Shown: positions 1 through 64,000 of the stretch, in pieces
Layout of the letters: every line of letters starts with the position of its first letter
Numbering within the stretch: position 1 is the first letter of the stretch
Virus record (IMG/VR): IMGVR_UViG_3300033143_006101
Location: 124,001 to 188,000 of that record
Length of the DNA: 64,000 nucleotides
Reading direction: 5' to 3' (one strand)
The notes under the pieces: generated by a model
Seen by the model: only the letters and a program-made list of their open reading frames with translations
Databases searched by the model: none
What the model was told of the DNA's origin: nothing
Made by a program: the position numbers and the translations under genes

Positions 1-23
1 TTTTTTATTAAGGAGGAAGTATT

Positions 24-365
24 ATGACAGAGATATTAGACAATGGTCTTGAGATAGAAAAGACTTTAGTTGTTAGTACAATTCATATAATGGAAGCTGA
101 CGATGCTTTTTTTACTCAACTTCAAATTGAGCCTTTTAAATTAACACCCCCACTCATTATAGATGATTTAACATATGGTTGGTATATTTATATACCTTCT
201 GATGAGAATGATTTTAATGAGACTTGTAAATCTATTCAAGAAGATACTAGCTTGAGTGATATCTTTTTGGACTTGTTTAAATTAACACGAGAACTTGACT
301 GTCGCTATCTCAAACTAGATAGGGATGGGCCTATCGCACCTGATCTTCCCCAGGGTGATTGGTAA
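24..365 (+). CDS. hypothetical phage protein (DUF5983-like C-terminus)
   Basis: ORF with AGGAGG RBS; motifs 'LVVSTIHI', 'YGWYI' and 'YLKLDRDGP..DLP..DW'. Confidence 0.5.
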   Translation: MTEILDNGLEIEKTLVVSTIHIMEADDAFFTQLQIEPFKLTPPLIIDDLTYGWYIYIPSDENDFNETCKSIQEDTSLSDIFLDLFKLTRELDCRYLKLDRDGPIAPDLPQGDW

Positions 366-423
366 ACAACATGAAAACTTAACCTACAACTGTGGATCCA
401 TAGCAGATGTAGGGTAATTTTTT

Positions 424-633
424 ATGAGGAGGTATTATATATTGACAGATGAGCAACAGAAAAAGTATCTAGAACAGGGTGGTATTCGTTGTCCTTATTG
501 TAATAGTGTAGACATTACAACCACACAACCTGTACAAACTGATATAGGTATTGCTTGGCAGAATATTTGTTGTAACGATTGTACAGAAGAATGGACAGAT
601 GAAAATACTCTTACTAATGTAAAACCAAGTTAG
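424..633 (+). CDS. small zinc-ribbon protein
   Basis: CPYC...CNDC; true start may be the TTG at ~442 after GAGGAGG. Confidence 0.6.
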   Translation: MRRYYILTDEQQKKYLEQGGIRCPYCNSVDITTTQPVQTDIGIAWQNICCNDCTEEWTDENTLTNVKPS

Positions 634-680
634 ATTGATGCTTGCCCTGAGGCAAGCATGAGTTTAATATAGGAGGTAAT

Positions 681-968
681 ATGAATCCATACGAAAAAGA
701 AGGGTATCTTAAACCGGTAATTCCGTATGTTCAAAGAAGTCCCGAAACAGAAAAACTGCATAAAGCAGAAGAGAATATGATAGAAGCTATATTTAAAACA
801 ACACAGGCATTTAGATCAATTTTTAAAACAAAAGGACTCTATCAACATATCTGGAAAGAAGCTTTACCAGAAGTATTAGTACAGGCTCTTGAAGGTTTTG
901 ATAGACCAGCAGCAGAACTTGCAGCTATAGCTTTTCTGGAAAAACAGGGTTATACTATTACAAAATAG
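681..968 (+). CDS. hypothetical protein
   Basis: ORF with AGGAGG RBS after intergenic hairpin. Confidence 0.7.
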   Translation: MNPYEKEGYLKPVIPYVQRSPETEKLHKAEENMIEAIFKTTQAFRSIFKTKGLYQHIWKEALPEVLVQALEGFDRPAAELAAIAFLEKQGYTITK

Positions 969-976
969 GAGGTGCT

Positions 977-1336
977 ATGAAAGTACCCAATAAGAAAAAG
1001 TTAAAGAAGTTAGATGTTTTCAGAGCAACAGATCAACCAGAGGAGTGTAGTCAATGTAGTAGCCGTACTGACTTTGAGAATATAAATGAAATCCAAGAGT
1101 ACCACGAGTGTCTTAATTGCGGTTTTGAATTTATACTTGATCATACAGAGGACTACTATCATGAGTTCTCCGTCACCTTTGACATAGAAAGTACAATGGA
1201 TCCTGACGACATTCCTTATGCAGAATTGATAAGGCTCTGCGGGGATTGGCAGACTACCTGGAGAAAAATCCAGATAGAAATGCTTTCAAATATGAAGATG
1301 GAGACCCTGACAAATAGTATATTCAATATGCGGTAA
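977..1336 (+). CDS. zinc-ribbon hypothetical protein, possible frameshift near 1231
   Basis: CSQC...CLNC; the alternative frame after 1231 reads KALRGLADYLEKNPDRNAFKYEDGDPDK*. Confidence 0.55.
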   Translation: MKVPNKKKLKKLDVFRATDQPEECSQCSSRTDFENINEIQEYHECLNCGFEFILDHTEDYYHEFSVTFDIESTMDPDDIPYAELIRLCGDWQTTWRKIQIEMLSNMKMETLTNSIFNMR

Positions 1337-1385
1337 TTCTATTAATACTTGAATTACTGCACATTTATTATATTAAGGAGGTAAC

Positions 1386-1865
1386 ATGAAATATACAGTA
1401 AAAGCAGTAAAATTTTCACCTGGACATGATAGTTGCTGTATGAATTGTAACCTATATCACGGCAAGAAAAAAATTGCAAGTGTATGGGATGATTCTTATG
1501 GTGGTGGCTATCAGTATACATGGGTATCTGACGAAGAAGAAAAAGAATTTTTAAATCATGTAAAAAGCCAGCCTCAATGGGAATCAGAATTTACTAAAGG
1601 TAAAAAGTTTAATATGACTAATGATATCTATATTCATAGATTAATTAAGCAAGTTGAAAAAGAAAAAGAGGAAAAGAAAAGAATTAAACTGTATGAAAAA
1701 GCAATAGTTGTAATGACTAAAGATGACGACAGCGATTATTCTTATTTTCGCATGCCGAAAGGTAAGACAGTTGCCATGATACCCAAAGAAGTATTACGTA
1801 ATTGGGTATCCGATATTGAGAGAGATTTAAAACCCGATGAATATATTGCTAACACAAACATTTAA
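1386..1865 (+). CDS. hypothetical protein
   Basis: ORF with AAGGAGG RBS. Confidence 0.7.
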   Translation: MKYTVKAVKFSPGHDSCCMNCNLYHGKKKIASVWDDSYGGGYQYTWVSDEEEKEFLNHVKSQPQWESEFTKGKKFNMTNDIYIHRLIKQVEKEKEEKKRIKLYEKAIVVMTKDDDSDYSYFRMPKGKTVAMIPKEVLRNWVSDIERDLKPDEYIANTNI

Positions 1866-1915
1866 CTAACACACCCAAGCTACATGCTTGGGTGTGTTAG
1901 TTAACAGGAGGTACT

Positions 1916-2452
1916 ATGGTAAAAGGAACTAAAACACTTCTCGCCAGAAGAGAAGGTAAAGATTATTTCTTTACATATCTTGTAGAAGATCAAGATGAAA
2001 ATAGTTTGTATGTTCGTGCTTATCCTATAGGCGGTGGACATGAGTTTAAAATTCCCCGCAAAGATATTGTATCTATGGATGCTGTTGTACCAAGAACAAT
2101 AAGAAAGAAGAAAGTAGGATTTGACGAATCTCAATGGGGAATATATGATGCATATGTATTCGATAACAATTATTGGAATGGTTGGTTGCAGCCATTTTTA
2201 GAAAGAGAAGCAGTTAAACAATTTGTTGATGAACAAAATAAATTGGATGAAGATTACACAGACCTTGCATACCGATTTGAAAACAATGTATTATATATTA
2301 ACTATAAAGAGTACGACCAGAGCGAAGAAATAGAAGCTACTACTATTGAGTATGAAGATAAGGAAATCAAAGTATGGGATGTTTCTTTAGGACTATGCTG
2401 GATTGAATGGACCGATGAAGAGTTAGAAAATGAAGGGGGAGAAGATGTATAA
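1916..2452 (+). CDS. hypothetical protein
   Basis: ORF with AGGAGG RBS; 'YWNGWLQP' motif. Confidence 0.7.
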   Translation: MVKGTKTLLARREGKDYFFTYLVEDQDENSLYVRAYPIGGGHEFKIPRKDIVSMDAVVPRTIRKKKVGFDESQWGIYDAYVFDNNYWNGWLQPFLEREAVKQFVDEQNKLDEDYTDLAYRFENNVLYINYKEYDQSEEIEATTIEYEDKEIKVWDVSLGLCWIEWTDEELENEGGEDV

Positions 2453-3209
2453 TTTCCTTGATTTATTCTCTGGTATAGGTGCATTCCCTCTCGGTGCTCA
2501 TTGGGCAGGCATAACTTGGAAGACACATTTCAATTCTGATATTGAATCATATGCTAATGAAATATATCAGAAACGATTTCCTGACAGTATTAATATAGGA
2601 GATATAAAGCAAGCAAACATCAGAGATCTTTTACGAATAACTGGAGATTGGGTTGTTGTTGGTGGCCCTCCCTGTCCTGCTTTTAGTGTAGCAGGAAAAG
2701 GAGGAGGATTTGACCAAGATGATTTATTCTTTGACATGTTCAAAGTATGTGAAAAGATACAACCCAAGATAATTTTAATTGAGAATGTAGAAGGATTTAC
2801 AAAGTGGAAGGAGGTATTACATAATGAGATCGAAGCTATTGGATACGAGTGGGCGGACGCCATCATTGATGCAAGGGATTTTGGAATCCCTCAAGCAAGA
2901 AGAAGGTACTTTGCAATCTGTATTCGACGAGGAAACTTGTCTGGTACACAACATATATGGAGGGTTCAAGGAGAAGAAAGTAAGAGTATTCATGGATTAC
3001 TCTCCAACTTTACGAACTCCGAAAGGCGGTGGACACCTACCATCAAAACTAAAGACGGATGGAGAGATGTCTTCGCTAACGCCAGAAGAGTGCGAGCAAA
3101 TACAAGGACTCCCCATAGGATGGACCGACTCAGATGCATAGGTAATTCAATACCACCTCAGATGACAGGTGTAATATTTCTATATTTAAAACTTAAAGGA
3201 TTTTTATAG
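2445..3209 (+). CDS. C5 cytosine DNA methyltransferase, alpha subunit (motifs I-VIII and X)
   Basis: DLFSGIG (I), GPPCPAFS (IV), ENVEG (VI), PQARRR (VIII), RLRCIGNSIPP (X); motif IX absent in this frame. Confidence 0.9.
   Translation: MYNFLDLFSGIGAFPLGAHWAGITWKTHFNSDIESYANEIYQKRFPDSINIGDIKQANIRDLLRITGDWVVVGGPPCPAFSVAGKGGGFDQDDLFFDMFKVCEKIQPKIILIENVEGFTKWKEVLHNEIEAIGYEWADAIIDARDFGIPQARRRYFAICIRRGNLSGTQHIWRVQGEESKSIHGLLSNFTNSERRWTPTIKTKDGWRDVFANARRVRANTRTPHRMDRLRCIGNSIPPQMTGVIFLYLKLKGFL
2824..3141 (+). CDS. C5 methyltransferase beta subunit, nested in alternative frame (motif IX)
   Basis: SPTLRT (TRD TL-like) and LTPEECEQIQGLPIGWTD (motif IX); own RBS AAGGAGG at ~2808. Confidence 0.75.
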   Translation: MRSKLLDTSGRTPSLMQGILESLKQEEGTLQSVFDEETCLVHNIYGGFKEKKVRVFMDYSPTLRTPKGGGHLPSKLKTDGEMSSLTPEECEQIQGLPIGWTDSDA

Positions 3210-3256
3210 AAATGCTCTAGCCCGTTTGGGTTAGAGTATCTTTATAAGGAGGTATT

Positions 3257-3484
3257 ATGAGTTCTAAAATAGACAAGGAGAGGACCCAAGAGAGGGTATC
3301 GAACCTTAGATTAAGTATTCTTGATCAAGCAACCATTATACAATTACCTAAAAAATATAAAGTGGAACTATATAAGCATTCCCCCATTGCTTTTATTACT
3401 AATAAGGAAAATGGGAAAAGAACGGTAGTTCCTGTAGTTTCATTAAAGGATGTTAAACGAGCACTGTTAGAATTAGATGTGTAA
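3257..3484 (+). CDS. hypothetical protein
   Basis: ORF with AAGGAGG RBS. Confidence 0.65.
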   Translation: MSSKIDKERTQERVSNLRLSILDQATIIQLPKKYKVELYKHSPIAFITNKENGKRTVVPVVSLKDVKRALLELDV

Positions 3485-3541
3485 AATTAGTGTTGGATCC
3501 ATAACAGGTCCAGCACCAATTTTATTAGGAGGTGTAACTAA

Positions 3542-4420
3542 ATGTTATTAACTAATAGTTACTTTTCAGGTGCGGGATTATTTGAGATAGGACTCCAGCA
3601 AGGAGGACTAGCACTCCAGCAAAGCTTTGAACTTGATGAGAAGTGCTGCAATACCCACAAGCATAATTTTAATCATGCAGTAGTACAATCAGATATTACA
3701 CAGAAGTTAGCATCAGAGGAGAAAGAGTGTGATGTAATGGTTGCAACTTATCCTTGTAATAAATATTCACCCATTGCTGATATACATGGGGCACGTACCG
3801 GAGACGATTTGTTTCTACATTTCTTCAGGCATATAGCTTTGAAGAAGCCTGAGATTTATGTTGTAGAGAATGTACCCGGGATGAAAAAGTTTCCAGTAGT
3901 TATGGAAGCAATGACTAAACTACCTGATTATTATGTATCAGTATTCTGCCCAGTTGAAACCGAAAATTGGTTACCACAACGCAGGAAGAGATTGATACTG
4001 ATTGGTTCAAGACAGCACTTTCAATGGAGAGAACCAGAACAAGAAAAGAGAATTAAGCTAAAGGATATCTTAGAAGAGAATCCAGAAGTTAATATAGTCA
4101 AAGCTATTGGACAGAGAATGTCCGGTAAATATAGGGACATGCCTATCATTAGTGATCCTAAGAAGGATGATATAGCTCCCACTTGTGTAGCTCATTACTC
4201 TAAAGATTTATCTACTCGTCTTGTGAAAGATGATAGATATGAGTATGGAGTAAGACCATACAGTGTACGTGAGTACGCGAGATTGCAAGGAGTTCCTGAT
4301 TGGTTTGAGTTTACTGGAACAGCAGTCCAGAACTACAAAATGATTGGCAATGGAGTTCCCGTACCTATAGGCGAATGGGTAGCCAGAGAGTTACTCAGAT
4401 ACAAAAAACATAAGATGTAA
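3542..4420 (+). CDS. C5 cytosine DNA methyltransferase (single chain)
   Basis: SYFSGAG, YPCNKYS, ENVPG, PQRRKR, SVREYARLQGVP, IGNGVP. Confidence 0.92.
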   Translation: MLLTNSYFSGAGLFEIGLQQGGLALQQSFELDEKCCNTHKHNFNHAVVQSDITQKLASEEKECDVMVATYPCNKYSPIADIHGARTGDDLFLHFFRHIALKKPEIYVVENVPGMKKFPVVMEAMTKLPDYYVSVFCPVETENWLPQRRKRLILIGSRQHFQWREPEQEKRIKLKDILEENPEVNIVKAIGQRMSGKYRDMPIISDPKKDDIAPTCVAHYSKDLSTRLVKDDRYEYGVRPYSVREYARLQGVPDWFEFTGTAVQNYKMIGNGVPVPIGEWVARELLRYKKHKM

Positions 4421-4474
4421 TTTTATAGGGCTCCAGGATTCCCGGAGCTTTACAAACATTATAAAGGAGGCAAC

Positions 4475-4687
4475 ATGAATTTTATAGAAGTAAAATCGTC
4501 TAACATAGCATCAATTGGACATGACCCAATGACAAAGAAGATGCAAATAATATTTACTAATAGTTCTGTGTATCAATATGATGATGTAACAAAAGATGTA
4601 TTTAATGCATTTGTTAATGCTCCTTCTGTTGGAAGATACTTTCATCAGAATATAAGAAATGCATACACGAACACAAAGATCTCTTAA
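4475..4687 (+). CDS. KTSC domain protein
   Basis: VKSSNIASIGHD...YQYDDV...APSVGRYFHQNIR. Confidence 0.9.
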   Translation: MNFIEVKSSNIASIGHDPMTKKMQIIFTNSSVYQYDDVTKDVFNAFVNAPSVGRYFHQNIRNAYTNTKIS

Positions 4688-4746
4688 AGTATTAGCTATG
4701 GATCCATAGTTAGATCCATAGTCATCACTCTAATTAAGGAGGAGCC

Positions 4747-4986
4747 ATGGATATTATAGGCCAGAAGATTAAAAATGTTCGACACATGACTAAAAAAGAA
4801 TATGAGTATAATGGCTGGGAACCAAATGGGTATGATCCACCAATGGTTATTGTGCTGGAGGATGGCACGTGCCTTTATCCCTCACAAGATTATGAGGGAA
4901 AAGGTCCAGGTGCTATCTTTGGACATAGCCCTAAAGAGAAAGACCCCGAGAAAAAATTCTTTGTCTTATATATAGACAAAAAATAA
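4747..4986 (+). CDS. hypothetical protein
   Basis: ORF with RBS; 'LYPSQDYEGKGPGAIF'. Confidence 0.7.
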   Translation: MDIIGQKIKNVRHMTKKEYEYNGWEPNGYDPPMVIVLEDGTCLYPSQDYEGKGPGAIFGHSPKEKDPEKKFFVLYIDKK

Positions 4987-5040
4987 GTTTTACGAGACTC
5001 TATTCAATAGGGCCTCGCAAGATTTAAATAGGAGGAAGGT

Positions 5041-5502
5041 ATGATACAATATTCTATAAATGAAGAAGTGTGTCCTCACTGTGGAAGTGAAGACATTGAT
5101 AGTATATCACACAAACAAACTGAAGAACATTTGCAGTATCATTATAAATGTAATCAGTGTGGTGAGAAATATCTAAACTTATATACAATTAACTATCACG
5201 GTACACTATATGATGCACCACTTACATATGATGATATAAAACCACCACTCGAATATGAAGATTGTGACTGGTGGTTCTCTATGGACTTACGTCATGCATA
5301 TCCTAATAAAGAATTAGAGTATGGAAATAATACTATCGGTGATATTATAAAGAAGAAACTAAACAGAACTAAACTCAAAGGTAAGTTTGAATTAGACACT
5401 GAATATTCTTGTCTCTATATCTACTTCAAAACACAAGAGGACGGAAATTATTTCATCGATTGGATGAATAAACAACACAGTAAAAAGAAACAAATTGTAT
5501 AA
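5041..5502 (+). CDS. zinc-ribbon hypothetical protein
   Basis: CPHC...CNQC. Confidence 0.65.
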   Translation: MIQYSINEEVCPHCGSEDIDSISHKQTEEHLQYHYKCNQCGEKYLNLYTINYHGTLYDAPLTYDDIKPPLEYEDCDWWFSMDLRHAYPNKELEYGNNTIGDIIKKKLNRTKLKGKFELDTEYSCLYIYFKTQEDGNYFIDWMNKQHSKKKQIV

Positions 5503-5553
5503 GTTTTACAGGAGCCAAAAGGTTCCTGCAAGATTTAAATAAGAGGTAATAAT

Positions 5554-6135
5554 ATGAATATTAATTGGTCACTATGGGAGGTACCCAAACAGAAACACAG
5601 TTCTGCTAACACTTCGATCAATAAAACTCGTGTACCCAAGTTGTTCAAGGTGATAAAAGATAAATTTGGATGGGGATACTTACAATGGAACTTTGATATT
5701 GGTTCTGGTAAGTATATTGATACCATACGGGACTATTTACGAGAACAGTCCACCCAACTTTACTATTATGACCCATTCACAATTGACTGGGAAGATAACA
5801 GAAGAAACCTTATCACCTGTGCTACCAAAGGCGGGGCACACACAGTCACTGTTAGTAACGTGTTGAATGTTATCAAGGAGAAGAGGAATCAAACCCGAGT
5901 AATACAACAAGCACATGTTATGTTAAGACCCGGACCTAGAATAACTTCTGATGGTCGTATGGTTCCTAGCACAGCTTACTTCTCCGTGTACTCTAAACAA
6001 GGATGTGGTGTTGGTGAAGAGACTAAACCTGACTGTTGGCAGTCTAACAAAACAATACACGAATATCTCCCAGAAGTAAAAAAGATCTTTGGTAACGTAG
6101 CGATCAAGTATGGTATAATTATAGCAACCAAGTAA
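5554..6135 (+). CDS. putative class I SAM-dependent methyltransferase-like protein
   Basis: FDIGSGKY (SAM motif I-like), YDPF, SNVLNVI. Confidence 0.6.
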   Translation: MNINWSLWEVPKQKHSSANTSINKTRVPKLFKVIKDKFGWGYLQWNFDIGSGKYIDTIRDYLREQSTQLYYYDPFTIDWEDNRRNLITCATKGGAHTVTVSNVLNVIKEKRNQTRVIQQAHVMLRPGPRITSDGRMVPSTAYFSVYSKQGCGVGEETKPDCWQSNKTIHEYLPEVKKIFGNVAIKYGIIIATK

Positions 6136-6187
6136 ACGTAAGCTAACTCTATATTAGAGTTGGCTCATTTTTATTTAGGAGGATCTT

Positions 6188-6370
6188 ATGATAACAAACA
6201 CTGAAGTCAAAACTATCACCCCGATCAGTTATAATATTTGTCCTCATTGTAACACGGTGCAATTTATATATATAATATCTTATATTAAAAACAAACAAAA
6301 AGGTATTGTAATAGGTTGTAAACAATGCATAAAAGATCGAACAGAGATAAACATTAAAAAACAGTCTTAA
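6188..6370 (+). CDS. small Cys-rich protein
   Basis: CPHC...GCKQC; AGGAGG RBS. Confidence 0.55.
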   Translation: MITNTEVKTITPISYNICPHCNTVQFIYIISYIKNKQKGIVIGCKQCIKDRTEINIKKQS

Positions 6371-6417
6371 GCCTGTTTAAAATAGACAGGCTTAATATTA
6401 TTTTAGGAGGTAATATT

Positions 6418-6615
6418 ATGTTAGCTATAGGAACAGTAACAAACGTAACAGCAACAGGATTAAATTCAGTAGAATTACAACGTAATGGAAAAATATTAGG
6501 AACATGGAATTGTGATGTGAACATTCCTTATCCACATCTATATAGATTTGAAGAACAAGATCAATTCTGTTACCCAGTAGATTTAAATACTATAGAACAA
6601 CAAATGGAGGACTAA
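6418..6615 (+). CDS. hypothetical protein
   Basis: ORF with AGGAGG RBS. Confidence 0.6.
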   Translation: MLAIGTVTNVTATGLNSVELQRNGKILGTWNCDVNIPYPHLYRFEEQDQFCYPVDLNTIEQQMED

Positions 6616-6616
6616 T

Positions 6617-6994
6617 ATGACTGAACTTACATTTACTAAAAGAGTCATAACCCAACTAGAACAATCTTATAGCAAAGAGATTAGTTTAATAAATTATGTT
6701 GAAGATAGGAATTGGGGAATGTTTACAAAAGCTGGTGATAAATCCATAACTAATAAAGCCTTGGGTTTGATTAAGAAATTGGAGAAGGCTAAAACAACAA
6801 CTCAAAAGTTTAATGCTCTTACAGCATTCTTACGCTCGTATCGTCGAATGGGCTCCACTAAAACAATGAGTGAAGCATCTGATACAGCTGTTAGAGAATG
6901 TGTAGGATCCTTCTTTGACAAAGTTTGTATTGCAGTTGGCATAGGCCAAAGCACTGCTGATGAAATTTGGGAAAGTCCTGAGAGTGGTTATTAA
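6617..6994 (+). CDS. hypothetical protein
   Basis: ORF with GGAGG RBS. Confidence 0.7.
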   Translation: MTELTFTKRVITQLEQSYSKEISLINYVEDRNWGMFTKAGDKSITNKALGLIKKLEKAKTTTQKFNALTAFLRSYRRMGSTKTMSEASDTAVRECVGSFFDKVCIAVGIGQSTADEIWESPESGY

Positions 6995-7047
6995 AATACC
7001 CTAGCCCCTTCCAGGGGTCTGGGCAATTTAATAAAGGAGATGATATT

Positions 7048-7072
7048 AAAAAACCCTTCCGTTAGGAAGGGT
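7048..7072 (-). terminator. intrinsic terminator
   Basis: acccttcc-taac-ggaagggt followed by T-run on minus strand. Confidence 0.75.
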
Positions 7073-7152
7073 CTACCCGTTTATCTCACAATCTCGGAAA
7101 CAGGAGGTTTCGGTTTGTAAGCGGGACAATATCACAAGAGAATTTTGAGTTA
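7048..7152 (-). ncRNA. candidate ~105-nt small RNA with anti-SD (CCUCCU) hairpin
   Basis: Flanked by a TTGACT-17-TATATT promoter and an intrinsic terminator; no ORF; hairpin gaaac-CUCCU-guuuc. Confidence 0.55.
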
Positions 7153-7159
7153 TATATAA

Positions 7160-7188
7160 AATATAATGGGACATAAGATAAAAGTCAA
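7160..7188 (-). promoter_or_regulatory. sigma70-type promoter
   Basis: TTGACT-17 bp-TATATT. Confidence 0.6.
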
Positions 7189-7241
7189 CAATTTTTTTCA
7201 TTTTGTATAAAAAAATAAGTAACTTTTTTGTGGTTTTTTTG

Positions 7242-7269
7242 TTGACAAATCGCTTATTTTTTTTATATT
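7242..7269 (+). promoter_or_regulatory. sigma70-type promoter (divergent from previous)
   Basis: TTGACA-16 bp-TATATT with AT-rich upstream region. Confidence 0.6.
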
Positions 7270-7352
7270 AATAGGTGACATATAAAAAGAATGGAGATGC
7301 TGGTCACAAACTAGCAACATTATATTAATTTAAATTTAATAGGAGGGTAATT

Positions 7353-7856
7353 ATGAGCAAATTACCTGAACCTACTATAGACACAGTTAAGTCTAGAGTA
7401 GAAACGAATCTGCTTAATGATGGGTTTTTGCATCCATATGCTATTCTATGCACATTTAAAGATAAAAATGTTGGAGTGGGAATAAGCACTCCTCATAATA
7501 CAGATACAAAAACAATTAATGTATCTAGATTATTGGTAGCTTTAGATCAAATTGAGACATATAAAGTATTATTGATACATGAAGCATGGAAATATATTAA
7601 ACCAGATAACATGGATGAAACAGAATTTGCAGAAACTATGAAAGACAAAGCGATGTGTGAATTCTTAGATAAGAGAGAAGGATATATGATAACTGAGGTA
7701 ACAAGAGACAGTGTTAAGACAGGCGTAAGAGAATATCATAAAACAGAATATGATACTATAGGTTTTGTGGGAGATTTACTAATCACTAATGATAATGAAA
7801 AAGCATCTCCTTATGGATATGAGCAGATCCAGGATAAATTAGTAACAAGAAATTAA
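7353..7856 (+). CDS. hypothetical protein
   Basis: ORF with AGGAGG RBS downstream of promoter. Confidence 0.7.
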   Translation: MSKLPEPTIDTVKSRVETNLLNDGFLHPYAILCTFKDKNVGVGISTPHNTDTKTINVSRLLVALDQIETYKVLLIHEAWKYIKPDNMDETEFAETMKDKAMCEFLDKREGYMITEVTRDSVKTGVREYHKTEYDTIGFVGDLLITNDNEKASPYGYEQIQDKLVTRN

Positions 7857-7918
7857 GTTACATGAACGGTTGGACGCAGGAGGGTTCGATTCCCTCCCGT
7901 TTGAATGGAGGTAAATAT

Positions 7919-9319
7919 ATGATTATAGGAAAAGGTTCAAAAAACATAACATTATTTACCCAAATGGCTAATCGCCATGGGATTGTTTCAGGAGCAACAG
8001 GAACTGGGAAAACAGTCTCACTGCAAGTAATTACAGAACAATTTAGCAAAGCTGGAGTACCAGTCTTCTTAGTTGATGTAAAAGGAGACTTGGCCGGTAT
8101 AGCTAAAAGGGGGCAACTACAAGATAAAGTTAAAGAAAGAGTACAAGAACTCGAGATGACAACATTTAAAACTGAGGCGTGCCCGGTTATATTCTGGGAC
8201 ATGTTTGGAGATAATGGTCATCCAATCAGAGCATCTATTTCTGATATGGGATCATTATTGCTAGGCAGACTGTTAAGTTTGAGCCCAACCCAAGTAGGAA
8301 CACTTACACAAATATTTAAAATAGCAGAAGATTATGATTTGCCTTTGATAAAGTTGAGAGATCTTCAATCAGTAGCACAATACGTTGAACTCTTTGCAAA
8401 GGATTTTGCAGAAGAATATGGAAAAATATCAACAGCAAGTATTGGTGCAATCTTAAGAGGATTGCTAGTACTGGAAACTGAAGAGGTTAATAAACTCTTT
8501 GGAGAACCCAAACTTAGGATACTTGATCTGATGAGAATGAAAGATGGTAGAGGAATAGTAAATATCCTCTCAGCAGAAAAACTTATTACTAAACCAAAAG
8601 TATATACGACCTTCTTACTGTGGTTGTTATCAGAATTGTATACTAAATTACCTGAAGTGGGAGACAGAGAAAAACCTCAATTAGTGTTCTTCTTTGATGA
8701 AGCACACCTTCTCTTTGAGGACGCACCTAAAGTACTACTTGAAAAAGTAGAACAAGTTATTAGACTGATAAGGTCTAAAGGTGTTGGTATATTCTTTGTT
8801 ACCCAAAGTCCAGCAGATATTCCTACGAATGTCTTAGGACAACTTGGTAATAGAGTACAGCATGCTCTAAGAGCTTATACTCCTAAAGATTCTAAAGCAG
8901 TAAGAATAATGGCACAGACATTTAGAAGTAATCCTAAAATAAATGTCGAGCAAGCTATTACTCAACTGAAAGTAGGAGAAGCTCTAGTATCATTATTAGA
9001 TGAAAATGGTACACCTGAAATTGTTGAACGAGTTTTGATGCATCCACCATCAAGTCAAATAGGTCCAATTAGTAATGAAGAAAGAGCACAACTAATGAAG
9101 TGCTCCCCTTTGCATGAAGTATATGAAAGAGAGATCAATGCTAAAGCAGCATATCACATTATTAAAAACATACGCGAAGAGCAAAAGAGAGAAACACAAT
9201 TAAAACCGAAAACCAGAAAAGGGAAGCAACCAGAAAATCTAATGGAAACAGTAATGAATACCTTTGCAAAATCAAACAGTTCATCACTAGGAAGTAAGAT
9301 CTTTAAGTTGTTAAAATGA
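7919..9319 (+). CDS. HerA/FtsK-like ATPase, DUF853 (YjgR-like)
   Basis: ANRHGIVSGATGTGKT, DVKGDL, FFDEAHLLF, RLIRSKGVG, LGNRVQHALRA; start at ATG after GGAGG. Confidence 0.92.
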   Translation: MIIGKGSKNITLFTQMANRHGIVSGATGTGKTVSLQVITEQFSKAGVPVFLVDVKGDLAGIAKRGQLQDKVKERVQELEMTTFKTEACPVIFWDMFGDNGHPIRASISDMGSLLLGRLLSLSPTQVGTLTQIFKIAEDYDLPLIKLRDLQSVAQYVELFAKDFAEEYGKISTASIGAILRGLLVLETEEVNKLFGEPKLRILDLMRMKDGRGIVNILSAEKLITKPKVYTTFLLWLLSELYTKLPEVGDREKPQLVFFFDEAHLLFEDAPKVLLEKVEQVIRLIRSKGVGIFFVTQSPADIPTNVLGQLGNRVQHALRAYTPKDSKAVRIMAQTFRSNPKINVEQAITQLKVGEALVSLLDENGTPEIVERVLMHPPSSQIGPISNEERAQLMKCSPLHEVYEREINAKAAYHIIKNIREEQKRETQLKPKTRKGKQPENLMETVMNTFAKSNSSSLGSKIFKLLK

Positions 9320-9320
9320 A

Positions 9321-9512
9321 ATGTCAAAGACAAAAAATAAGTTAAACAAATTTACATTTATATGCAAGAAATGTAATCTTAAAGTTTACATTCACACTGA
9401 TTATAAGAAAGAAGAAGTAAAACCTAAAGAGTGTTCCGCTTGTGGAGGGAAACGGTTTAAAGAGCCTAGAAAAAAACAAGCTGATGCCAGCCCCGAAGAG
9501 GGGCAGGCATGA
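9321..9512 (+). CDS. small zinc-ribbon protein
   Basis: CKKC...CSACGG. Confidence 0.55.
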   Translation: MSKTKNKLNKFTFICKKCNLKVYIHTDYKKEEVKPKECSACGGKRFKEPRKKQADASPEEGQA

Positions 9513-9533
9513 GTTTATTTTAAAGGAGGCAAA

Positions 9534-9653
9534 ATGAAAAAATGGATTAAAAAAGAAAACATCAACAAATTAGTTCAAAAATACAATGTTAGCTATAATT
9601 GTATTTATAGAATAAAAAAGGGGGAAAGATGGAAACACCTATTAAACCAATAA
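9534..9653 (+). pseudogene. 39-aa remnant resembling the C-terminal HTH of HNH homing endonucleases
   Basis: KYNVSYNCIYRIKKGERWKH resembles KYGVTYRNIYDIKNGKIWKH at the end of the HNH at 35891. Confidence 0.5.
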
Positions 9654-10234
9654 AAAAATATAATATTATTTACGCTGACTGTCCATGGAAATTTAATAAT
9701 AAGAATACTGGAGGTAGCATGACATCAGGTTCTGCTAATCAATACAATGTATTATCTGTAGAAGAATTATGTAAATTACCTATAGAAAAAATAATAGCTG
9801 ACGACTCTATCTTATTTTCTTGGTGGGTAGGAAGTATGGTAGAGGAAGCCATCACAGTAGCCAGAGCTTGGGGATTTAAACTTAAAACTATGTCTGGATT
9901 TACTTGGGTCAAGAAAACAAAGAACTGGAAAGACTGGTTCGGTATGGGATTCTGGACACGACAGGGAACAGAAAATATATTGATAGCTACCAGAGGACAG
10001 CCAGTACGACGAGCCGCTAATGTTCGACAAGTACAACCACTGGAATCATTTAATGAATCTGTTGAGGCTCGTAACAAAGGGCATTCAATCAAACCAGATT
10101 TATTTAGAGATAAAATTGTAGAACTATGCGGTGATTTACCCCGCATTGAATTATTTGCGAGGGAATCGAACCCTGGATGGGATGTCTGGGGTAAAGAAGT
10201 GCAATCTTCTATTGATTTTTCTAAGTTAATGTAG
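9629..10234 (+). CDS. MT-A70 family adenine methyltransferase
   Basis: IIYADCPW (DPPW variant), AWGF, FTWVK, GMGFWTR, HSIKP, RIELFAR, GWDVWG. Confidence 0.9.
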   Translation: METPIKPIKKYNIIYADCPWKFNNKNTGGSMTSGSANQYNVLSVEELCKLPIEKIIADDSILFSWWVGSMVEEAITVARAWGFKLKTMSGFTWVKKTKNWKDWFGMGFWTRQGTENILIATRGQPVRRAANVRQVQPLESFNESVEARNKGHSIKPDLFRDKIVELCGDLPRIELFARESNPGWDVWGKEVQSSIDFSKLM

Positions 10235-10285
10235 TATCCGTATGTTATTTTAGCTAAACCCCAAAATCATAGCTAAAAGCTGGAT

Positions 10286-10322
10286 CAGTCGGGTCCCGCA
10301 CACCGGACCCGGCTGTATTTTT
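10286..10322 (+). terminator. probable intrinsic terminator
   Basis: GC-rich stem cagtcgggtcc/ggacccggctg followed by T-rich tract. Confidence 0.6.
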
Positions 10323-10330
10323 AATTTACT

Positions 10331-10522
10331 ATGGAGGTTAGAATGGAAACCACAAAAATTCGAGTAGCAGTAAACAAAGACAAATATAATAGGTATAAAC
10401 AACTTGTTAAGGTGAAAAAAAATGAAGATATAACATTTTATAACATAGATCTTTTTGAAAAAGCTATGTCTGAAGAAATTGAACAGCTAAAACAACTTCC
10501 GGATAAAAGGAGGACAGTATGA
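10331..10522 (+). CDS. hypothetical protein
   Basis: ORF; probable start at METTK after GGAGG. Confidence 0.55.
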   Translation: MEVRMETTKIRVAVNKDKYNRYKQLVKVKKNEDITFYNIDLFEKAMSEEIEQLKQLPDKRRTV

Positions 10523-11064
10523 GTGAAGTACACATTGATCATACTAAACAAAGCTTGATAGAATCAATGCATCTTAAAGAAGAGGATTACAAGACAGTAA
10601 TGGACTGTATTGGTACATTACATGAAAGTAAACCTCTACCTGATATGATTACAGATTTAGAAAGTAAGAAAATAGAAAAAGTGAATTATTATGTGTCTAT
10701 TTATACATTTACTATGATGCAAACAGCAGCACAAAAATCATTCGCTAAATTCGCCACAAATGCAATCGATACGGAAAAGACAACTGACGAACAGGATATC
10801 AGGGATGCATTGTCAATATTATTAGGATTCGTACAGAATAACGATGTAACCTCAGACGTTACAAAGATTTCAATGTTATTGATTCCAATAATAGTAATGG
10901 CAGCAACAAAGATTATACCACTATCACTTTGTATAGAAACATTAGTACAAGCCCTTGAATTTAATAATATATCTTTAACAGATATATTCAAAGGCACTGC
11001 TGCATTAGGAGAGTTTATCGATCCAATCCTATTTAAAGGAGTAATGGAGCAGGGAGAACATTAA
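10519..11064 (+). CDS. hypothetical protein
   Basis: ORF with AGGAGG RBS. Confidence 0.65.
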   Translation: MSEVHIDHTKQSLIESMHLKEEDYKTVMDCIGTLHESKPLPDMITDLESKKIEKVNYYVSIYTFTMMQTAAQKSFAKFATNAIDTEKTTDEQDIRDALSILLGFVQNNDVTSDVTKISMLLIPIIVMAATKIIPLSLCIETLVQALEFNNISLTDIFKGTAALGEFIDPILFKGVMEQGEH

Positions 11065-11252
11065 CAGGAGGTTTTATGAGAATAGAATATCATAAACCAA
11101 ACACATATGAAAGGAGGAGGAGAGCGAACTTCTGGTTAAGTACAGGAAGTTTTCTTGCTTCAACCGCAGTTTCATATTTAGTATTATTAGTTGGTCTTGC
11201 TATTGCAACTATAACATTAGTTATAATTCTAGCTAACAAATAGGAGGTAAGC

Positions 11253-11486
11253 ATGAACAAAGAAAGAGACGAGTACATTAAAAATATTGGTTCATCTTAT
11301 AGACAAGACACAATTAACATGGCACAACAAGATAGTCAAAACGATTACTGGTATGAAGTTGGTACAACTGTACCTCATGTAACAGTTGGTGCTATCATAG
11401 GTAGCATCATTGGATTCTCATTAGTTATGTATTTTTTGGCATGGCCATTGTTTAAAGCATTCTTTGGCCCAGCTTTTGGATTCTAA
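11253..11486 (+). CDS. small membrane protein
   Basis: hydrophobic C-terminal helix; AGGAGG RBS. Confidence 0.6.
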   Translation: MNKERDEYIKNIGSSYRQDTINMAQQDSQNDYWYEVGTTVPHVTVGAIIGSIIGFSLVMYFLAWPLFKAFFGPAFGF

Positions 11487-11496
11487 GGAGGATAAC

Positions 11497-11805
11497 ATGA
11501 GCATAAAGAAACTTACTACCAACTTTGCTAGTTTTGCAACCAGAATTCTTGGTTTCAGTATGATATGGGTATTCTTCGCCAGGTTATTTAGAAGAACACC
11601 TAAACCAGTTAGTCAAGTAAATACAGAAGAAGAAAAGGATACATTATTTATAGAAATGAATAATTATTATAAGGTGCATGGTATGTATTGTCCCAATTGC
11701 GGGGCAAACGTACCAATAGCATCAATTTGTGGTAATTGTGGTAAACCAATACAACAAACTAAGCCCAAGAAACTTTTACCGGGCACAACAGTGAGAAGGT
11801 ATTGA
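11497..11805 (+). CDS. membrane-anchored zinc-ribbon protein
   Basis: N-terminal hydrophobic segment; CPNCG...CGNCG. Confidence 0.6.
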   Translation: MSIKKLTTNFASFATRILGFSMIWVFFARLFRRTPKPVSQVNTEEEKDTLFIEMNNYYKVHGMYCPNCGANVPIASICGNCGKPIQQTKPKKLLPGTTVRRY

Positions 11806-11849
11806 AAAAATACCTTCTCACTCAATTTTTTTGTTAAAGAATGCATGTT

Positions 11850-11923
11850 TTCTCCTATATATTATATATAGACTTAATTATATAATATAATATATAGACT
11901 TAATTATATAATATATAGGAGAA
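11850..11923. repeat. 26-bp tandem duplication overlapped by a 19-bp inverted repeat
   Basis: atatatagacttaattatataatata x2 (11864-11915); arms 11850-11868 and 11905-11923. Confidence 0.85.
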
Positions 11924-11925
11924 GT

Positions 11926-12309
11926 ATGATGAAAAAATGGATTTATTTAACTATTGGAATCTTATTTTTGATATCAGTAGGAGGCAACATAGTTTTTATT
12001 ATGGGCAAAGGGATACATGTACATAATAATTACCATCAAGAACAATATCAGAATCAAAGTCAAACACAACTTGTTATTTCTCTATTTGCTGAACGAGGTT
12101 ATATGAAACAAATAACTAAGCGAATAGAAAGAACTAAAGTAACTTCATTCTGTAAAACATTAACTGCTTTTGAATATATGTTTAAAGATTTCTTAGAAGA
12201 TACTGAAGACGATGATTTTGTATATATTTTGTATCCTAAAATAGTTACTAATCCTGATGTCATGGATCCAAAAAGTGATTATAAACCAATAAAAAGAATA
12301 CGAAGATAA
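11926..12309 (+). CDS. membrane/secreted hypothetical protein
   Basis: N-terminal signal or TM segment. Confidence 0.6.
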   Translation: MMKKWIYLTIGILFLISVGGNIVFIMGKGIHVHNNYHQEQYQNQSQTQLVISLFAERGYMKQITKRIERTKVTSFCKTLTAFEYMFKDFLEDTEDDDFVYILYPKIVTNPDVMDPKSDYKPIKRIRR

Positions 12310-12516
12310 TAGGAGGTGCTAGTTATGCCAACATGTTTGCCAATATTTTTCATAGGAATGCTTGTAGGATTGATTATAGGCTATGTGTTAAAGCACATAG
12401 AAGTAAGCAGAAAAAAGGCAAAGTTTTATGATGGCACTGGAAAGTCCATGCCTATGTAATTTACCTTAAAGTTCTTCCAGTAACAACTATCATTTAAGAA
12501 ATAGTGGGGTGTTGAT

Positions 12517-13119
12517 ATGATATTTACTATCGTTCTTAGATACGTTAGACTAAGTATGTTTTGGTTAACATTATTATACATACCCATGTTTAGTATTGCC
12601 GCAAACTATCCTGAGTATGAGTATGAACAATCTTATAAAATACTCAAAACACAATACCCATGGTTGACTTTACCTTTCTATTATAAGATATGTCTTATGG
12701 CACCATACTATAAATTAGACCCCGCACTCTGCTGCTCTTTAATTCATTCCGAATCTTACCACAGGATATATAGACCTATACTTAAACAAATGAAATGGGC
12801 TGTTTCTAAGTCAGGAGCTATGAGTTATTGGCAAGTGATGCCTGTTCATTACCCAAAAGATCCTAAAGCATTACTTCGTGATACCACTCTAAATTTTCAT
12901 AAAGGGATGGGCTATCTCAGAAAATGTATTTCCTTTTCAAAAGGAGATTTACGAGAATCTTTACGAAGATATAACCAAGGGATCCATGGTAGAAGAAATA
13001 AATATCTTGGATGGAATACTTATGTAAAACCAATTTTAAGGAGATACACATACTCATTATCGATGATAAATAAACCAAAACCAGAGTCAGGACCAGTAGT
13101 ATTTGCAGCAGTAAATTAA
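12517..13119 (+). CDS. lytic transglycosylase (SLT domain)
   Basis: LIHSES (catalytic Glu), SKSGAMSYWQVMP, LRRYNQG; N-terminal hydrophobic anchor. Confidence 0.85.
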   Translation: MIFTIVLRYVRLSMFWLTLLYIPMFSIAANYPEYEYEQSYKILKTQYPWLTLPFYYKICLMAPYYKLDPALCCSLIHSESYHRIYRPILKQMKWAVSKSGAMSYWQVMPVHYPKDPKALLRDTTLNFHKGMGYLRKCISFSKGDLRESLRRYNQGIHGRRNKYLGWNTYVKPILRRYTYSLSMINKPKPESGPVVFAAVN

Positions 13120-13173
13120 ATTTATGAGATGACCTATAAAAATTTTTAAAAATCTATTTATAGGTGATGCGTA

Positions 13174-13365
13174 ATGAAATGTTCTCGTTGTTTTGAGTTA
13201 AAAAGAAAAGTAAAAAGGTTAGAGGAAGACTTGGAAGAAACCATAAAAAAGTTAAATGGTTATATCCATATCAATAATTATAAAATATTAGAATTACGGG
13301 GAGCTAACTCCGAAATCAAATATTTACAAGATGTAATTAAAAGATTGGAAAAGAAGAAGAAATAA
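13174..13365 (+). CDS. small coiled-coil protein
   Basis: ORF track; heptad-rich. Confidence 0.45.
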   Translation: MKCSRCFELKRKVKRLEEDLEETIKKLNGYIHINNYKILELRGANSEIKYLQDVIKRLEKKKK

Positions 13366-16300
13366 TTACATCTTTCTTTTATTTAGATTAGGTAACACAT
13401 TCTTTCTAACAACTATCGTTTCTCCAAAGACACCTTCTCCACTTATAGACATACCACCGAGAGGAGCCTGCCCCCATATTGCACCATGAGGATTATGCTC
13501 TGCTTGTTGCATTACTTCATACGCAGAAGCAATAGATTTTATTGTAGGTAATGAAATTTTGTGCGGTAGAATATGCTGCCCATGTACAGTCTGTCGTATA
13601 TAATCTTCATAACAAAACCAACACACACGACATACAGCATCAGCATAGTCTTTAGAACCTTGTGGTGGGTGATCCAATCTCTTTCCTTTTATTAACGTCA
13701 ATTGTTTTAACTCATGTATCAATGTTTCATAATCAGGGCATTGCTTGGGCAATTCTATTTGCCCTTGATATATAAGTTGTTTTAAAACCTCATACATTTC
13801 TAAATTAGCCCCAACTTGTTCTACATAAATACCCTCAGAAAAAAGTCTTTGTATAGACTCTACACTACTCCATCTATCATATCCAACTTTCCCTACATTA
13901 AAATTATCACATATTAATTTAATAACTTCTTCTACATTACTAAAAGATACCGTTATTCTATTCTCTGGATCCGGAGCCCATCCAGTTATAAGATCTATTA
14001 CAACTTTTAATCTTACAGATTCTTTATCTACCCCATCCTTTTCTCCTACTTTAACAGGAGATTCTTCTATATGTCCCATAGCTAACGTAAAATGGTCACG
14101 TTTCTCGCCCTGGTCCACACAAACATAATATTTATTTATCTGATCCTGTGCTAAAGGCAGTGCTTTCTTACCTATATAAATCCTAAATACTATACCTTCA
14201 TCAGTCTGCAGTTGTTCTTCGATCATTTTCTCTGAGAAAAGAACTAATGCATCTCCTTCTGTTAGTACCTTATCTATTCTTTCAGGAAATTCAAAGAAAG
14301 GATTGATTGTTGCCGGAGGTATAGCTAAATAGTCACGTCGATATGTCTCGGGATTTTGTATTCTTTCACTTTCAAAGTCTTCTCCCTCAATAAAACCACT
14401 AGGATTAGCTTCTGTTTTAGGACTCAACTCAAAAGTAGTTGCATGCATACCATATAAATTAGGTACCTTTCTATCCATCTTTTCACGCATAGCACCTACT
14501 ACTACAGACTGTGCTCCTACGTAACAGGTACCAGACATGGCTAATAGTTGCATAGTATAATCGTCTTCAAACATGGGAGAGGAAATAACTACTATCTTAC
14601 TTACTTTCTTAAGGTTAGATACTGATCTAGATACAGTGGAATAAACCGCATTAGCAGAACGAGTCTGAGACTTGGCAGCAACAGCTCCTTCTACTACATC
14701 AAAACGACTAAGCTCATCCAATACTACACAATAACTTGTCTTACCAGCCAACGCAGAAGAGTTAGAGTGCAGGGATAACATAGCCAATCGTCTTTCCGGA
14801 AATTCCACAGCTTGTTTAAGCCTTTGGAATAGTGTATGCTTTCCCTCATTGGCTTCTCTCTCTTTTAAGTACGCGAAATACTTTACCCACCAATTCTTCT
14901 TATCAATAATACTTTCTATATGAGCAAATACAGTTTCTTTAGCCTGGATTTCAGAAGAGGCTATACATTGTCCAGTTAATCTTGATGGCTCTAAACCAAA
15001 TTCTACTGCCGGATCCGGGAACTGTAACATATACTGTGTCATATATGTCATAATTACAGCTGCAATATAAGAATTGTGTGTTACTGTACCATCAGCTAAA
15101 CAAAATAAATTATCTTTATCTACTCCAATCCCCGCATATTCTCCCTCACCAATCGATTCTACTTTAATAGAAGATAAATAATTTTCCCTATTGGACTGTT
15201 TCCCATTGTGTATATACTGTTTATATTTAATCTTGCAAGGTATCTCCCATACATCTCCATATATTGAGATTCTCCATGTAGTTCCCTCATAACCTTCAAC
15301 TTGACATGTTGTTTTCTTTTTCTGTATATGAGTTCTATATCCAAGTGTATCAGCTAATCTTTTCACATCATTAGCTAATTGTTCATTAGATAATGCTATA
15401 TCATAACCATGCCTATCAGCTCGATGATGCCCATCAGTATCTATAATTCCTGCCAATACCTCCAATCTAATTTCCTTACTATTTGAAATATAACATTGGG
15501 GAATATGTTTATTACTAACAAGACTTAATTTTTTAAACTCTTCCCACAAGGGGTTTAATAACCCAGAAGTTTTACATAAACGATAATTAGCAGATTTATT
15601 ATTTCTTTTATCTGATATGGAAAGCTTTAAGTTATTCTTAGCACAATAATCTTCTAACCACTGCACTATTTCAATATCCGCTGATGTAATAATGGGTTGT
15701 TTAGAAAAACCATCTCCAAGCCAAACTCCTATCAAATAAGGATCAATAGGAACAGGTTGTTCTGAAAAAGTAATTAATCCAGCTTTATATCCTCTAAAAA
15801 AATATTTCCACTTATCCGATTTCTTTAAATAATCTTTTATAGAAATATTAACAACATCAGGCTCATTCGGATATCTTCCATTTGGTTGTCGATTAGACCT
15901 ATCATCTCTAGCAGACTGAGTTTTTTTTAGTGAAAGAATATGATATTCGTTTACTGTATAATTATCTGCTTGAGATTGATGTATCTCAAACAATTCAGAT
16001 GCCCCCCGCGAAGTTTCTAACACAGTCCGTGAAATAGAATCTGGACCCATAACCAAATCACCTACTTTAATATCTTTAGCCTTTTTTAATGTCCCATCAA
16101 ACATTAAAATATTCTGGTCAATTTGGACACATTTACCTCCACGCATACCGGCACACAGAACACCCTGATCAAACTTATTCTTATCTCCTACTTTAGAAAA
16201 TAACTCCTCTAAAAACTTTCTTTGCAGAGCTCGTAGTTTAATCCCTAAATATTCTTTGGATTCAGCATACTCAATGATGTCAGCTGTATGCTTTACTGGG

Positions 16301-16407
16301 CATTTCACTATCTTTTTAGCAAAATAAGGAGTTTCTATAGTAGAATGTGCTGTGTCTTGTGGGATATAATTAGAATTTAATAATTTATCACCTAAACCCA
16401 TAATCAC
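13366..16407 (-). CDS. terL: terminase large subunit, intein-containing
   Basis: Walker A GMRGGK|S split by intein; Walker B VVLDE; C-terminal nuclease 'CVDQG...D', 'YDRW', 'DHPPQGSKDYADA'. Confidence 0.88.
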   Translation of the reverse strand: MIMGLGDKLLNSNYIPQDTAHSTIETPYFAKKIVKCPVKHTADIIEYAESKEYLGIKLRALQRKFLEELFSKVGDKNKFDQGVLCAGMRGGKCVQIDQNILMFDGTLKKAKDIKVGDLVMGPDSISRTVLETSRGASELFEIHQSQADNYTVNEYHILSLKKTQSARDDRSNRQPNGRYPNEPDVVNISIKDYLKKSDKWKYFFRGYKAGLITFSEQPVPIDPYLIGVWLGDGFSKQPIITSADIEIVQWLEDYCAKNNLKLSISDKRNNKSANYRLCKTSGLLNPLWEEFKKLSLVSNKHIPQCYISNSKEIRLEVLAGIIDTDGHHRADRHGYDIALSNEQLANDVKRLADTLGYRTHIQKKKTTCQVEGYEGTTWRISIYGDVWEIPCKIKYKQYIHNGKQSNRENYLSSIKVESIGEGEYAGIGVDKDNLFCLADGTVTHNSYIAAVIMTYMTQYMLQFPDPAVEFGLEPSRLTGQCIASSEIQAKETVFAHIESIIDKKNWWVKYFAYLKEREANEGKHTLFQRLKQAVEFPERRLAMLSLHSNSSALAGKTSYCVVLDELSRFDVVEGAVAAKSQTRSANAVYSTVSRSVSNLKKVSKIVVISSPMFEDDYTMQLLAMSGTCYVGAQSVVVGAMREKMDRKVPNLYGMHATTFELSPKTEANPSGFIEGEDFESERIQNPETYRRDYLAIPPATINPFFEFPERIDKVLTEGDALVLFSEKMIEEQLQTDEGIVFRIYIGKKALPLAQDQINKYYVCVDQGEKRDHFTLAMGHIEESPVKVGEKDGVDKESVRLKVVIDLITGWAPDPENRITVSFSNVEEVIKLICDNFNVGKVGYDRWSSVESIQRLFSEGIYVEQVGANLEMYEVLKQLIYQGQIELPKQCPDYETLIHELKQLTLIKGKRLDHPPQGSKDYADAVCRVCWFCYEDYIRQTVHGQHILPHKISLPTIKSIASAYEVMQQAEHNPHGAIWGQAPLGGMSISGEGVFGETIVVRKNVLPNLNKRKM
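15073..16131 (-). mobile_element. intein (353 aa) with LAGLIDADG homing endonuclease
   Basis: starts CVQIDQ, ends VTHN followed by Ser; 'GVWLGDG' and 'LAGIIDTDG' blocks. Confidence 0.95.
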
Positions 16408-16627
16408 CTCATATCATTTAGTATTTAAACAATAGGAGATAACGGATGAAATTTAAGGTGTTTTAATATCCACAGGGATACCTAATTCTACATCAAATTC
16501 CCCGGCCAGGAACTTCTCAGCAACCAAATTAAACAAATCTTGTATAGTTACATCATAATATTTTGCCCTATTAATTAATTTATAATGCACATGTGCAGGG
16601 AGCATTGCTTGTACATGTTTTAAATGT

Positions 16628-17383
16628 CTATTTTCTTCCATAATTATATGACACAACTCTCCCTGTACTTGATAGTACATATTCTGAGAACATATTCTCA
16701 TGAAAAAAATACTTCAATTCTTTTTTAATCTTGTTTATGATCTCATAAACTGCATGATATGTTATACCCAATTCTTTACTCAAAGCTGAACATGTAGTGG
16801 ACCCAAGAAATACCTTCAAGCAAACCTCTTTAACTGTAGAACTCCTTGAACTCTTCTCAGATCTCTCCAAGATATAATTGATATATTCATTTTCTAATAT
16901 CTTAGAATCATAATAATCATATACCTTATTTGTCTCATCTAAATCTGGATGAGATAAAGAAGTTTCAATTACCTTGATGTCTACTGGTAAAAAATTGTCT
17001 GACATTACTTTTTCTACCCAGACATACATATGTTGTGGGAGTAATAACTTCATGAAGTAAGAAAAAGATGCAATGTTTTTATCATATCTATATAATAATG
17101 TAAGAAACATTAAATAAGTTTCTTGTAATACATCATTAAATTCCATCCTTTTTTCTACAAAAGGATAATACTTTCCTGCAACTTTCTTTACATACGGTTC
17201 ATACACCTTGACTAAAAAAGCTATAGCATCTTTCGATGGTGTATCCGTTCCCTTCCTTCTTTGTGCGACACTAACCGCTTGCTGTATAATCTTGTATAAC
17301 CTACGTGTTTCTTCTACACTCCTGTTTCCAAAATTGCGACTCAAAACCAATGCTTCCTTATACTTTGATCTCATGAGTCGCAA
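16628..17383 (-). CDS. sigma-70-like RNA polymerase sigma factor
   Basis: region 2 'FNDVLQETYLMFL...YDKNIASFSYF'; C-terminal HTH 'LSKELGITYHAVY'. Confidence 0.75.
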   Translation of the reverse strand: MRLMRSKYKEALVLSRNFGNRSVEETRRLYKIIQQAVSVAQRRKGTDTPSKDAIAFLVKVYEPYVKKVAGKYYPFVEKRMEFNDVLQETYLMFLTLLYRYDKNIASFSYFMKLLLPQHMYVWVEKVMSDNFLPVDIKVIETSLSHPDLDETNKVYDYYDSKILENEYINYILERSEKSSRSSTVKEVCLKVFLGSTTCSALSKELGITYHAVYEIINKIKKELKYFFHENMFSEYVLSSTGRVVSYNYGRK

Positions 17384-17410
17384 CCTCCTTATAAAATTAT
17401 TAATTTTTTT

Positions 17411-18853
17411 TTACGGGGCATCCCCCATAACATAATTTTGTATAGTCTTCTCATAGAATTTTTTTCGATTTAACGCACTATATTTGAGTACATATTTAGG
17501 GGTATCCTCCATAACAAATGCTTTATTGTCTACGTAATCTCTTACTACAGGTACCGGCTTACCTTCAATGAATCGTCTGATCCTACCTACCTTTTGTTTT
17601 AATTTTGGTAAGTTAGAAGTTGGTGTTGTGATATGCAATGACGATAACCTGGGGTAATCCAATCCCTCTGCAGCTATTGAAGATGAAGCGACAACAACTT
17701 GCACAGATTCATCTTTTCTAATCTCTGTCCAATTGGTTTTCTTTCTTGTTGCTCCAATCAAAAGAACAGAGTTATAACCAAACTCTTGTAATCTTTTATG
17801 TAAATATTTGCTATGTGCTACCCTATCAGATAGAACTAAAGGTATATATCCAGCTTCAATATCTCGAGAAATATGTTCCAAGATAATACCATTGCGTTCT
17901 TCGTGTCCTGCTAATAAAGAAATAGCTGCAGTAATATCCAACACATCCTCACGCTGATGCCCTGTCCATCTGTTCCTTGTAGGTATCTCAAATGAAATAT
18001 TAGTGTCAATCATCTCATATTCAAAGGTAGTTATTCTGTGCTTCACTTCACTTGCTGTAATATCTAAAAGCATATCTCCTACGATATCTAATGTTAGTAT
18101 ATGATTACCGTCTTTTCGTTCTACAGTAGCTGTTACACCTACTCTATATTTTGATGATGAACGATGCATTACACCTAACCACATATTAGAACTGAACCTG
18201 TGACATTCATCCCCTATTATCAATCCGAATTGATTTAGTATATCACTCCCGGATTCTACCATATTATATAATGTATTGATTACAGCAGTACAAATATTCC
18301 CTTCTCTTTTCTCATCTCCGTCATATCTTCCTAAAACAAAGTTACCACCTAATCTATTTTCTATTTCTTCTTCCCACTGTCCTCTTAATTTATGTTCATG
18401 GACCACAATAAGTGTGGGTTGTTTAAGTTTAGCAATCAACCCAAGAATACTAATAGTTTTTCCACCACCAGTATCCATTTGGATCAAGCCACCCTCATTA
18501 TCTATTAACGTTTTAATTATCTTGTCTTGCTGAGGTTCAAGTGTAGTATTTTTTAAATGGCAATCTATTGTAAGAAGTTCTATTCTCTCATCGGCAATCC
18601 TAACAAGTAGATCATGTTCCTTATAGTAATCTAGGACTCGTTTTAATCCACCACGAGGAAGAAACAAGCATCTCATATTATCTAAATGAGATACACTATA
18701 ATGTATAAGAGTTTGGCTCGTCTTTTTTACAGACAACTTTAACCGTTTCTTTCTATAGTACTCGGGATTCTTATATGTAAAAAGGTCTACAAGGCCAGTT
18801 ATTTTTCTACCTAAAGTATCTATAGGGATATATATCTTATCTCGAACTATCAT
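17411..18853 (-). CDS. superfamily 2 DEAD/DEAH helicase (UvsW-like)
   Basis: TGGGKT, DECH, TAT, EGLD, QKVGRIRR. Confidence 0.92.
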   Translation of the reverse strand: MIVRDKIYIPIDTLGRKITGLVDLFTYKNPEYYRKKRLKLSVKKTSQTLIHYSVSHLDNMRCLFLPRGGLKRVLDYYKEHDLLVRIADERIELLTIDCHLKNTTLEPQQDKIIKTLIDNEGGLIQMDTGGGKTISILGLIAKLKQPTLIVVHEHKLRGQWEEEIENRLGGNFVLGRYDGDEKREGNICTAVINTLYNMVESGSDILNQFGLIIGDECHRFSSNMWLGVMHRSSSKYRVGVTATVERKDGNHILTLDIVGDMLLDITASEVKHRITTFEYEMIDTNISFEIPTRNRWTGHQREDVLDITAAISLLAGHEERNGIILEHISRDIEAGYIPLVLSDRVAHSKYLHKRLQEFGYNSVLLIGATRKKTNWTEIRKDESVQVVVASSSIAAEGLDYPRLSSLHITTPTSNLPKLKQKVGRIRRFIEGKPVPVVRDYVDNKAFVMEDTPKYVLKYSALNRKKFYEKTIQNYVMGDAP

Positions 18854-19101
18854 TCACTAACTCTAGCATACTTAAACATGATACGTGAATTAGAATCCTC
18901 ATTTAAAGGTGGTGATCCCTTTCCAGCCAGGTTATCCTTTGTAAACTGTATACATGTAAGGAGTATCTCTCCTTTAGATAGATACACCCCGAAACGATTA
19001 AACCATAAATCCCTAATAACATCCCGCAAACGTTTGAACTCAGCTATATCAGGTACGTAAATAGACATCCTGCTTCTTGAATAATCTTTAGACACAGTCA
19101 C
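18850..19101 (-). CDS. hypothetical protein
   Basis: ORF tightly coupled in operon. Confidence 0.5.
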   Translation of the reverse strand: MTVSKDYSRSRMSIYVPDIAEFKRLRDVIRDLWFNRFGVYLSKGEILLTCIQFTKDNLAGKGSPPLNEDSNSRIMFKYARVSE

Positions 19102-19741
19102 ATCTATACCCTCTTAGATCTTTCATTACAGACAGCTTCGTTAATCCTTCATTAAAATAATTATATACAGTTGTGTTATGTGTAGCTGAGGAAATGTTTA
19201 GTTGTAATTTAATGTCTTTTATTGTATAACCTTCTAACCACAACAGCATAATATTTCTCTGTAATGAACTAAGCTTTGCTATAGCTCCCTCAAGATCCAT
19301 CTGTAAGATAGTTCTATCCTCATCCCATATAGGTTTTGACATCCCCATATCTTCTGATATAACATTGTTCTCATCCATATCTGCCTGTATTCCATTAACA
19401 CAATTCCAATAATCATACATAGAGATGTCTTTACTTCTGGAAGTCTTTTTAGTATTTAAGGGATGCAGAATATGATTACTTATTTCCTTTCTAACATTGC
19501 GAAAGATAGCCATATTGAGTGGTTCATTGATACGCCTTCCACCAATCCCATTAGCTATCCCAATGTACACATGCTGTCGTACATCATCTTCTTCATAATC
19601 ACAGTTAGAATATTTTTTGCTGAGCTTTTGTACCCAACGCTCATACCTAGCAAAAATTCGGTTAAGTAGTTTGTTTTTAATAAAGTGGTTGGTTGTGCAT
19701 ATATATCTATTGCACAATAGATCTAATTCGTTCCCTATCAT
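19088..19741 (-). CDS. second sigma-70-like factor
   Basis: 'EEDDVRQHVYIG' region 2; 'LSSLQRNIMLLWLEGYTIKDI' region 4. Confidence 0.7.
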   Translation of the reverse strand: MIGNELDLLCNRYICTTNHFIKNKLLNRIFARYERWVQKLSKKYSNCDYEEDDVRQHVYIGIANGIGGRRINEPLNMAIFRNVRKEISNHILHPLNTKKTSRSKDISMYDYWNCVNGIQADMDENNVISEDMGMSKPIWDEDRTILQMDLEGAIAKLSSLQRNIMLLWLEGYTIKDIKLQLNISSATHNTTVYNYFNEGLTKLSVMKDLRGYRCDCV

Positions 19742-19801
19742 TTAATTGCCCCCAAAGTCTATAGCTAATTTTTATTTGTTTTGATACAAAACTATTGTTT
19801 A

Positions 19802-20881
19802 TTAAATGTTAAAGTCTTCTTCAAATACGCCGTCTTCTAACTCAGATAGATCTAAAATATCTTCTTTAGCTTTTTTTTCTACAAATCGTTTTTCGTCCCT
19901 TTTTAAATTATTGATTCTTGATTGTAGTACTCGTGGAAGTTTGAGCCCTGCATTAATCATAGTAACTCTAACAACATCATCTAACATAGGATCTGCAAAC
20001 ATTCCTAATCGTGATATTGCACTACCACATACTCTCTTTGTTATATCGAATATTTTCTTAGCTTCTTTAGTATATATTTTTTTCTTAGGTATATCTATGC
20101 CTATTAAGTAAGCTAAAGTAGACTTATATGTATATCCCTCAGCCAATGAAGGCTTGAATATTTTTTTAAGCAGGTCTTTATCTTCTGTTCTAAAATCAGC
20201 ATGATAAAAGTACATTGTTCTAATATCTACCATTCCATTACCATACTGCAGGACTCTCATAATCTCACCCTTATCTATGGATCCAATACCTGCCTGAGTA
20301 ACTTTCCCCTCACGCAATAATTCAAATGCAGATTTTACTTCTATTACTATATGATTATTAATCTCTTCCCACCAATCATTACCTATACCTTTACTTTGCA
20401 TGAGGTACTCATTATCTGCAAGCATAAACATGTTAATCTTTAAGTCTTTTAATTGTTTCAATGTTTTTAATGAATTATCTGCAGCAAGTATTCCTTGCAT
20501 TCGTGGAGGGAGAGTAGCAATACAACCAGTGGAAATCTTTTTTTTATTTAAATAATTTATAATGAGCGGAGCAGCACTACCTCCTGTTCCTCCTCCTAAC
20601 CCACAAATAACCAAGATTAATTTATTAGGATCTATATTAGCTTCTATAAAAGCTTCAAACTCTTTCCAATGTTTTTTTAATAAGCTTTTACCTTTAAGAG
20701 GAGAACCCCCGGTTCCACTAGTACCTAACAATAATAATTTTCTAGCATCAATAAAAGTTCCCCGAACATCTAACTCATCAGAATTTATATAATAAGTATC
20801 CACTCCTAATTTTGCAAATTTCAAGCCAATTCTAGTACCGCATTGACCACAACCAATAACTTGCAAAGCATTTTCTATCAT
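19802..20881 (-). CDS. tubulin/FtsZ-family GTPase (PhuZ/TubZ-like)
   Basis: GCGQCGTRI, GTGG, GLGGGTGGS signature, ADNE; acidic C-terminal tail. Confidence 0.9.
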   Translation of the reverse strand: MIENALQVIGCGQCGTRIGLKFAKLGVDTYYINSDELDVRGTFIDARKLLLLGTSGTGGSPLKGKSLLKKHWKEFEAFIEANIDPNKLILVICGLGGGTGGSAAPLIINYLNKKKISTGCIATLPPRMQGILAADNSLKTLKQLKDLKINMFMLADNEYLMQSKGIGNDWWEEINNHIVIEVKSAFELLREGKVTQAGIGSIDKGEIMRVLQYGNGMVDIRTMYFYHADFRTEDKDLLKKIFKPSLAEGYTYKSTLAYLIGIDIPKKKIYTKEAKKIFDITKRVCGSAISRLGMFADPMLDDVVRVTMINAGLKLPRVLQSRINNLKRDEKRFVEKKAKEDILDLSELEDGVFEEDFNI

Positions 20882-21285
20882 ACTCTTTCCTCCAACTCTA
20901 TTAGTTTTAGATAGTTAACTGTAAGATGATTACAAATCTCGGCATGCTTACAATCCTTACACTTGGCTATTTTGTGTGCATACGCAAGAGCTCTTTGCTT
21001 TTTATACTCTTGTAATATAGCAACAGTTTCCTTTGTAAGAACAAAACTATCCTTGAGCCTCTTCCCATCTACCACAACGGAAGAAGCATCATCAATGCCT
21101 ATTTCATCTATCAACACAGTATTTTTTGGAGTTAATACTTCACTGTCTTCAAACTCTACAACACGTTTGAGGACAGAGGGGATCATGTTGCCGAAACATG
21201 ATGGTAAGTTTAACATCTCCAATTCGCTTTTGACAAGCGAGTCTATCTGTGGTTCGATAGCGTCTATATTTATTTTTATTTTCAT
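20878..21285 (-). CDS. hypothetical protein with C-terminal Cys cluster
   Basis: CKDCKHAEICNH; coupled to tubulin gene. Confidence 0.55.
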   Translation of the reverse strand: MKIKINIDAIEPQIDSLVKSELEMLNLPSCFGNMIPSVLKRVVEFEDSEVLTPKNTVLIDEIGIDDASSVVVDGKRLKDSFVLTKETVAILQEYKKQRALAYAHKIAKCKDCKHAEICNHLTVNYLKLIELEERV

Positions 21286-21458
21286 TCATCTGTGTCATCT
21301 AAAGCCCTCATAAACACAATATCTTCTGCCTTATCATTTTCCAGATAATAATCAAGAATCCTACGAATAGCATCTGAAAATGTCAAATCCATTCTTTTAG
21401 CAATCTTTTTTATTTCTTTACTTTGTCTTACTGTTATATATAATTGCTTTCTTATCAT
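21282..21458 (-). CDS. ribbon-helix-helix (CopG-like) protein, 58 aa, not in ORF track
   Basis: hand translation MIRKQLYITVRQSKEIKKIAKRMDLTFSDAIRRILDYY. Confidence 0.7.
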   Translation of the reverse strand: MIRKQLYITVRQSKEIKKIAKRMDLTFSDAIRRILDYYLENDKAEDIVFMRALDDTDE

Positions 21459-21524
21459 AGCTATATAAAATTATTAATTTTATCCATGTAATACAGACCA
21501 GCATAATAAATTTAAAGTATAAAG

Positions 21525-22502
21525 TCAACTACTTTTTTGTAAATTATTCAACTGCCATAAGATATATCTCTCCTGAGATATAAAATCTAAAATGCTCTGC
21601 TCATTATTAATCACCATAAACAATTCCCTAACAGTACATTCAGCTGTATCCTTTTTACCTTCTGGCAAAGTACACACACCTACTTTAACACCAGCATTTA
21701 ACAAAGGTATAGCATCCTTTACTAATTGTAACCCCGGATTATCAGCATCAGGAACTATCACAACATGCTTATATTCTTTCAATTTTGCCAGTTGTAATGG
21801 GGTCAATAATTCCGAATGTATCCTATTAGATAAGGAAGCAACTACCTGCACCCCAGCCCTTCTTAAAAATATCATATCAAAGATGCCTTCTACTACATAA
21901 ATAGGCTTATCTATATCAGATGCCGTAGCTATTCCAACTAATATATCCTTTCTCGGGTACTTTCCGTACAGCTTTCTACTATTATAAGGACTTCTCATAA
22001 AGTAATTTCTTAATTTATTGCCCTGATAAATAGGAATTATAATCCATCCCACATATGGTTTCTCTTCTACTTCTCCCATTCCCCATTCGAGAATCTCAGA
22101 TGAATTAAACCCTCTCTTTTCAAGATAAGGATGAGACTCAATTAATCTATGCTGTGGTAGATGAACAATGATTCTTAATGAAGGCTGATCAGAGTTTCTT
22201 TTCTCGAATTTTTCCCTCATCAAATCATAACGTTCTGCTTCTTCCTCTTCAGTATCAGCCTGGGCATCAAAGTTACTCAAGTAATGTAGGGCCTCAACAC
22301 CACTGAGATTAAGAAAGTCATCAAGCATGGTAAAAATATTTCCACTTCTCTGACAAGAGAAGCAATGATAGTAACCTCCTTCCTTATTAATTGACATAGA
22401 AGGATGGTTCTCCTCATGAAACCAACAAGCAGTACGATAGTCATCTCCTACTTCATCATACACTATTCCTAATCGGGTTAATATCTTCGCCACATCTATC
22501 AT
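21525..22502 (-). CDS. dnaG: DNA primase
   Basis: CHC2 zinc finger CWFH...CFSC; TOPRIM VEGIFD, PDAD. Confidence 0.9.
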   Translation of the reverse strand: MIDVAKILTRLGIVYDEVGDDYRTACWFHEENHPSMSINKEGGYYHCFSCQRSGNIFTMLDDFLNLSGVEALHYLSNFDAQADTEEEEAERYDLMREKFEKRNSDQPSLRIIVHLPQHRLIESHPYLEKRGFNSSEILEWGMGEVEEKPYVGWIIIPIYQGNKLRNYFMRSPYNSRKLYGKYPRKDILVGIATASDIDKPIYVVEGIFDMIFLRRAGVQVVASLSNRIHSELLTPLQLAKLKEYKHVVIVPDADNPGLQLVKDAIPLLNAGVKVGVCTLPEGKKDTAECTVRELFMVINNEQSILDFISQERYILWQLNNLQKSS

Positions 22503-23938
22503 TGAAAACTATTACCCTCCACCTCAATCTTAGCCATATCAATCATATCTTGATACTCACTGTCAATAGGAGACAACCTTGTTGTGTTGGGATCAAAAAA
22601 GAAATTAACAATTTTATTTCCTAACCCCATTCGTTGTTTCAAGAATATAATCTCAGCCAAATTAACGTTAGGATCCACCTCCGCTTCACCATAAGCCAGT
22701 TCTCTTTTAAGTGCCTTCTCAGGATTATAATACGGTCTATGGATCCCTAATATTATGTCAGCTACCTCCTCCCAAGCCCCAGCATTCTTCAAATCAGACA
22801 TACGAGGACGACTAAACTTACGTTTAGTAACCTCCCTATTTATCTGTGCAACAGGAATAGTATGCACACCTAACTTCCTTGTCATAGTTTGAGTAATATT
22901 TAAATTCTGTTCATAACTTCTTGCAAAGTTATCACTTTGGAGCAAATCACTAATCTTGCCATACAGATCAATCACTAGTACAATATATTGCGTTTTTAAT
23001 TTATCCTGCAGAAGCATTGTTTGTTCATTGATAGTAGCTAATGTCTGAGTAGGTTTATCATTTAAAAGAATGTAAGGATTGTTACGTATCCTTTCAAGTT
23101 CCCATTCATAAACTTTCTTTTCCTCATCCGTAAACTTATCCCAATGAGCAGTAACTCTCGTTACAGCAATATTAGTATTGAATGCTATAAGTTTATTCAT
23201 TAGTGATCTATTCGGCATCTCTAATGCAAACTGAGCAGTGTATATTCCTCTATTAGAAAGGTTCTTCATCAGAGAAAGTGCAAATGAGCTTTTACCCATC
23301 CCAGGAAGACCACATATAATTGTAATTTGTCCTTCCTGCAACCCTTCTGTTAGTTTATCATCTAATTGTCTAAAACCCGTTGTCCTCTTCCCTTGCATCT
23401 TATCCCTTAATTCAATATAATCTGCCGTTACTTCTTCCATAGTCTGAAATTCTAATTGATATGTAGAATATCCTTTACCTATTACACTGTTTATAGCATT
23501 CACTCTTTCTTCTACTGCTGAGAGTGGTTGTGTTGGATCTAAAAGAGATTTGTACAAAGATTTAAATACGAGATCCATTACTTCTGATTTTACATTATCA
23601 AGCACAAGTTTTTCTATATGCTCATTAAAGTTTTGTTCTGGGACCTCCGCGAAATTGTTTATAATACCATCAATGAATTTATAATCAACTATCTTACGTA
23701 CAGGACAGAGTTTAGATTTTAAAAGCAAAGCATCATGATTCATTTCCATACCAGCTTCAGCACATGCTATCACAGCCCAACTTAAAGTTTGAAATTCAGG
23801 AGTCCTGAACTGTCTATAATCTATTCGTCGTAAGAAGATCTCTCTATTAGTTTTATTCTTAATAGCATTAATAACAATAATAGCTTCATTCTCCTCATCA
23901 ACAGGAATGTCTCCTATATCTTTTAATGGATTAGCCAT
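22499..23938 (-). CDS. dnaB: replicative DNA helicase
   Basis: GLPGMGKS, LEM, AQINR, RPRMSDLKNAGAWEEVAD, KQRMG. Confidence 0.93.
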   Translation of the reverse strand: MANPLKDIGDIPVDEENEAIIVINAIKNKTNREIFLRRIDYRQFRTPEFQTLSWAVIACAEAGMEMNHDALLLKSKLCPVRKIVDYKFIDGIINNFAEVPEQNFNEHIEKLVLDNVKSEVMDLVFKSLYKSLLDPTQPLSAVEERVNAINSVIGKGYSTYQLEFQTMEEVTADYIELRDKMQGKRTTGFRQLDDKLTEGLQEGQITIICGLPGMGKSSFALSLMKNLSNRGIYTAQFALEMPNRSLMNKLIAFNTNIAVTRVTAHWDKFTDEEKKVYEWELERIRNNPYILLNDKPTQTLATINEQTMLLQDKLKTQYIVLVIDLYGKISDLLQSDNFARSYEQNLNITQTMTRKLGVHTIPVAQINREVTKRKFSRPRMSDLKNAGAWEEVADIILGIHRPYYNPEKALKRELAYGEAEVDPNVNLAEIIFLKQRMGLGNKIVNFFFDPNTTRLSPIDSEYQDMIDMAKIEVEGNSFQ

Positions 23939-23939
23939 G

Positions 23940-24698
23940 CTATTTTTTCTTGCCTCTTAATTGTAGCGTAGATATATCACCTCTTAATTCTAATGACGAA
24001 AAAGAACGACGGAGTACTGTACCAGACCTATGAAATTCTTCTGGTATATTTATTATATTCTCTCTAGATGTCATTATAAATTTACTATCTTCTAACAATG
24101 CATTATCTATAAACTGAAATAAATGTACCTGGGTATACGGTCCACCTACAGTTACCGAATCTAAATCAAAAGCATCATCGATAATATAAAATTTATATCC
24201 TTTTAGTTTTTCAAGATATTCCTTATCATCAAAATCAGTAAAGGCATCTAAGAGAGTTTGCATTTTTAAAAACCGTACACTGAATTTCTTTTCAATTAAC
24301 TTAATACCTAAAGTTGCTGCCAGTGTAGTATGCCCAGAGTTATCATCTGATCCCCAAAGCCACAGTACATTGTTATCAGTAAAAAATTCTATAGGATCAT
24401 TCATGATGGTTGTGAGTACATCAACTTGAGATTGATTAAACTTTTTTACATCTGGAGGAAAAGGTATTTTAATATAATCATCAAAAGTATATTTACATAA
24501 TGATTTATGTATTCCTGCTTCAGTTAATTTATAATCTAAAGCAACCTCTTTGTCTTGTTTCTTTCTACACTCACATGGGAACCATACTTCTTCTTCATAT
24601 GAAGTAGCATTATCTCTTAATACAACTTTGTTTCCATCATCATCATACATTACTTTTTTCAGAAGGAATCCTTTATCCTCACATACATTACACTTCAG
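23940..24698 (-). CDS. DnaC/IstB-like helicase loader
   Basis: CNVC...CEC zinc motif; degenerate Walker A 'SGHTT'; Walker B IIDD; adjacent to dnaB. Confidence 0.7.
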   Translation of the reverse strand: MKCNVCEDKGFLLKKVMYDDDGNKVVLRDNATSYEEEVWFPCECRKKQDKEVALDYKLTEAGIHKSLCKYTFDDYIKIPFPPDVKKFNQSQVDVLTTIMNDPIEFFTDNNVLWLWGSDDNSGHTTLAATLGIKLIEKKFSVRFLKMQTLLDAFTDFDDKEYLEKLKGYKFYIIDDAFDLDSVTVGGPYTQVHLFQFIDNALLEDSKFIMTSRENIINIPEEFHRSGTVLRRSFSSLELRGDISTLQLRGKKK

Positions 24699-25218
24699 CA
24701 TCTTCCTCTCCCATACCCAAGAACTTCCCCTGCTGATCCACAAACGCTTTCCATTTTAATATATAATATTCTTTAATATTTAAATTCAATTTACAAATAA
24801 AAAGGCTGGACATAGTTTTTATATACAGATTTTCCAATTCCTTCATAGCAAATGTTTTACTTTTCTTATCTGTACCAAATACATCAAGAGCAATCTCATC
24901 TATAAGATGACAACAATCGCATGCTCTTAATACAGCATAGTTCTCATCCTTATGAGGTTCAAATCCAAAACGCAGTACAGGAATTTTATCTGTCTTAAGT
25001 GCTTGTCGCTCAAGCTTATCCAAGACTAAAAGAGAAATAGAATATTTATTTGCAGTAGTAAATTTATCTTCTACAAGAAAGTACTCCCCACTAGCATCCC
25101 CTTTCTGAAACCATAAGTTACCACTTCCTAAATGAGAACTACCGCCTACTTCCTTTCCTGCTTTATTCTCACGCTTTTTTGATGTCCTTTTTATTTTTCT
25201 TTTGTTCATCAGCTTCAC
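24688..25218 (-). CDS. PD-(D/E)XK nuclease, Holliday junction resolvase-like
   Basis: E...GSG...KGD...VEDK. Confidence 0.65.
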   Translation of the reverse strand: MKLMNKRKIKRTSKKRENKAGKEVGGSSHLGSGNLWFQKGDASGEYFLVEDKFTTANKYSISLLVLDKLERQALKTDKIPVLRFGFEPHKDENYAVLRACDCCHLIDEIALDVFGTDKKSKTFAMKELENLYIKTMSSLFICKLNLNIKEYYILKWKAFVDQQGKFLGMGEEDAEV

Positions 25219-25444
25219 CTACCTTTACACTTATATTAATTTCTAAAACAAATAAGTATACAACTATCTGGATTAACTTATTTTTTGGTTCAGATTTATC
25301 TAGTTTAAATATGTCTCTTCCTTCTATATGTATTCCTAAACCAAGGAAAGAAGGTTCATACTCAACTCCTATTCTTACCGCACCAATATGTTTTGTCCAA
25401 AGCTGATGAGACTCTCTTGTAGTTGCTAATTTTTCCTTTTTCAT
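25169..25444 (-). CDS. hypothetical protein
   Basis: ORF in operon. Confidence 0.5.
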   Translation of the reverse strand: MKKEKLATTRESHQLWTKHIGAVRIGVEYEPSFLGLGIHIEGRDIFKLDKSEPKNKLIQIVVYLFVLEINISVKVGEADEQKKNKKDIKKA

Positions 25445-26817
25445 TATGCTACTCCTTGCATATCACTATATAATTCCCCTACAAATTTAGGGTTCTCTCT
25501 AAAAAATGTATTAAGCTTTTCCTTACCCTGAAATTTTTCTCCTTTAACAACATACCATGTGCCAGCCTTCTGAATCTTCCCAGCATTTATTCCAAGTGCA
25601 ACTATTTCAGCTGTATGATCTATCTGCCCTGTCTGAAATGTACTACCATCTTTAAAATAATAATCTATTTCATGCAAGTCAGCTGGGGCTGCAAGTTTAC
25701 TCTTCTCGGTTCGTAATCGTATACGTTGTCCATGATAGGTAAGAGCAATTTCTTTCCCTGCACTCCCATCTTCCTTTAGATAAGTCAGCTTATGAAATTC
25801 TAAAGCTAATGAGATCAGATGGGCAACAGCATGTCCTCCAGAATATGTGGGGGCTGACTTAATAAACCCCAATGTACTACGAACTTGTGAGTTAATAAAC
25901 AGAGCTGGCCTAAAAGATTCTGACTCATCCTCTATATTCTCAGCGGCATAAGCACTACATACATACCTGACCATCAAAGCATTAGCCTTTGGTTCAGCAC
26001 CCATAGTAGCCTCATCTGACTCCCTATTCTTAACATATTTAGGAACAGCAGCCTGTAGACTATCCAATATAATAGCATCTATTTCCTTACTTTTTATAAT
26101 CTCCCTCATATATTCCGTGGCTTCCTCTGTATCAGTAGGATCACTAACAATGAGTTCTTTAGTAATAACTCCACATTTCATAAGATAATCTGGAGTACTC
26201 ATATGCTCTCGTTTATTCTCTGTTATTTTTACAGTTTTTAACCATGCCTCAGTACCCACCATCCAATCCTGTTGTTTTTTAGTTAATTTTTCTTTCTCTT
26301 GTAACTCTGCTAATGTAGTTGTCTTATCATTGTAATCTAATTCGTTAATCTTCTCTCCTGTCTGTGCATTAGTAAAACTTTGAACAGTAATTATCCTGGG
26401 TGTTTCTATCCCCAATGTTTTCTCAAAGTCTATCATACAAAATCTTCTAGGAACAAAGATATTGTCTTTACATTGACATACAGGAATTCTTAAAATGTCC
26501 CTGAGTACTACAGTCCATCTATCAGCATTGTCATCTACTGGAATATCTGGACGAATACCATGACACACTCTACATATCCTTTGGTTATACGCCATCATTT
26601 GATAGAGGGAAGCATTCTTTCCTGAAGACTTTGCTCCAAATAATAAATGGATCCTTCTGTAAACATATCCACCACCTATCATTGCATCTATAGAAAAAGA
26701 ACCAGAAAAGAATCTTTTCATTCTAAATGCTTTAGCTTTATCCAAAGTACTAAGTTTAGTGTTACCTCTATCTTTATTAATCTTCTGGATTATATTAGGT
26801 AATTCAAACTCTTTCAT
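25444..26817 (-). CDS. recA: RecA-family recombinase with insertions
   Basis: SGSFSIDAMIGGG, GAKSSGK, IILDS, INSQVR, SGGHA, IQKAGTWY, KFQGKE. Confidence 0.88.
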   Translation of the reverse strand: MKEFELPNIIQKINKDRGNTKLSTLDKAKAFRMKRFFSGSFSIDAMIGGGYVYRRIHLLFGAKSSGKNASLYQMMAYNQRICRVCHGIRPDIPVDDNADRWTVVLRDILRIPVCQCKDNIFVPRRFCMIDFEKTLGIETPRIITVQSFTNAQTGEKINELDYNDKTTTLAELQEKEKLTKKQQDWMVGTEAWLKTVKITENKREHMSTPDYLMKCGVITKELIVSDPTDTEEATEYMREIIKSKEIDAIILDSLQAAVPKYVKNRESDEATMGAEPKANALMVRYVCSAYAAENIEDESESFRPALFINSQVRSTLGFIKSAPTYSGGHAVAHLISLALEFHKLTYLKEDGSAGKEIALTYHGQRIRLRTEKSKLAAPADLHEIDYYFKDGSTFQTGQIDHTAEIVALGINAGKIQKAGTWYVVKGEKFQGKEKLNTFFRENPKFVGELYSDMQGVA

Positions 26818-27308
26818 TATACCTCCTTTATTCCAAGTAATAAAAGAATCACCTCTCTAGTACCTGGGTGTAATTGCATTTTTTTATTATTTGCTTTCCA
26901 CCATTTAACAGTATCCGGTGTATCTTGTGCTTTGCCTGCCCCTTTCCAATCGCACACCATTTCGATGATAGCATCAAGTTTCATTCTATATGCTTTATTC
27001 TTTCCTTCTGTAGCAAGGACCCAATGCTGCCAATGATGATCATTATATCGCGTATGTTTAAACCAAGCATACTCAAACGCTTCATTCCCCGTTTCTGTAG
27101 GCTTATAATATCCAGTTTTATCTCTTTTAGTTTTACTAGATCCGTCCTTATCATGAAAGAATTTTGCATATGCTATAAAACAACTAGGTAAAAACTTATC
27201 CCAATCATGAATGATCCCTCTCCAAATTAAACTTTCTTTAAAACATTCAATAGTCACATACCATTTGTGACGAACTATATACTTTAAGTAATTCCAATAT
27301 CTTTTCAT
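26817..27308 (-). CDS. DUF5662-like HD-fold protein
   Basis: HKWYV, HDWDK, H..YNDHHWQHW, EMVCDW. Confidence 0.75.
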   Translation of the reverse strand: MKRYWNYLKYIVRHKWYVTIECFKESLIWRGIIHDWDKFLPSCFIAYAKFFHDKDGSSKTKRDKTGYYKPTETGNEAFEYAWFKHTRYNDHHWQHWVLATEGKNKAYRMKLDAIIEMVCDWKGAGKAQDTPDTVKWWKANNKKMQLHPGTREVILLLLGIKEV

Positions 27309-27691
27309 ATTCTTCTTTCTCCTGATTCGTTTTCAAATAATCTTGATATACTATTACAATGACCACAACGTGGACATATACATCTTAATTCTAAACCAAC
27401 TTCGGCATCTATTATTTTAATTGGCATCACAGAACCATTAAGAATAGGATATACATGACCACAACCTGAACAGTTCATAACAGAACAATCGTTAGTTACC
27501 CATTCTTTATAATGATTAGGTAATGAGTATCCGAAATTAGGAACATAACAATGCCCTGCTACTGGCACAGAAGATACAGTATCAGTATAATCAACTAGTT
27601 GTGCTCCTTCTATTTTCCTACGTTCCTTTGCTTTCTGATCTACTTTTTTATTAATCCAAAGAGCACACACATCAGCAATTTTATCAAACAT
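27305..27691 (-). CDS. zinc-ribbon hypothetical protein
   Basis: CSGCG...CPRCG. Confidence 0.55.
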   Translation of the reverse strand: MFDKIADVCALWINKKVDQKAKERRKIEGAQLVDYTDTVSSVPVAGHCYVPNFGYSLPNHYKEWVTNDCSVMNCSGCGHVYPILNGSVMPIKIIDAEVGLELRCICPRCGHCNSISRLFENESGERRI

Positions 27692-28449
27692 TACAACTCC
27701 CCCTAAATGAATGGATAAAATTCATCATGAGTTCTTTTAATCGATTCCTTACTTTCTTTTAGATATCCTTTATGACTTCCAATATTGATAGAGAAACCCA
27801 TTTGAATACATATAATATCCAACGAAAAATTAACGTAGTCTGTGTTTATATGAACATCTGCTCCTAAGTTAAAGCTTTTCCTAATCGAAAACCATATCAA
27901 TACCTTATAGTAACTTGTAATATGAAGTACATCCTTTGTAATTCCAAAGACTTTAGAATAATATTTAAAATTATCTTTAGCTTGACTCATTACTAATCTC
28001 GTCTAAATCAAACTCAATATCATTTTTATCTTTATTCATTATAGCTTTACCACATACAACTTTATATCGTTGCAGTTTTATTATGGCGTTCTTATTTGTT
28101 TCAGCATCTTGTTCTATTATAGCTCTATTAATATATCCTAAATTACTGCCATCCTTTTCTTTAATTGCTAATTGTACTGACTGAATAACTTGCCCCTTCT
28201 CACAGTCACAATCCCTCTCCACACTTATGACACACATTATACATTATTAACTCTCGATCATATCCTTTACAATAAGCAACAATGTTTACTTCAGTAGGAT
28301 AAATTCCATAGTAGCAACAAGTGGTGTGTTTTCTGTTGCTGGACCAGTATCCATTTTAATACTTTTAATAAAACCTGTTGCGATCATATTACCATTCTTA
28401 TCTAATAAACGAATTCTTTCTTCTCCATTAATAATAGTTGATATTAGTT

Positions 28450-28812
28450 TCATTTTTCCCCTTCTTGTTCATCATCCCACATAAGAAAAAGCAAGCAGCA
28501 CATAGCATGAGCTAAATGATGCACCCCGGATTCTGGATCATCAACCTCCCCATCATACCAATCAATAATATGACGTACTGCTGCACTAAAATATCTCCTA
28601 TGCCTATTAGATACATACTTCCAATTATCTTTACTAGGATATTTATTTGCTCCATGCATAAGAACTTTAACAACTTCTTTAAATTGCTCCCATGGAACTA
28701 AATCCCAGCGTAATTTTTCCTGGTCATATTTAACTCCTACTTCTTTTTCTAGTTCCTTTCTTGTTAACAAATCCTCTGAAGCTAAATTTATTTCTTCTTT
28801 TTTATCCCCCAT
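28450..28812 (-). CDS. dATP/dGTP diphosphohydrolase domain protein (DUF5664)
   Basis: GVKYDQEKLRWDL, GANKY, NW, RH, DPESGVHHLAHA. Confidence 0.88.
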   Translation of the reverse strand: MGDKKEEINLASEDLLTRKELEKEVGVKYDQEKLRWDLVPWEQFKEVVKVLMHGANKYPSKDNWKYVSNRHRRYFSAAVRHIIDWYDGEVDDPESGVHHLAHAMCCLLFLMWDDEQEGEK

Positions 28813-28822
28813 CAGTTACCTC

Positions 28823-31402
28823 CTATTTTGTCCATTTATCCAAAACCTCCAAATCTGCCTTCAAACCTATTTCTATATCAGGTATATCTTCAATAAGACT
28901 TTTAACTAACTGAGCACCAACTATCCCAACTTCATGCTCAGGGCAATCAACTAAGATACAATCATGAACAACACCTACAATCTTTGCTAATTTATTCGTA
29001 CTATCTATCCATTTCTGTAATCTTATTAAACCAAAATTTGTAATGTCACTTGCGGTTGCTTGGATGGGCATATTTGTTGCTTGACGAAGAGCCCCTTCCC
29101 TAACTTTAGTATCAGTACTATACACCTTAGATAAATATCGACGACGACCATGTGCACTTTCTACATAACCATATTCTATAGCAAATCTTTCAACAGCCTT
29201 AAGCCACTGCTTTGCTCCACTATATAAATTAAACCAGCTGTCGATAAACTTCTGTGCTTTTGAGGTACTCTCATGTCTTTCAATAGATGTGTCCATAGGG
29301 TACCCAAGTTGTGTAGCTAAAGAAAATGCGGATAACCCGTACACAATTCCGAAGTTAATCGTTTTTGCTATTGTCCTAGCTTTCATATGCTTTTCATTAT
29401 TCTTATCAAATTGTTCATAAGAAATATGAAGAAGAGCATTACAAGCTGTTGCAGCATGAATATCATGATCAGCTTTAAATGCTTTAATCATTTCCACATC
29501 ACCAGAGAACATTGCCAATACTCTAAGCTCTGCCTGCCCTAAATCTGCAGCCAAAAGTTTATTACCAGGAGCAGGAATAATCATATTACGTATCCTATTA
29601 TCTCTTGGTACTGTTTGAAGCGGAGGATTAATACAGCTAAGTCTTCCAGTTGCAGTAGTATGTTGTAAGTAACCCGGGTATACTCTTTGAGTATTTGGAT
29701 CCATAAGATCCAAAAACCCATCTATATAAGTCGAGGTCTGTTTATTTATTTTCCTATACTCTAAGATATTTGCAAGTTCGGGATAGGTTTCGGCATAATA
29801 CTTTATTGCAGCTTCATTAAGAGAAGGATCTCCTTTAGGAGTTTTAAACTTATCACTTTTCGTAATCTTTAATTTATTAAAAACAAATTTTCTTAATTGT
29901 GGTGCAGAATTTATATCAAATTGCCCTCCATTTCTTGCATATATTAATTCCTCTATTTCTGCAGCTCTACTGTTATTCTCTTTTTTGACTTTCTCCATAT
30001 GAGCAACATCTATACGTATCCCATTTTCCTCTATACGAAGTAAAGTATTAGCTAAAGGCATTATCAGATGATAAAATAAATTATTATATGTTTTACCAAT
30101 CTCAGCAACCTGTTGTTGATAGATACGAAATGTTACATCAGAATCTAACGCAGAGTAATAAGGTACCGGTGGTAATCCACTCCTCTTTAACCTTGCCTGT
30201 TTCTTGTCTTCCACATACATTGCATAATTATCAAACTCAGTTCTTTCAATAGGTGCATCCTTTTTCTTCTTAGTCTTTTGTTTCTTTTGTGTAGCAACAA
30301 TACCTCCTTCACCCAGAATATCTTCATAACCACCAAGAGGAGTATGTGTCCAAGCCATGGTCTTTAGCTTATAAAGACCTATAACCTCTCTACCCTCATA
30401 ACTCATTGTTGTAGTGTGTTCAGCATACAGCGTATCAAAACCAAAATTATTAATAGTTAAACCAACTGCTCTTAAGAACTTCACATCAAACACACCATTA
30501 TGAAATACTTTAACAATACTTGGATGACTTAGTATTTGATTTAACAAATCAAAAAATGGAAGTATATCCTCCCATTTAATATGTACTCCTTTACCTGATT
30601 CAATACAAAAAGAAATGTGTGTGATTCTATTCTCCCTTGGATTCAATCCATCAGTTTCTATATCCATTGCTATTAAAGAAGAATCCAGTAACCGATTAAG
30701 ATATGCTTTAATTTCTATTGGATCAGACAGTGATACAGGAGTAGCTTCAAGCAATCTTGTCTTAGGTTCATATGCCAATTTCCTGGCCATTAATATATCT
30801 TCTTCAAACTGTTGATATATCAATGCATCTTGCCGATAGCCTAAATACATGGGGTGATAAGTTGTTACTATAGTACATTCTAATTCTGGATGATAGAATT
30901 GTTTACCGCGTGCAATGGTCATAGCTAAACCTAGACCAAGCATTTGATCCATAGCTGTTTTTCCTAACGTAAGTATTACTTTAGGTTTTATTTCATCGAT
31001 AAGTTTATAAGTAAAAGTACGACAGCATTTAATTTGGGTAGGAGTAGGTTTTTTATTTTTACCTTCTTTATCAGTAGGTCTGCATTTAACAGAATTAGTT
31101 ATAAAACAATCTATATTGTGTTGATTTAATTTATTTTGAAGGATACTACCAGCTTTCCCTATAAAAACATTCCCATCTTTATCTTCATTAGCTCCCGGGG
31201 CTTCACCAACAATTAATAAAGGTGCTTCTTTATTTCCACGCCCCTCAATATAGGGAGTCTTTACTCGTTTATATAACCCACATTTTTTACAGTATGCATT
31301 ACTAAACAACTCACTCAACATCTGTTCACGTACACTTAATCTAATACCTGTCGGAACAGATCTAACCGCCTTTATATCAATCATAATGCTCTCCAAAGTC
31401 AT
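28823..31402 (-). CDS. polA: family A DNA polymerase with N-terminal family-4 uracil-DNA glycosylase domain
   Basis: VGEAPGANED, NSVKCRP, TYHP (UDG4); DIETDG, FHNGVFD (exonuclease); TATGRLS, DLGQAELR, RTIAKTINFGIVYG, VHD (polymerase). Confidence 0.95.
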   Translation of the reverse strand: MTLESIMIDIKAVRSVPTGIRLSVREQMLSELFSNAYCKKCGLYKRVKTPYIEGRGNKEAPLLIVGEAPGANEDKDGNVFIGKAGSILQNKLNQHNIDCFITNSVKCRPTDKEGKNKKPTPTQIKCCRTFTYKLIDEIKPKVILTLGKTAMDQMLGLGLAMTIARGKQFYHPELECTIVTTYHPMYLGYRQDALIYQQFEEDILMARKLAYEPKTRLLEATPVSLSDPIEIKAYLNRLLDSSLIAMDIETDGLNPRENRITHISFCIESGKGVHIKWEDILPFFDLLNQILSHPSIVKVFHNGVFDVKFLRAVGLTINNFGFDTLYAEHTTTMSYEGREVIGLYKLKTMAWTHTPLGGYEDILGEGGIVATQKKQKTKKKKDAPIERTEFDNYAMYVEDKKQARLKRSGLPPVPYYSALDSDVTFRIYQQQVAEIGKTYNNLFYHLIMPLANTLLRIEENGIRIDVAHMEKVKKENNSRAAEIEELIYARNGGQFDINSAPQLRKFVFNKLKITKSDKFKTPKGDPSLNEAAIKYYAETYPELANILEYRKINKQTSTYIDGFLDLMDPNTQRVYPGYLQHTTATGRLSCINPPLQTVPRDNRIRNMIIPAPGNKLLAADLGQAELRVLAMFSGDVEMIKAFKADHDIHAATACNALLHISYEQFDKNNEKHMKARTIAKTINFGIVYGLSAFSLATQLGYPMDTSIERHESTSKAQKFIDSWFNLYSGAKQWLKAVERFAIEYGYVESAHGRRRYLSKVYSTDTKVREGALRQATNMPIQATASDITNFGLIRLQKWIDSTNKLAKIVGVVHDCILVDCPEHEVGIVGAQLVKSLIEDIPDIEIGLKADLEVLDKWTK

Positions 31403-31404
31403 AG

Positions 31405-31962
31405 TTATTTCAGAAGACTTTCTTCTTTTTTATCTTCTGTTTTCTTTATTTTATTTAATACTTCTAACTGATACTTCTTAACGTCTGCAACTCCATCATT
31501 TGAATTCGTCAATTGATAATAATCGCTTGCTATACGACTTAAAATATAAGCATCTGCCAGATCAGATGAATCAAACTCTTCTCCAAAGTTCTGAAAGCAT
31601 TTCAAGATCATCAGTTCCTTTTTAGCTTTCCAATTTCCAGTACAATATTTCTTCACTTGTGTCGGTGCTGAATAAATCCATTCCATTCCATTCTTAAATA
31701 AGCATAATTTATAAATCCCTGTTACTTCTCCTATATTAAAAAGGTGACCATCGGATACCCCAAACGCAGGGGATTCCATACAAGTAAATATAATTTTGTT
31801 GAAGAAGGGCTCTAGCACTTCCAAAAATAAATTCTCTAAGTGAAAAAGTCTTTCTGTTCCTTTTGCATCTACATAAAGACGTTCTTTTTTTATTAATTTA
31901 TAATTATCATCAATAATTACTATACCAGTCCCTGTTATACTTATATCACAACCTAAAAACAT
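31405..31962 (-). CDS. ruvC: RuvC-like Holliday junction resolvase
   Basis: LGCDISITGTG, E, PTQVKK..TG..KAKK, DLADA. Confidence 0.8.
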   Translation of the reverse strand: MFLGCDISITGTGIVIIDDNYKLIKKERLYVDAKGTERLFHLENLFLEVLEPFFNKIIFTCMESPAFGVSDGHLFNIGEVTGIYKLCLFKNGMEWIYSAPTQVKKYCTGNWKAKKELMILKCFQNFGEEFDSSDLADAYILSRIASDYYQLTNSNDGVADVKKYQLEVLNKIKKTEDKKEESLLK

Positions 31963-31965
31963 ATT

Positions 31966-32485
31966 TCAAACCTTTTTAAATTTTAAATTTGATCTTCTAT
32001 TATTAGCTTGTTCTTTACGAGTAGACCATTTACAATTTTCTTTACAATAATCACCATCATTATCAATTCTATCAAGTGTTAGTCCTATTTTATAATCTTT
32101 ACCCATATCATTATAAAAACCCTCGAATGTTTCCCATTTTAAATTGTATGTAATTCCCCTGCCCCCATAATATTTATAGTCTCTCCTTGTTTCATTATTA
32201 CAACGTCTTTTTATAGAATACCAAACTTGATATATTCTGTCCCTACTTTTACCATGTTTAGTTTTCGTTTTAATCACTATTTCTCGTCATAGACAACCAC
32301 AACTTTTAACATAACCCATTAATTAAACTATTCCTACTTACTATTTTTGTATTACCACAATCACACACACATAAATAATATTTAATTTTTTTATTTCTAT
32401 TTTCCGTTCTACTAAAATAATCTTTACGATATGTTAGTTCTTTTACGATCAATCTACCAAATTTTTTTCCAATTAATTTATCCAT
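31966..32485 (-). pseudogene. degenerate HNH homing endonuclease
   Basis: GKKFGRL, CVCDCG, then a frameshift and TGA around KSCGCL, then [18 protein letters not shown]. Confidence 0.8.
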
Positions 32486-32601
32486 GGTATATATTATTAA
32501 AAAAAACAATAAGTCTGGCTTTGGAAATAATTTTATATTTATCATTTACCTCCACCAGACCTGTCCCTATTAAAAAGAGATCTAATCCAACAAACATTCA
32601 C

Positions 32602-33846
32602 TTATCCTAATTTGTATGTCTTACCACAATGAGGACAAGTATCAAGTGTAACAAGAAACAATTTTCTACATGAAGGCTCATCACAAGCTTCTAACAGTTT
32701 CTTCTTACATGCGTCATTAGTACAATGTACACTGTCACTTGGTACATGTGCTTTACAGAAAGGACACACAATCATTTTCACCGTGTCAGCTGAACCTCGT
32801 GTTTTAACTGCTTGCTGTTCTGGAGGAGGAACCTGTTGTTCTGGTGGAGCCTGTTGTTCTGATGGTCCCGGTGGAGGAGTCGTATTGATCGGCTCCACTG
32901 GTGGTGCTTGTGTTTGTACCTCAGTTACTACAGTTTGAGTTTGAGCTGGTGGGATCCTACTTTGTGCAGGAGGAGGGGTTGTTTGTTGTGGATTTGGCCC
33001 TGGTCCCGGCTCCCCTTCCATGGATGCCTCAAGCTTAGCTTGCTCTTCCAATTGAGCCAGATATTTTGTACCTAAAACACCATCTATCCTTGCGATAGTC
33101 TGAGCCAAATATTTAAGTACATATCTTGCCGGAGATAGAGCACCTTCTCTCTTAAGAGTATAGACTTCATATGCTTTTTCCTCATCTGTAAGAGGCCCTA
33201 CAAATACATTAGGATTATTCTCGGCTTTCATGGCATTATACCTTGTACCTTTCTTGCCGGATCCAGTTTTCTTGTAATTGATATCATAATCCTGCAGATT
33301 TCCACAGTTATCTCTTACATCAAGAAGACTTTGTAAACCAGTAGAACCTATTTTCAAAAGTTTTGTGTGCTTATTAACCATACACCAATTCTGACCAGTC
33401 AAATTACCTTCTGTTTCCACCTCTCTATCAATACAATTGAATGCATACTGTCTGCGAGGCTTCCAATTGCCTGCATTTTCAGATTTATCCTCATTAAATG
33501 CTACCCGAAGTATAAGCTCAGGATCTTGCTGATCATAAACATAATACTTCTGCTTAAATTCATCAAGACGCGAGTCTAAAATACCACCACGATAGAAATT
33601 TGAGCGATCTCCTAATAGCTCAGCAAGGACACTCTTTCCCTCATGGTCATTCTCGATAATAAATGGTCTTTTCTCTTTATCATCACACATCATCCAAGAC
33701 TCAAAATATTCAACGGCACTGTCAGGATCTACAATCCGAATGATATTAGGTAAGTCTTGTTTAATCTTTTTCTCAACAGCATAATTACTGCTACGATTTT
33801 CTTCATCATCTTTAATATGCTGTCGATAACGATCTAGCACACTCAT
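32602..33846 (-). CDS. putative ssDNA-binding protein with Pro/Gln linker and double zinc ribbon
   Basis: position in replication cluster; 'YDINYKKTGSGKKGTRYNA' as in phage SSBs; CPFC/CTNDAC/CDEPSC/CPHC at C-terminus. Confidence 0.6.
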   Translation of the reverse strand: MSVLDRYRQHIKDDEENRSSNYAVEKKIKQDLPNIIRIVDPDSAVEYFESWMMCDDKEKRPFIIENDHEGKSVLAELLGDRSNFYRGGILDSRLDEFKQKYYVYDQQDPELILRVAFNEDKSENAGNWKPRRQYAFNCIDREVETEGNLTGQNWCMVNKHTKLLKIGSTGLQSLLDVRDNCGNLQDYDINYKKTGSGKKGTRYNAMKAENNPNVFVGPLTDEEKAYEVYTLKREGALSPARYVLKYLAQTIARIDGVLGTKYLAQLEEQAKLEASMEGEPGPGPNPQQTTPPPAQSRIPPAQTQTVVTEVQTQAPPVEPINTTPPPGPSEQQAPPEQQVPPPEQQAVKTRGSADTVKMIVCPFCKAHVPSDSVHCTNDACKKKLLEACDEPSCRKLFLVTLDTCPHCGKTYKLG

Positions 33847-34245
33847 CGTTAACCTCCTGTTAAATTAATTTTGGGTATATATTATATAAAGGCTAACGAC
33901 GAAAAATTTTACAGAAAAAGTTCAAAAAATTGAAAAAAATTGGAAGGTTATTGGTTGAGCAGGCTGTCTAAATACTGATGCAGTTCTATAGATTTCATAT
34001 CTGACTCATCTATCATTTCTTCTTTTACTTGTTCGAGAATAGTTTCAACTACAAACAAATTACCGTCACAAGCCCCTATAAGATTCTGATATAAGCATGC
34101 ATATTTTTGCAGGTCACTCTCTATATCTCCTTCAGCATCCTTTTTTATTTTATTTAAAGTAGCAATTACTGACCGTGTTAATTTATGTACATCTACAAGT
34201 ACCTCTTCTTTCATTACCACTCCTAGTCGATTTCTACTGTGCAAA

Positions 34246-34842
34246 TCACTTCTTCTTCCTTTTCCGCTTATCTCTCATGTATTCTTCTATTGTTTCCATA
34301 ATATCATTTAATTTAACAAACTCACTTAATAACCGAGAATCTCTTCTCTCCTCATGCTCGAATCTTCTTATTGTACCTATTGCATCTGCTGTTCTTCTTT
34401 TTTTGTACTTGTTTAACAGATCACCAAAACTACCCACACCAGAAGAACGCTCTAATCGAAATGCAAATGTTGATATAGATTTTAATATTAAGCAAGGGTT
34501 GACTCCTGCATTATACATGAAAGGAGGAGCCTCATCCCAAAGAACTTTATAATACAGATCAAATTCATCTATCACTGTACCTCCACCCAGAGCATCATGC
34601 ATTATATATTCACCGATTCTTTCCTTCTTTACTTTACCCAATAGTCGATCAATATTTTCTTGTAATACAGCAGGGTCTTGTAACTTATGCTCTTGATCAC
34701 CGTACATCTCCTTTAGTTTTCTCCGCTTTGGTAGGGATATCAGGTGAACCGGTTGAGCAGGTAAAACTGGTCTTCTAGATATCTCACGAACAAGTACTCC
34801 AGGTGCTTTGTGTAACATTGCCATTATATCCTCCTTAATCAC
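34246..34842 (-). CDS. hypothetical protein
   Basis: 198-aa ORF in operon. Confidence 0.55.
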   Translation of the reverse strand: MIKEDIMAMLHKAPGVLVREISRRPVLPAQPVHLISLPKRRKLKEMYGDQEHKLQDPAVLQENIDRLLGKVKKERIGEYIMHDALGGGTVIDEFDLYYKVLWDEAPPFMYNAGVNPCLILKSISTFAFRLERSSGVGSFGDLLNKYKKRRTADAIGTIRRFEHEERRDSRLLSEFVKLNDIMETIEEYMRDKRKRKKK

Positions 34843-35092
34843 TCTTAGATGATTCTACTTTAATACTAAAAGGACTTACCATTTTAATAATCATTCCCAT
34901 AAAACCTATCACAACAAATAAACATACTGTATCCCAAAAACCTATAGCTTGATACTTCTGAGGAAGAAAATCAAAGTATTCCTTTCCTATATCTAATACA
35001 GTCCAGAAAAACCAGAAAGGCACTGATACACTGCATTTAATTAAAAAATCAACAATCCAACCTACAATAGGTATAGCATTAATAGCACTCAT
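34835..35092 (-). CDS. membrane protein
   Basis: two hydrophobic segments; AGGAGG RBS. Confidence 0.6.
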   Translation of the reverse strand: MSAINAIPIVGWIVDFLIKCSVSVPFWFFWTVLDIGKEYFDFLPQKYQAIGFWDTVCLFVVIGFMGMIIKMVSPFSIKVESSKSD

Positions 35093-35286
35093 TGTTACTC
35101 CTCCTTTTTCATTTTATCTTTTAATTTATATATTTCTCTCATACATTCTAATATAGAAACAAGAGCCCCTATTATAATAACATCATACATTGCTGGAAAC
35201 TCACCTCTTGCAAACAATAATGATACAATAAAAGCAATCACCATATTAATAATCAAAACACCAATAGGTCTAAAAAGTCCACCATA

Positions 35287-35880
35287 CTACATTCTCCTTA
35301 TATGAAATCTATTAGTTATTATATAATTATTCTTCACTTGACTTTCAAAGTAATCATCAATGACCATAGTAGCAAAATTAACCATAAAATGTATGAAAGG
35401 AATTGCACTTCTTACTTCACAGATATCTTCTGCATCCGGATCCACACTTCCAGGTACAGTGTACTTCTCATCCCATGTTACTTCCCCTGACAATTCCGGA
35501 GAGAAGCCTATATGCAAGCAAGCAACATCTTTAGATAATTCAGCCACTAGACTTCTGGATTCTTTATTATCAAAACAATCCAATACTAACACATCCTTTT
35601 TATCAATACCATCTAAAATATCAATTATGTCCGTAAACTTTTCTATCTTCTTTTGAATGGGAGTATACTTCATCTTTCTCACAAACCTCGGGAACACTGC
35701 CTGCATAGCCATTGTCTTATACAATCCAATATGCTCTAAAAAATAGGGTTGAATAGGAATATTTCTGTCCTCTACCTCATCACAATCCACCCCAATATAC
35801 TCAAAATCTGAATACTTTTTAGCTAATTGAAGTAATAAATTCCCTCCCAATGCTCCTAACCCCATTACACATATTAACAT
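35287..35880 (-). CDS. ThiF/MoeB (E1-like) adenylyltransferase
   Basis: GLGALGG, DCDEVEDRNIPIQ, GLYK, DCFDNKESR, 'DICE' Cys. Confidence 0.88.
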   Translation of the reverse strand: MLICVMGLGALGGNLLLQLAKKYSDFEYIGVDCDEVEDRNIPIQPYFLEHIGLYKTMAMQAVFPRFVRKMKYTPIQKKIEKFTDIIDILDGIDKKDVLVLDCFDNKESRSLVAELSKDVACLHIGFSPELSGEVTWDEKYTVPGSVDPDAEDICEVRSAIPFIHFMVNFATMVIDDYFESQVKNNYIITNRFHIRRM

Positions 35881-35890
35881 TTTTTCCTCC

Positions 35891-36495
35891 TTAAATAGTT
35901 ACATGTTTCCAAATTTTACCATTTTTAATATCATAAATGTTTCTATAAGTAACACCATATTTTTTATATATTTGAGCAGGTTTACTACCATTACCCAATT
36001 CTTTTTTAATTTCCCGAACTTGTCTTTCAGTTAGTTTAGACACGCCTATGCGTTCGCCCTTAGCTTGCCTATTCCTTTTTACCATATCTTGTATATTATC
36101 ATAATACGTTCCTAATTCTAAATGTTCCGGATTTATACAATTTCTAATATCACATTTATGTCTTATAATTTTACCTTTAGGAATACTTCCTTTAAACTTT
36201 TCGTATATAAATCTATGAAGCATATATACAATAGTATCTAATTCAATATGAACGTACCCATCCGTACCTGCCTTGTGTGAAGTACAAACCCAATATTCAG
36301 ATAAACCGTCAACAAGTTGCTCCTTTTCCCATTCAATTTTCTTTTGTCCCCATACAACTTTCTCTTCATTTTTTTTAACAAACTTTCTATCGCATATTTC
36401 GAAACATTATAAATTTTTGCTATTTCAACATTGGAATGCAGATCAATCAGTTTACTAATTTCTTTAATCTCTTCCTCAGCCCACTTCTTTCTCAA
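35891..36495 (-). pseudogene. HNH homing endonuclease, frameshifted
   Basis: HRFIY...IRHKCDIRNCINPEHL; N-terminal part in a different frame. Confidence 0.75.
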
Positions 36496-36715
36496 TCTAT
36501 ATCTCCATCATCTTCTTTATGATTTTGTATATGAGTTTCTCCTCTTGTCTTTATAACTTCAAGTTTTTCTATCTTAAAAACAATATGCCATATTATCCAT
36601 CCAATCCATAACCTATAAATACCCTGAACAGTATCATAATCAGTCCAACAATTTACTTTAGAATAGGTAATTCTTATTTTATTAAACAATAAATCTATAG
36701 CTCTATCTAATCTAC

Positions 36716-37219
36716 TCATATCTCCACTTTTATAATTTCTCCTTCAGGAGATAGCTCAGCTTCAATAGGATCCTCAAAGTCAGCCATCATACCTTCATAT
36801 ACTCCTTGCCATGTCTCTCTACTCTGCCCTTTAGGATCATTCATTCTATTATCAACATTATTCTGAGTCTCAGTAAAATGAACTAATACTATCTTCATAT
36901 TCACACCACGATCTTGCCGAGCCATATCTACCAAATCTATCCAATCAAGTCTCTTCTTTCTAATAATATTCGTTTCATCTATAATAATATTAAAACCATA
37001 ATCGAATGCTGTTGTCACAATATCATAACAAGCTGATCGTATAAATGGTTCATACTTTTTATCAAAAACATACTTCCCTTTTATCATTGCTCTAAGAGAA
37101 TCTCTATTTACAATCACAACATTGTCCTCTTTAGCTTTTTCTTTAGCCCAGGTACTTTTTCCAGAACCTATTATACCACATAATATATAAACAGTTACAT
37201 CAGGTGTGTTTTCACTCAT
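36716..37219 (-). CDS. P-loop kinase (AAA_33, polynucleotide kinase-like)
   Basis: GIIGSGKST, NRDSLR, IIDETN. Confidence 0.8.
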   Translation of the reverse strand: MSENTPDVTVYILCGIIGSGKSTWAKEKAKEDNVVIVNRDSLRAMIKGKYVFDKKYEPFIRSACYDIVTTAFDYGFNIIIDETNIIRKKRLDWIDLVDMARQDRGVNMKIVLVHFTETQNNVDNRMNDPKGQSRETWQGVYEGMMADFEDPIEAELSPEGEIIKVEI

Positions 37220-37813
37220 CGAAGTTTGCCTCCTATTTTAATTATCTATTATCATCATCACAAGTGCTATAAAAGCAAAGCCCAGCCCTACAAAAGAAAG
37301 CCAACCAATATCTAATACCATAGATGCTATACTGCATGTAAGACTTATCCCAACTAAAACCCATCTGGTTGCTATATTATTTATTCTGCCCCAACTAATC
37401 ATTGAACTCTACCTCTTCCTCATTTTCCTTGTCTTTATGTATTACCCTAGAAGATCTATTAGATACATTTTTTCTCCATAATCACCCAGCTTATCTAATA
37501 CTTCCTTATCTGATGCCCCATCCTTAGCTTTTAATTCGGCCATCATAGTTCCATCTTTAAGAAAATAAGTATAACAATTTGAACAAAATTTATTTACAAA
37601 TTTACCAGCTATATCATACCCATCCCCATCTTTACGTTCTACAATATATCGATTTCTTTAGCTATAGTAGAAGCTTCTGTGACTAATCCCTCAGTTTTTT
37701 CGAGGGAATTATCTTCTTCTTTTCGATTAAGTGTGGGAAAGAAGAATTTTATAACAAATTTATATATTACCCACATTGCAAACACTATAAGAATTGCCCA
37801 AAGAACAAACATC

Positions 37814-38269
37814 TTATTCACCTCCATATGATAAATATTTTAAAAATAATAATTGATCACCAGTTAATCGTACTGGATATACCTTCTTTTCTAATAGTAA
37901 TTTCCCATGAGTATCACATCTAGTATTATCAAACCAATATCCAACCACATCATGTTTAACTGAAAATAAATCATCTTCATGAAACGTAATAATATTAAAG
38001 TAAATTACACATTCTAATGCAGTATGCCATCCTTGTACACAATTAAGATCTTTATCACTATATGTTGTCATCCCTGGGGGATGCACATGATAAAATTGTA
38101 AATCTTCCGGTATAAAATTCAGCCCTAATGTTTTAATAAAATTCCATGGACGAAAAAAATTAAACTCAACAGACCCAGCTTCTCCTATACTGTAATCTAT
38201 TATTCTATCATCATATGTAATTACTGCAGATTCAATCACTCCTATCATTCTCCTGTTAAATAACTCCAT
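37814..38269 (-). CDS. JAB/MPN+ (JAMM) metallopeptidase
   Basis: E...FYHVHPPGMTTYSDKD matches HxH-x7-SxxD. Confidence 0.75.
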   Translation of the reverse strand: MELFNRRMIGVIESAVITYDDRIIDYSIGEAGSVEFNFFRPWNFIKTLGLNFIPEDLQFYHVHPPGMTTYSDKDLNCVQGWHTALECVIYFNIITFHEDDLFSVKHDVVGYWFDNTRCDTHGKLLLEKKVYPVRLTGDQLLFLKYLSYGGE

Positions 38270-38694
38270 GCTTTCATATAACGACCAACACGTTCCATAT
38301 CCTTTTTTCGCATATCATGTCTGTTAATTATTCTACGTAGATCCATGTTATGTTCAAGATCTTTTATTTTCACCTTACGAGCAATGCTATGCTCTTTAAT
38401 AGCTGCTATCATATTAACATATCTTTCTTCTTTATCACTTCCACTATGGTTATTTTTATCTAACAATACTAATGCATCTCGTATCTCTTCTGTCAGACCA
38501 AAATTAGCAATTTGGGTAATAGTATAAGCAGTATCTTCAGTAACGTCATGTAATACTGCTACAATTCTCTCAGTATCAGTTTCCATTTGAGTCATAACAT
38601 ACAAAGGGTGTAAGATATATGGTCTGCCACTTAGATCTTTTTGTCCTACATGAGCTTCCATTGCTAATTGTATTGCCGACTCAAGCGTTATCAT
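38245..38694 (-). CDS. HD-domain hydrolase (RelA/SpoT hydrolase / Mesh1-like)
   Basis: AHVGQKD..GRPYILHP, AVLHDVTED, KVKIKDLEHN. Confidence 0.85.
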   Translation of the reverse strand: MITLESAIQLAMEAHVGQKDLSGRPYILHPLYVMTQMETDTERIVAVLHDVTEDTAYTITQIANFGLTEEIRDALVLLDKNNHSGSDKEERYVNMIAAIKEHSIARKVKIKDLEHNMDLRRIINRHDMRKKDMERVGRYMKAWSYLTGE

Positions 38695-38982
38695 TCTTTC
38701 TCTCCCAAATACAAGCCGATAAAGGTTTAAGTAATAAACCAATTCCTGATACTACTGATAGTTTAAAAAATTTCTTCCTGGATATTTTATTCATTATCAG
38801 GCCCCTCACATTCTTCAAGTATTTCCCACCAATCTTCTTCTGAAATCATTACATCTCCATACCAACCTTCTCCATTCCAAAGACCATTTGTTTGTAGTGC
38901 TACCATCCAATCAGATTGAGAACCTTTATAATCATCAGGTGGTATTGCTGGAAGATATTCTTTTTCCTTCTTAGTCATATTA

Positions 38983-39588
38983 TTACCTCGACATTTTATG
39001 TACTCTAATAGGTATTCGACTCAATGAATTTACTAAATCTTCATTCTTTATACGATAAGACATTGACAATTCCTTACTAACCTTTGCATACTCGGGGCTT
39101 TCTAACCAATCAACATATTTCATATCACCTCGAGTCTTATTACACTTTTTACAAGAAGTTATCAAATTCTTCTCTATTGAAGGACCTCCGTCTTTCCATA
39201 GTATTAAGTGATCTACTGTAAGAGGTACATCGTTCCGGCCACAGTATCGACAAGTATAATTATCTCTTCTATATACTGCCCAGGATACTCTTTGTTCTAT
39301 TTGTCTAGTTGTTTTTCGTAGTATAGCTTTACCTATTATTTTATTATCTCCCAATTCAGCCAAAACCTCTGTTTCCACGATATCCGTTTGCCGAAGAAAC
39401 TTTTTCCAGTCATCCTCATCCATCAAAAGAACCTTCATTTCATTACCGAGAGCCTCATCAAACTCGTCCGGAAAAAAACAAAGGTAGTCCCTACCATCTC
39501 CCGACCATATCGCACCCGAGATCTGTACTGTATTTCCTATATCCAATAAATTAATATCATCCAATTTCACAAAATCTTCATCTTGCAT
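38983..39588 (-). CDS. HNH endonuclease
   Basis: RDNYTCRYCG, TVDHL, GG, NLITSCKKCN. Confidence 0.85.
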   Translation of the reverse strand: MQDEDFVKLDDINLLDIGNTVQISGAIWSGDGRDYLCFFPDEFDEALGNEMKVLLMDEDDWKKFLRQTDIVETEVLAELGDNKIIGKAILRKTTRQIEQRVSWAVYRRDNYTCRYCGRNDVPLTVDHLILWKDGGPSIEKNLITSCKKCNKTRGDMKYVDWLESPEYAKVSKELSMSYRIKNEDLVNSLSRIPIRVHKMSR

Positions 39589-39937
39589 GATCTACCTCCA
39601 ACATTTTATATACTTTCTTTCCAGTTTTAGAATCAGGACATAATTCTAACACATCAACTTTTGATAAATCAAGACTTGGTGTATTAAATATCTCCAAGGT
39701 TCTTGCAAACACTTCATTTTTAAATTCTATATCCATATCACCCCAAGAAACACAGTGTACCGCCTGCAGAGTATTGTATATAGCAGAAGATGGGTGAATA
39801 TTTAAAATCTTACAGCAATTATCAATTGTACAGATACTAAAATGGGGTCCCTTAAACATATCTTTAAGACTAACCATGACAGCTTTTTTCTGAAAATCTA
39901 CAAGGGGCATTTTTGATGCATTATTAAATAATTCCAT
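39578..39937 (-). CDS. hypothetical protein
   Basis: ORF in operon. Confidence 0.55.
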   Translation of the reverse strand: MELFNNASKMPLVDFQKKAVMVSLKDMFKGPHFSICTIDNCCKILNIHPSSAIYNTLQAVHCVSWGDMDIEFKNEVFARTLEIFNTPSLDLSKVDVLELCPDSKTGKKVYKMLEVDHAR

Positions 39938-40189
39938 TGTACACCCACCCTAAATTCTTTTAAATCTCCACATTGCTCACATTCTAAAACAAATACTTCG
40001 CCTGTTTTATTTGTTTCTTTGGTCACCATATTCATAGATTCCAGCTTATAGCTTTCTGTTCTTTTCCATTTAGGATGTAAGCATGGAAGTACAGGTACTA
40101 ATCTTGCCAAACCACAATGCTTACAATATTGATATCCCTTTTCCACTCTATCATATTTATGAACACAAAGTTTACCTACTAACCAATTA

Positions 40190-40782
40190 ATCATAGCTAA
40201 AGATATCTCCAATTTTTACCATATTTTATAGAATATATAGTTTGAACCACTACATTATATTTTTTAGCTATTACACTACAACTAATTATTTTTAAATCTT
40301 TTTTAATTTGAATCACGTTTTTCTCTGTGAGTTTGACTAAAGGGTGTTTTTCTCCAATAGTATGCTTTTACTTCTTAAAATCTTATCATTAGCATTATCT
40401 TGATAAGTACCTGGATAGATATGATCTGGATTTATACATAATGAATTATCACATTTATGACAAATTATTTTATTTTGAGGAAATTTTCCAAATTTTTTCT
40501 CATAAAAATATTTTACTACTAAAAATTTTTTTCCATTCCTTTTTAAACGAGGATAGCCTCTAGTTAACGATTTTTTCTAGGAATTTTATAATAGTTTAAA
40601 GCACGTTCAATTGAACCAACACTCCTATTAAAATTTTTACTAATTTCTATATTGGTTAAATTTGTATGATTAACACAATATTTCAAATTTTCCAATTCTT
40701 GCCTAGTCCACTTCATCATCGTAATACCAGCCTTCTCTTTCTTTATTACGTCTTGTAATATATGTAACTCTTTCCCTCTCAT
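40190..40782 (-). pseudogene. degenerate HNH homing endonuclease fragments
   Basis: 'CHKCDNSLCINPDHIYPGTYQDN' readable near 40400-40470; broken frames. Confidence 0.65.
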
Positions 40783-41566
40783 ATTCTTTAGCGGTTAGCA
40801 CCATACTTGTTACATTAAATTTCCTATCTCCCCCACTTGTGCAAAACCCAGCTTCAATTGTTTGAAAAGTGGACGCATCCAAGACCGAATTATAAGTTCT
40901 CCCAGTCTCCTCCAATTGCCAATCAACAAACAATCTATTGCCAGTAATAGAATATTCCAAAACTTTACTACCTACATTTCCAAATGCTAAAGCTAATCTA
41001 CCAGGCAATGACTCTGCCCATTCTTTTACTTTCTTATCATATATAACTTTTTCATCTGCTTTACGAATTGCTTCTTTTTCTAGACTATGAAACAAGTAAA
41101 GAGTCTTGAGTTCAGGGGTCACTCCTTTCTTTTCTATGATGCTCCTATCATTATCAAATTCCGATTTTACATCATAGATAAAAGCATCCTCATAGTTTAC
41201 ACTATAGTAATATAAACAATTATCTTCCCAGAGGATTGCCTTAACAGCAGAAAATGTTGGAGCAGTATTAAAATGTAACACAGTCATCATATCAATGCCA
41301 AGTTTACGTTTACCTACATCAAAATTCTGGAAGATTAGATTATTATTATACGTATAACCTTTAATAGTTTTTGCTTTCGGAAATTCTATTTCCGGTGATA
41401 CTCCTTCAATACATCCACATTCATTACCATTAAGCTTAACTTTATACCAACCATAAATATGTGCATCACACATAGTATATTTCTTCCTGTTGTATTGAAA
41501 ACACCCATCTACAATAGGAACAATAACTTCTTTGGGTCCAACAAATTTATTAAAATCAATAGACAT
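40703..41566 (-). CDS. hypothetical protein, candidate E2-like/Cys carrier of the Ubl system
   Basis: C-terminal domain with 'IEAGFCTSGGDRKF'; function inferred from context only. Confidence 0.4.
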   Translation of the reverse strand: MSIDFNKFVGPKEVIVPIVDGCFQYNRKKYTMCDAHIYGWYKVKLNGNECGCIEGVSPEIEFPKAKTIKGYTYNNNLIFQNFDVGKRKLGIDMMTVLHFNTAPTFSAVKAILWEDNCLYYYSVNYEDAFIYDVKSEFDNDRSIIEKKGVTPELKTLYLFHSLEKEAIRKADEKVIYDKKVKEWAESLPGRLALAFGNVGSKVLEYSITGNRLFVDWQLEETGRTYNSVLDASTFQTIEAGFCTSGGDRKFNVTSMVLTAKEYERERVTYITRRNKEREGWYYDDEVD

Positions 41567-41963
41567 ACTCAGCTGGTTTCTCCGCTTTAGAAGGAACTTC
41601 TCTAGATATTCCTATAATCTCTTTTGATTCAAGTATATTACGATAGCAACTACATGCCTTTATTCTTAAACCTACTACTGTAAATTCATAAGTTTTACCC
41701 TTTTCTATATCAGAATATACATCACTACTATCACATTTCAATGCCCATATTTCATCTGTATTTTCTAATACTTCTTTATTTGTGAAAATGATATATTTAT
41801 CATCATCCCCATCTCGCTTAGTAACCTTATCCTTCACAGTAGCAACAACTGTATCCTGTGTTACTAAGTAGCATATAAGATCACCACATGCAAAAAGAAG
41901 AACAAGTACTATCCCGAGTATTATATGTGAACTATTATTATTCATCTTCTTTCTCCTTCTCAA
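41556..41963 (-). CDS. DUF1523-like membrane-anchored protein
   Basis: TM segment, then KYIIFT..EVLENTD...SSDVY...GKTY.F.V.G.R. Confidence 0.65.
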   Translation of the reverse strand: MRRRKKMNNNSSHIILGIVLVLLFACGDLICYLVTQDTVVATVKDKVTKRDGDDDKYIIFTNKEVLENTDEIWALKCDSSDVYSDIEKGKTYEFTVVGLRIKACSCYRNILESKEIIGISREVPSKAEKPAEYVY

Positions 41964-42402
41964 TTGTATGTTCTATCCCCAATTTTAAAATATCTCTTAC
42001 TTCCATAAGAAGCATACCTAACATATTCCTACCTCTACCATTACAAATACCCCAATAAGTATCATCCCAATTATTACCTTCTATTAATTCTAAATTATGA
42101 GTATCTAATAATCGTTCTTTTAGATCAGAATGCTGAGTAAATTTAAGTAAAAGACCTAAATACATTATACTATCTTTTACCTTTTCTCAATCTTCACGCA
42201 TTCTTACTTTTCTACCTAAACGTTTCGCACTTCCAGGTCCGGGTACTCGCCTTATCTCTTCATGATCAGCTTCGAATTTAGCTTTATGAGACTGAAAAAA
42301 ATGTTCATTAGTAGGATACATTTTACCATTATAAATCATTTCTGCTTTATAAAAATTAGACAGAAAATCATAAATACCTGAAAAATTATCGATATTTTCC
42401 AT
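41938..42402 (-). pseudogene. NADAR (YbiA-like) protein interrupted by in-frame TGA
   Basis: FLSNFY, EHFFQ..K, AKRLGR, RED*EKVKD (stop at conserved Trp, 42187-42189), KFTQH, LIEGN.W.D.YWG, GRNMLG. Confidence 0.85.
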
Positions 42403-42534
42403 TACCTCTTCTCCTGCTCTTAAGCTCTTGTAATACTTCATCTTTTAATTAATCATTCGATATAGTATTAAAATAATCTAGTAATAAGCATAACTCATAA
42501 TGTGCATAATGCTTTAAACACTCTATCTTATTTT

Positions 42535-42951
42535 CTATTTTCCTATCCCCACGTCCATCATTTCTCTCAATTGCCGAATCTGTTGACATCCGCACTCTCC
42601 TATCATTGCTATTGTTTTTTTCATATTTTTTTCGTTTAAAAAGAAATCTTCTAAATGCTCCAGCACATCTCTTATCCCTAATTCTTTAACAGTATCCTCA
42701 TGCACATAAGAAATAGGTCGCTTAAAAATACGACCCATTGCAATGTTTCTTCCCATTTCTTTATTATAATTCTTATCGGCAGGGTGAAGAACAGCTATAC
42801 CTACACGATAAGCCGAATCTATTTGTGCCATTACAATCGTAAATTTACGTCCACCATTCTTATGGCAGTGACGAATGTAAGGCGTTACTTCTAAATGATT
42901 ATTTTCATCATCTTGTGTATAACACAGTACTCCTCCAGCAAAAGTAACCAT
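42535..42951 (-). CDS. hypothetical phage protein
   Basis: 'GIAVLHPADKNYNKEMGRNIA' motif. Confidence 0.6.
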   Translation of the reverse strand: MVTFAGGVLCYTQDDENNHLEVTPYIRHCHKNGGRKFTIVMAQIDSAYRVGIAVLHPADKNYNKEMGRNIAMGRIFKRPISYVHEDTVKELGIRDVLEHLEDFFLNEKNMKKTIAMIGECGCQQIRQLREMMDVGIGK

Positions 42952-42964
42952 ATCATTCTCCTTA

Positions 42965-44617
42965 TTATTTTAATTTTATAGACTCATACCACCGTGGGAG
43001 TTCAAGAAGAGGAGTACCCATAATGTCATCAATTATAGACATTGCTCCCCTCATAGCATCCCGTACTGCTTGAGCTACTAAAGCACTTTCAGTTAATGTA
43101 TTAGGATCCACTCTACTAACAGGTATTCCTACAGCTTCGAGAGAATCAGATAGCCTTTCTCTACGAGTAGTAATTGTTCCTGGTGGAAACATTATTACCA
43201 CTGCAGCTTTAGGGCGACCAAGCCCCTTCTCATCACAGTTTTCAACTATTTGTCTGATAACACCAGTATTGTGATCTTCATCTGTAAGATAAATATCAAT
43301 TTCACAATTTAATTTACGAGCATCTTCATACCATGACAAACAATTTGTTCCATGACCACCACAATGAATACCATACAACCTTGCCATGAATGCATCCTTT
43401 TCAAATGTTTCAGGTAGATCTAACTCCCTCTTATCATCATCAAATAATCCCCAATGAAAATTCTCTTCTGGATTCTTAATGCATTCTGCTATAATAGAAC
43501 CACGTTCCTTAGCAAAGTTAATTGCATGCATCATAGAAGGGCTTGCATCTATATGAACAAACACTTTACCAAGATCACCTACAATTTCTTTTCTTTTGTC
43601 AGCACGAGCTTTCTTAAGTTCTTTACTAACATCTGCATCTACTTCAGTAGTAATTTTATCTACACGATCTAAAGCAGTCTTAGCAGTTTTAATCTTCTCT
43701 GTAAAGACTTCCATTATTTCCTTATCTTTAAGCAAACCTTCTTTATCAAAAAGTTCACGATAAATAACTGCTTGATCACCACTACATTGTTCAAGTACTG
43801 CAGCTGCAATAACTGGCGATATCTTTTTATTCAAAGCACCCAGTACACCCTGAGGTTTTAACTTCTCCTCACGGATCTTTTCTGCTATTGCAAGATCACT
43901 AAGCCCCTTGAAATTAAAGATTTCACTTTTCTCCGCAACTCTTCCGTCCTTTTGATCCCATCCAAACACAGCAACGGCTTCATCAGAAGGAGCTATATGC
44001 AAAGCCCTATACATATTCAACATAATCTTAGTAAAAGCTGCTTTTTTAATTCCTTCCAAAGCTTTTGGATTCTGTTCACGAAAACGAATATACTTCTTAC
44101 ATGCATTTTTAAGACTACGAGCGAAGTGTGTACCTTCTTTATACCTTGCACCAAGTGGCATCTTGAGATTTGCTATCGTAATCAAACGAGACACTAACTT
44201 TGGATCCATAGTTAATACAGCAGCCTGGGCAACTCTACGATAATTAGGTTTTTTATAATCACTGCCTTCTGAGAAAGGTGTACCATCTGCATCACTCAAA
44301 GAATTGATAAATGTAGATAGAACTTTTAAATCCTTTCCATCAGATTTAGTTATAGCCCAGCTGTTAAAATGAGCTAAAAAGACAGGATCTTGATCAGCAA
44401 GAGTTATAAAAGTATCAAGTATAGGTTGTAACCTTTGCTCTTGTACTTCAGGCACTTCTGTTATAGTCCCATCTGGATTACGCCGTTTTCTCATAATAGT
44501 CTGTCCATTCTGCAGGGTGTTCTTAGACCATACATGTGTACATCCACTGATAATTGTTTTATAAACATCTAAACGAGTTTCGTCGTTCAGATAAGCGAGT
44601 TGATTCTCTTGTGCCAT
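42965..44617 (-). CDS. Ro60/Rsr-like TROVE-vWA RNA-binding protein
   Basis: helical N-terminus with 'DPVFLAH', 'RSLKNA', 'RALHIAP'; C-terminal vWA MIDAS DASPS...T...TD; Y-RNA-like gene directly upstream. Confidence 0.7.
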   Translation of the reverse strand: MAQENQLAYLNDETRLDVYKTIISGCTHVWSKNTLQNGQTIMRKRRNPDGTITEVPEVQEQRLQPILDTFITLADQDPVFLAHFNSWAITKSDGKDLKVLSTFINSLSDADGTPFSEGSDYKKPNYRRVAQAAVLTMDPKLVSRLITIANLKMPLGARYKEGTHFARSLKNACKKYIRFREQNPKALEGIKKAAFTKIMLNMYRALHIAPSDEAVAVFGWDQKDGRVAEKSEIFNFKGLSDLAIAEKIREEKLKPQGVLGALNKKISPVIAAAVLEQCSGDQAVIYRELFDKEGLLKDKEIMEVFTEKIKTAKTALDRVDKITTEVDADVSKELKKARADKRKEIVGDLGKVFVHIDASPSMMHAINFAKERGSIIAECIKNPEENFHWGLFDDDKRELDLPETFEKDAFMARLYGIHCGGHGTNCLSWYEDARKLNCEIDIYLTDEDHNTGVIRQIVENCDEKGLGRPKAAVVIMFPPGTITTRRERLSDSLEAVGIPVSRVDPNTLTESALVAQAVRDAMRGAMSIIDDIMGTPLLELPRWYESIKLK

Positions 44618-44645
44618 AATAGTCTCCTCCCAAAATAATTTGTAA

Positions 44646-44780
44646 ATGGCAGTTCAAGTTGTAAAAATAGTTTTTTCAGTCCTCAAAACTGATGCTCTAC
44701 CCAACTGAGCTAATTACCGAATGGTTGGTAATGAGAGATTTGAACTCTCGGCTTGTATATTCTTACGATGGAACTGCCAT
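44646..44780 (-). ncRNA. Y RNA-like 1: bulged-C stem enclosing a circularly permuted tRNA (T arm, closed acceptor, D arm, anticodon arm)
   Basis: AUGGCAGUUC(C)A/UGAACUGCCAU; gagag-UUCAAAU-cucuc; auuacc-aaccauuc-gguaau; UAGCUCAGUUGGGUAGAGC; ucagu-uuugagg-acuga. Confidence 0.85.
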
Positions 44781-44787
44781 ATATAAA

Positions 44788-45078
44788 TCATCCTGCTTCA
44801 CTATTAGGTATTACATAGATATTGTGTCTATCTTCAGCTCTATGAATCTTATATATCCAACCAGTCCTATCATCCTTTATGTCTTTATCAAATACTTCAA
44901 CAAGCACCGGGCGAATTGTCTCAAGAATTTCTTCATCCGTAGAATCAAAAGAAAGCCCCAAATCACTAAGATCCCTTTGATAATCCTGTCTTTGAATAGG
45001 TACAATAAGCTTGTTACGAGCACCATCATCAAGAGGCGTAAGCTCTATTGTTGCAGGAACATTATTTTCAGTTGTCAT
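44788..45078 (-). CDS. putative ubiquitin-like (beta-grasp) protein
   Basis: 96 aa, beta-beta-alpha-beta-beta pattern, ends IYVIPNSEAG; near E1 and JAB genes. Confidence 0.55.
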   Translation of the reverse strand: MTTENNVPATIELTPLDDGARNKLIVPIQRQDYQRDLSDLGLSFDSTDEEILETIRPVLVEVFDKDIKDDRTGWIYKIHRAEDRHNIYVIPNSEAG

Positions 45079-45665
45079 AATATTACCTCCTTAAAATAAA
45101 TTTAGTATTCATCTTCTTCATCTTTCTTTTCTTTAGTTGTTACACCAGCTCGTCTATTTACTTCTTTTATCATTAAACTACCCCCAAGCCAATACTTTGT
45201 ATTCATTTCTTTATCCTGAAAAGAAACAAAACCTTCATTAAATTGTAAATTATCTGCATAAAATTTATCAGCTGTTGTAGCAGCATAAGGTGTAATTAAA
45301 TATCTATAAGAAAACTCTTTTAACTCTTCTTTTGCTTCATCAACAACAGGATCATTTTTTGATTCTCCATTATTATTAACAGTTTGAATAGTCTGTTTAC
45401 TACTTGCACCTGCCATATTTAATTTAGTCTCACACACCTTCAAATCGTTTTTATATCTAACAGCATCCGCATTATCTGAACTACAACTCTGTGCTCCACA
45501 AACACAACCTCCGCAACCATCAACTAAACAACCACTCACATAAAAAATTAATGAACAATAAAGAAAAGCTTTAGTATGATTTTTTTAAAATTCTTCCTTT
45601 ATACTCTTCCAAAGTATATCCCATTCAAAATCACCGTTGTATCCATCCCTACATCTAATCATAGC

Positions 45666-46703
45666 TTACTCCTTATCTTTTTTTTGAAATATTCCTTTTA
45701 TCTTATCCATTGTTTGTTGTATAATTAGCTTACCTAAAAATAATTTATTCAATAATCTAGTCGCTCTATCCTCTTCTACCATAAGATTTTTATAATTGCT
45801 ACGATTTGTACCCTCAAGTCGTTGATTCCTGTCTTTAGCATCCTTAATTATCTCCTTCATTAACTTGTTATCCATCTCAGGTATACGATCTAATTCATAT
45901 AAAGGATCTTCTGTCTTAACTACTTCTAGGAATTTATCAAGAGTCAAATCACAATGTTCATCAATCCAATCCATAATAAAATAGAGACGATCATGTAAAT
46001 ATTCTTGAACACCAAATAAAATTGGATCCTTTTCCTTAATTTTCTTCTTAGTTGTTTTTACTTCTTTCTCTAGTTTCTTTCCAGTAGCCTTTTCTTGTTC
46101 CTTTTCTTCTTTAGTTTGTACCTTACCTTTATGATCCCCATATAATATTAAATAAGTATCAAACAAATTTAATTGCTTAAAATTTTTCAATGCCTTCTGT
46201 ACTTTTGCAGGCAATACTCTCGGATAATCTTCAAGTTTATCCAACTTAACTTCAACATCACGAACATTATGCATGAATCTTTCAACTACAGCTCTATCAA
46301 TTATATATTCTATACCACAAGCTAAAATCTCTGATTCTCTAACAGTAACTGCTAATTGAAAAGCAAACTCCTCATACAATGCCTGTTGTCCACTAAACTT
46401 GGCTTGCATTACCAGTGCTTTTAACTTCTCTAGTCGTTCTTGGAGTCTGACTTGCTGAAGTTTTGTAAGTTTACTTTTTACAAATTTAAAATAAAATTTT
46501 AAAGGAGCTTTTCTACTCTTAGGATACCTGCCATTTCGAATAGCGTGTATTTCGGAATCGCTGGCACCGGATGAAGGGGCAAATGGTTCGTAAACATTAC
46601 TACCCCATTCAAGACCACTTGCCGTGTGTATTTCAATATTAATAGGTGATGTGTCTATAGTACCAAAAGTACTTATATTAGCAGTATTATATATTCTAGA
46701 CAT
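45666..46703 (-). CDS. hypothetical protein
   Basis: 345-aa ORF with AGGAGGAGG RBS; 'KDPILFG...RLYFIMDW'. Confidence 0.7.
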   Translation of the reverse strand: MSRIYNTANISTFGTIDTSPINIEIHTASGLEWGSNVYEPFAPSSGASDSEIHAIRNGRYPKSRKAPLKFYFKFVKSKLTKLQQVRLQERLEKLKALVMQAKFSGQQALYEEFAFQLAVTVRESEILACGIEYIIDRAVVERFMHNVRDVEVKLDKLEDYPRVLPAKVQKALKNFKQLNLFDTYLILYGDHKGKVQTKEEKEQEKATGKKLEKEVKTTKKKIKEKDPILFGVQEYLHDRLYFIMDWIDEHCDLTLDKFLEVVKTEDPLYELDRIPEMDNKLMKEIIKDAKDRNQRLEGTNRSNYKNLMVEEDRATRLLNKLFLGKLIIQQTMDKIKGIFQKKDKE

Positions 46704-46711
46704 GCCTCCTC

Positions 46712-47260
46712 CTATTGCATAACTGTTGTAATCAAAGACATAATAAGTTTAATTTTATCAGATTCTGACTTTTTAAGCTCATTTATCATAAAATCAATTT
46801 CTTCTTTTTCTGCAATTCGTAATAATTGTAATTTATTATCTATCTTTGAATTACCAACGCTACCATCATCAAGTATTACAATACCTTTACCATGTTTATT
46901 TTCATTAGTAGCATCTGTAATTAAACAAGGTATATTCAAATGAACTTTTATACCTGAACTAGAACTGGCTGTCTGTATTACTACAATACCTTGCTCAAAA
47001 GCTACACGAGCATCACTATCTTTTTTAGGTGGTATATTTAAATCCAAACCTTCATTCATTAATTCCCTAACCACATCTGAATAACACCCAAATTTATCAC
47101 TATAAATTATCTTTTGCATATTCCTTTCTTTCTTAGATAATTTACTTTTCTTAGGCTTATACGATCTTGGATATAAATTATTTTTCTTGCCCCAATTTAC
47201 AGTATTTTCATATAAAATATCTGCTAATGCTTTTTTTGTTGAATCTGCTGGTTTTATCAT
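46712..47260 (-). CDS. hypothetical protein
   Basis: ORF with AGGAGG RBS. Confidence 0.6.
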   Translation of the reverse strand: MIKPADSTKKALADILYENTVNWGKKNNLYPRSYKPKKSKLSKKERNMQKIIYSDKFGCYSDVVRELMNEGLDLNIPPKKDSDARVAFEQGIVVIQTASSSSGIKVHLNIPCLITDATNENKHGKGIVILDDGSVGNSKIDNKLQLLRIAEKEEIDFMINELKKSESDKIKLIMSLITTVMQ

Positions 47261-47945
47261 GGAAACTTCCTCCTTAATATTAAACATGTTATAATAATAA
47301 AAACAATTAATAACCCATAACCAATAAATGTATATAACATTGTTGGCTCAGCACTAGAAAATAAAATAAATACAATAGCTGCACCTAAAATAGAACCATA
47401 AAAAAACAATCCAATTATTTCAATTTTTCTCATAGCCATTATTGAAATCATCTTGTATCTCTCTTATTTCTTTACCTAATCCTTTCATGAAGGATCCACC
47501 ACCAGATTTAGAAATTGTAGTGCATCCTTTAGTAAGCATTGAAATTATTACAACATAGCATAATATAATTAAAATCATACCTGCTAATGCAAAACCCTAT
47601 AATTTTATTCATTTTTCTTCAATCTCCTCCACATGGTTCCATTTAACCAAAACAAGATCAAAAAATTTATCACGTTCTTCTTCTGTATGAAAAACACAGT
47701 CGATCAAATCACGAACACGACATATAGGTTTGCCCCTTTGCCTGATAGCAACATCATCACATGAAAACCATACCGCAGGGGGTTTTTCTTCCTTCGATAT
47801 GCTTGATGAGTCTAACCAAACGGAAACGCCTTTTAGAATTGATTCGGTATTAGGTAAGATCTTATCCAGATCTATAGCTCAATTAAGACATTCTACAATA
47901 TGCATCTCCAAGTAACCTCAAACTAATACAACTATTTATTTTTTA

Positions 47946-48087
47946 ACAGTAGTTCAAGTTGGTATATTTAAGCTGGATCAGTGGTAAGCCCGTATAACCC
48001 CAGGCCCCTGGGCTTTTAGTCCTTGCGAGACTACGTTGCTATAAACAACGCTTTTGTGCTTGTAAAATATACCTGTGGAACTACTGC
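47946..48087 (-). ncRNA. Y RNA-like 2: bulged-C stem enclosing a three-hairpin non-tRNA domain
   Basis: GCAGUAGUUC(C)A/UGAACUACUGU; ggUAUAUUU/AAAUAUAcc; UACAAGC motif. Confidence 0.75.
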
Positions 48088-48099
48088 AAATTTTCATTT

Positions 48100-48153
48100 C
48101 TAACTGTCCTAATAGGGAGGTCACGGAGGTCCTACAATAATTAGGACAGTTAG
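48100..48153 (-). ncRNA. hairpin RNA with 14-bp stem and two GACCUCC motifs in loop
   Basis: cuaacuguccuaau/auuaggacaguuag, located between Y2 and Y3. Confidence 0.45.
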
Positions 48154-48156
48154 AGT

Positions 48157-48232
48157 ATAGGGAGTCCAAGTTTATATTACACGTCAAGTAACCCGAAGAT
48201 AACTTGTAGGTAACATATATGAAACTCCCTAT
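48157..48232 (-). ncRNA. Y RNA-like 3: minimal 76-nt form
   Basis: AUAGGGAGUUU(C)A/UGGACUCCCUAU; UACAAG motif; AACUU 3' internal loop; abuts tRNA-Met 3' end. Confidence 0.7.
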
Positions 48233-48308
48233 TTGCAGGAGAGAGATTCGAACTCCCGTATGACCTTGGTTATGAGCCAAGCGACCTAGCCAGCTGGTCT
48301 ATCCTGCA
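48233..48308 (-). tRNA. tRNA with CAT anticodon (Met, or Ile2)
   Basis: TGCAGGA/TCCTGCA acceptor, cttgg-CTCATAA-ccaag, GTTCGAATC T-loop; CCA not encoded. Confidence 0.88.
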
Positions 48309-48596
48309 TTATTCCTTATTCCTTTTCTTCTTCCTTTTCTCTGCTTCTGAATCTGGCATTGCATCATGACATTTCTTACAATATACATCACACTTCTTAA
48401 TCTCTCTCAAAAATCTGTCAGGTGCCCAAGACCATATTCTATGATCTACTTTTTTACCAGGTTCTCTATGGTGAAGAGAAAGATTTTTTGTTGTGCCACA
48501 TCCTTTGCACTTCTTACCTTTATAAAACCTTTCCCTTCTTTTACGTAACCATTCTTTTTGATAGCTTTTTAAATCTTCCTTGTCTTTGTAGGGCAT
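48309..48596 (-). CDS. small HNH endonuclease
   Basis: CKGCG..NLSLHH...KCDVYCKKCH; inserted within the RNA cluster. Confidence 0.8.
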   Translation of the reverse strand: MPYKDKEDLKSYQKEWLRKRRERFYKGKKCKGCGTTKNLSLHHREPGKKVDHRIWSWAPDRFLREIKKCDVYCKKCHDAMPDSEAEKRKKKRNKE

Positions 48597-48603
48597 TAGT
48601 TTA

Positions 48604-48804
48604 TTAAGTCACACGAACCGCTACTGCTCGTGGTCCTTTATCTCCTTGCTCAGTATCAAATTCCACTGCATCTCCTTCATTTAATGTTTTAAATCCAGTA
48701 CCTTCAATACTACTATGATGTACAAAAATATCATTTCCATCATCATCTGTAATAAAACCAAAACCTTTTTTCTCGTTAAACCATTTTACTTTACCTTGCG
48801 ACAT
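48604..48804 (-). CDS. cspA: cold-shock domain protein
   Basis: [34 protein letters not shown]. Confidence 0.95.
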
Positions 48805-48853
48805 ATTTTTACCTCTATTGCTTAAATTCAACCCGTTGAATCCAACTGGTTAT

Positions 48854-48989
48854 TCGGGGAAGAAGGAGTTGAACCTTCGACATTCAGTTTCCAAATGCTT
48901 GTAAGATAATATTATGGGAACCTAAAAGGTTCAAGTTATACCATCTAGAAAACAACACACTGAGACTCTACCTACTGAGCTATTCCCCG
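48854..48989 (-). ncRNA. Y RNA-like 4: tRNA-Pro-like body with 63-nt Y module inserted in the anticodon loop
   Basis: CGGGGAA/UUCCCCG-A acceptor, D and T arms intact; insert 48896-48958 contains AACUUGAACC-uuuu-aGGUUCC and UACAAGC; UUUGGAA precedes the 3' anticodon strand. Confidence 0.8.
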
Positions 48990-48997
48990 TTTATTTT

Positions 48998-49128
48998 AAA
49001 GGAGTTCAAGTAATAGTTGCAATTAGTTTGCAAGTGAAAGATTTGAACTTTCGACCTAAAGTTTAATAGACTTTTGCTCTACCAACTGAGCTAATTTGCT
49101 TGTAAGCAACTATATAGGAAACTCCTTT
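48998..49128 (-). ncRNA. Y RNA-like 5: Y stem enclosing a complete unpermuted tRNA-like cloverleaf (49028-49100, anticodon ATT)
   Basis: AAAGGAGUUUCC/UGAACUCCUUU; auaguugc/gcaacuau; UAGCUCAGUUGGUAGAGC; aaagu-CUAUUAA-acuuu; gaaag-UUCAAAU-cuuuc. Confidence 0.8.
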
Positions 49129-49154
49129 AATTTTCCTTAAAAATATAAAATTAA

Positions 49155-49289
49155 TTATCCATTAACTTTACACATACTTTTCGCTACAAGTTCTCTTATT
49201 AATTCAGAAATACTTTTTGCTTCTTCAAATGCCTTTTTCCGAAGAAAAGCATGTTGTTCATCTTCAAATATAATAGTTGTTTGTTTCAT
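49155..49289 (-). CDS. ribbon-helix-helix protein, 44 aa, not in ORF track
   Basis: hand translation MKQTTIIFEDEQHAFLRKKAFEEAKSISELIRELVAKSMCKVNG. Confidence 0.7.
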   Translation of the reverse strand: MKQTTIIFEDEQHAFLRKKAFEEAKSISELIRELVAKSMCKVNG

Positions 49290-49356
49290 CTTAGCAACCC
49301 CAAATCTCTTCATCTTTTCGTCTATAGCTAATTATTTATATATATGATTATACAAC

Positions 49357-49385
49357 AATATAATCAAGATACATAATATTGTCAA
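49357..49385 (-). promoter_or_regulatory. sigma70-type promoter heading the RHH / Y RNA / cspA unit
   Basis: TTGACA-17 bp-TATATT. Confidence 0.75.
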
Positions 49386-49415
49386 CAATTTTTTTAAAAA
49401 AATTACTAAAAGTGA

Positions 49416-49457
49416 TCCTGGGTAGTATATATATATATATATATATACTACCCAGGA
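49416..49457. repeat. perfect 42-bp palindrome with (TA)11 core
   Basis: tcctgggtag-(ta)11-ctacccagga. Confidence 0.9.
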
Positions 49458-49465
49458 CAACATTT

Positions 49466-50622
49466 TTACTTGCGGTACAGCGTCAGTTGAATCACTTCGT
49501 CTTTGAATTCTACAGCTTCACCGCGTAACAGTTTGCCATTCTTACCTTCTTCTTGAACTTCCCTAATCTCAATGATTTTAAAAGGAAGTTTTTGAGTCTC
49601 TCCGAAGATCACTTTCTCTTCAAATTTACAACCTAACTCCTTACCTATGAGTTTTTTTTTATCATCTCAGGTTTAAATTCAAAGATATTAGCCTCTTCTT
49701 TCTTTAGATAACTACTACCTTCTTTGGCAACTACATCTTCCTTTACTGCATTCCAAGAAGCAGGGAGATCATACACATCTACTCCCCTTATTTTATTCTC
49801 ATGAAGAAAAATAGCACCAACCTGATTCTCGATTGGTGGGATCTTCTTCATTACTTCTTTGATAAAAGCAGTCATGTCATCTAAAGCATCCACTAAGTCA
49901 TCAGACGCAGGAATATCCTCTATGTTCTCATCTGATGACTTGGATATTCTATTACGCCCTATTGGTGGTAGTCCAGATGGTCCACATGAACCAGCTACCC
50001 CAACAGGAGCAGCGTCCACCTCATCTGAACTTGAATCCTCTGAAGAATCACATAATGTAGGCAATACTTCATTGTCCATATCACTTATATTACATGAAAA
50101 AGATCTTCGAACAGGATTATGCTTATAAGACTTGATACGATCACCTCTACCAGTCTGTGCAAGATAGACTGCATTGTGATTGCTAACAGAATCCCAAGTA
50201 CTTCCTTGGCTAGAGAGATCTACGTCGAAGGGTGCTCGTCCACTATATTTCATCTCTGCCCCTTTTTGAGTCGGTTTAGATTGATGCACACAGTGAACAT
50301 TAATGCGAGTACTCTTACCAGGCATGATAAGGTAACTATGAATAGCAACCCGTTCCTGGGCTTTACCTCTGAAGAGTTCACCTCTACTAATAAATACAGG
50401 CGTGCCCTCATTGTTCTGAACATAAAGATAGTTTACCTGTCCGGTATCTTCTACCTTAATATCCTATGCCTCAGCAAACGTAATGTATTTACGTTTCTTT
50501 TTTGACTTCCTTGTTATTGGCACGATAACGTTTAGTGATTCCTCACTCATTCTCCAAGCCTCGCCCAAGACGAATCCATTCTTCTCGCTTGAAACGGACT
50601 TGATAAATTGTTGTATTGATAT
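49466..50622 (-). pseudogene. ARPP-1/DUF6569-like protein, disrupted
   Basis: 'YITFAEA*DIKVEDTGQVNYL..N....VFI..GELFRGKAQER...INVHCV'; in-frame TAG at 50464-50466, frameshift in A9 run at ~49655, ATA at the expected start. Confidence 0.6.
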
Positions 50623-50656
50623 GGCAGTACCTCCTATATTTAAATTAACCACAAAG

Positions 50657-51091
50657 TTAATGTGATCGCCTAAAGTTAACTCTCTGTGCTTGAGTACCTC
50701 CTTTAATAATATAATTTTTAGTTGGTATAAATTTTTTAAAATAGATAATTTCTATAGAACGAGCTTCCAATTCGCTCACCTTATTTTGTAATTGTTGTAT
50801 CTTAGCCTCATAAGGAACTATGACTTCATCAATGTATTGGTCTGCTCTAAATTTATCTTGTTGCTTATATTCAATATAAGTAAGCATTGAAAAAACACCA
50901 TAGCCTATCAAAGTCAAAATCACTAACATAGTTAAAAAGATAGTAGTATCAATACTGATACTGAATTTTCTTATCCAATAGAATAAAGAAATATTGGATG
51001 ATCTTCCAAATGAAAAATTAAACCAAGATCCCTTAACCGGAGCGGAGGGCCTTATCATTTGATGCAATCGAGTATTCATGTATGCTTTCAT
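50657..51091 (-). CDS. membrane-anchored coiled-coil protein
   Basis: one TM segment followed by heptad region. Confidence 0.5.
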   Translation of the reverse strand: MKAYMNTRLHQMIRPSAPVKGSWFNFSFGRSSNISLFYWIRKFSISIDTTIFLTMLVILTLIGYGVFSMLTYIEYKQQDKFRADQYIDEVIVPYEAKIQQLQNKVSELEARSIEIIYFKKFIPTKNYIIKGGTQAQRVNFRRSH

Positions 51092-51111
51092 AAATTTAAA
51101 TGATAGTAAAC

Positions 51112-51441
51112 TTATTTAAATTTTGAAGCCAGCATCATTGCTACATTAGCTATATCAACACATTCCTTATGTGCTTTTTCAGCTTCTATCTCATCCACTT
51201 CAGCCTCTTCTGCTACATACCATTGTAATATTTTACTTACCTCTCCCACTTCCTCAATTAATTTAAAAAACAAATATTCTATACTACAATCTTCCCATCC
51301 ACCTTTATGATCGTTTGCTTTTAACACCTCTTCCATTTCAACTGAAAATTTTTGCACTTCTTTCCGTACTCTTGCAACTTCAAGTACAAAATCTATTTCC
51401 TTTTGTGACAGTATACCTTTGTCTTCTTGTGTTGATCCCAT
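51112..51441 (-). CDS. MazG-like nucleotide pyrophosphohydrolase domain protein
   Basis: KLIEEVGEV...KECVDIAN. Confidence 0.7.
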   Translation of the reverse strand: MGSTQEDKGILSQKEIDFVLEVARVRKEVQKFSVEMEEVLKANDHKGGWEDCSIEYLFFKLIEEVGEVSKILQWYVAEEAEVDEIEAEKAHKECVDIANVAMMLASKFK

Positions 51442-51450
51442 AACACACTC

Positions 51451-52035
51451 CTATATTCCTTTTTGAACCGCTATTTGACGATAGGTCAACATAGCATGCA
51501 ATTTGTATGAGTAACTATCTAAACTACCGCATACTCTTTTTACTAAACCAAGCTTAAACCCTTCCTCTCTTAGCTTGGCTTTGTATGATTCATACTCATC
51601 AGTAAAAGCGGTTATAATTAATTTCTCCTTTGCTGTTTCAGTTCTGTTTATCTTCTTAGTACGAGCAACCCCATCCTTACCCATGATCTCTTCAGTAGCT
51701 ACATCAACTCTAACATATTTCTCTGCCTTCCATCTCTCAAATTCATCTTCAAGTTGCTGCACTACCCTTTGTTGGGATTCGAATACTACACCGTACATGA
51801 ATATCCGTCTCGAGATATGATTTATCTCTTTTAAGATCATTTCAATATCAGTAGTGTCATCTATCTCTAACATATTAGAATCAAAATAAATTTTTATTTC
51901 ATCAAAGGTTTCGTATGTCTGGCCTTCTTTAAAATGCTTGAACATCTCACCAAACTTACCAAATACTTCTTCCATTGTATTAGTTTCTATTGGTGCTTGT
52001 CGTGTTTGTATATTATTATCCATTTTTTCTCCCAT
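51451..52035 (-). CDS. helical protein, possibly UvsY-like recombination mediator
   Basis: long coiled coil with 'RTETAKEK' turn. Confidence 0.4.
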   Translation of the reverse strand: MGEKMDNNIQTRQAPIETNTMEEVFGKFGEMFKHFKEGQTYETFDEIKIYFDSNMLEIDDTTDIEMILKEINHISRRIFMYGVVFESQQRVVQQLEDEFERWKAEKYVRVDVATEEIMGKDGVARTKKINRTETAKEKLIITAFTDEYESYKAKLREEGFKLGLVKRVCGSLDSYSYKLHAMLTYRQIAVQKGI

Positions 52036-52259
52036 TTTATTTATAACTTAAATTTTTTGTTCTTAACCAAGCAATAGCTTCAACTCTTCCATCAAAACCT
52101 TTTGACTTCCAAATTTTAGGATCTCTCCCTGCTTCTACCATATGAAATTTCCAACGATAGCCTTTATTAAACTTTTCTAACTCTACTTCACCAAACTGCT
52201 CTAACTCTATACCTATAATATTCCTCTTATTTATTAAATGAGTACCATTATCTTCCAAA

Positions 52260-53168
52260 TCAAGAAACACAGGCTATCTCCTCCTCTACATCAAAACTAC
52301 TTCTATACATTTTCATGTCAGTTAAATCCAAATATTTTGAAAATGCTTCCGGATCGTAGAGAGAAACATTACAAAAATTATCTTCTGTTAGATAAGGATG
52401 AAAACCAGCTCCAAATGCAATTTTACTAATATCGCTTATCTCTGTTTTTAGTATCTTAAAAAGTTTATCAAATGCCAGGTCTTTACATACCGCCCTGCCC
52501 TGAGCTATATAAGGTAACAATACATAATACTCCGGAGTATCTCCATAAGTATTATAAACATTTAAAAAATATTCAATACTAGATTCATCAGAAATAATTA
52601 AATGGAAATTAGTATGTATTTTAGCATTCTGCAATAATGTAAATGCATTATTCCAATACTCTTCAAGATGAGGATGACAACTTATCGCTACCCCACCACA
52701 ATATAGTGATGTATAGTTCAATAAATGATCAAGTAGTGCAATAGGCCATTTAGCAAACAAACCATTGGTAGTATAATTAGGTGTTATATTAAGTTTATAA
52801 AATGCCATTAAGATTTTATTAAAATCAGGATGCATTGTTGGTTCCCCACCACCTATAGCTACCTGGAAAGGTCTTTGATTTTCATCCATCGAACCAAAAA
52901 ACTCATTTATCTTTTCCAAAGCATTTTCTGCATGCTTTCCATTCTTGTATGAACTTTGATAACACCAGGAGCAGCCACCTTCACACATATTTGTTATCTT
53001 TACATCATAAAACTCTGGATAAGGCAATTCACTTATATCTTGCTTTGGATCCATAGCTAATCTTAATGTTTTACCATTAAAGTACACCGCTTTGTAATTA
53101 CATTCTGAGAAATGCCGGGTCCTAATCATAGCATCTGTTCCTCCCATAAAATTGTCTTTTATCATCAT
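52260..53168 (-). CDS. radical SAM protein
   Basis: CEGGCSWC (CxxxCxxC), GGGEPTMHP, YTTNG. Confidence 0.92.
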   Translation of the reverse strand: MMIKDNFMGGTDAMIRTRHFSECNYKAVYFNGKTLRLAMDPKQDISELPYPEFYDVKITNMCEGGCSWCYQSSYKNGKHAENALEKINEFFGSMDENQRPFQVAIGGGEPTMHPDFNKILMAFYKLNITPNYTTNGLFAKWPIALLDHLLNYTSLYCGGVAISCHPHLEEYWNNAFTLLQNAKIHTNFHLIISDESSIEYFLNVYNTYGDTPEYYVLLPYIAQGRAVCKDLAFDKLFKILKTEISDISKIAFGAGFHPYLTEDNFCNVSLYDPEAFSKYLDLTDMKMYRSSFDVEEEIACVS

Positions 53169-53457
53169 CCCAAATGAAACCTCTGTGCATTAAAAATATG
53201 CTCAATCCATTCTTGAATCATCCAAATATATGATTAACCTCTTTTTTATTCTTCACTAAATAAGGCTCCCCAAACATTTCACTAAAATCATGCGATTCCC
53301 CTGTATGTTTATCATACAAAGCAATAAGTTCTAATAACATCTCGTTAATTATTTCTACAGATTTAGTCGTATCACACACAAATATTTGAGATGAAGAATT
53401 AGTAATTACATCTACCATAGAACGTACCGGAATTAAAAAAAGTTGTTTAGCCATCTC
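53164..53457 (-). pseudogene. ITNSS-motif paralogue 3, apparently internally deleted or frameshifted
   Basis: RSMVDVITNSSSQIF; a likely C-terminus WMIQEWIEHIFNAQRFHLG* lies in another frame. Confidence 0.5.
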
Positions 53458-53926
53458 TTGTTCCATCCTGTTCAAAAATATCTTTGAACACTCTACACAA
53501 ACTTAATGTTTCTATATCTGTATTATCTTTTGGTTTAATAATAAGGTCCTCATTTCTCGGAAAATTAAGATAATTTGTAGCATACCGTTCCTGCTGATCT
53601 TTACTCATTGCACGAAAGATTTCAATAGCCTTAGCATATTGATTATCCCAATCTTCCCTAGTTTCATTAGGCATGCTGTTTAATTCTTCAAACTCTTCAC
53701 TTTCTAACATATCTTCAGCTATTGATTCCAATGCATCCTCTGTATAATCAATAGTAAATTCAAATAAATCCTCAGCTTTTTTATCACTGCCTGCTACAGA
53801 TAAAATATAATCAATCATCTCTTTCGCAACAGCAATTGATTTGTCTCCATTTGTCCAAGTGTAAATAACCGTTGATGAATTAGTAATTACATCAACCATA
53901 GAATGTACTGCTATTCTTAATTCCAT
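53447..53926 (-). CDS. ITNSS-motif paralogue 2
   Basis: HSMVDVITNSSTVIY. Confidence 0.75.
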   Translation of the reverse strand: MELRIAVHSMVDVITNSSTVIYTWTNGDKSIAVAKEMIDYILSVAGSDKKAEDLFEFTIDYTEDALESIAEDMLESEEFEELNSMPNETREDWDNQYAKAIEIFRAMSKDQQERYATNYLNFPRNEDLIIKPKDNTDIETLSLCRVFKDIFEQDGTRDG

Positions 53927-53934
53927 ATATCCTC

Positions 53935-54489
53935 CTATTGATATCCTTCTTTAACATCAAAAATATTCTGAAGTCTCTCGGAAAGATAGATACATTCCTC
54001 AGACCCATTTATGGGAGTAATAACTAATTCTGCGTCTATATTTCCATATGTATCCTTATATTTCTTGTGATCTTCATTACTTCCCATACACACTTCCTTA
54101 TATTTTTCATCGGCCTTTTTTTCTATTTGCTCACTCATTGCTTCTGTAAGTTTTTCAATAACCTTCTCCTCCAGCTCATTCTCACTAAAGAGAGCATTGC
54201 TTGCCTTAGCCTCTTTCATCATCTTAGCAAACTCATCCGGGAACTCCTGTGCAATATTATTACAAATTTCTTCTGTATACATTTCTAAAAAGGTATATTC
54301 ATCTCCAGGAATGATACTAAACCTGAATAGTTCATCGGCAGTTTTATCCATACATGCCATTTTCAAAATAGTATTAATAAGCTCTTTTGCCATTTCAATA
54401 GTATTTTCATGAGGCTGCACATAAATAACTGTTGATGAGTTAGTAATTGTGTCTACAAACGAGTGAATAGGTACTTTAATCTTTTTCAT
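53935..54489 (-). CDS. ITNSS-motif paralogue 1
   Basis: HSFVDTITNSSTVIY. Confidence 0.75.
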   Translation of the reverse strand: MKKIKVPIHSFVDTITNSSTVIYVQPHENTIEMAKELINTILKMACMDKTADELFRFSIIPGDEYTFLEMYTEEICNNIAQEFPDEFAKMMKEAKASNALFSENELEEKVIEKLTEAMSEQIEKKADEKYKEVCMGSNEDHKKYKDTYGNIDAELVITPINGSEECIYLSERLQNIFDVKEGYQ

Positions 54490-54749
54490 TTTAATCCTCC
54501 AAATTCTTGTAAATATAATGATCTAATATACTCCTGTATTAATAGGGATCTCTTCTTCTTGAAATGCTTTTCTAATTTCTTAAGCCTTTCAATATCCTCA
54601 GGCTTTAATGATACCGTTACCGGCCTAGCCTTGTTCTCAGAATTTATTCGATATCTTCCCATAAATACCCCTACTTTCTATAAAGGGTATTTATAAAAAA
54701 TTTTACACTTTTTTTGTAAAAAAATTGGTAAATAACATATATAAGTAGT

Positions 54750-55316
54750 ATGGAATGGTATTTAATATCTACTAAATCTAGCTTGCTAAGAGTGAGTATG
54801 CTCTTGCAGGAACTAAATATAGGACAACCTATGGATCCACTGCTATATCTTCGACTGGGGTATAAAAACCTATCTACACAAGATAAAGAAACCTACTATC
54901 TATTAAAAAACATTAGTGACTTAAATAAAGAACCCATTTGCCAAGCAAATATTGATTATCTTGCCACAGCATTAAGCACTTCTGAGTCAACACAATATTA
55001 TCGACTTAAAAACCTGCAAAGATCAAAGTTAATAAAAATTCTAAAAGATAATACCTTCTATATTATTGATCCACCATACCCGGATTCCACATTCGTATCC
55101 ACCGTCATTCAGCTATTAAAAAGGAAGAGACTCGGAACTACTATACATTTGTATAAGACATGCAACAACCCTATCCTAAGAATGCAGTACCTTTTAGAGA
55201 TTAAAAAAATGCAACAAAGAGGAGTACATCATTACCATTTAAATAAAATCCTACCAGAAAACAATGAACTAATTACGCCATTAACATCATTTAATATCAT
55301 GAAAAATTTATCGTAA
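54750..55316 (+). CDS. putative winged-HTH DNA-binding protein
   Basis: 'YLATALSTSESTQYYRLKNLQRSKLI'. Confidence 0.55.
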   Translation: MEWYLISTKSSLLRVSMLLQELNIGQPMDPLLYLRLGYKNLSTQDKETYYLLKNISDLNKEPICQANIDYLATALSTSESTQYYRLKNLQRSKLIKILKDNTFYIIDPPYPDSTFVSTVIQLLKRKRLGTTIHLYKTCNNPILRMQYLLEIKKMQQRGVHHYHLNKILPENNELITPLTSFNIMKNLS

Positions 55317-55408
55317 ACTCCTTAAAAAATGACCAGTTTTCTCTACCATTTAAATTACGCCAAATAACATATTCCTTTATAAATCAATACGCAATTGCAG
55401 GAGGATCA

Positions 55409-56968
55409 ATGAACAAGCAAGATCTAAGGCAAGAGTTAATAGATGAATTTATAAAGATAGAAAAACAATTTAATAAGGAGAGTCCTGGTAGAAAAATCAC
55501 AAGAGATTACTTTAGACAACATACTAAATATCAAGAGAAGAGTTGGACTCACCTTTTTGGAAGCTTTAAAAGTTTTAAACAACTAGCTTCAACGCAAAAG
55601 GAAGTCACTAGAGAATCCATCCGAATTAAAAAGAATGATAGAAGAAAAGGTACAAAACGAAAATATTTTGTCACGTCAGCAATCTCAGGTGCAGAACTTG
55701 ACCAAGATTTTTTTCTTAGTGCTTTAAATTATTGTAAATTAACTAATACACGATTAGTTATACTTCCAATGCGGGGAGTAAAAGTATCAGATGCAGGATA
55801 TGCTGAAGAGTTACTTGAAAATGCAGACTACTTTGCAACTGAATATATTTTCAACAGTAATTTAGTAGCTAAAGATTTTCTTATCAATCCCCAAATGATG
55901 AATCCTCTAACTGGGTTGGATCGTTTTGGACAAAAGCACTATTCTCTTATAATTGCATCCCCAAAACAATTTATGAGGGTGGTACCTGTTAGTCACGAAA
56001 GTTATCCGCACACTATTCACAGTACTGGAAGCATAACAATACCAACATATGCGTCTACACGAGTTGGTAGACTAGCAGAACAAGATCATTGCCGTGGCGG
56101 TTTAATAGTAGAAATAGAAAATGATAAAATATTTCATATTAGACAAATCCAAGCAGATAAAAACGGTAACTTTTATGATCTAGGAACTTATTATACTAGA
56201 AAAGAATCCGAAGCAAGCAGAGTATCCGCAATTGTATTGGGAGACATGCATATAGGATTCGAATGCCCAACAGCTGTCAAAGCTTGGATGGAATGTATTA
56301 AAAAAACTAACCCCAAGTATATCATAATGCATGATATCTTCAATGCCCACAGTATTTCACACCATCATATTAATAATATAGAAAGACAAGTAAATAGAAA
56401 AAAAGAATTGAATACTTTAAAAAAGGAATTGAATGTTGTTGGTGAAACATTAAAAAAGTGGAGTGAAACATTTCCTGATAAGGAAATAATTGTGGTAAGA
56501 AGTAATCATGATGAAGCATTGGATAGATACTTATTCGAATGCAGGTATAAAGATGATTGGATCAACCATAGGCTGGCCCTTAGATTAGCAGCATGGTTAA
56601 TTAATGAAAAAAATCCATTAGAAGAATACATTACAACAATGTTTAATATTAAAAACATAAGATGGTTAAGAAGAGACAAGGATTATAAATTACATAATGT
56701 AATAATCAGTGCTCATGGGGATAAAAAGGCTTATGGAGCAGCAACAAATAATGTTCTAAATGCCGAATCATCCTATGGTAACGCTATCATAGCTCATTCC
56801 CATTCCCCTCAAGTTTATAGAAACGTATGGAGAGTAGGTACAACAACTGAGCTGATATTAGACTATAATAAAGGAGCCCCTTCTAACTGGCTCCATGCAA
56901 GCTGTCTATTATACAAAAGCCAACAAAGACAAATGATTACAGCAATAGAAGGCAATTGGAAAATATAA
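55409..56968 (+). CDS. calcineurin-like metallophosphoesterase domain protein
   Basis: GDMH, HDIF, SNHD, HGD, HSH. Confidence 0.8.
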   Translation: MNKQDLRQELIDEFIKIEKQFNKESPGRKITRDYFRQHTKYQEKSWTHLFGSFKSFKQLASTQKEVTRESIRIKKNDRRKGTKRKYFVTSAISGAELDQDFFLSALNYCKLTNTRLVILPMRGVKVSDAGYAEELLENADYFATEYIFNSNLVAKDFLINPQMMNPLTGLDRFGQKHYSLIIASPKQFMRVVPVSHESYPHTIHSTGSITIPTYASTRVGRLAEQDHCRGGLIVEIENDKIFHIRQIQADKNGNFYDLGTYYTRKESEASRVSAIVLGDMHIGFECPTAVKAWMECIKKTNPKYIIMHDIFNAHSISHHHINNIERQVNRKKELNTLKKELNVVGETLKKWSETFPDKEIIVVRSNHDEALDRYLFECRYKDDWINHRLALRLAAWLINEKNPLEEYITTMFNIKNIRWLRRDKDYKLHNVIISAHGDKKAYGAATNNVLNAESSYGNAIIAHSHSPQVYRNVWRVGTTTELILDYNKGAPSNWLHASCLLYKSQQRQMITAIEGNWKI

Positions 56969-56975
56969 ATTTTAA

Positions 56976-57004
56976 TTGACAGATATATTAATTTATATTA
57001 TATT
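56976..57004 (+). promoter_or_regulatory. sigma70-type promoter
   Basis: TTGACA-17 bp-TATATT. Confidence 0.65.
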
Positions 57005-57010
57005 GACCTA

Positions 57011-57086
57011 TCTATCATATATTTGACACTCCAAGTTGAATTATATGCCTATTTTGACTGAATCCCTTCTCCGGAAGGGATTTTTT
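57011..57086 (+). ncRNA. candidate ~75-nt small RNA
   Basis: between promoter and terminator; hairpin with ACUCCAA loop; no ORF. Confidence 0.45.
57061..57086 (+). terminator. intrinsic terminator
   Basis: aatcccttc-tccg-gaagggatt followed by T-run. Confidence 0.8.
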
Positions 57087-57108
57087 CGTTTGTAACATAA
57101 AAAAAAAG

Positions 57109-57138
57109 TTGACATTATACAGCTATCCAATGTATATT
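57109..57138 (+). promoter_or_regulatory. sigma70-type promoter for the PP2C-NadE-PncB-kinase unit
   Basis: TTGACA-18 bp-TATATT. Confidence 0.6.
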
Positions 57139-57193
57139 GCTTATATAGACAAAACATATAAAAATTGAAGTTATACTGAGGAGATGCTGTAAG

Positions 57194-58036
57194 ATGGAAC
57201 AATTTAAAATCGCTGGTGGTAGTGTTGCCGGACGTGATCATATTATTTCTAACAAACCCAACCAAGACGCATATGATTGGATAGAGGATGATGAATTCAT
57301 TATAGCAACTGTCTCTGATGGTTGTGGAGGAAGCCCACATAGTGAAATAGGAGCTAAATTAGGAGTTAAATTATTTAATAGTTACGTTTTAGAACATATT
57401 AAAGATATAACACAAGATGATATGCGAGTATTTATACTCAACTATCATCGCACACTAGAAATAGCTACAATATTACTCAATAAAAAAATAAACAGGCTTG
57501 CCGTAGATACTGCTCACGATATGGGATATAAGAAAACACTTAATGACTATTTCCTATTTACAATAGTCAACACAATTATTACAAAAAAGAATGCTGGCGT
57601 AGCTGTTATAGGAGATGGTATCTTTCAATTCAATGAGAGATTAACAGTAGTAGAATCCAAAGACAATACCCCAGATTATCCTATATACAGCTTATTGGGA
57701 AAACCGTTTACAATTACACACGCTACAGCAAAAGGAGATCATATTAATGATCCTTGGGATTTTCTTCTTATAGGATCCGATGGCTGTAATGATTTAATAC
57801 AAGCTGCAGACAAAACATTACCAGGTAAAAAAGGAAAAGTAGGAGAACTACGACAATTTTACGATAATGATAAATTTTATAAAAACCCTGATATGGTTCG
57901 TCGTAGGCTTGCCCAAATAAATAAGACAACGCAGAGAATTGATTGGGATAACAAAAAGATAAACACAGAACACGGGCATCTTAAAGATGATACCACTCTT
58001 ATTTGTATAAAAACAAATTATGAAAAAGGAGAGTAA
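57194..58036 (+). CDS. PP2C-family protein phosphatase
   Basis: GSVAGRDH...NQDA, VSDGCGG..HSEIGA, IGDG, GSDG, DDTT. Confidence 0.9.
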   Translation: MEQFKIAGGSVAGRDHIISNKPNQDAYDWIEDDEFIIATVSDGCGGSPHSEIGAKLGVKLFNSYVLEHIKDITQDDMRVFILNYHRTLEIATILLNKKINRLAVDTAHDMGYKKTLNDYFLFTIVNTIITKKNAGVAVIGDGIFQFNERLTVVESKDNTPDYPIYSLLGKPFTITHATAKGDHINDPWDFLLIGSDGCNDLIQAADKTLPGKKGKVGELRQFYDNDKFYKNPDMVRRRLAQINKTTQRIDWDNKKINTEHGHLKDDTTLICIKTNYEKGE

Positions 58037-58037
58037 T

Positions 58038-58340
58038 ATGATAGAACAAGAATTAATAAAAGCGTTATCTGAAAAGATATTGAAAAACATTCTATCAGAC
58101 GAAGATTTTATTACAAAAAATACTAACGCATTAAAATTAAAAGTAAAGAAAGCAATAGAAAGAGTATCTGTAGAACAACTAACAGATACTTTAGAACATT
58201 TGTTAGCAAGAGAACTAAACGATGTATCTATTTGTGATATTTGGGAAGACATGAATGGAGGAGATGCATTAAATGATGCACTCTATGATTTTTTCAAAAG
58301 AATAGATTTCACTTTAAAACCAAAAAAGAAAAAAAGATAG
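58038..58340 (+). CDS. hypothetical protein
   Basis: ORF with AGGAG RBS. Confidence 0.55.
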   Translation: MIEQELIKALSEKILKNILSDEDFITKNTNALKLKVKKAIERVSVEQLTDTLEHLLARELNDVSICDIWEDMNGGDALNDALYDFFKRIDFTLKPKKKKR

Positions 58341-58348
58341 GAAGTGAT

Positions 58349-58597
58349 ATGAGCTTAATCTTAAACTGTTGTGAATGTGAGAAAGAAATTTCCAGAGGAA
58401 CAGTCGGAACACTTCCTTTAGAAAAGAAAGATATGAATGATGATTATTTCTTTTTAGGTAAAGGAATTGGATACACAGGGCTTTGGTCTAATTCTAATAT
58501 GGAAGTTGATGAAAAATACCGCCAACCTGTCATATGTGGTACTTGTATAAAAGAAAAACTTCCAGAAGTAGCAAAAACTTTTTACAAGGAGGATTAA
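58349..58597 (+). CDS. small Cys-rich protein
   Basis: CCEC...ICGTC. Confidence 0.55.
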   Translation: MSLILNCCECEKEISRGTVGTLPLEKKDMNDDYFFLGKGIGYTGLWSNSNMEVDEKYRQPVICGTCIKEKLPEVAKTFYKED

Positions 58598-58598
58598 G

Positions 58599-58847
58599 AT
58601 GCAGTCAGACATGAGACATTTAGTAGACTTAGAAGGTAAAACAGAGAAAGAGAAAAACAGAATGAAGAATAGAGGTTACGAAAAAATTCCTAAAGACTTA
58701 CAAGCAGAGGCTACAAAACAATTAAAAGATAAAAAAGAAATAATTGTTAAAGACGATGGTAGTGCATTATCGGAACATGCGAAGAAAGAACGTAAGAGAA
58801 GATTAGAAAAAGCGAGAAAGAGACGTAAAAAAAGGAAGAAAAGATGA
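58599..58847 (+). CDS. small basic protein
   Basis: Lys/Arg-rich C-terminus; AGGAGG RBS. Confidence 0.55.
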   Translation: MQSDMRHLVDLEGKTEKEKNRMKNRGYEKIPKDLQAEATKQLKDKKEIIVKDDGSALSEHAKKERKRRLEKARKRRKKRKKR

Positions 58848-58860
58848 AATAGGAGGCAAT

Positions 58861-59535
58861 ATGAACTTAAGTGAATATAAAGAACATTTTATCAATAAAG
58901 AATTAGTACCTGTCACAGGATTATGTGGCAGAATTATTCGTGGCACTAAACCAGAAGATTTTGAGACATTGACAGATGATCCAGATCGTAAATTAGTTAT
59001 GCTTATGGGCCCAGATGGTCTCGAGAAACTTCTAGGTAAAGATGCGTATAATATGCTTATAGAAATAGGATATGAAAAAGATTATATCCAACGTAAACTG
59101 GATGAAGGCAATCAATTCAAACTTGTTGTCTTTGAAGAAGGTGGAGAAGCAGATATTGCTGAATGGTTTAATGTTATACGCATAGTTGGTAAAACATATC
59201 CTAAAATTTCTAGTAAGCTACAAAAACAATTGTACGAATTAAAAGCTACCCCATTTAAACAAATAGAAAATCAAGTTGGATATGATTTTAGTGAAATAGA
59301 TAAGTTAGGAAAACAGGATGCTCGATTTATGACCTATGAACGCTATGAAAAGAGCCATGGTACGTTAGAACAAGCTAGGGCATTTTTATATTTCACAGTA
59401 CATCTAAGAGAACTCTTTTCAGGTGATGGTTATACATACACTGCAGATGGAGACAAGGGTTTAATGGAATATATTTGTCCCAATAAAAAACTCAGTGAGC
59501 TTGGAGCTCACGAAGTAATTAATATTAATTTTTAG
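58861..59535 (+). CDS. hypothetical protein
   Basis: 224-aa ORF with AGGAGG RBS; 'LFSGDGYT...G..EY'. Confidence 0.7.
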   Translation: MNLSEYKEHFINKELVPVTGLCGRIIRGTKPEDFETLTDDPDRKLVMLMGPDGLEKLLGKDAYNMLIEIGYEKDYIQRKLDEGNQFKLVVFEEGGEADIAEWFNVIRIVGKTYPKISSKLQKQLYELKATPFKQIENQVGYDFSEIDKLGKQDARFMTYERYEKSHGTLEQARAFLYFTVHLRELFSGDGYTYTADGDKGLMEYICPNKKLSELGAHEVININF

Positions 59536-59544
59536 GGAGGACAG

Positions 59545-60378
59545 ATGATATTACACTGCGATAAAACGGTTACACACACCATCAAAAGACTTCGAGAATT
59601 TACGGACATAGCAGTTATTGGCCTAAGTGGCGGGGCCGACTCTACTGTAGTTGCAAGCCTTTGTGTACAAGCACTAGGAGAAAAAAACGTATACGGTATA
59701 CACATGCCGTATAGTGAAACAGATAGAAATGAACACAACTCTATGTCTTTAAATATAGGAAAATATCTCGACATCAACAACATCACCCATGATATCTATA
59801 AAGCAGTAGATGAATGTGAAAAACAAGCACAGTTTCAATTAGGAAAACGTTTTCACGAAGACTTAACCACTCGACAATGGAACCTTCTTTTAGGCAATGT
59901 GAAAGCTCGAGAAAGGATGCAAGTACTTTACACCTACAATGAGCTAGTTGCACATGCTACAGGAAAAAAATGTAGAGTCATAGGAACAGGAAACCTCTCA
60001 GAGGATTTTATCGGGTACGCTACTAAATATGGGGATTTGGGTGTGGACATCAATCCAATAGGTGACTTGTTTAAAAGCGAAGTGTATCAATTGTTAGATT
60101 ACTTCAAAGATCTCGGAGTAATTAAAGAAGAGCACATCAATCGAATACCTTCAGCCAATTTGTGGGAAAGGCAAACGGACGAAGAAGAGATTGGAATGAC
60201 ATACGATGAAATGGAACCTATTATTCATGATCTAATGCAACCACATGGTCTTGGTCGGCCAGTAGACAAAGAGATATACAATAAAGTAAAAAAATTATAT
60301 TACAGCAATCTTCATAAAACAGAACCAATACCTGTAATTAATTTAACACAATTTACTGATAGGGTGGTATCAAGATGA
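59545..60378 (+). CDS. nadE: NH3-dependent NAD+ synthetase
   Basis: GLSGGADS, NVKARERM, GTGNLSE, GYATKYGD, NPIGDLFKSEV, PSANLW..QTDE. Confidence 0.95.
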   Translation: MILHCDKTVTHTIKRLREFTDIAVIGLSGGADSTVVASLCVQALGEKNVYGIHMPYSETDRNEHNSMSLNIGKYLDINNITHDIYKAVDECEKQAQFQLGKRFHEDLTTRQWNLLLGNVKARERMQVLYTYNELVAHATGKKCRVIGTGNLSEDFIGYATKYGDLGVDINPIGDLFKSEVYQLLDYFKDLGVIKEEHINRIPSANLWERQTDEEEIGMTYDEMEPIIHDLMQPHGLGRPVDKEIYNKVKKLYYSNLHKTEPIPVINLTQFTDRVVSR

Positions 60379-61031
60379 TAATCTACTGTACTTTAAATAA
60401 AATTACAGGAAGAATCTATATAGGCAAAGATACAAAAAATGACCCTAACTACTTAGGCTCCGGTAAAATATTAAAACACGCAATCAAAAAATATGGAGCA
60501 CACAACTTCTCGAAACATATTTTAGAACACTGTTCCTCTAAAAAAGAATTAGAAAAAAAAGAGAGAATTTGGATAACTGGCTTAAACACAACTAACCGTG
60601 TCATAGGATATAATATAACAAAAGGAGGAACAGGAGAAGATACTTTTACCAATAACCCTAACAAAGAAAAAATAAGAAAACAAAAATCCAAAAAACTAAA
60701 AGGTCGTCCTTCCCCAAAAAAGGGAACAACAATAAAAACAGAAACAAAACAAAAGATAAGTAAAAACAATGGACGATACTGGAAAGGGAAGCACCTCTCT
60801 ATACAAACAAAAAACAAACTTAGAGAAAAAAATAAAAAACAAGACATGTCTTACCAACATGTTAAATATACTTTATTATCACCAGATAATAAAATTATAA
60901 TTACAACCAAAGGCTTATCCCATTTTTTAAAAGAACATAACATTCCCAAAACCTGTTTTTATAGATTGGTAAAAAACCCTGCTAAAAAATATAAAGGATG
61001 GAAAATTTTATGCAACACTACAGTTTCTTAG
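60375..61031 (+). mobile_element. free-standing GIY-YIG homing endonuclease with NUMOD3 repeats
   Basis: IIY...IYIG, YLGSG, GYNI..GG; basic repeats; inserted between nadE and pncB. Confidence 0.85.
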
Positions 61032-62173
61032 ATACTGATTACTATAAATTTACACAAGGACAATTCGTCTTTAATCAATTTCCTAATATGAAAACGAAAC
61101 ATGTATTTTTTAATAGGAGTAAAAACATAGACTTACGTCCGTATAAACAAGAAATAGAAGAAGCTATTTTACAATTTTGTGATACGACCATCACTCCCGA
61201 CGAACTTTCCTTTTTAAAATCACAAAAAATATTTAAAACGAATTACTTAGAATTTCTCAAATTATTAAAACTGAACCCTATATTTTTAAAAATATGGAAC
61301 GATGACACTTTACATATAGAAATAGAAGGACCATTCTTCATTACTATTTATTTTGAAAAAATATTATCTATTATAAGCGAAGTTTATTCTAAAAAAACAC
61401 TACTTTACCCCGACTTTAAAGATGCTTACAAAACTTTAGATAAAAAAATAAAAATACTTAATGACAAACCATATGGAGTTAGATTTGCTGATTTTGGAAC
61501 AAGAAGAAGATACAGCTATGCTTGGCATAGAAAAGTCATAGAATACTTTCATACCAAATTAAATAATCATCAAATGATTGGCACGTCCAATGTCTTATTT
61601 GCAAAAGATTATAACATTAGACCTATTGGCACCCAGGCTCATGAAATATACATGATGGGACAACAAAGTAGTGTTAAACTAGCAGATAGCCAAAAACATA
61701 TATTACAAAAATGGGTAGACGAATATCGCGGAGACCTTGGGATCGCACTAACAGACACTATTAATCTAAACGCATTCTTGAAAGACTTTGATAATTATTT
61801 TGCTAAGCTGTACGACGGTGTACGACACGATAGTGGGGACCCCTTTCTATTCGGTAGAAAAATAATTGAACATTACCAAAAATTGGGAATAGACCCTAGA
61901 ACAAAAACAATTGTTTTTTCTGACGGTTTAAACTTTGACCTTGTGATGAAACTATTTGAAGAATTCAGTGACCAAATAAAAGTATCTTTTGGCATAGGCA
62001 CAAACCTTACTCATGATTTTTCAGACATAGGCCCTCTTAGTATAGTAATCAAAATGCAACAATGTAATGGACAACCTGTCGCTAAGATATCCGATTCACC
62101 TGGAAAAATAATGTGCCAAGACGAGCAGTATCTTAATTATTTAAAAAGAGTATTCGAAGTAACAGCTGACTAA
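60998..62173 (+). CDS. pncB: nicotinate phosphoribosyltransferase
   Basis: LDTDYYKFT, DFGTRRR, GTSN, GTQAHE, LTDT, GVRHDSGDP, FSDGL, FGIGT, KISDSPGK. Confidence 0.95.
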   Translation: MENFMQHYSFLDTDYYKFTQGQFVFNQFPNMKTKHVFFNRSKNIDLRPYKQEIEEAILQFCDTTITPDELSFLKSQKIFKTNYLEFLKLLKLNPIFLKIWNDDTLHIEIEGPFFITIYFEKILSIISEVYSKKTLLYPDFKDAYKTLDKKIKILNDKPYGVRFADFGTRRRYSYAWHRKVIEYFHTKLNNHQMIGTSNVLFAKDYNIRPIGTQAHEIYMMGQQSSVKLADSQKHILQKWVDEYRGDLGIALTDTINLNAFLKDFDNYFAKLYDGVRHDSGDPFLFGRKIIEHYQKLGIDPRTKTIVFSDGLNFDLVMKLFEEFSDQIKVSFGIGTNLTHDFSDIGPLSIVIKMQQCNGQPVAKISDSPGKIMCQDEQYLNYLKRVFEVTAD

Positions 62174-62190
62174 TACACTGGAGATCAACT

Positions 62191-62457
62191 ATGCTAAATT
62201 CTTTACAAAAATATTTAATAAACCACAACAGTAAAGAGCTACAAGACTTCAAGTATCCCTTCATGCCTCAATGTATTATTCATGTTAGTATTACCATAAC
62301 AAAACATTCCTTCTCCGATAAATTTTATTGGTATGGAAGAGTAGACTTTGAAAACGGCAATACTAAAGGTAAACAGCGATTTGGCGATAGTGATGATTTT
62401 GAATCTTTAGTACATGAAATGAATGAATTTATAAAAAGCCTAGAAGGACAAAAATGA
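62191..62457 (+). CDS. hypothetical protein
   Basis: ORF with GGAG RBS. Confidence 0.55.
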   Translation: MLNSLQKYLINHNSKELQDFKYPFMPQCIIHVSITITKHSFSDKFYWYGRVDFENGNTKGKQRFGDSDDFESLVHEMNEFIKSLEGQK

Positions 62458-62777
62458 AAGAGAACAGAATAACAATAGATTTTATGCATAATGACGAAAG
62501 TTATTCTGCATGCTATAAAGCAGATTTTTACGCAGATAAATATATAGACCATCGTCTTCAAAAAGTATTGAAATGTAACGACACAATTGTAGGCTCTATG
62601 ATTAAAGATAGAAACTTAATGAAAACCTTTTCGATTGCAGGTGATGGTATAGAAGAACACCCCCCACAATACGGATTCCCCCACATCACAGGAGCTATGG
62701 AATATATAGCAGAACTTGATTTATTATTACCCCATTGGCTTATAAAACCCAGGAGAAAAGATGAGAATCTCGATTAA
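62454..62777 (+). CDS. hypothetical protein
   Basis: ORF in operon. Confidence 0.5.
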   Translation: MKENRITIDFMHNDESYSACYKADFYADKYIDHRLQKVLKCNDTIVGSMIKDRNLMKTFSIAGDGIEEHPPQYGFPHITGAMEYIAELDLLLPHWLIKPRRKDENLD

Positions 62778-64000
62778 AGGACAACAACACAACCTCACTC
62801 CCTCAAAGATCATAGGACAAGGAGGAGAAGCTGTCATATATAAAATAGATCAGAATACTGTTGCAAAAATATTCAAAGATAGTAATCACCCCGACTTCAT
62901 TACTAAAGAAGAGAAAGATGCAGTTAAATTTAGACTAAAAGAGCACCAGAAAAAACTCCTTGAATTTCCCCAGGGGCTACCGTCAAATGTAATTGCACCA
63001 AAAGACATTATACAGGATAATAATAAAGTAATCGGGTATACAATGCAATTAGTATCCGCAGCTGAAGTATTGAAAAAGTACAGTGAAAAACAATTCCGAC
63101 AAATGGGCATAAATAACAGTACTGTAATAGATATTTTTTGGATGCTCAGAAATATTGTAACTAAAGTACATGAAAAAGATATAGTCATAGGCGACTTTAA
63201 TGATTTAAATATTATGGTTGTAAATACTAGTTCATATTTAATAGATACTGATAGCTTTCAATATGGGAAATGGTTATGCCGAGTATATACAACCAGATTT
63301 GTGGATCCATTAAATTGTAATGGAGAGATGATATTATCAAAACCACATAATAAAAATTCTGATTGGTATGCGTTCAATATTTTATTATTTCAATCATTAT
63401 TATTAGTAGATCCTTATGGAGGCGTGTTCAAACCAAAAGATAAAAGCCAAAACATACCTCATAACAAAAGACCTTTATATAGAATTACAGTATTCAACAA
63501 TGAAGTTAAATATCCTAAACCAGCAACACCGTATAGCATATTACAAGATGATCTATTACATCATTTCCAACAAGTATTTGAAAAAGATATTAGAACACCG
63601 TTTCCGGAAAAACTTTTAGAAATGGAATGGAAAAAATGTAAGAAATGTGATTTAATGCATGCTAGATCACAATGCCCTATTTGTATAGGCATAGTACCAG
63701 CACCAATAATAAAAGAGGCTATTCAAGTAAGAGGAAAAGTGACTGCTACAAAGAAATTTACAACAAAAGGTATTATCGTATTTGCTCAGGTATTAAATAA
63801 TAAATTATATTGGTTATTTACTAAAAAAGATGACAGTACCCCCATCTTATTTTTAGGTGTAGATAAAACAGAATCTGAATTACAAAAAGTAGTCCTAAGA
63901 CCCGGTAAAAGATTCAGAATATATAATAATTGTTATGTAGAAGGGCAAACTACAAAACTTTATTATAATGCAACTAAAACCAGGCACCCAGGACAGCAAA
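62761..64000 (+). CDS. Ser/Thr protein kinase (runs off window end; not in ORF track)
   Basis: hand translation MRISIKG...IGQGGEAVIY, VAKIF, IVIGDFNDLNI, LIDTDSFQ, DWYAF; then CKKC...CPIC zinc ribbon. Confidence 0.88.
   Translation, partial: MRISIKGQQHNLTPSKIIGQGGEAVIYKIDQNTVAKIFKDSNHPDFITKEEKDAVKFRLKEHQKKLLEFPQGLPSNVIAPKDIIQDNNKVIGYTMQLVSAAEVLKKYSEKQFRQMGINNSTVIDIFWMLRNIVTKVHEKDIVIGDFNDLNIMVVNTSSYLIDTDSFQYGKWLCRVYTTRFVDPLNCNGEMILSKPHNKNSDWYAFNILLFQSLLLVDPYGGVFKPKDKSQNIPHNKRPLYRITVFNNEVKYPKPATPYSILQDDLLHHFQQVFEKDIRTPFPEKLLEMEWKKCKKCDLMHARSQCPICIGIVPAPIIKEAIQVRGKVTATKKFTTKGIIVFAQVLNNKLYWLFTKKDDSTPILFLGVDKTESELQKVVLRPGKRFRIYNNCYVEGQTTKLYYNATKTRHPGQQ

What the first reader, a model, noticed from the sequence alone, without database searches (positions are those of the whole stretch)
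2445..3209. Two-frame C5 methyltransferase: motif IX encoded by a nested overlapping gene
Seen: the main frame has motifs I-VIII and X but not IX. A fully nested ORF (2824-3141) with its own AAGGAGG RBS encodes PTL and LTPEECEQIQGLP. Both frames are open for over 300 nt. Known: M.EcoHK31I has this alpha/beta alternative-frame architecture. Annotation pipelines usually miss the beta gene.
Basis: partly seen in the sequence, partly recalled or inferred. Interest (0 to 1): 0.6.

Follow-up and report, generated by a model that had tools for sequence, protein, structure and literature searches.

The report
Two-frame split cytosine methyltransferase gene
A jumbo-phage DNA cytosine methyltransferase is written in two overlapping reading frames that most likely give two proteins which assemble into one enzyme, and the same hidden layout turns up in many other phage methyltransferase genes whose inner gene is almost never annotated.

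Summary
ORF alpha (2445-3209, +) has C5-methyltransferase motifs I-VIII and X but lacks IX. The nested +1 ORF beta (2824-3141) has a strong ribosome-binding site 8 nt upstream and carries a target-recognition block plus motif IX.

It is not an assembly artefact. All 28 distinct relatives (41-54% identical, independent marine contigs) keep both frames open. Codon-position variability flips to the beta frame across the overlap. Given the beta protein, random synonymous codons leave alpha open in under 0.5% of trials.

Beta residues 26-102 are 44-54% identical to the segment between motifs VIII and X of ordinary single-chain enzymes. A complex model scores 0.89 against 0.01 for the best control.

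The best reading is an M.EcoHK31I-type alpha/beta heterodimer. Here beta also carries the recognition block, and no nuclease gene was recognised beside it.

Every distant relative lacking an in-frame motif IX that I examined at DNA level has the same +1 gene (15 loci, 14 distinct sequences). These include phages of Mycobacterium, Lactobacillus, Bacillus, Bacteroides, Porphyromonas and Paenibacillus. Only the Paenibacillus records annotate it.

Expression, activity and homology to M.EcoHK31I itself are untested. Reads could not be checked.

The parts
2445..3209 (+). alpha gene (254 aa): C5 methyltransferase large domain with motifs I-VIII, then a 68-residue stretch (166-233) that folds poorly on its own and lies within the overlap with beta, then motif X
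   Evidence: ORF. PF00145 E 2e-41 to profile positions 1-196 of 324. TIGR00675. About 45 full-length homologues. The AlphaFold model matches M.HhaI, M.HaeIII and DNMT2 over about 170 columns, with pLDDT below 50 over residues 166-233.
2434..2442 (+). purine-rich Shine-Dalgarno-like stretch before the alpha ATG; the alpha start overlaps the stop (2450-2452) of upstream ORF 1916-2452
   Evidence: Read directly from the sequence.
2673..2675 (+). codon of the catalytic cysteine (Cys77) in motif IV
   Evidence: Invariant column C77 in alignment A1.
2785..2790 (+). beta-frame ATG inside alpha's ENV motif, followed at once by TAG. In most relatives this ATG opens into a longer beta N-terminus; here it is closed off.
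   Evidence: Sequence. Beta-frame alignment and start-codon survey of relatives.
2808..2815 (+). ribosome-binding site AAGGAGGT of beta, 8 nt before the ATG; the next gene (3257) has the same AAGGAGGTATTA string before its ATG, at a shorter spacing
2824..3141 (+). beta gene (105 aa), +1 frame, wholly inside alpha; the dual-coding stretch
   Evidence: Complex model. Stand-alone called relatives P0121-P0124.
2941..3042 (+). beta residues 40-73: conserved target-recognition block (HNIYGGFKEKK ... SPTLRTPKGGGH)
   Evidence: 44-54% identical to the same block lying in frame in single-chain methyltransferases P0131, P0132 and P0151. Nearly invariant within the family.
3076..3129 (+). beta residues 85-102: motif IX
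   Evidence: The profile hits the TRD-plus-IX region of DNMT3A/3B at E about 0.02. In the model it contacts alpha motif X and the motif I side.
3141..3161 (+). alpha motif X (GNSIPPQ); it begins on the last base of the beta stop codon
   Evidence: G233, N234 and P238 are invariant.

Best explanation
The locus encodes a heterodimeric DNA (cytosine-5) methyltransferase from two overlapping genes on one mRNA. Ribosomes starting at 2445 make alpha, which is the complete AdoMet-binding and catalytic large domain. It contains motifs I-VIII, then 68 residues read 'out of register' across the overlap, then motif X, which closes the large domain. Ribosomes starting at the internal site (AAGGAGGT, ATG 2824) read the +1 frame and make beta. 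Beta carries the conserved block of the small, DNA-recognising domain plus motif IX. Beta docks onto alpha with its motif IX helix against motif X and the motif I side, and alpha's overlap stretch wraps around it, which restores an ordinary C5 methyltransferase architecture. The enzyme most likely methylates the phage's own DNA as an orphan, anti-restriction methyltransferase. Shown here: both frames are open, conserved and under selection; beta is homologous to the TRD-plus-IX segment of single-chain enzymes; and the internal start signal is present. Inferred: translation of beta, heterodimer formation (supported only by a model), activity, target sequence and biological role.
For: (1) All 28 distinct family members from independent viral and metagenome contigs keep a +1 open run of 105-177 codons, while +2 and the +1 frame outside the overlap are full of stops. 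(2) Beta-frame products align with 61% mean column identity and an invariant TRD and motif IX core. (3) The most variable codon position is alpha position 3 in the alpha-only parts (0.53 and 0.60). Over alpha residues 171-231 it switches to alpha position 1, which is beta position 3 (0.395, against 0.187 for alpha position 3). Over residues 128-170 both frames look constrained (0.27). (4) Given the beta protein, random synonymous codons leave the alpha frame open with P below 0.005, and below 2e-4 for most sequences; it is open up to alpha's own stop codon in all 28, so read-through to motif X is selected. (5) Diversity at conserved four-fold sites is 0.58 in alpha-only sequence, 0.44 in beta over the overlap and 0.40 in alpha over the overlap; the Gly codon that makes alpha Trp196 is GGT in 26 of 28. 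(6) Beta residues 26-102 are 44-54% identical (E 1e-24 to 1e-25) to positions about 200-278 of single-chain enzymes, and alpha residues 3-161 match their N-terminal parts. (7) complex prediction gives ipSAE 0.89 (three runs, 0.88-0.89) against a best control of 0.01. Partner pLDDT is at least 79 and contacts agree at 92% or more. The mark was reached by 58 of 80 solved complexes and 2 of 110 mismatched pairs; these counts hold only roughly because my own alignments were used. The interface is alpha 135-153 and 189-239 plus residues 11, 16, 40 and 44, against beta motif IX and the TL block. (8) Alpha alone models with pLDDT below 50 over 166-233, as expected for a stretch that needs a partner. 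(9) Precedent: M.EcoHK31I needs alpha and beta, with beta nested in another frame of alpha (PMC2836561, PMC3404938). (10) The same +1 gene is present in 15 distant loci (14 distinct sequences) examined at DNA level, with significant openness in both directions in the six cultured-phage genes that were tested.
Against: There is no direct evidence of translation of beta or of enzyme activity. The beta start is not conserved as a codon: most relatives have Lys where the window has Met. They must start either further upstream, at ATG or GTG 24 codons earlier with an AAGGA, or at the ATG inside ENV, or else at a TTG 5 codons further downstream preceded by GAGGT. Openness of beta upstream of the TRD block is only weakly significant within the close family (P 0.06-0.48 per sequence). 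The complex model could pass from memory of single-chain methyltransferase folds, so it shows likeness to a split C5 enzyme rather than binding. The extra constraint on alpha's amino acids in the overlap is modest.
Confidence: 0.8

Rival explanations
1. One polypeptide is made by two programmed ribosomal frameshifts, +1 after motif VIII and -1 after motif IX, which stitch I-VIII, TRD-IX and X into a normal single chain.
For: Codon periodicity switches from alpha to beta and back at about the places where a stitched chain would change frame. The stitched order is colinear with single-chain relatives.
Against: The alpha frame is kept open over about 70 codons that a frameshifting ribosome would never read (P below 0.005 per sequence). 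The beta frame is open well upstream of any possible shift site, for about 100 codons in distant relatives (P 0.0008-0.03). The window has a strong internal ribosome-binding site and ATG. No slippery heptamer, in-frame stop or rare-codon pause is visible at either junction in the window, by reading the sequence. The frameshifting review that was searched reports no such methyltransferase case.
Confidence: 0.05
2. Assembly or sequencing artefact: two compensating indels in the contig split a normal single-chain gene.
For: None beyond the fact that the contig is metagenome-derived. Reads could not be checked.
Against: The identical two-frame layout is present in 28 distinct sequences from independent assemblies. 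It is also present in cultured, individually sequenced phages. The alpha-frame amino-acid sequence across the overlap is itself conserved.
Confidence: 0.01
3. Decaying or inert gene: an old double frameshift inactivated the enzyme, and the beta frame is an untranslated relic of the original coding frame.
For: Annotation pipelines see only alpha, and beta has no Pfam or NCBIfam family.
Against: A relic frame would collect stops and lose its sequence. Instead it carries the main purifying-selection signal across 41-54% divergent relatives. Alpha stays open against strong odds. The layout persists across phages of several bacterial phyla.
Confidence: 0.03
4. Three-part or alternative products. 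For example, beta continues into motif X through a -1 shift, giving an M.AquI-like subunit with TRD, IX and X. Alternatively, motif X is made as a separate short peptide, and the alpha read-through stretch has no role.
For: M.AquI shows that a subunit with IX-X is workable (PMC3404938). A called protein, P0136, runs from a +1 'shadow' N-terminal part straight into TRD-IX-X in one frame.
Against: Selection for an open alpha frame across the overlap and conserved alpha residues there, such as Trp196, Lys203, Trp206 and Arg207, argue that alpha is read through. No slippery site is visible at the IX/X junction. The Met before motif X is not conserved in the family.
Confidence: 0.05

Closest known systems
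M.EcoHK31I (E. coli, YGGCCR) alpha/beta C5 methyltransferase
   Same: Alpha has motifs I-VIII and X. Beta has motif IX and is encoded entirely inside alpha in another reading frame. Both chains are needed for activity, and the N-terminal part of beta is dispensable or modulatory (PMC2836561, PMC3404938). The window matches this gene layout point for point.
   Different: The literature places the predicted TRD of M.EcoHK31I in alpha. Here the block homologous to single-chain TRDs lies in beta. M.EcoHK31I belongs to a restriction-modification pair, whereas no nuclease was recognised beside this gene in a 253-kb phage. Sequence homology to M.EcoHK31I could not be tested, because the original paper and the sequence are not held and no source name pointing to it was found.
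M.AquI (CYCGRG), two-subunit C5 methyltransferase
   Same: A natural C5 enzyme built from two polypeptides, with the split inside the variable region (PMC3404938).
   Different: The small subunit of M.AquI carries the distal TRD plus motifs IX and X. Here motif X stays on alpha, and beta lies wholly nested inside alpha in another reading frame.
Paenibacillus larvae phage methyltransferase pairs (Lily gp62/gp63, Shelly gp55/gp56)
   Same: An outer C5 methyltransferase gene lacking motif IX, with an inner +1 gene ending in motif IX just before the outer motif X. GenBank annotates the inner ORF as 'internal gene'.
   Different: They are only distantly related. Their inner gene is longer (163-234 aa), starts over motif IV, and has a different recognition block (PTPTAS type). 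PMC6070908 lists both as cytosine methyltransferases without interpreting the layout.
Single-chain C5 methyltransferases with the same recognition block (P0131, P0132, P0151)
   Same: They share the HNIYGGFKEKK ... SPTIRT.KGGGH ... motif IX segment at 44-54% identity, and the N-terminal catalytic part is homologous to alpha.
   Different: In them everything is in one frame.
Fragment complementation of split M.HhaI, M.BspRI, M.BsuRI and M.SssI
   Same: It shows that C5 methyltransferase halves can assemble non-covalently into an active enzyme (PMC3404938).
   Different: Those splits are artificial and are not encoded in overlapping frames.

Membership tests
DNA (cytosine-5) methyltransferase, PF00145 / TIGR00675 | Motifs I (FxGxG), IV (PC with catalytic Cys), VI (ENV) and VIII (QxRxR) in order | tested here: met
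   Alpha matches PF00145 at E 2e-41 and TIGR00675 at E 4e-39. The invariant columns include G10, G12, P76, C77, E113, N114, V115, Q150, R152 and R154. The fold matches M.HhaI and M.HaeIII.
DNA (cytosine-5) methyltransferase, PF00145 / TIGR00675 | Motifs IX and X present in the same chain | tested here: not met
   Motif X is in alpha and motif IX only in beta. The Pfam alignment of alpha stops at profile position 196 of 324.
M.EcoHK31I-type nested alpha/beta methyltransferase | Alpha carries I-VIII and X and lacks IX | tested here: met
M.EcoHK31I-type nested alpha/beta methyltransferase | Beta is encoded wholly within alpha in another frame and carries motif IX | tested here: met
   Beta (2824-3141) lies inside alpha (2445-3209) in the +1 frame. 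Motif IX homology is shown.
M.EcoHK31I-type nested alpha/beta methyltransferase | TRD located on alpha (as described for M.EcoHK31I) | tested here: not met
   The block homologous to single-chain TRDs is on beta, residues 40-73. The corresponding stretch of alpha has pLDDT below 50.
M.EcoHK31I-type nested alpha/beta methyltransferase | Both polypeptides are made and both are required for methylation | not testable with these tools
   Only indirect support: selection on both frames, the internal ribosome-binding site, and the complex model at 0.89 against 0.01.
M.EcoHK31I-type nested alpha/beta methyltransferase | Sequence homology to M.EcoHK31I alpha and beta themselves | not tested
PMC306636 is not held, and no hit was named EcoHK31I.
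Type II restriction-modification system | A cognate restriction endonuclease gene next to the methyltransferase | tested here: inconclusive
   The neighbours 1386-1865, 1916-2452 and 3257-3484 have no Pfam family. The next gene is a second C5 methyltransferase. A novel nuclease cannot be excluded.

The most novel reading that the evidence does not exclude
The nested alpha/beta layout is not a curiosity of one E. coli enzyme. It is the conserved gene structure of a large, old clade of phage and mobile-element C5 methyltransferases, namely those whose annotated product lacks motif IX and ends in a G.P.R.DRL..LGN motif X. In that clade a hidden +1 gene, running from about motif IV to motif X, supplies the DNA-recognising block and motif IX. 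Different recognition modules (the PTPTAS type and the HNIYGG/SPTIRT type) have been exchanged inside the hidden frame. If so, a large share of phage 'DNA methyltransferase' annotations describe only half of an enzyme.
Probability: 0.5. Interest if true: 0.75.

Novelty: new member of a known kind. Interest (0 to 1): 0.62.

Why it matters
Reviews name only two natural two-polypeptide C5 methyltransferases (PMC3404938). This locus adds a well-supported third lineage, and it sits in a complete 253-kb phage genome. Long, same-strand, fully nested dual coding with selection on both frames is rare in prokaryotic viruses.

There is also a practical consequence. In five of the seven cultured-phage records I inspected, and in both gene-called contigs (L116, L117), only the outer frame is called. 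Beta has no Pfam or NCBIfam model. Methylome predictions, specificity assignment from the TRD, and heterologous expression of such phage methyltransferases will therefore fail or mislead unless the inner gene is included.

If the wider-clade reading holds, one profile for beta would correct many annotations. It would also give a natural set of self-assembling split methyltransferases.

Tried and rejected
- **DNA similarity to GenBank phages:** no match. tblastn of beta against phages gave only two weak hits.
- **Relatives in one genome for each of 185,579 prokaryote species:** none confirmed. The close family is known only from viral and metagenome contigs.
- **Pfam on beta alone:** nothing meaningful (a chance IL6 hit at E 0.11). 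Pfam and NCBIfam on 13 diverse beta-type products gave nothing.
- **Reads and expression:** There is no read-level check for indels and no RNA evidence.
- **Original M.EcoHK31I paper (PMC306636):** not held. No supplements are held for PMC2836561. A word-index search with a diverse beta alignment returned 69 proteins, none named EcoHK31I, so homology to the type enzyme stays open.
- **Literature searches for a described phage two-frame C5 methyltransferase:** nothing beyond M.EcoHK31I and M.AquI. The library is incomplete, so this is weak evidence of novelty.
- **A conserved ATG as the beta start:** rejected, because the start codon position varies among relatives.
- **A crude motif IX regex on distant alpha homologues** (3 of 76, P0045-P0120, have it in frame): this is only a pointer. 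Four phage genes that match only alpha residues 1-195 proved to be ordinary single-chain enzymes, so the two-frame layout is not universal among hits.

Full report
**What is there**

The window is part of a 252,876-bp virus record with direct terminal repeats, rated complete. It is AT-rich, at 33.6% GC.

On the + strand, an ORF runs from ATG 2445 to the stop at 3207-3209 (254 aa). It carries the cytosine-5 methyltransferase motifs in order:
- motif I (FSGIG);
- motif IV, with the catalytic Cys77;
- motif VI (ENV);
- motif VIII (QARRRYF);
- after a 70-residue gap, motif X (GNSIPPQ).

There is no motif IX. Pfam PF00145 aligns only to profile positions 1-196 of 324.

A second ORF lies wholly inside it in the +1 frame, at 2824-3141 (105 aa). 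AAGGAGGT lies 8 nt before its ATG. The next gene downstream (3257) has the same AAGGAGGTATTA string before its own ATG, at a shorter spacing. This inner ORF encodes SPTL and then the motif IX stretch LTPEECEQIQGLPIGWTD.

Among 102 alternative frames of the 51 long ORFs in the window, this 116-codon open run is the only one of 100 codons or more. The next is 77 and the median is 32.

**It is not an artefact or a wreck**

A protein search with alpha found about 45 full-length relatives at 41-54% identity. All are about 250 aa, and they align across the whole length, including the stretch that overlaps beta.

I fetched DNA for relatives from viral and metagenome contigs. This gave 28 distinct sequences, all from marine or other environmental assemblies. 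No relative was confirmed in one genome for each of 185,579 prokaryote species.

Every one of the 28 has a +1 open run of 105-177 codons over the same region. The +2 frame, and the +1 frame elsewhere, are full of stops. The +1 products align well, with 61% mean column identity and an invariant core.

Two compensating assembly indels cannot recur in 28 independent assemblies. A dead frame would not stay open and conserved at this level of divergence.

**Selection acts on both frames**

On a codon alignment, the most variable position in the alpha-only parts is alpha position 3 (0.53 and 0.60). Over alpha residues 171-231 the maximum moves to alpha position 1, which is beta position 3 (0.395). 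Alpha position 3 becomes the least variable there (0.187). Over residues 128-170, where beta overlaps alpha motifs VII-VIII, alpha position 3 drops to 0.27.

So beta is the dominant coding frame across the distal overlap. Alpha is nevertheless kept open. With the beta protein fixed and synonymous codons drawn at random, the alpha frame stays open with P below 0.005, and below 2e-4 for most sequences. It is in fact open up to alpha's own stop codon in all 28.

That is the signature expected if ribosomes must read alpha through to motif X. It is not expected if ribosomes leave the alpha frame.

Diversity at conserved four-fold sites falls from 0.58 in alpha-only sequence to 0.44 (beta over the overlap) and 0.40 (alpha over the overlap). 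The Gly codon that creates alpha Trp196 is GGT in 26 of 28 sequences. Some alpha residues in the overlap are therefore constrained too, though modestly.

**What beta is**

A profile of beta searched against 1.84 billion representative proteins found 209 hits.
- The top four are stand-alone beta-type ORFs.
- The next are ordinary single-chain C5 methyltransferases in which profile positions about 35-104 lie in frame between motifs VIII and X.

BLASTP shows that beta residues 26-102 are 44-54% identical (E 1e-24 to 1e-25) to positions about 200-278 of three such enzymes. Alpha residues 3-161 match their N-terminal parts. Against solved structures the profile weakly hits the TRD-plus-IX region of DNMT3A/3B (E about 0.02).

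Beta is therefore the conserved recognition block (the region containing the T-L motif) plus motif IX of a normal methyltransferase lineage, moved into the +1 frame.

**Do the two chains fit together?**

Complex prediction with my own alignments gave ipSAE 0.89 (three runs, 0.88-0.89), against a best control of 0.01. Partner pLDDT was at least 79, and contacts agreed at 92% or more. The mark was reached by 58 of 80 solved complexes and by 2 of 110 mismatched pairs; these counts hold only roughly here because my own alignments were used.

In the model:
- beta's motif IX touches alpha motif X (residues 228-238) and the motif I side (residues 11, 16, 40, 44);
- beta's TL block touches motifs VII-VIII;
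- alpha's overlap stretch (189-216) lies on beta.

Alpha folded alone has a confident large domain that matches M.HhaI, M.HaeIII and DNMT2, but pLDDT is below 50 over residues 166-233.

This supports likeness to a split C5 enzyme. It may draw on memory of single-chain folds, and it does not prove binding.

**Start of beta**

In the window the start is clear. An ancestral beta-frame ATG inside ENV (2785) is followed at once by TAG (2788-2790). The next ATG, at 2824, has the strong ribosome-binding site.

Most relatives have Lys at that codon. They can start in one of three places:
- 24 codons further upstream, at an ATG or GTG preceded by AAGGA;
- at the ATG inside ENV;
- at a TTG five codons downstream, preceded by GAGGT.

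A variable and partly dispensable N-terminus echoes M.EcoHK31I. There, alternative internal Met codons support activity, and N-terminal deletions of beta weaken association gradually (PMC2836561).

**Mechanism and rivals**

The best-supported reading is two polypeptides from overlapping genes that assemble into one enzyme, as detailed under the best explanation.

Against a double programmed frameshift:
- the selected openness of alpha across the overlap;
- openness of beta far upstream of any possible shift site;
- the internal ribosome-binding site;
- the absence of slippery or pausing signals at the junctions.

The pseudogene and artefact readings are excluded by conservation and selection. 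Variants with three products cannot be excluded, but they do not explain why alpha stays open.

The biological role is inferred from context only. I take it to be self-methylation against host restriction. Three methyltransferase genes lie within 8 kb, and no nuclease was recognised.

**Comparison with what is known**

The literature names two natural two-polypeptide C5 methyltransferases, M.AquI and M.EcoHK31I. Only in M.EcoHK31I is beta nested in another frame of alpha, with alpha carrying I-VIII and X and beta carrying IX (PMC3404938, PMC2836561). The window meets those layout criteria.

It differs in three ways:
- the recognition block is on beta, whereas the TRD of M.EcoHK31I is assigned to alpha;
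- no partner nuclease was recognised;
- it is encoded by a phage.

I could not test homology to M.EcoHK31I itself.

**A wider pattern**

Most of the more distant alpha homologues lack an in-frame motif IX by a crude pattern test. I examined 15 such loci at DNA level (14 distinct sequences):
- four metagenomic sequences, one of them held under two locus ids (L022/L085, L024, L064, L089), plus two contig-cut loci (L096, L104) whose +1 frame shows only the recognition-type repeats, because motif IX lies beyond the fragment;
- genes of Mycobacterium phage KBG, Lactobacillus phage Lc-Nu, Bacteroides phage BS162P3, a Porphyromonas phage and Bacillus phage yong1;
- Paenibacillus phages Shelly and Lily;
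- two further randomly chosen homologues.

All but the two contig-cut loci carry, in the +1 frame, a recognition-type block followed by motif IX that ends just before or inside the outer motif X.

Openness is significant in both directions in the six cultured-phage genes that were tested. P is 0.0005-0.10 for alpha given beta, and 0.0008-0.03 for beta given alpha over about 100 upstream codons.

Only the Paenibacillus records annotate the inner ORF, as an 'internal gene'. The paper on those phages lists both products as cytosine methyltransferases without comment. PHROGs holds a family, phrog_1008, made of such +1 products.

Four phage genes that match only the N-terminal part of alpha are ordinary single-chain enzymes, so the layout marks a clade, not all relatives.

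I did not find this generalisation in the searchable literature. That library is incomplete, and REBASE could not be consulted.

**Verdict**

The locus is a new, phage-borne member of the M.EcoHK31I kind of nested alpha/beta C5 methyltransferase, with strong comparative evidence that both frames are functional. The more novel possibility is that this is the standard gene structure of a large phage methyltransferase clade. That is plausible on the sample examined, but it needs a census and one biochemical demonstration.

Noticed in passing
window 3542-4420 (+): A second, complete single-chain C5 methyltransferase (292 aa; PF00145 profile positions 6-323 of 324, with motifs IX and X in frame) lies 330 nt downstream of the alpha/beta gene.
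   Followed up: partly
window 9629-10234 (+) and 7862-9319 (+): An MT-A70 family (N6-adenine type) methyltransferase (E 1e-23) and a HerA-like helicase (PF05872, E 3e-195). This makes three DNA methyltransferase genes within about 8 kb of this jumbo-phage genome.
   Followed up: no
L118 (C. difficile phage phiC2 p73), L119 (Arthrobacter phage Pitbull gp54), L121 (Vibrio phage S4-7), L010, L059, L082: Ordinary single-chain C5 methyltransferases of the wider clade also keep the +1 frame open for 120-250 codons across motifs IV-VIII, ending in a conserved SLSDILE...KYFLS-like block. P(open given the protein) is 0.0000-0.03, though the run was chosen post hoc. Controls phiD12, L065 and L074 lack it. 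This is unexplained. It may be a further hidden product, or the substrate that lets TRD-IX move between frames.
   Followed up: partly
P0136, P0145 and P0170: These called metagenomic proteins begin in the +1 'shadow' frame of the catalytic domain. They then run in one frame either into TRD-IX-X (P0136) or back into the catalytic frame (P0170). They are either single-frameshift, M.AquI-like gene forms or sequencing errors.
   Followed up: no
L116:515-1507 compared with P0002: The first 50 or so residues of the alpha chain on this 2.5-kb contig (its product is named as a 'Candidatus Abyssubacteria' MAG protein) are nearly identical to those of P0002, the closest relative of the window's alpha. 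Yet the two carry different beta recognition blocks (PTP-repeat type versus HNIYGG/SPTIRT type). This suggests module exchange within the hidden frame.
   Followed up: no
L118:952-1902 (phiC2 p73): The annotated start lies 51 nt downstream of where the tblastn match to alpha begins. The product also ends right after motif IX, without a recognisable motif X. Either the start is mis-called or the gene is truncated.
   Followed up: no

What the first reader, a model, noticed from the sequence alone, without database searches (positions are those of the whole stretch)
7048..7188. Antisense-oriented sRNA gene with CCUCCU in an apical loop at the end of the early cassette array
Seen: own promoter (TTGACT-17-TATATT), intrinsic terminator, no ORF, and a long stem topped by gaaac-CUCCU-guuuc. 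AAACCUCCUGUU is complementary over 12 nt to the RBS at ~11063 (aacaggaggttt) and over 10-11 nt to those at ~1903 and ~33851. Inference: a trans-acting RBS-blocking sRNA for phage or host mRNAs.
Basis: partly seen in the sequence, partly recalled or inferred. Interest (0 to 1): 0.6.

Follow-up and report, generated by a model that had tools for sequence, protein, structure and literature searches.

The report
Phage small RNA with anti-ribosome-site loop
An uncultivated 253-kb phage carries a likely ~105-base non-coding RNA gene, with its own promoter and terminator, that exposes the sequence CUCCU (the complement of ribosome-binding sites); one distant relative keeps the same unit at the same place, but expression and targets are untested.

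Summary
A minus-strand TTGACT-17-TATATT promoter (7188-7160) is followed by a ~106-nt stretch with no ribosome-site-led ORF. This stretch folds into a long hairpin with CUCCU in a 5-nt apical loop (7106-7102), then a 10-bp terminator with T6 (7074-7048).

Two results make a real gene likely:
- **Promoter family.** TTGACN-N16-18-TATATT occurs 10 times in the 252,876-bp phage genome, against about 1 expected. All ten are intergenic and most follow an A- or T-rich tract. Two others precede tRNA genes and three precede other short units without a ribosome-site-led ORF.
- **Syntenic relative.** The only distant relative whose contig keeps this spacer (L021) has the same unit at the same place: TTGACA-17-TATATT, a ~104-nt ORF-less RNA, an unpaired CCUCCU and a terminator.

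The specific targets are not supported. A 12-nt match arises in 11-15% of random-flank controls, and AACAGGAGGT is simply a common ribosome-site context in this phage.

No RNA data could be obtained and Rfam has no matching family. My best reading is a host-polymerase-transcribed phage sRNA that pairs with Shine-Dalgarno regions. A cis or insulator role is the main rival. It is a new member of a known kind, of moderate interest.

The parts
7192..7198 (-). A-tract directly upstream of the -35 box (UP-element-like)
   Evidence: Read. Most of the ten family promoters follow an A- or T-rich tract.
7183..7188 (-). -35 hexamer TTGACT
   Evidence: One of 10 genome-wide TTGACN-N16-18-TATATT sites, against 1.05 expected.
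7160..7165 (-). -10 hexamer TATATT, 17-nt spacer
   Evidence: All ten family members use TATATT and none uses TATAAT.
7048..7153 (-). Predicted ~106-nt non-coding RNA. The start (~7153, an A 7 nt after the -10 box) and the 3' end (in the T-run 7053-7048) are inferred, not mapped.
   Evidence: Fold (z = -3.4). No SD-led ORF. No Pfam or PHROG hit for the overlapping frames.
7126..7153 (-). Unpaired A/U-rich 5' segment, containing UUCUCUUGUGA
   Evidence: A similar block, UUCUUCUUGUAA, occurs in the L021 unit.
7076..7125 (-). Stem-loop 1, a long imperfect hairpin
   Evidence: -13.7 kcal/mol, z = -2.7. One U-G pair on this strand becomes a C-A mismatch on the plus strand (read).
7102..7107 (-). 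CCUCCU anti-Shine-Dalgarno motif. CUCCU (7106-7102) forms the 5-nt apical loop.
   Evidence: unpaired probability 0.97-1.0; opening cost 2.8 kcal/mol. AACCUCCU(G/A)UUU is shared with the L021 unit.
7048..7074 (-). Intrinsic terminator: 10-bp stem 7074-7051, T6 at 7053-7048
   Evidence: -15.2 kcal/mol, z = -3.5. On the plus strand no T-run follows it.
6993..7016 (-). Second, weaker minus-strand terminator-like hairpin with TATTTT, abutting the stop codon of the plus-strand gene 6617-6994
7242..7269 (+). Divergent partner promoter TTGACA-16-TATATT, which drives the operon starting at 7353 (167-aa protein, HerA-like ATPase and following genes)
   Evidence: The divergent arrangement is kept in L021.

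Best explanation
Window 7188-7048 (minus strand) is a stand-alone gene for a ~105-nt non-coding RNA of an uncultivated 253-kb phage.

Host RNA polymerase with its primary sigma factor starts at one of ten consensus phage promoters (A-tract, TTGACN, 17 nt, TATATT). It stops at a strong intrinsic terminator 50 nt before the neighbouring plus-strand gene. The RNA presents CCUCCU, the sequence of the anti-Shine-Dalgarno tail of 16S rRNA, in an accessible position.

The most likely action is base pairing with the AGGAGG Shine-Dalgarno region of one or a few mRNAs, phage or host. Pairing would start at the loop and extend by opening the weak A-U stem top, so that the 30S subunit cannot bind.

- **Shown:** the sequence signals, the fold, the absence of an ORF, membership of the promoter family, and recurrence of the unit in one syntenic relative.
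- **Inferred:** transcription itself, early timing, the pairing mechanism and every target.
For: **Promoter**
- TTGACN-N16-18-TATATT occurs 10 times against 1.05 expected. All ten are intergenic and all have TATATT.
- The other members precede protein operons, the tRNA cluster (window 49385, minus) and another tRNA.
- The sRNA promoter aligns best to the tRNA-cluster promoter.

**Polymerase**
- The genome has no Pfam-detectable RNAP beta or beta' subunit, and three weak sigma-like ORFs. This fits use of host polymerase and an early sigma-A promoter class.

**Terminator and fold**
-.
- The loop is fully unpaired.

**Non-coding**
-.

**Conservation**
- L021 has neighbour proteins 37% and 50% identical in the same order.
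- It carries, divergent from the operon, TTGACA-17-TATATT, a ~104-nt ORF-less RNA, a CCUCCU unpaired with probability ~0.9, and a terminator. The fold z-score is -3.7.
- In neither phage does a start codon with an ORF follow the plus-strand AGGAGG.
- From the counts, non-RBS AGGAGG occurs about once per 5 kb per strand. Its chance presence in the L021 unit is therefore roughly 1.5%.

**Flanks**
- The motif's flanks match phage RBS contexts somewhat more often than random flanks do: 4 matches of 11 nt or more against ~0.7 expected.

**Known precedent**
- C/U-rich loops that pair with SD regions are an established sRNA mechanism in low-GC Gram-positive bacteria (PMC2790875, PMC4132741, PMC3868564).
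Against:
- There is only one comparator sequence.
- Outside the terminator the two units do not align significantly (z = 0.9).
- The structural setting of the motif differs between the two: an apical loop here, a single-stranded linker in L021. No covariation test is therefore possible.
- Target specificity is unsupported.
- A perfect anti-SD would also fit the phage's own 121 AGGAGG-bearing start sites, so a global action would hurt the phage itself.
- The plus strand folds at least as well (-17.4 against -13.7 kcal/mol).
- RBSs sitting in small palindromes are common in this genome, so a CCUCCU-topped hairpin could be the mirror image of an RBS-like element.
Confidence: 0.45

Rival explanations
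1. The unit acts in cis as an insulator or antisense unit. It exists to fire polymerases and RNA against plus-strand read-through coming from the upstream gene array. Convergent transcription, and a ~100-bp duplex with the read-through RNA that RNase III could cleave, would uncouple the array from the operon that has its own promoter at 7242. On this reading the CCUCCU is incidental.
For: - Every gene in window 1-6600 is followed by a hairpin plus T-run. The last gene (6617-6994) has no plus-strand terminator: both hairpins after it carry their T-runs on the minus strand only.
- This is the only family promoter that points against its gene block.
- Two tandem minus-strand terminators stop the RNA before it would run antisense into 6617-6994.
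Against: - A plus-strand terminator would do the same job more simply, and the array uses them everywhere else.
- This reading does not explain why an accessible CCUCCU is kept in L021 while the surrounding sequence has diverged.
- The left flank of L021 is missing, so the read-through context cannot be compared.
Confidence: 0.2
2. The hairpin is a relic or by-product. It is the mirror image of a decayed plus-strand ribosome-binding site from a lost gene. The minus-strand transcript, if made, has no function of its own, and the promoter serves only as an UP-element or divergent partner of the 7242 promoter.
For: - GGAAACAGGAGGTTTC looks like a typical RBS of this phage. AACAGGAGGT occurs at 5 real RBSs, and many RBSs sit in small AT-rich palindromes.
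- The plus strand folds slightly better.
- On the plus strand AGGAGG is followed, after 7 nt, by TTG then TAA.
Against: - The promoter and terminator orientation, the transcript length (~106 against ~104 nt) and the motif are all kept in a relative with 37-50% protein identity. A neutral relic should have decayed over that distance.
- Neither phage has an ORF after the plus-strand AGGAGG.
- The U-G pair in the stem favours the minus strand.
Confidence: 0.12
3. The RNA is a decoy or mimic of the 3' tail of 16S rRNA. ACCUCCU-N-UUU resembles the rRNA tail ACCUCCUUUCU (rRNA sequence from general knowledge). On this reading it titrates a factor that recognises that tail, such as a host nuclease, toxin or ribosome-associated protein, or it competes with ribosomes for SD sequences in general.
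For: The block shared by the two units is AACCUCCU(G/A)UUU. It is unpaired in both folds.
Against: This is purely a resemblance. No partner protein is identified, and one motif per RNA is a weak sponge. The host and its rRNA sequence are unknown.
Confidence: 0.08
4. The region encodes a small peptide: the 42-aa minus frame 7201-7073, the 20-codon GTG frame inside the transcript, or the 26-aa plus frame 7040-7120.
For: The open frames exist. A weak sub-threshold Rfam match to the Phe leader covers 7202-7045 on the minus strand (30.2 bits against a gathering score of 55).
Against: - None has a usable SD, in a genome where 121 starts carry AGGAGG.
- The 42-aa frame begins upstream of the -35 box.
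- There are no family hits.
- None of these frames is kept in L021, where all frames are 23 codons or fewer and lack an SD.
Confidence: 0.03

Closest known systems
C/U-rich-loop sRNAs of low-GC Gram-positive bacteria: the S. aureus Rsa RNAs and RNAIII with the UCCC motif (PMC2790875), Listeria LhrC (PMC4132741), and the icaR 3'UTR anti-SD motif UCCCCUG (PMC3868564)
   Same: A short, intrinsically terminated RNA that presents a pyrimidine-rich anti-SD sequence in an unpaired loop or linker. The proposed action is occlusion of the SD and start region. It occurs in an AT-rich genome with strong AGGAGG sites.
   Different: - It is encoded by a large virulent-type phage rather than a bacterium.
- It has one motif, and that motif is the full CCUCCU rather than UCCC.
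- It has no sequence or Rfam relationship to these RNAs.
- No target has been demonstrated.
Phage antisense RNAs that block a ribosome-binding site: c4 RNA of P1/P7 (summarised in PMC12197685) and sar RNA of P22 (from general knowledge)
   Same: A phage-encoded small RNA whose exposed loop sequence pairs with an RBS to block translation.
   Different: Those RNAs act on a defined neighbouring gene (ant) in temperate phages of enterobacteria. Here no overlapping or adjacent target gene exists, and the seed is a generic anti-SD.
Lambda OOP RNA (from general knowledge): a 77-nt RNA with its own promoter and terminator, antisense to the end of cII, whose effect depends on RNase III
   Same: A small, self-contained, antisense-oriented transcription unit inside a block of genes on the other strand.
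   Different: OOP overlaps a coding region. This RNA lies wholly in a 358-bp spacer and ends ~50 nt before the neighbouring gene's stop codon.
Recently described trans-acting sRNAs of phages, such as a phage sRNA that targets host replication mRNA (bioRxiv 10.1101/2024.10.31.621285) and prophage sRNAs of EHEC (PMC12197685, PMC13502914)
   Same: A phage-encoded, trans-acting, base-pairing regulator.
   Different: All of those are from Gram-negative systems that use Hfq. None is from a jumbo phage of an AGGAGG-rich, probably Gram-positive, host, and none has a full anti-SD seed.

Membership tests
Independent bacterial-type sRNA gene (generic definition) | Its own promoter on the RNA's strand | tested here: met
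   TTGACT-17-TATATT at 7188-7160. It belongs to a 10-member family, against ~1 expected, all intergenic.
Independent bacterial-type sRNA gene (generic definition) | Rho-independent terminator at the 3' end | tested here: met
   10-bp stem plus T6 at 7074-7048, z = -3.5.
Independent bacterial-type sRNA gene (generic definition) | No translated ORF | tested here: met
   No SD-led frame and no family hits. The same holds in L021.
Independent bacterial-type sRNA gene (generic definition) | Conservation of the unit in relatives | tested here: inconclusive
   One syntenic relative (L021) keeps the promoter, length, CCUCCU and terminator. It is only one sequence, the primary sequence does not align significantly, and no covariation test is possible.
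Independent bacterial-type sRNA gene (generic definition) | A detectable discrete transcript | not testable with these tools
Anti-SD (C/U-rich loop) translational repressor sRNAs | Pyrimidine-rich anti-SD motif in an unpaired region | tested here: met
   CUCCU loop unpaired with probability 0.97-1.0. The L021 motif is unpaired with probability ~0.9.
Anti-SD (C/U-rich loop) translational repressor sRNAs | Extended, specific complementarity to the SD and start region of defined targets | tested here: inconclusive
   Best match 12 nt (gene 11076-11243), P = 0.11-0.15. Matches of 11 nt or more: 4 against ~0.7 expected, P ~0.04. Duplex energies are no better than with randomised flanks.
Anti-SD (C/U-rich loop) translational repressor sRNAs | Sequence or structure homology to RsaE/RoxS, LhrC, RNAIII or any other curated family | tested here: not met
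   No Rfam family reaches its gathering score in the window. In a permissive scan of 6950-7360 only sub-threshold chance-level hits appear.
cis-antisense RNA (OOP or sar type) | Overlap with a gene or RBS on the opposite strand | tested here: not met
   The transcript 7153-7048 lies inside the spacer 6995-7352. The only plus-strand frame under it (7040-7120) has no usable SD and no homologues.
Type I toxin-antitoxin locus | A small hydrophobic toxin ORF opposite or adjacent to the antisense RNA | tested here: not met
   No such ORF exists in 6995-7352. The 55-aa membrane protein with the best match lies 4 kb away.

The most novel reading that the evidence does not exclude
The RNA is the founding member of a conserved class of early, host-polymerase-made small RNAs in a deep-branching lineage of jumbo phages. 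Its conserved ACCUCCU-N-UUU block mimics the 3' tail of 16S rRNA. It would act globally, either by competing with ribosomes for strong Shine-Dalgarno sites or by decoying a factor that attacks or binds the rRNA tail. It would form part of a small RNA regulon that also includes the orphan unit at 56976-57090 and two more elsewhere in the genome.
Probability: 0.1. Interest if true: 0.75.

Novelty: new member of a known kind. Interest (0 to 1): 0.5.

Why it matters
Almost all characterised phage sRNAs come from temperate phages of enterobacteria. Regulatory RNAs of large virulent-type phages of AT-rich, strongly SD-dependent hosts are essentially unknown.

If this RNA is made and acts through its anti-SD sequence, the phage would tune translation initiation with an RNA rather than a protein. 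The target could be the host's mRNAs or its own later genes.

The same analysis gives a defined early promoter class for an uncultivated 253-kb phage, plus three more candidate short orphan transcription units. That makes the question testable with synthetic constructs, even without the phage in culture.

Tried and rejected
**Searches for relatives**
- Close relatives: megablast against GenBank phages found nothing. Scans of IMG/VR with both neighbouring proteins and with the DNA polymerase found nothing. The polymerase is at most 28% identical to any cultured phage.
- A second contig, L014, is 100% identical and so uninformative.
- Three DNA-pattern scans of IMG/VR for the hairpin top or for promoter-plus-motif gave only unrelated RBSs or coding sequence.
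- A scan of JGI metagenomes with the neighbour-protein alignment gave one unrelated high-GC contig.
- Of the distant homologues of the 167-aa protein, L009, L016 and L018 are cut before the spacer. L017, L019, L045, L046 and L048 are not syntenic or have a small gene in the gap. The 90%-identity clusters holding the L009, L016 and L021 proteins are singletons.

**Searches within the genome**
- There is no paralogue of the RNA in the genome; only the promoter resembles the tRNA-cluster promoter.
- The 12-nt match at genome position 193441 lies in the 3' end of a coding region, not at an RBS. The shared ...GGFG peptide ending is a coincidence.

**Ideas rejected**
- The Rfam Phe-leader hit is sub-threshold and has no leader peptide.
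- Generic sigma-70 scoring cannot serve as evidence. Matches of 10 of 12 are no more common between genes than inside them, and their orientation is random.
- Alignment of this RNA with the second orphan unit (56976-57090) shows no homology.

**Not obtained**

Full report
**Context**

The window is bases 124,001-188,000 of a 252,876-bp virus record with direct terminal repeats. It comes from JGI metagenome 3300033143. GC content is about 33%.

Genes have very strong ribosome-binding sites: 121 predicted starts carry AGGAGG. The window holds a replication module with family A DNA polymerase, DnaB, RecA and a tubulin/FtsZ-like protein.

No close relative exists among GenBank phages or in IMG/VR. 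The DNA polymerase is at most 28% identical to Bacillus phage polymerases. The genome has no Pfam-detectable RNA polymerase beta or beta' subunit and has three weak sigma-like ORFs. I infer that the phage uses the host core polymerase.

**The observation**

On the minus strand, reading 5' to 3':
- an A-tract at 7198-7192;
- TTGACT at 7188-7183, a 17-nt spacer, and TATATT at 7165-7160;
- a likely start at about 7153;
- 28 unpaired A/U-rich bases;
- a long imperfect hairpin (7125-7076) whose top is GAAAC-CUCCU-GUUUC, with the loop at 7106-7102;
- a 10-bp G+C-rich hairpin (7074-7051) running into T6 (7053-7048).

A weaker terminator-like hairpin follows at 7016-6999.

The whole RNA folds at -28.9 kcal/mol (z = -3.4). 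Stem-loop 1 alone is -13.7 kcal/mol (z = -2.7) and the terminator is -15.2 kcal/mol (z = -3.5). The loop bases are unpaired with probability 0.97-1.0.

No frame in the transcript has a Shine-Dalgarno sequence. The 42-aa frame starts upstream of the -35 box. None of the small frames on either strand hits Pfam or PHROGs. On the plus strand AGGAGG (7102-7107) is followed, after 7 nt, only by TTG-TAA.

**Is the promoter real?**

A generic sigma-70 score is worthless in this genome. Of 178 matches at 10 of 12 or better, only 22% lie in the 20% of the genome that is non-coding, and their orientation relative to genes is random.

The stricter pattern TTGACN-N16-18-TATA[AT]T behaves differently. It occurs 10 times. 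Every copy has TATATT and none has TATAAT. Every copy lies between genes, and most follow an A- or T-rich tract. Second-order Markov simulations of the genome give a mean of 1.05 copies of TTGACN-N16-18-TATATT and at most 4.

What the other nine members precede:
- five sit in front of protein-coding genes or operons, among them the divergent partner at 7242-7269;
- one is in front of a small RHH-like ORF and the tRNA cluster (window 49385, minus strand);
- one starts a terminated ~200-nt unit just upstream of another tRNA;
- two more start short terminated units without an SD-led ORF.

The promoter of the finding is the only one of the ten that points against its surrounding gene block. Its best match elsewhere in the genome is the tRNA-cluster promoter.

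I conclude that this is a genuine promoter class, probably read by host sigma-A holoenzyme and therefore probably early. The timing is an inference.

**Comparative evidence**

An exhaustive HMMER search with the 167-aa protein encoded next door (7353-7856) found 25 distant homologues. Most of their contigs are cut before the spacer or are not syntenic.

One contig keeps the spacer. L021 (2,183 bp, run SRR26786787) has the 157-aa homologue (37% identical) followed by the HerA-like ATPase (50% identical), in the same order as the window. Upstream of that operon and divergent from it, exactly as in the window, lie:
- TTGACA-17-TATATT at L021 166-138 (minus strand);
- about 104 nt without any SD-led frame;
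- CCUCCU at L021 94-89;
- an 8-bp terminator with a T-run at L021 54-34.

The fold has z = -3.7. The CUCCU lies in a single-stranded linker and is unpaired with probability ~0.9.

The shared blocks are ACTC at +10, AACCTCCT(G/A)TTT, TTGTGA and the GACCC start of the terminator. Otherwise the two RNAs do not align better than shuffled sequence (z = 0.9 without the terminator).

From the counts, non-RBS AGGAGG occurs about once per 5 kb per strand in this genome. Its chance presence in the right strand of a 75-nt stretch is therefore roughly 1.5%. A perfect 11-of-12 family promoter and a terminator in the right order and orientation make coincidence less likely still.

This is the strongest argument that the unit, and the motif within it, are under selection on the minus strand. 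It remains a single comparator, and the structural setting of the motif is not the same in the two RNAs.

**Are the proposed targets special?**

No. RBS position frequencies predict about 2 copies of AACAGGAGGT among 150 GGAGG-type RBSs, and 5 are seen.

| Measure | Native flanks | Random flanks, same composition | P |
|---|---|---|---|
| Longest match to any initiation region | 12 nt | reaches 12 nt in 11-15% of trials | 0.11-0.15 |
| Matches of 11 nt or more | 4 | 0.6-0.75 | ~0.04 |
| Matches of 10 nt or more | 8 | ~2.3 | ~0.07 |

Predicted duplex energies with all initiation regions are no better for the native flanks than for randomised ones.

The top match is the start of a 55-aa protein with one membrane-spanning segment (11076-11243). 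Its holin-like PHROG hit is not significant (E = 0.09).

Many true RBSs in this phage sit in the loop of small AT-rich palindromes, for example TTAACAGGAGGTTAA. The hairpin top therefore looks like the mirror image of a typical RBS. That fits either a seed tuned to the common RBS context or descent from an RBS.

**Mechanism**

The best-supported reading is a host-polymerase-made phage sRNA whose accessible CCUCCU pairs with Shine-Dalgarno regions and blocks 30S binding. This would resemble the UCCC-loop sRNAs of staphylococci and Listeria (PMC2790875, PMC4132741, PMC3868564) and the RBS-blocking c4 RNA of P1/P7 (PMC12197685). I rate the existence of the gene at about 0.8 and this mechanism, given the gene, at about 0.5-0.6.

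The main rival is a cis role. The last gene of the upstream array (6617-6994) is the only one without a plus-strand terminator. Read-through RNA would therefore meet convergent transcription and a perfectly complementary RNA.

A relic RBS, a mimic of the 16S tail and a small peptide are less likely, for the reasons given under the rivals.

**Comparison and novelty**

No Rfam family matches. The review of phage sRNAs that I read has no occurrence of 'jumbo', 'lytic phage' or 'Gram-positive' in its text. My literature searches on phage and jumbo-phage sRNAs turned up no anti-SD-loop example.

The working principle, an anti-SD seed in an unpaired region, is known. The RNA is a new family in a new setting, so I rate it a new member of a known kind.

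**Limits**

- There is no expression evidence.
- There is one comparator sequence and no covariation test.
- The host is unknown.

Noticed in passing
window 56976-57090 (+): A second orphan unit. A family promoter TTGACA-17-TATATT (56976-57004) is followed by a ~80-nt RNA with a hairpin whose 7-nt loop is CACUCCA, then a terminator GAATCCCTTC-TCCG-GAAGGGATTT plus T6 (57060-57083). The fold has z = -4.0, with 0 of 200 shuffles as stable. It sits directly upstream of another family promoter (57109-57138) that drives a 280-codon ORF. It does not align with the finding's RNA.
   Followed up: partly
genome 77440-77700 (+), outside the window (G000:C1): A family promoter is followed, after ~15 nt, by a perfect 18-bp hairpin plus U5 (-29.9 kcal/mol). 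A second terminator lies ~200 nt further on. There is no SD-led ORF, so this is another candidate small RNA or a promoter-proximal terminator.
   Followed up: partly
genome 236949-237260 (+), outside the window: A family promoter with an ATG at about +7, which could be a leaderless ~45-codon frame or a ~200-nt RNA. A very strong terminator follows, then a GGAGATGCTAG motif and a tRNA-like sequence.
   Followed up: no
window 49385-48233 (-): A family promoter drives a small ribbon-helix-helix-like ORF and then the tRNA cluster. ARAGORN tRNAs and Rfam finds 3 tRNA matches. The third Rfam match (48854-48989) is 136 nt long and may carry an insertion or intron. ARAGORN calls one tRNA as tRNA-Asn with the unusual anticodon ATT.
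   Followed up: no
window 1-6620 (+): Every gene of the array is followed by a hairpin and a T-run that runs straight into the next AGGAGG site. None of the sigma-A-type family promoters lies in this stretch, so the array is probably not transcribed from that class. Its 'early' label is unproven.
   Followed up: partly
genome-wide; in the window at about 4698 and 393: An 18-bp palindrome, AACTATGGATCCATAGTT (core ATGGATCCAT), occurs 19 times, 13 of them between genes and often inside the hairpins between cassettes. Its 7-mers are 3-4 times enriched upstream of genes. It may be an operator, a phage-sigma promoter element or a site linked to the phage's DNA methyltransferases.
   Followed up: partly
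window 7293, 57180 and 47909 (-); genome 8016, 90511 (-), 77636 (-), 237205: The motif GGAGATGC(T) occurs 16 times, 7 of them in non-coding DNA. Three of those lie 18-35 nt downstream of family promoters. A near copy, GGAGATGAT, lies at 7036-7044 on the plus strand. Its function is unknown.
   Followed up: no
window 7862-9319 (+): The HerA-like/DUF853 ATPase downstream of the divergent promoter is 53-67% identical to thousands of bacterial proteins. It therefore looks like a cellular gene acquired by this phage lineage. The relatives L009, L016 and L021 keep it next to the 167-aa protein.
   Followed up: partly
window 16628-17383 (-), 19088-19741 (-); genome ~231796 (+): Three ORFs have sub-threshold matches to sigma-70 region 2 or region 4. 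They are candidate phage sigma factors for the middle and late genes.
   Followed up: partly
window 28823-31402 (-): The family A DNA polymerase carries an N-terminal domain of the uracil-DNA-glycosylase superfamily, fused to the 3'-5' exonuclease and polymerase domains.
   Followed up: no
L035 / L039 (IMG/VR contigs of 455 kb and 62 kb): An unrelated huge-phage contig also shows TTGACA-N18-TATATT, then ~56 nt, AACCTCCT and a terminator-like hairpin, with no obvious ORF on the opposite strand. It may be an analogous unit or a self-pairing SD/anti-SD leader.
   Followed up: no

What the first reader, a model, noticed from the sequence alone, without database searches (positions are those of the whole stretch)
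35287..45078. Dispersed phage ubiquitin-like conjugation set (Ubl, E1, JAB, candidate E2) linked to the Ro/Y RNA locus
Seen: co-oriented ThiF/E1 (35287-35880, with a free Cys in 'DICE'), JAB peptidase (37814-38269), a 287-aa protein with 'AGFCTSGGD' (40703-41566), and a 96-aa protein ending in Gly (44788-45078) directly upstream of Y1 and the Ro-like gene. I saw no thiamine, molybdopterin or sulfur-transfer genes in this window. Known: E1 plus JAB plus Ubl define prokaryotic conjugation systems, and bacterial versions such as Bil and CBASS Cap2/Cap3 are antiphage. Inference: a phage-encoded Ubl pathway in which the Ro-Y RNP selects substrates (RNA-guided, E3-like) or is itself modified. The Ubl and E2 assignments are contextual only.
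Basis: partly seen in the sequence, partly recalled or inferred. Interest (0 to 1): 0.85.

Follow-up and report, generated by a model that had tools for sequence, protein, structure and literature searches.

The report
Phage ubiquitin-like system tied to Ro
A giant uncultivated phage carries a conserved gene set (a small ubiquitin-like protein ending in glycine, an E1-type activating enzyme, a JAB protease and a novel cysteine protein) that is fused or adjacent to a Ro60-like RNA-binding protein in dozens of related phages, which suggests an undescribed link between ubiquitin-like tagging and RNA quality control.

Summary
All four ORFs are at the stated coordinates on the minus strand of a 253-kb jumbo-phage contig.

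- **E1:** the ThiF call is solid. It passes the Pfam cutoff, and the family keeps the ATP-site residues and the 'DIC' Cys.
- **JAB:** the protein has an invariant E...HxHx7SxxD motif. Syntenic distant homologs pass Pfam Prok-JAB.
- **Ubl:** the 96-aa protein models as ββ-α-ββ with a flexible tail, which is β-grasp-like but only weakly. In relatives the same domain is free and ends exactly at Gly, or carries 1-17 junk residues, or is fused in frame to the Ro-like protein after an invariant PNSTAG. That is the pattern of Ubl precursors.
- **Candidate E2:** the 287-aa protein has a confident model with no UBC or other known fold. It has an invariant Cys and is ThiF's most faithful neighbour.

Of 34 window ORFs, only six recur in relatives: Ubl, Ro-like, p287, HNH, JAB and ThiF. 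Of 41 ThiF-anchored viral loci, 33 carry Ro-like, 37 p287, 32 JAB and 23 the Ubl.

Verdict: this is a real, conserved, apparently undescribed Ro-linked Ubl/E1/JAB module. Conjugation versus sulfur carrier, the targets and any E3-like role of Ro remain untested.

The parts
44788..45078 (-). Ubl-like small protein (96 aa), ending ...IPNSEAG followed by a stop
   Evidence: AF2 model with pLDDT 79; the core has ββ-α-ββ topology plus a flexible tail. Foldseek and protein-atlas neighbours are weak but nearly all β-grasp: PB1, protein G/L B1, Ubl domains, Prok_Ub. Homologs are free, carry a short tail, or are fused to Ro-like after an invariant PNSTAG. Distant homologs end ...RPEAVFG.
44643..44783 (-). 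YrlA-like Y RNA with a tRNA-like module, lying between the Ubl and Ro genes
   Evidence: Rfam YrlA at 29.1 bits, below the gathering score of 69 (E 0.009 over 16 kb; 1e-4 over 201 nt). MFE -42.2 kcal/mol, z -5.5, with a 10-bp terminal stem and T, acceptor-like and D hairpins. A YrlA-like hit also lies next to Ro in L005.
42965..44617 (-). Divergent Ro60-like protein (550 aa): helical N-terminal part plus a vWA domain with a DxSxS MIDAS motif
   Evidence: No Pfam or PDB sequence hit. 4 of 40 homologs hit Pfam vWA_Ro60, best E 1.5e-5. 61 of the 100 nearest protein-atlas clusters are TROVE/vWA_Ro60 at score 0.94. There are at least 186 homologs.
40703..41566 (-). p287: novel-fold protein with an invariant Cys242 in the motif aG[F/I]C[L/V]sGxD. 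It is a candidate thioester or persulfide carrier; the E2 label is unproven.
   Evidence: AF2 model with pLDDT 90, but no PDB or BFVD match (TM 0.18 or below). No Pfam, NCBIfam or PADLOC hit. G240 and C242 are conserved in 30 of 30 diverged homologs and D247 in 29 of 30. Present in 37 of 41 ThiF-anchored loci.
38983..39588 (-). HNH nuclease (201 aa) with a conserved N-terminal domain.
   Evidence: Pfam HNH E 2.6e-12. 41-61% identical copies lie immediately upstream of JAB-ThiF with overlapping stop and start codons in L003, L005 and L008. Found in 9 distinct relatives' loci.
37814..38269 (-). JAB/MPN+ (JAMM) metallopeptidase (151 aa)
   Evidence: E13, H61, H63, S71 and D74 are invariant in 40 homologs. 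The family profile's weak PDB hits are 15 of 16 JAMM proteins, aligned on the motif. Syntenic distant homologs hit Pfam Prok-JAB at 31.3 and 30.2 bits against a cutoff of 25.
35287..35880 (-). Short E1-like ThiF-family adenylyltransferase (197 aa) with an invariant Cys154 ('DIC')
   Evidence: Pfam ThiF above cutoff. The family profile hits MoeB at 6.6e-12, and also UBA5, SAE2, ThiF, Uba4, TcdA, Cap2 and MccB. Invariant residues are GxGxxG, D32, D34, N40, Q44, K55, D101-C-x-D104-N105 and C154.

Best explanation
This is a phage-encoded ubiquitin-like (Ubl) modifier system that is built around a Ro60-like/Y RNA ribonucleoprotein.

The modifier is a domain of about 70 residues with a ββ-α-ββ core and a short flexible tail ending in an invariant Gly. 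It is made in one of three forms: as a free protein ending at that Gly (as in this window), with a few extra C-terminal residues, or as the N-terminal domain of the Ro-like protein.

Proposed steps (all inferred):
1. The JAB metalloprotease trims the extension or cuts the fusion after the Gly, and may also reverse conjugation.
2. The short ThiF-type E1 adenylates the exposed Gly and takes it onto its invariant Cys154.
3. The Ubl is then passed on, probably through the invariant Cys242 of the novel 287-aa protein acting as an E2-like carrier.
4. It ends up on a target that is the Ro-like particle itself or something held by it.

A conserved HNH nuclease travels with JAB and ThiF; its role is unknown.

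Shown here: the domain identities of E1 and JAB, the precursor-like ends of the Ubl, the fusions to Ro, the conserved six-gene neighbourhood, and the invariant cysteines.

Inferred: cleavage, adenylation, thioester transfer, and the nature of the target.
For: **Precursor signature of the Ubl**
- After an invariant ...PNSTAG the relatives show an immediate stop, 1-17 unrelated residues, an in-frame fusion to Ro-like through a variable low-complexity linker, or a fusion to another vWA protein.
- Stops directly after the Gly are TAA as well as TGA.
- Distant homologs end ...RPEAVFG...LVKYG or ...VPVYG, with 0-5 extra residues.

**Fold**
- ββ-α-ββ plus a tail. Structural neighbours are almost all β-grasp proteins.

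**E1**
- Pfam ThiF above cutoff. The profile hits MoeB, UBA5, SAE2, Uba4 and Cap2.
- The ATP-site residues are invariant. Cys154 is invariant and lies 50 residues after the DxxDN motif.

**JAB**
- The JAMM motif is invariant, and syntenic homologs pass Prok-JAB.

**Linkage**
- Of 34 window ORFs, only Ubl, Ro-like, p287, HNH, JAB and ThiF recur in relatives' loci (23, 23, 15, 9, 12 and 14 distinct loci). The other 28 ORFs recur in 0-2.
- In 41 ThiF-anchored IMG/VR loci (ThiF 21-46% identical), Ro-like is in 33, p287 in 37, JAB in 32 and the Ubl in 23. Among all the related loci examined, the usual arrangement is the same strand and the order Ubl, Ro, p287, JAB, ThiF.
- The block stays together after inversion (L029-33) and rearrangement (L012, L013).

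**p287**
- Cys242 is conserved in 30 of 30 homologs.

**Precedent**
- Bacterial vWA conflict systems with Ubl/E1/E2/JAB, in which JAB is predicted to free an embedded Ubl (PMC7159879).
Against: - No sequence similarity of the 96-aa family to any known Ubl, ThiS or MoaD family.
- The Foldseek matches are not significant (E 0.27 or worse, TM 0.3-0.5).
- The tail ends AG, FG or YG, not GG.
- p287 has no UBC fold and no HPN motif.
- JAB presence does not track with whether the Ubl needs trimming: about 78% of extended or fused loci have JAB, against about 69% of exact-Gly loci (my tally).
- Some Ubl-Ro loci (L010, L024, L027) show no JAB or ThiF within 8-10 kb.
- All loci come from related uncultivated phages, so part of the synteny may be inherited rather than selected.
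- There is no biochemical evidence of any kind.
Confidence: 0.55

Rival explanations
1. Sulfur-carrier system. The small protein is a ThiS/MoaD/TtuB/Urm1-like carrier. JAB exposes its terminal Gly, as QbsD and Mec+ do. ThiF adenylates it. A persulfide, perhaps on p287 Cys242, converts it to a thiocarboxylate. That thiocarboxylate then donates sulfur to RNA (tRNA or Y RNA thiolation) held by the Ro-like particle.
For: - The Ubl + E1 + JAB triad with C-terminal trimming is equally the signature of bacterial sulfur-carrier pathways (established knowledge of CysO/Mec+, QbsE/QbsD and TtuB/TtuC).
- The ThiF profile hits MoeB, ThiF and Uba4 as strongly as it hits conjugating E1s. The best NCBIfam matches are ThiS adenylyltransferases.
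- The context is RNA-centred: a Y RNA, tRNA genes around the locus in the window and in relatives, a PNK-like kinase and an HD hydrolase.
- The p287 motif C-x-x-G-x-D resembles the active-site loop of the rhodanese domains of Uba4 and MOCS3 (recalled from memory, not tested).
Against: - No cysteine desulfurase, rhodanese, PP-loop thiolase, ThiG/ThiH or MoaE was found among the window ORFs scanned.
- None of these belongs to the conserved six-gene set.
- p287 is not rhodanese-like by fold search.
- Known sulfur carriers almost always end in GG; these end in AG, FG or YG.
- Fusion of a sulfur carrier to an RNA-binding vWA protein has no precedent that I know of.
Confidence: 0.2
2. There is no Ubl chemistry. 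The 96-aa unit is just an accessory N-terminal domain of the Ro-like protein, for RNA or partner binding, that is sometimes encoded separately. ThiF acts on RNA or a nucleotide, like TcdA (ct6A on tRNA) or MccB. JAB is a RadC-like protein. The genes are neighbours because they all serve phage tRNA or RNA repair.
For: - The domain is an integral part of Ro-like in about 33 of the 120 listed homologs.
- The ThiF profile also hits TcdA (1.6e-7) and MccB (3e-7).
- 4 of 40 JAB homologs have RadC as their best Pfam hit.
- tRNA genes and RNA-repair-type enzymes surround the locus.
Against: This view does not explain three things:
- why free copies stop exactly at the conserved Gly, or carry only short non-conserved tails;
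- why a variable low-complexity linker follows that Gly in the fusions;
- why a terminal Gly is the only universally conserved tail feature across very divergent homologs.

The invariant E1 Cys154 and the complete JAMM motif argue for active protein-directed enzymes.
Confidence: 0.15
3. Counter-defence decoy. The phage Ubl, E1 and JAB interfere with host Ubl-based immunity (Bil, or CBASS Cap2/Cap3). For example, JAB strips host Ubl from phage proteins, or the phage Ubl jams the host enzymes. On this view the proximity to Ro is incidental.
For: Host Ubl systems that target phage virions and prime cGAS-like enzymes are known (PMC10097602, listed). JAB deconjugases would be a logical phage answer. 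PADLOC gives weak hits of the ThiF to the E1 part of Cap2-type E1-E2 models (E 1e-4 to 7e-2).
Against: - The fusions and the strict adjacency of the Ubl to Ro-like argue that Ro is not incidental.
- The system encodes its own Ubl and E1, not only a protease.
- There is no similarity of the Ubl or p287 to Bil or Cap components.
Confidence: 0.05

Closest known systems
Archaeal SAMP/UbaA/HvJAMM1 and Thermus TtuB/TtuC systems (Ubl modifiers that need only an E1 and also serve as sulfur carriers)
   Same: A small β-grasp-type protein with a C-terminal Gly, a single short MoeB/ThiF-type E1 with a catalytic Cys, a JAMM protease for maturation or removal, no canonical E2 or E3, and links to tRNA biology.
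   Different: There is no sequence similarity of the Ubl. The tail is AG, FG or YG, not GG. The system is encoded by phages, is fused or adjacent to a Ro60-like vWA protein and a Y RNA, and has two extra conserved partners (p287 with an invariant Cys, and HNH).
Bacterial vWA-MoxR 'FtsH ternary' conflict systems with Ubl/E1/E2/RING/JAB (Kaur et al. 2020, PMC7159879)
   Same: A vWA-domain protein is genomically coupled to a Ubl-conjugation set. The Ubl is embedded in a larger polypeptide and is predicted to be released by the JAB peptidase.
   Different: Those systems have MoxR, FtsH, a recognisable E2 and a RING E3, and caspase-like effectors, and they are cellular. Here the vWA protein is Ro60-like with a Y RNA, there is no recognisable E2 or E3, and the host is a jumbo phage.
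Bil (BilABCD), Bub and type II CBASS Cap2/Cap3 antiphage Ubl pathways
   Same: E1-type adenylation, JAB-type deconjugase and Ubl-like transfer chemistry in the phage-bacterium conflict.
   Different: Those are host defence systems with a UBC-type E2, fused to the E1 in Cap2. The window ThiF matches only the E1 part of the PADLOC E1-E2 models, and weakly. p287 has no UBC fold. This set is phage-encoded and Ro-linked.
Bacterial and phage Ro60 (Rsr)-YrlA RNPs
   Same: A Ro-type vWA protein with a YrlA-like, tRNA-mimicking RNA encoded on the same strand and within a few hundred bases. This arrangement was reported for 254 bacteria and 22 phages (PMC4201824).
   Different: The protein is too divergent for the Pfam TROVE model or for PDB Ro60 sequences. 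No published Ro locus that I could find carries a Ubl fusion or an E1/JAB set. The Asgard-virus preprint (10.1101/2021.07.29.454249) lists both Ro60 and ThiF genes in Nidhogg viruses but draws no link between them.
Sulfur-carrier maturation systems CysO/Mec+/MoeZ and QbsE/QbsD/QbsC
   Same: The carrier is made with extra C-terminal residues, a JAMM protease exposes the Gly, and a ThiF/MoeB enzyme activates it.
   Different: Those sit in biosynthetic operons with sulfurtransferases and synthases. None of these is present here.

Membership tests
E1-like / ThiF-MoeB superfamily (PF00899) | Pfam ThiF model matched above the curated cutoff | tested here: met
   36.7 bits against a cutoff of 28.1, residues 3-118. 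The family profile hits MoeB (1jw9) at E 6.6e-12 and about 60 other E1-family chains.
E1-like / ThiF-MoeB superfamily (PF00899) | Nucleotide-binding GxGxxG, and the DxxDN / Arg-Lys adenylation-site residues | tested here: met
   G7, G9, G12, D32, D34, N40, Q44, K55, D101 and D104-N105 are invariant, and R39 and R109 nearly so, in 29 homologs. The position that aligns with the Arg of MoeB's 'LQRQ' is Ile in the window protein and not Arg in the family.
E1-like / ThiF-MoeB superfamily (PF00899) | Conserved Cys downstream of the adenylation site (the thioester or acyl-persulfide Cys of ThiF, MoeB-type enzymes and E1s) | tested here: inconclusive
   Cys154 is invariant in 29 of 29 homologs and lies 50 residues after D104. 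The profile alignments to PDB E1s stop before this region, so equivalence to the catalytic Cys rests on position only.
JAB/MPN+ (JAMM) metallopeptidases | E...HxHx7SxxD metal-binding and catalytic motif | tested here: met
   E13, H61, H63, S71 and D74 are invariant in 40 homologs.
JAB/MPN+ (JAMM) metallopeptidases | Significant match to a curated JAB model | tested here: inconclusive
   The window protein has no Pfam hit. The family profile gives only sub-threshold PDB hits, of which 15 of 16 are JAMM proteins. Syntenic distant homologs (L070, L074) hit Prok-JAB at 31.3 and 30.2 bits against a cutoff of 25.
Ubiquitin-like β-grasp modifiers / sulfur carriers (Ub, SAMP, ThiS, MoaD, TtuB) | β-grasp fold | tested here: inconclusive
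   The AF2 core (pLDDT about 88) has ββ-α-ββ topology plus a tail. The best Foldseek and protein-atlas neighbours are β-grasp proteins, but with E 0.27 or worse and TM 0.3-0.57.
Ubiquitin-like β-grasp modifiers / sulfur carriers (Ub, SAMP, ThiS, MoaD, TtuB) | Flexible C-terminal tail ending in Gly, made free or as a precursor with removable extensions or fusions | tested here: met
   The terminal Gly is conserved in every family member found. It is followed by a stop, by 1-17 junk residues, or by fusion to Ro-like or another vWA protein. The tail is AG, FG or YG rather than GG.
Ubiquitin-like β-grasp modifiers / sulfur carriers (Ub, SAMP, ThiS, MoaD, TtuB) | Sequence membership in a known Ubl, ThiS or MoaD family | tested here: not met
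   No Pfam, NCBIfam, PHROG or PADLOC hit. The profile against the PDB finds nothing relevant.
Ubiquitin-like β-grasp modifiers / sulfur carriers (Ub, SAMP, ThiS, MoaD, TtuB) | C-terminal adenylation by the cognate E1 | not testable with these tools
   This needs biochemistry or a multimer model.
UBC-type E2 conjugating enzymes | UBC fold and an HPN-Cys active site | tested here: not met
   The pLDDT-90 model of p287 has no meaningful PDB or BFVD match (TM 0.18 or below). There is no UQ_con or Prok-E2 Pfam hit and no HPN motif in the sequence.
UBC-type E2 conjugating enzymes | Invariant catalytic Cys | tested here: met
   Cys242 is conserved in 30 of 30 diverged homologs, within aG[F/I]C[L/V]sGxD. 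This is compatible with an E2-like carrier but is not specific to one.
Ro60 / TROVE-vWA proteins with Y RNA | TROVE (HEAT-ring) domain | tested here: inconclusive
   No Pfam TROVE hit for the window protein or for 40 homologs. The profile against PDB Ro60 structures gives no hit. Protein-atlas feature neighbours are mostly TROVE/vWA_Ro60 clusters, score 0.94. No structure model was made.
Ro60 / TROVE-vWA proteins with Y RNA | C-terminal Ro60-type vWA domain with MIDAS | tested here: met
   D357-x-S359-x-S361 is invariant. vWA_Ro60 is the only Pfam family hit by more than one homolog: 4 of 40, best E 1.5e-5. One distant homolog hits it at 8.9e-5.
Ro60 / TROVE-vWA proteins with Y RNA | Y RNA (YrlA-type) encoded next to the gene on the same strand | tested here: inconclusive
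   YrlA at 29 bits, below the gathering score of 69, but with the expected T / acceptor-like / D module and closing stem, z -5.5. A YrlA-like hit at E 8e-5 lies beside Ro in L005. None was found in six other loci.
Bil / Bub / CBASS Cap2-Cap3 antiphage Ubl systems | Match to the system's E1-E2, E2, Ubl or DUB models, and location in a host defence operon | tested here: not met
   PADLOC gives only weak E1-part hits (E 1e-4 or worse) for ThiF and nothing for the Ubl or p287. The genes sit in a 253-kb phage contig.
Thiamine / molybdopterin / Cys sulfur-carrier pathways | Co-located sulfurtransferase and synthase genes (ThiG/ThiH, MoaE, CysM, IscS, rhodanese) | tested here: not met
   None appears among the Pfam hits of the 85 window ORFs scanned. 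In one search, 6 of 31 families were not displayed.

The most novel reading that the evidence does not exclude
The Ro60-like/Y RNA particle is a dedicated platform for a new kind of Ubl chemistry. The Ubl is released from Ro by JAB and activated by the E1. It is then transferred, through the novel Cys protein p287, onto RNA-bound clients or even onto RNA itself (for example the tRNA-like Y RNA or damaged tRNA ends). That would amount to RNA-guided, or RNA-directed, ubiquitin-like tagging in a virus of prokaryotes. p287 would then be a new, non-UBC class of Ubl-transfer enzyme.
Probability: 0.15. Interest if true: 0.95.

Novelty: new variant of a known kind. Interest (0 to 1): 0.8.

Why it matters
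The function of Ro60 is still poorly understood, in bacteria and in humans. Nothing I found in the paper library connects Ro/Y RNA particles to ubiquitin-like modification.

This module has a Ubl fused to Ro, a conserved E1, a JAB and a novel Cys protein, in dozens of large phages. That gives a compact and genetically tractable system in which to ask three questions:
- What does a Ro RNP recruit?
- What minimal machinery suffices for Ubl transfer without a UBC E2?
- How do jumbo phages use protein tagging, or sulfur relay, together with RNA repair during infection?

It also adds a new Ubl family and a new conserved Cys enzyme of unknown fold.

Tried and rejected
**Searches that found nothing useful**
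- Megablast of the region against GenBank phages: no match.
- Single-sequence scans of IMG/VR with ThiF and Ro-like found only the source contig.
- Ro-like protein and its 40-sequence profile against PDB sequences: no Ro60 hit.
- p287: the PDB profile search, the protein atlas, Foldseek against the PDB and Foldseek against BFVD were all uninformative. The top Foldseek hit (9bjz_B, a chain of an E2-containing complex) has TM 0.12 and rmsd 27 Å, and I rejected it as meaningless.
- Ubl profile against the PDB: nothing.
- Scans of 185,579 species genomes: no Ubl relative, and only one 2-kb MAG fragment for Ro-like. So no host could be named.
- The JAB alignment was too diverse for a pattern scan.

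**Ideas considered and set aside**
- PRTRC system: ThiF hits TIGR03736 only at E 0.054. Rejected.
- TGA might be read as Trp, so that the 96-aa ORF would not end at the Gly. Rejected because TGA ends 11 of 38 long minus-strand ORFs. Reading through gives 27 unrelated codons in a frame different from Ro. Homologs stop at the same Gly with TAA.
- The Y RNA as an intron splitting a fused gene. Rejected because both ORFs have their own Shine-Dalgarno sequence and ATG, and they lie in different frames.
- JAB presence against the need for trimming: no usable correlation.

Full report
**Source and layout.** The window is part of IMGVR_UViG_3300033143_006101, a 252,876-bp viral contig. Elsewhere the window encodes family-A DNA polymerase, DnaB, primase, RecA, a HerA-like helicase, tubulin, DNA methylases and NAD-salvage enzymes, so this is a jumbo phage. 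It has no close relative among GenBank phages. Every gene in the finding lies on the minus strand.

**Checking the observation.**
- ORF 35287-35880 (197 aa) matches Pfam ThiF above the curated cutoff (36.7 against 28.1 bits).
- ORF 37814-38269 (151 aa) has no Pfam hit but carries HVHPPGMTTYSDKD, which is the JAMM signature HxHx7SxxD.
- ORF 40703-41566 (287 aa) contains AGFCTSGGD.
- ORF 44788-45078 (96 aa) ends ...IPNSEAG followed by TGA.
- The 170 bases between that ORF and the 550-aa gene 42965-44617 hold a 141-nt RNA. It has a 10-bp terminal stem (AUGGCAGUUC / GAACUGCCAU) that encloses a T-arm, an acceptor-like hairpin, a D-arm and a fourth hairpin (MFE -42.2 kcal/mol, z = -5.5).
- That RNA matches Rfam YrlA end to end, but below threshold (29.1 bits against 69).
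- The 550-aa protein has no TROVE hit and no sequence match to solved Ro60 structures, even as a 40-sequence profile.
- Three things do point to Ro60. The protein has an invariant DxSxS MIDAS motif. vWA_Ro60 is the only Pfam family hit by several homologs (4 of 40). Its nearest protein-atlas clusters are dominated by TROVE/vWA_Ro60 families.

I therefore accept 'Ro-like with a Y RNA' as probable rather than proven.

**E1.** The ThiF belongs to a family of short (185-200 aa) proteins found on large metagenomic contigs.
- Invariant across 29 members: GxGxxG, D32, D34, N40, Q44, K55, D101-C-x-D104-N105 and Cys154, which is the Cys of 'DICE'. R39 and R109 are nearly invariant.
- The family profile hits MoeB (6.6e-12), UBA5, SAE2, UBA6, ThiF, Uba4, NAE, TcdA, Cap2, MccB and PaaA.
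- It is therefore a bona fide E1-superfamily adenylation domain, roughly equidistant from the known branches.
- It lacks the CxxC zinc pairs and any rhodanese or UFD extension.

**JAB.** A full HMMER scan of 1.8 billion representatives found 165 homologs.
- In 40 of them E13, H61, H63, S71 and D74 are invariant.
- The profile's weak PDB hits are 15 of 16 JAMM proteins (Rpn11-like, AMSH, Sst2, STAMBP, RadC), aligned on the motif.
- More distant homologs in the same syntenic position pass Pfam Prok-JAB (31.3 and 30.2 bits against 25).

**The 96-aa protein is the key result.**
- tblastn against context loci showed its homolog fused in frame to the N-terminus of the Ro-like protein in L005 (613 aa) and L007 (616 aa).
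- Of the 120 listed Ro-like homologs, 33 are about 600-645 aa long.
- All 21 long forms I aligned carry the domain. It ends in an invariant IPNSTAG, followed by a variable low-complexity linker of 0 to about 25 residues and then the Ro core 'LSYLxDxERL'.
- A scan of JGI metagenomes with the domain alignment brought 23 more loci. In every locus long enough to tell, the domain lies directly upstream of the Ro-like gene or is fused to it.
- After the Gly comes one of four things: an immediate stop (TAA or TGA); 1, 2, 3, 7, 16 or 17 unrelated residues; the Ro-like protein; or, in L035, a different vWA protein.
- In much more distant phages the small ORF just upstream of Ro aligns collinearly. It ends ...ITVRPEAVFG...PKSGFGNI...APLVKYG or ...HPVPVYG, again with 0-5 extra residues.
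- A terminal Gly that is invariant while everything after it is dispensable is the classical signature of Ubl and sulfur-carrier precursors.

**Fold of the 96-aa protein.** The AF2 model (26-sequence alignment, pLDDT 79, core about 88) has a disordered N-terminus, a β-hairpin, a helix, two further strands and a flexible 5-residue tail. Foldseek finds nothing significant (best E 0.27). The hit list is nevertheless almost purely β-grasp: Par3 PB1-like domain, protein L and G B1 domains, Ubl domains of UBLCP1, PLIC-2 and OASL, and RA domains. The atlas structure search adds Prok_Ub and AUX/IAA PB1 clusters at TM 0.46-0.57. There is no sequence similarity to known Ubls. So the fold evidence is consistent but weak. 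The Ubl assignment rests mainly on the tail pattern and the partners.

**The 287-aa protein.**
- The model is confident (pLDDT 90): an N-terminal β-rich domain, a 35-residue helix, then a four-stranded β-meander, the Cys loop and a helix.
- It matches nothing in the PDB or BFVD (TM 0.18 or below), and nothing in Pfam, NCBIfam, PHROGs, PADLOC or the atlas.
- It is therefore not a recognisable UBC E2.
- Across 30 diverged homologs, G240 and C242 are conserved in 30 of 30 and D247 in 29 of 30, within aG[F/I]C[L/V]sGxD.
- It is the gene most faithfully linked to ThiF.
- An E2-like thioester carrier or a persulfide carrier are both possible. A new fold is likely.

**Co-occurrence.**
- Seven loci fetched through ThiF homologs showed the order Ro-like, gap, p287, HNH, JAB, ThiF. 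HNH, JAB and ThiF often have overlapping stops and starts.
- I searched 34 window ORFs (32.6-48.8 kb) against 37 related loci. Only six recur: Ubl and Ro-like in 23 distinct loci each, p287 in 15, ThiF in 14, JAB in 12 and HNH in 9. The other 28 ORFs recur in 0-2.
- Ubl, Ro and ThiF were search anchors. p287, JAB and HNH were not.
- An IMG/VR scan with the ThiF alignment gave 41 further loci, with ThiF identity down to 21% and contigs up to 572 kb. HMM searches of their ORFs found Ro-like in 33, p287 in 37, JAB in 32 and the Ubl-like ORF in 23. Most keep the same strand and order as the window.
- The set survives inversion of the p287-ThiF-JAB block (L029-33) and relocation of HNH and ThiF (L012, L013).
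- In at least 7 of 9 large contigs, ThiF and Ro-like homologs report identical longest-contig lengths, so they share a genome even where they lie more than 10 kb apart.
- In the window the module is spread over 9.8 kb, against about 5.5 kb in L005. This is because non-conserved genes are interspersed: an HNH_3 endonuclease, an AAA_33/PNK-like kinase, an HD hydrolase, a NADAR gene and small ORFs.

**Interpretation.** The simplest reading is a phage Ubl system of the 'E1 plus JAMM' type, like archaeal SAMP/UbaA/HvJAMM1 or Thermus TtuB/TtuC, that is physically coupled to a Ro-like RNP. The fusions are a Rosetta-stone argument that Ubl and Ro act together. The precursor-like tails call for a protease, and JAB is the only one in the set. 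The E1 has what it needs to adenylate a C-terminal Gly and hold it on Cys154. p287 offers a second invariant Cys.

The data do not settle four points:
- whether the activated Ubl is conjugated to proteins (to Ro itself or to its clients) or serves as a sulfur donor;
- whether p287 is the transfer enzyme;
- what HNH does;
- whether the Y RNA guides anything.

Against the sulfur-carrier rival, the window and the conserved set lack any sulfurtransferase or thiolase, and the tail is not GG. The enzymology of the triad is identical, though, and the neighbourhood is rich in tRNA genes. The 'no Ubl chemistry' rival cannot explain the tails.

**Literature.** Full-text searches found no paper that links TROVE/Ro60 with ThiF or E1, JAB or Ubl.
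- The jumbo-phage survey mentions TROVE proteins only as RNA-repair platforms (PMC7824862).
- An Asgard-virus preprint lists Ro60 and three ThiF genes in Nidhogg viruses without connecting them.
- Kaur et al. 2020 describe cellular vWA-MoxR systems with Ubl/E1/E2/RING/JAB, in which JAB is predicted to free an embedded Ubl (PMC7159879). This is the nearest conceptual precedent.
- YrlA RNAs next to Ro60 genes in phages are known (PMC4201824).

**Verdict.** The core of the interpretation (a Ro-linked phage Ubl/E1/JAB set) is supported by strong comparative evidence. The E2 label and the E3-like mechanism are not. I rate it a new variant of a known kind of system, of high interest, and one that needs biochemistry.

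Noticed in passing
window 41938-42441 (-): A NADAR-domain gene is split into two ORFs by an in-frame TGA at 42187-42189. The stop falls exactly where the intact homolog in L004 has a conserved Trp ('LRPDWEEIK' against 'MRED*EKVK'). This is either a TGG>TGA pseudogene or local TGA read-through. TGA is otherwise used as a stop in 11 of 38 long minus-strand ORFs.
   Followed up: partly
window 48854-48989 (-): A tRNA gene (Rfam 49 bits) carries a 68-nt insertion in the anticodon loop, and ARAGORN does not call it. Similar tRNA hits of about 140 nt recur in related phage loci (L020 5615-5754 and 9164-9300; L022 2226-2366). tRNA genes cluster around the Ubl-Ro locus in many relatives.
   Followed up: partly
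window 49028-49100 (-): ARAGORN calls a tRNA-Asn with the unusual anticodon ATT (A at position 34).
   Followed up: no
window 37814-38269 (-), C-terminus; alignment A4: The JAB family has its own conserved C-terminal motif, 'LKxLSYG', followed by a non-conserved tail of 0 to more than 20 residues (the window protein ends ...LSYGGE). This looks like a second 'conserved Gly plus disposable tail' pattern. It may be self-processing or tail mimicry.
   Followed up: no
L035 132-1070 (+): Here the Ubl-like domain (...IPNSTAG) is fused to a separate 217-residue vWA protein with a DRSGSMS MIDAS motif, not to the Ro-like protein. The Ro-like gene follows immediately downstream.
   Followed up: no
window 38983-39588 (-) and L003, L005, L007, L008, L012, L013, L020: The HNH nuclease with a conserved N-terminal domain of about 90 aa (motifs GNxIQxxGxIWxG and RQTDxxETE) is more conserved (41-61% identity) than JAB. 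It is often translationally coupled to JAB-ThiF. Its role in the module is unexplained.
   Followed up: partly
window 35891-36223, 36716-37219, 38245-38742 (-): Three genes are inserted between module genes only in this phage: an HNH_3 homing-type endonuclease, an AAA_33/KTI12/PSTK-like kinase (weak polynucleotide kinase similarity), and an HD phosphohydrolase (phrog_990). They are RNA-repair-flavoured additions.
   Followed up: partly
window 49645-50325 (-): A 226-aa protein with an ARPP-1 domain (ARG and rhodanese-phosphatase-superfamily-associated protein), E 8e-8.
   Followed up: no
window 24-33846 (ORFs not pinpointed): The replication region includes a tubulin/FtsZ-family protein (as in nucleus-forming or PhuZ-type jumbo phages) and Hint plus LAGLIDADG hits, which suggest an intein in one gene.
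   Followed up: no
L008/L011/L042 (IMGVR_UViG_3300049215_000686): In this 157-kb phage the Ro-like gene is N-terminally shortened (438 aa, matching from residue 118) and no Ubl-like ORF was detected. Even so, p287, HNH, JAB and ThiF are intact.
   Followed up: no
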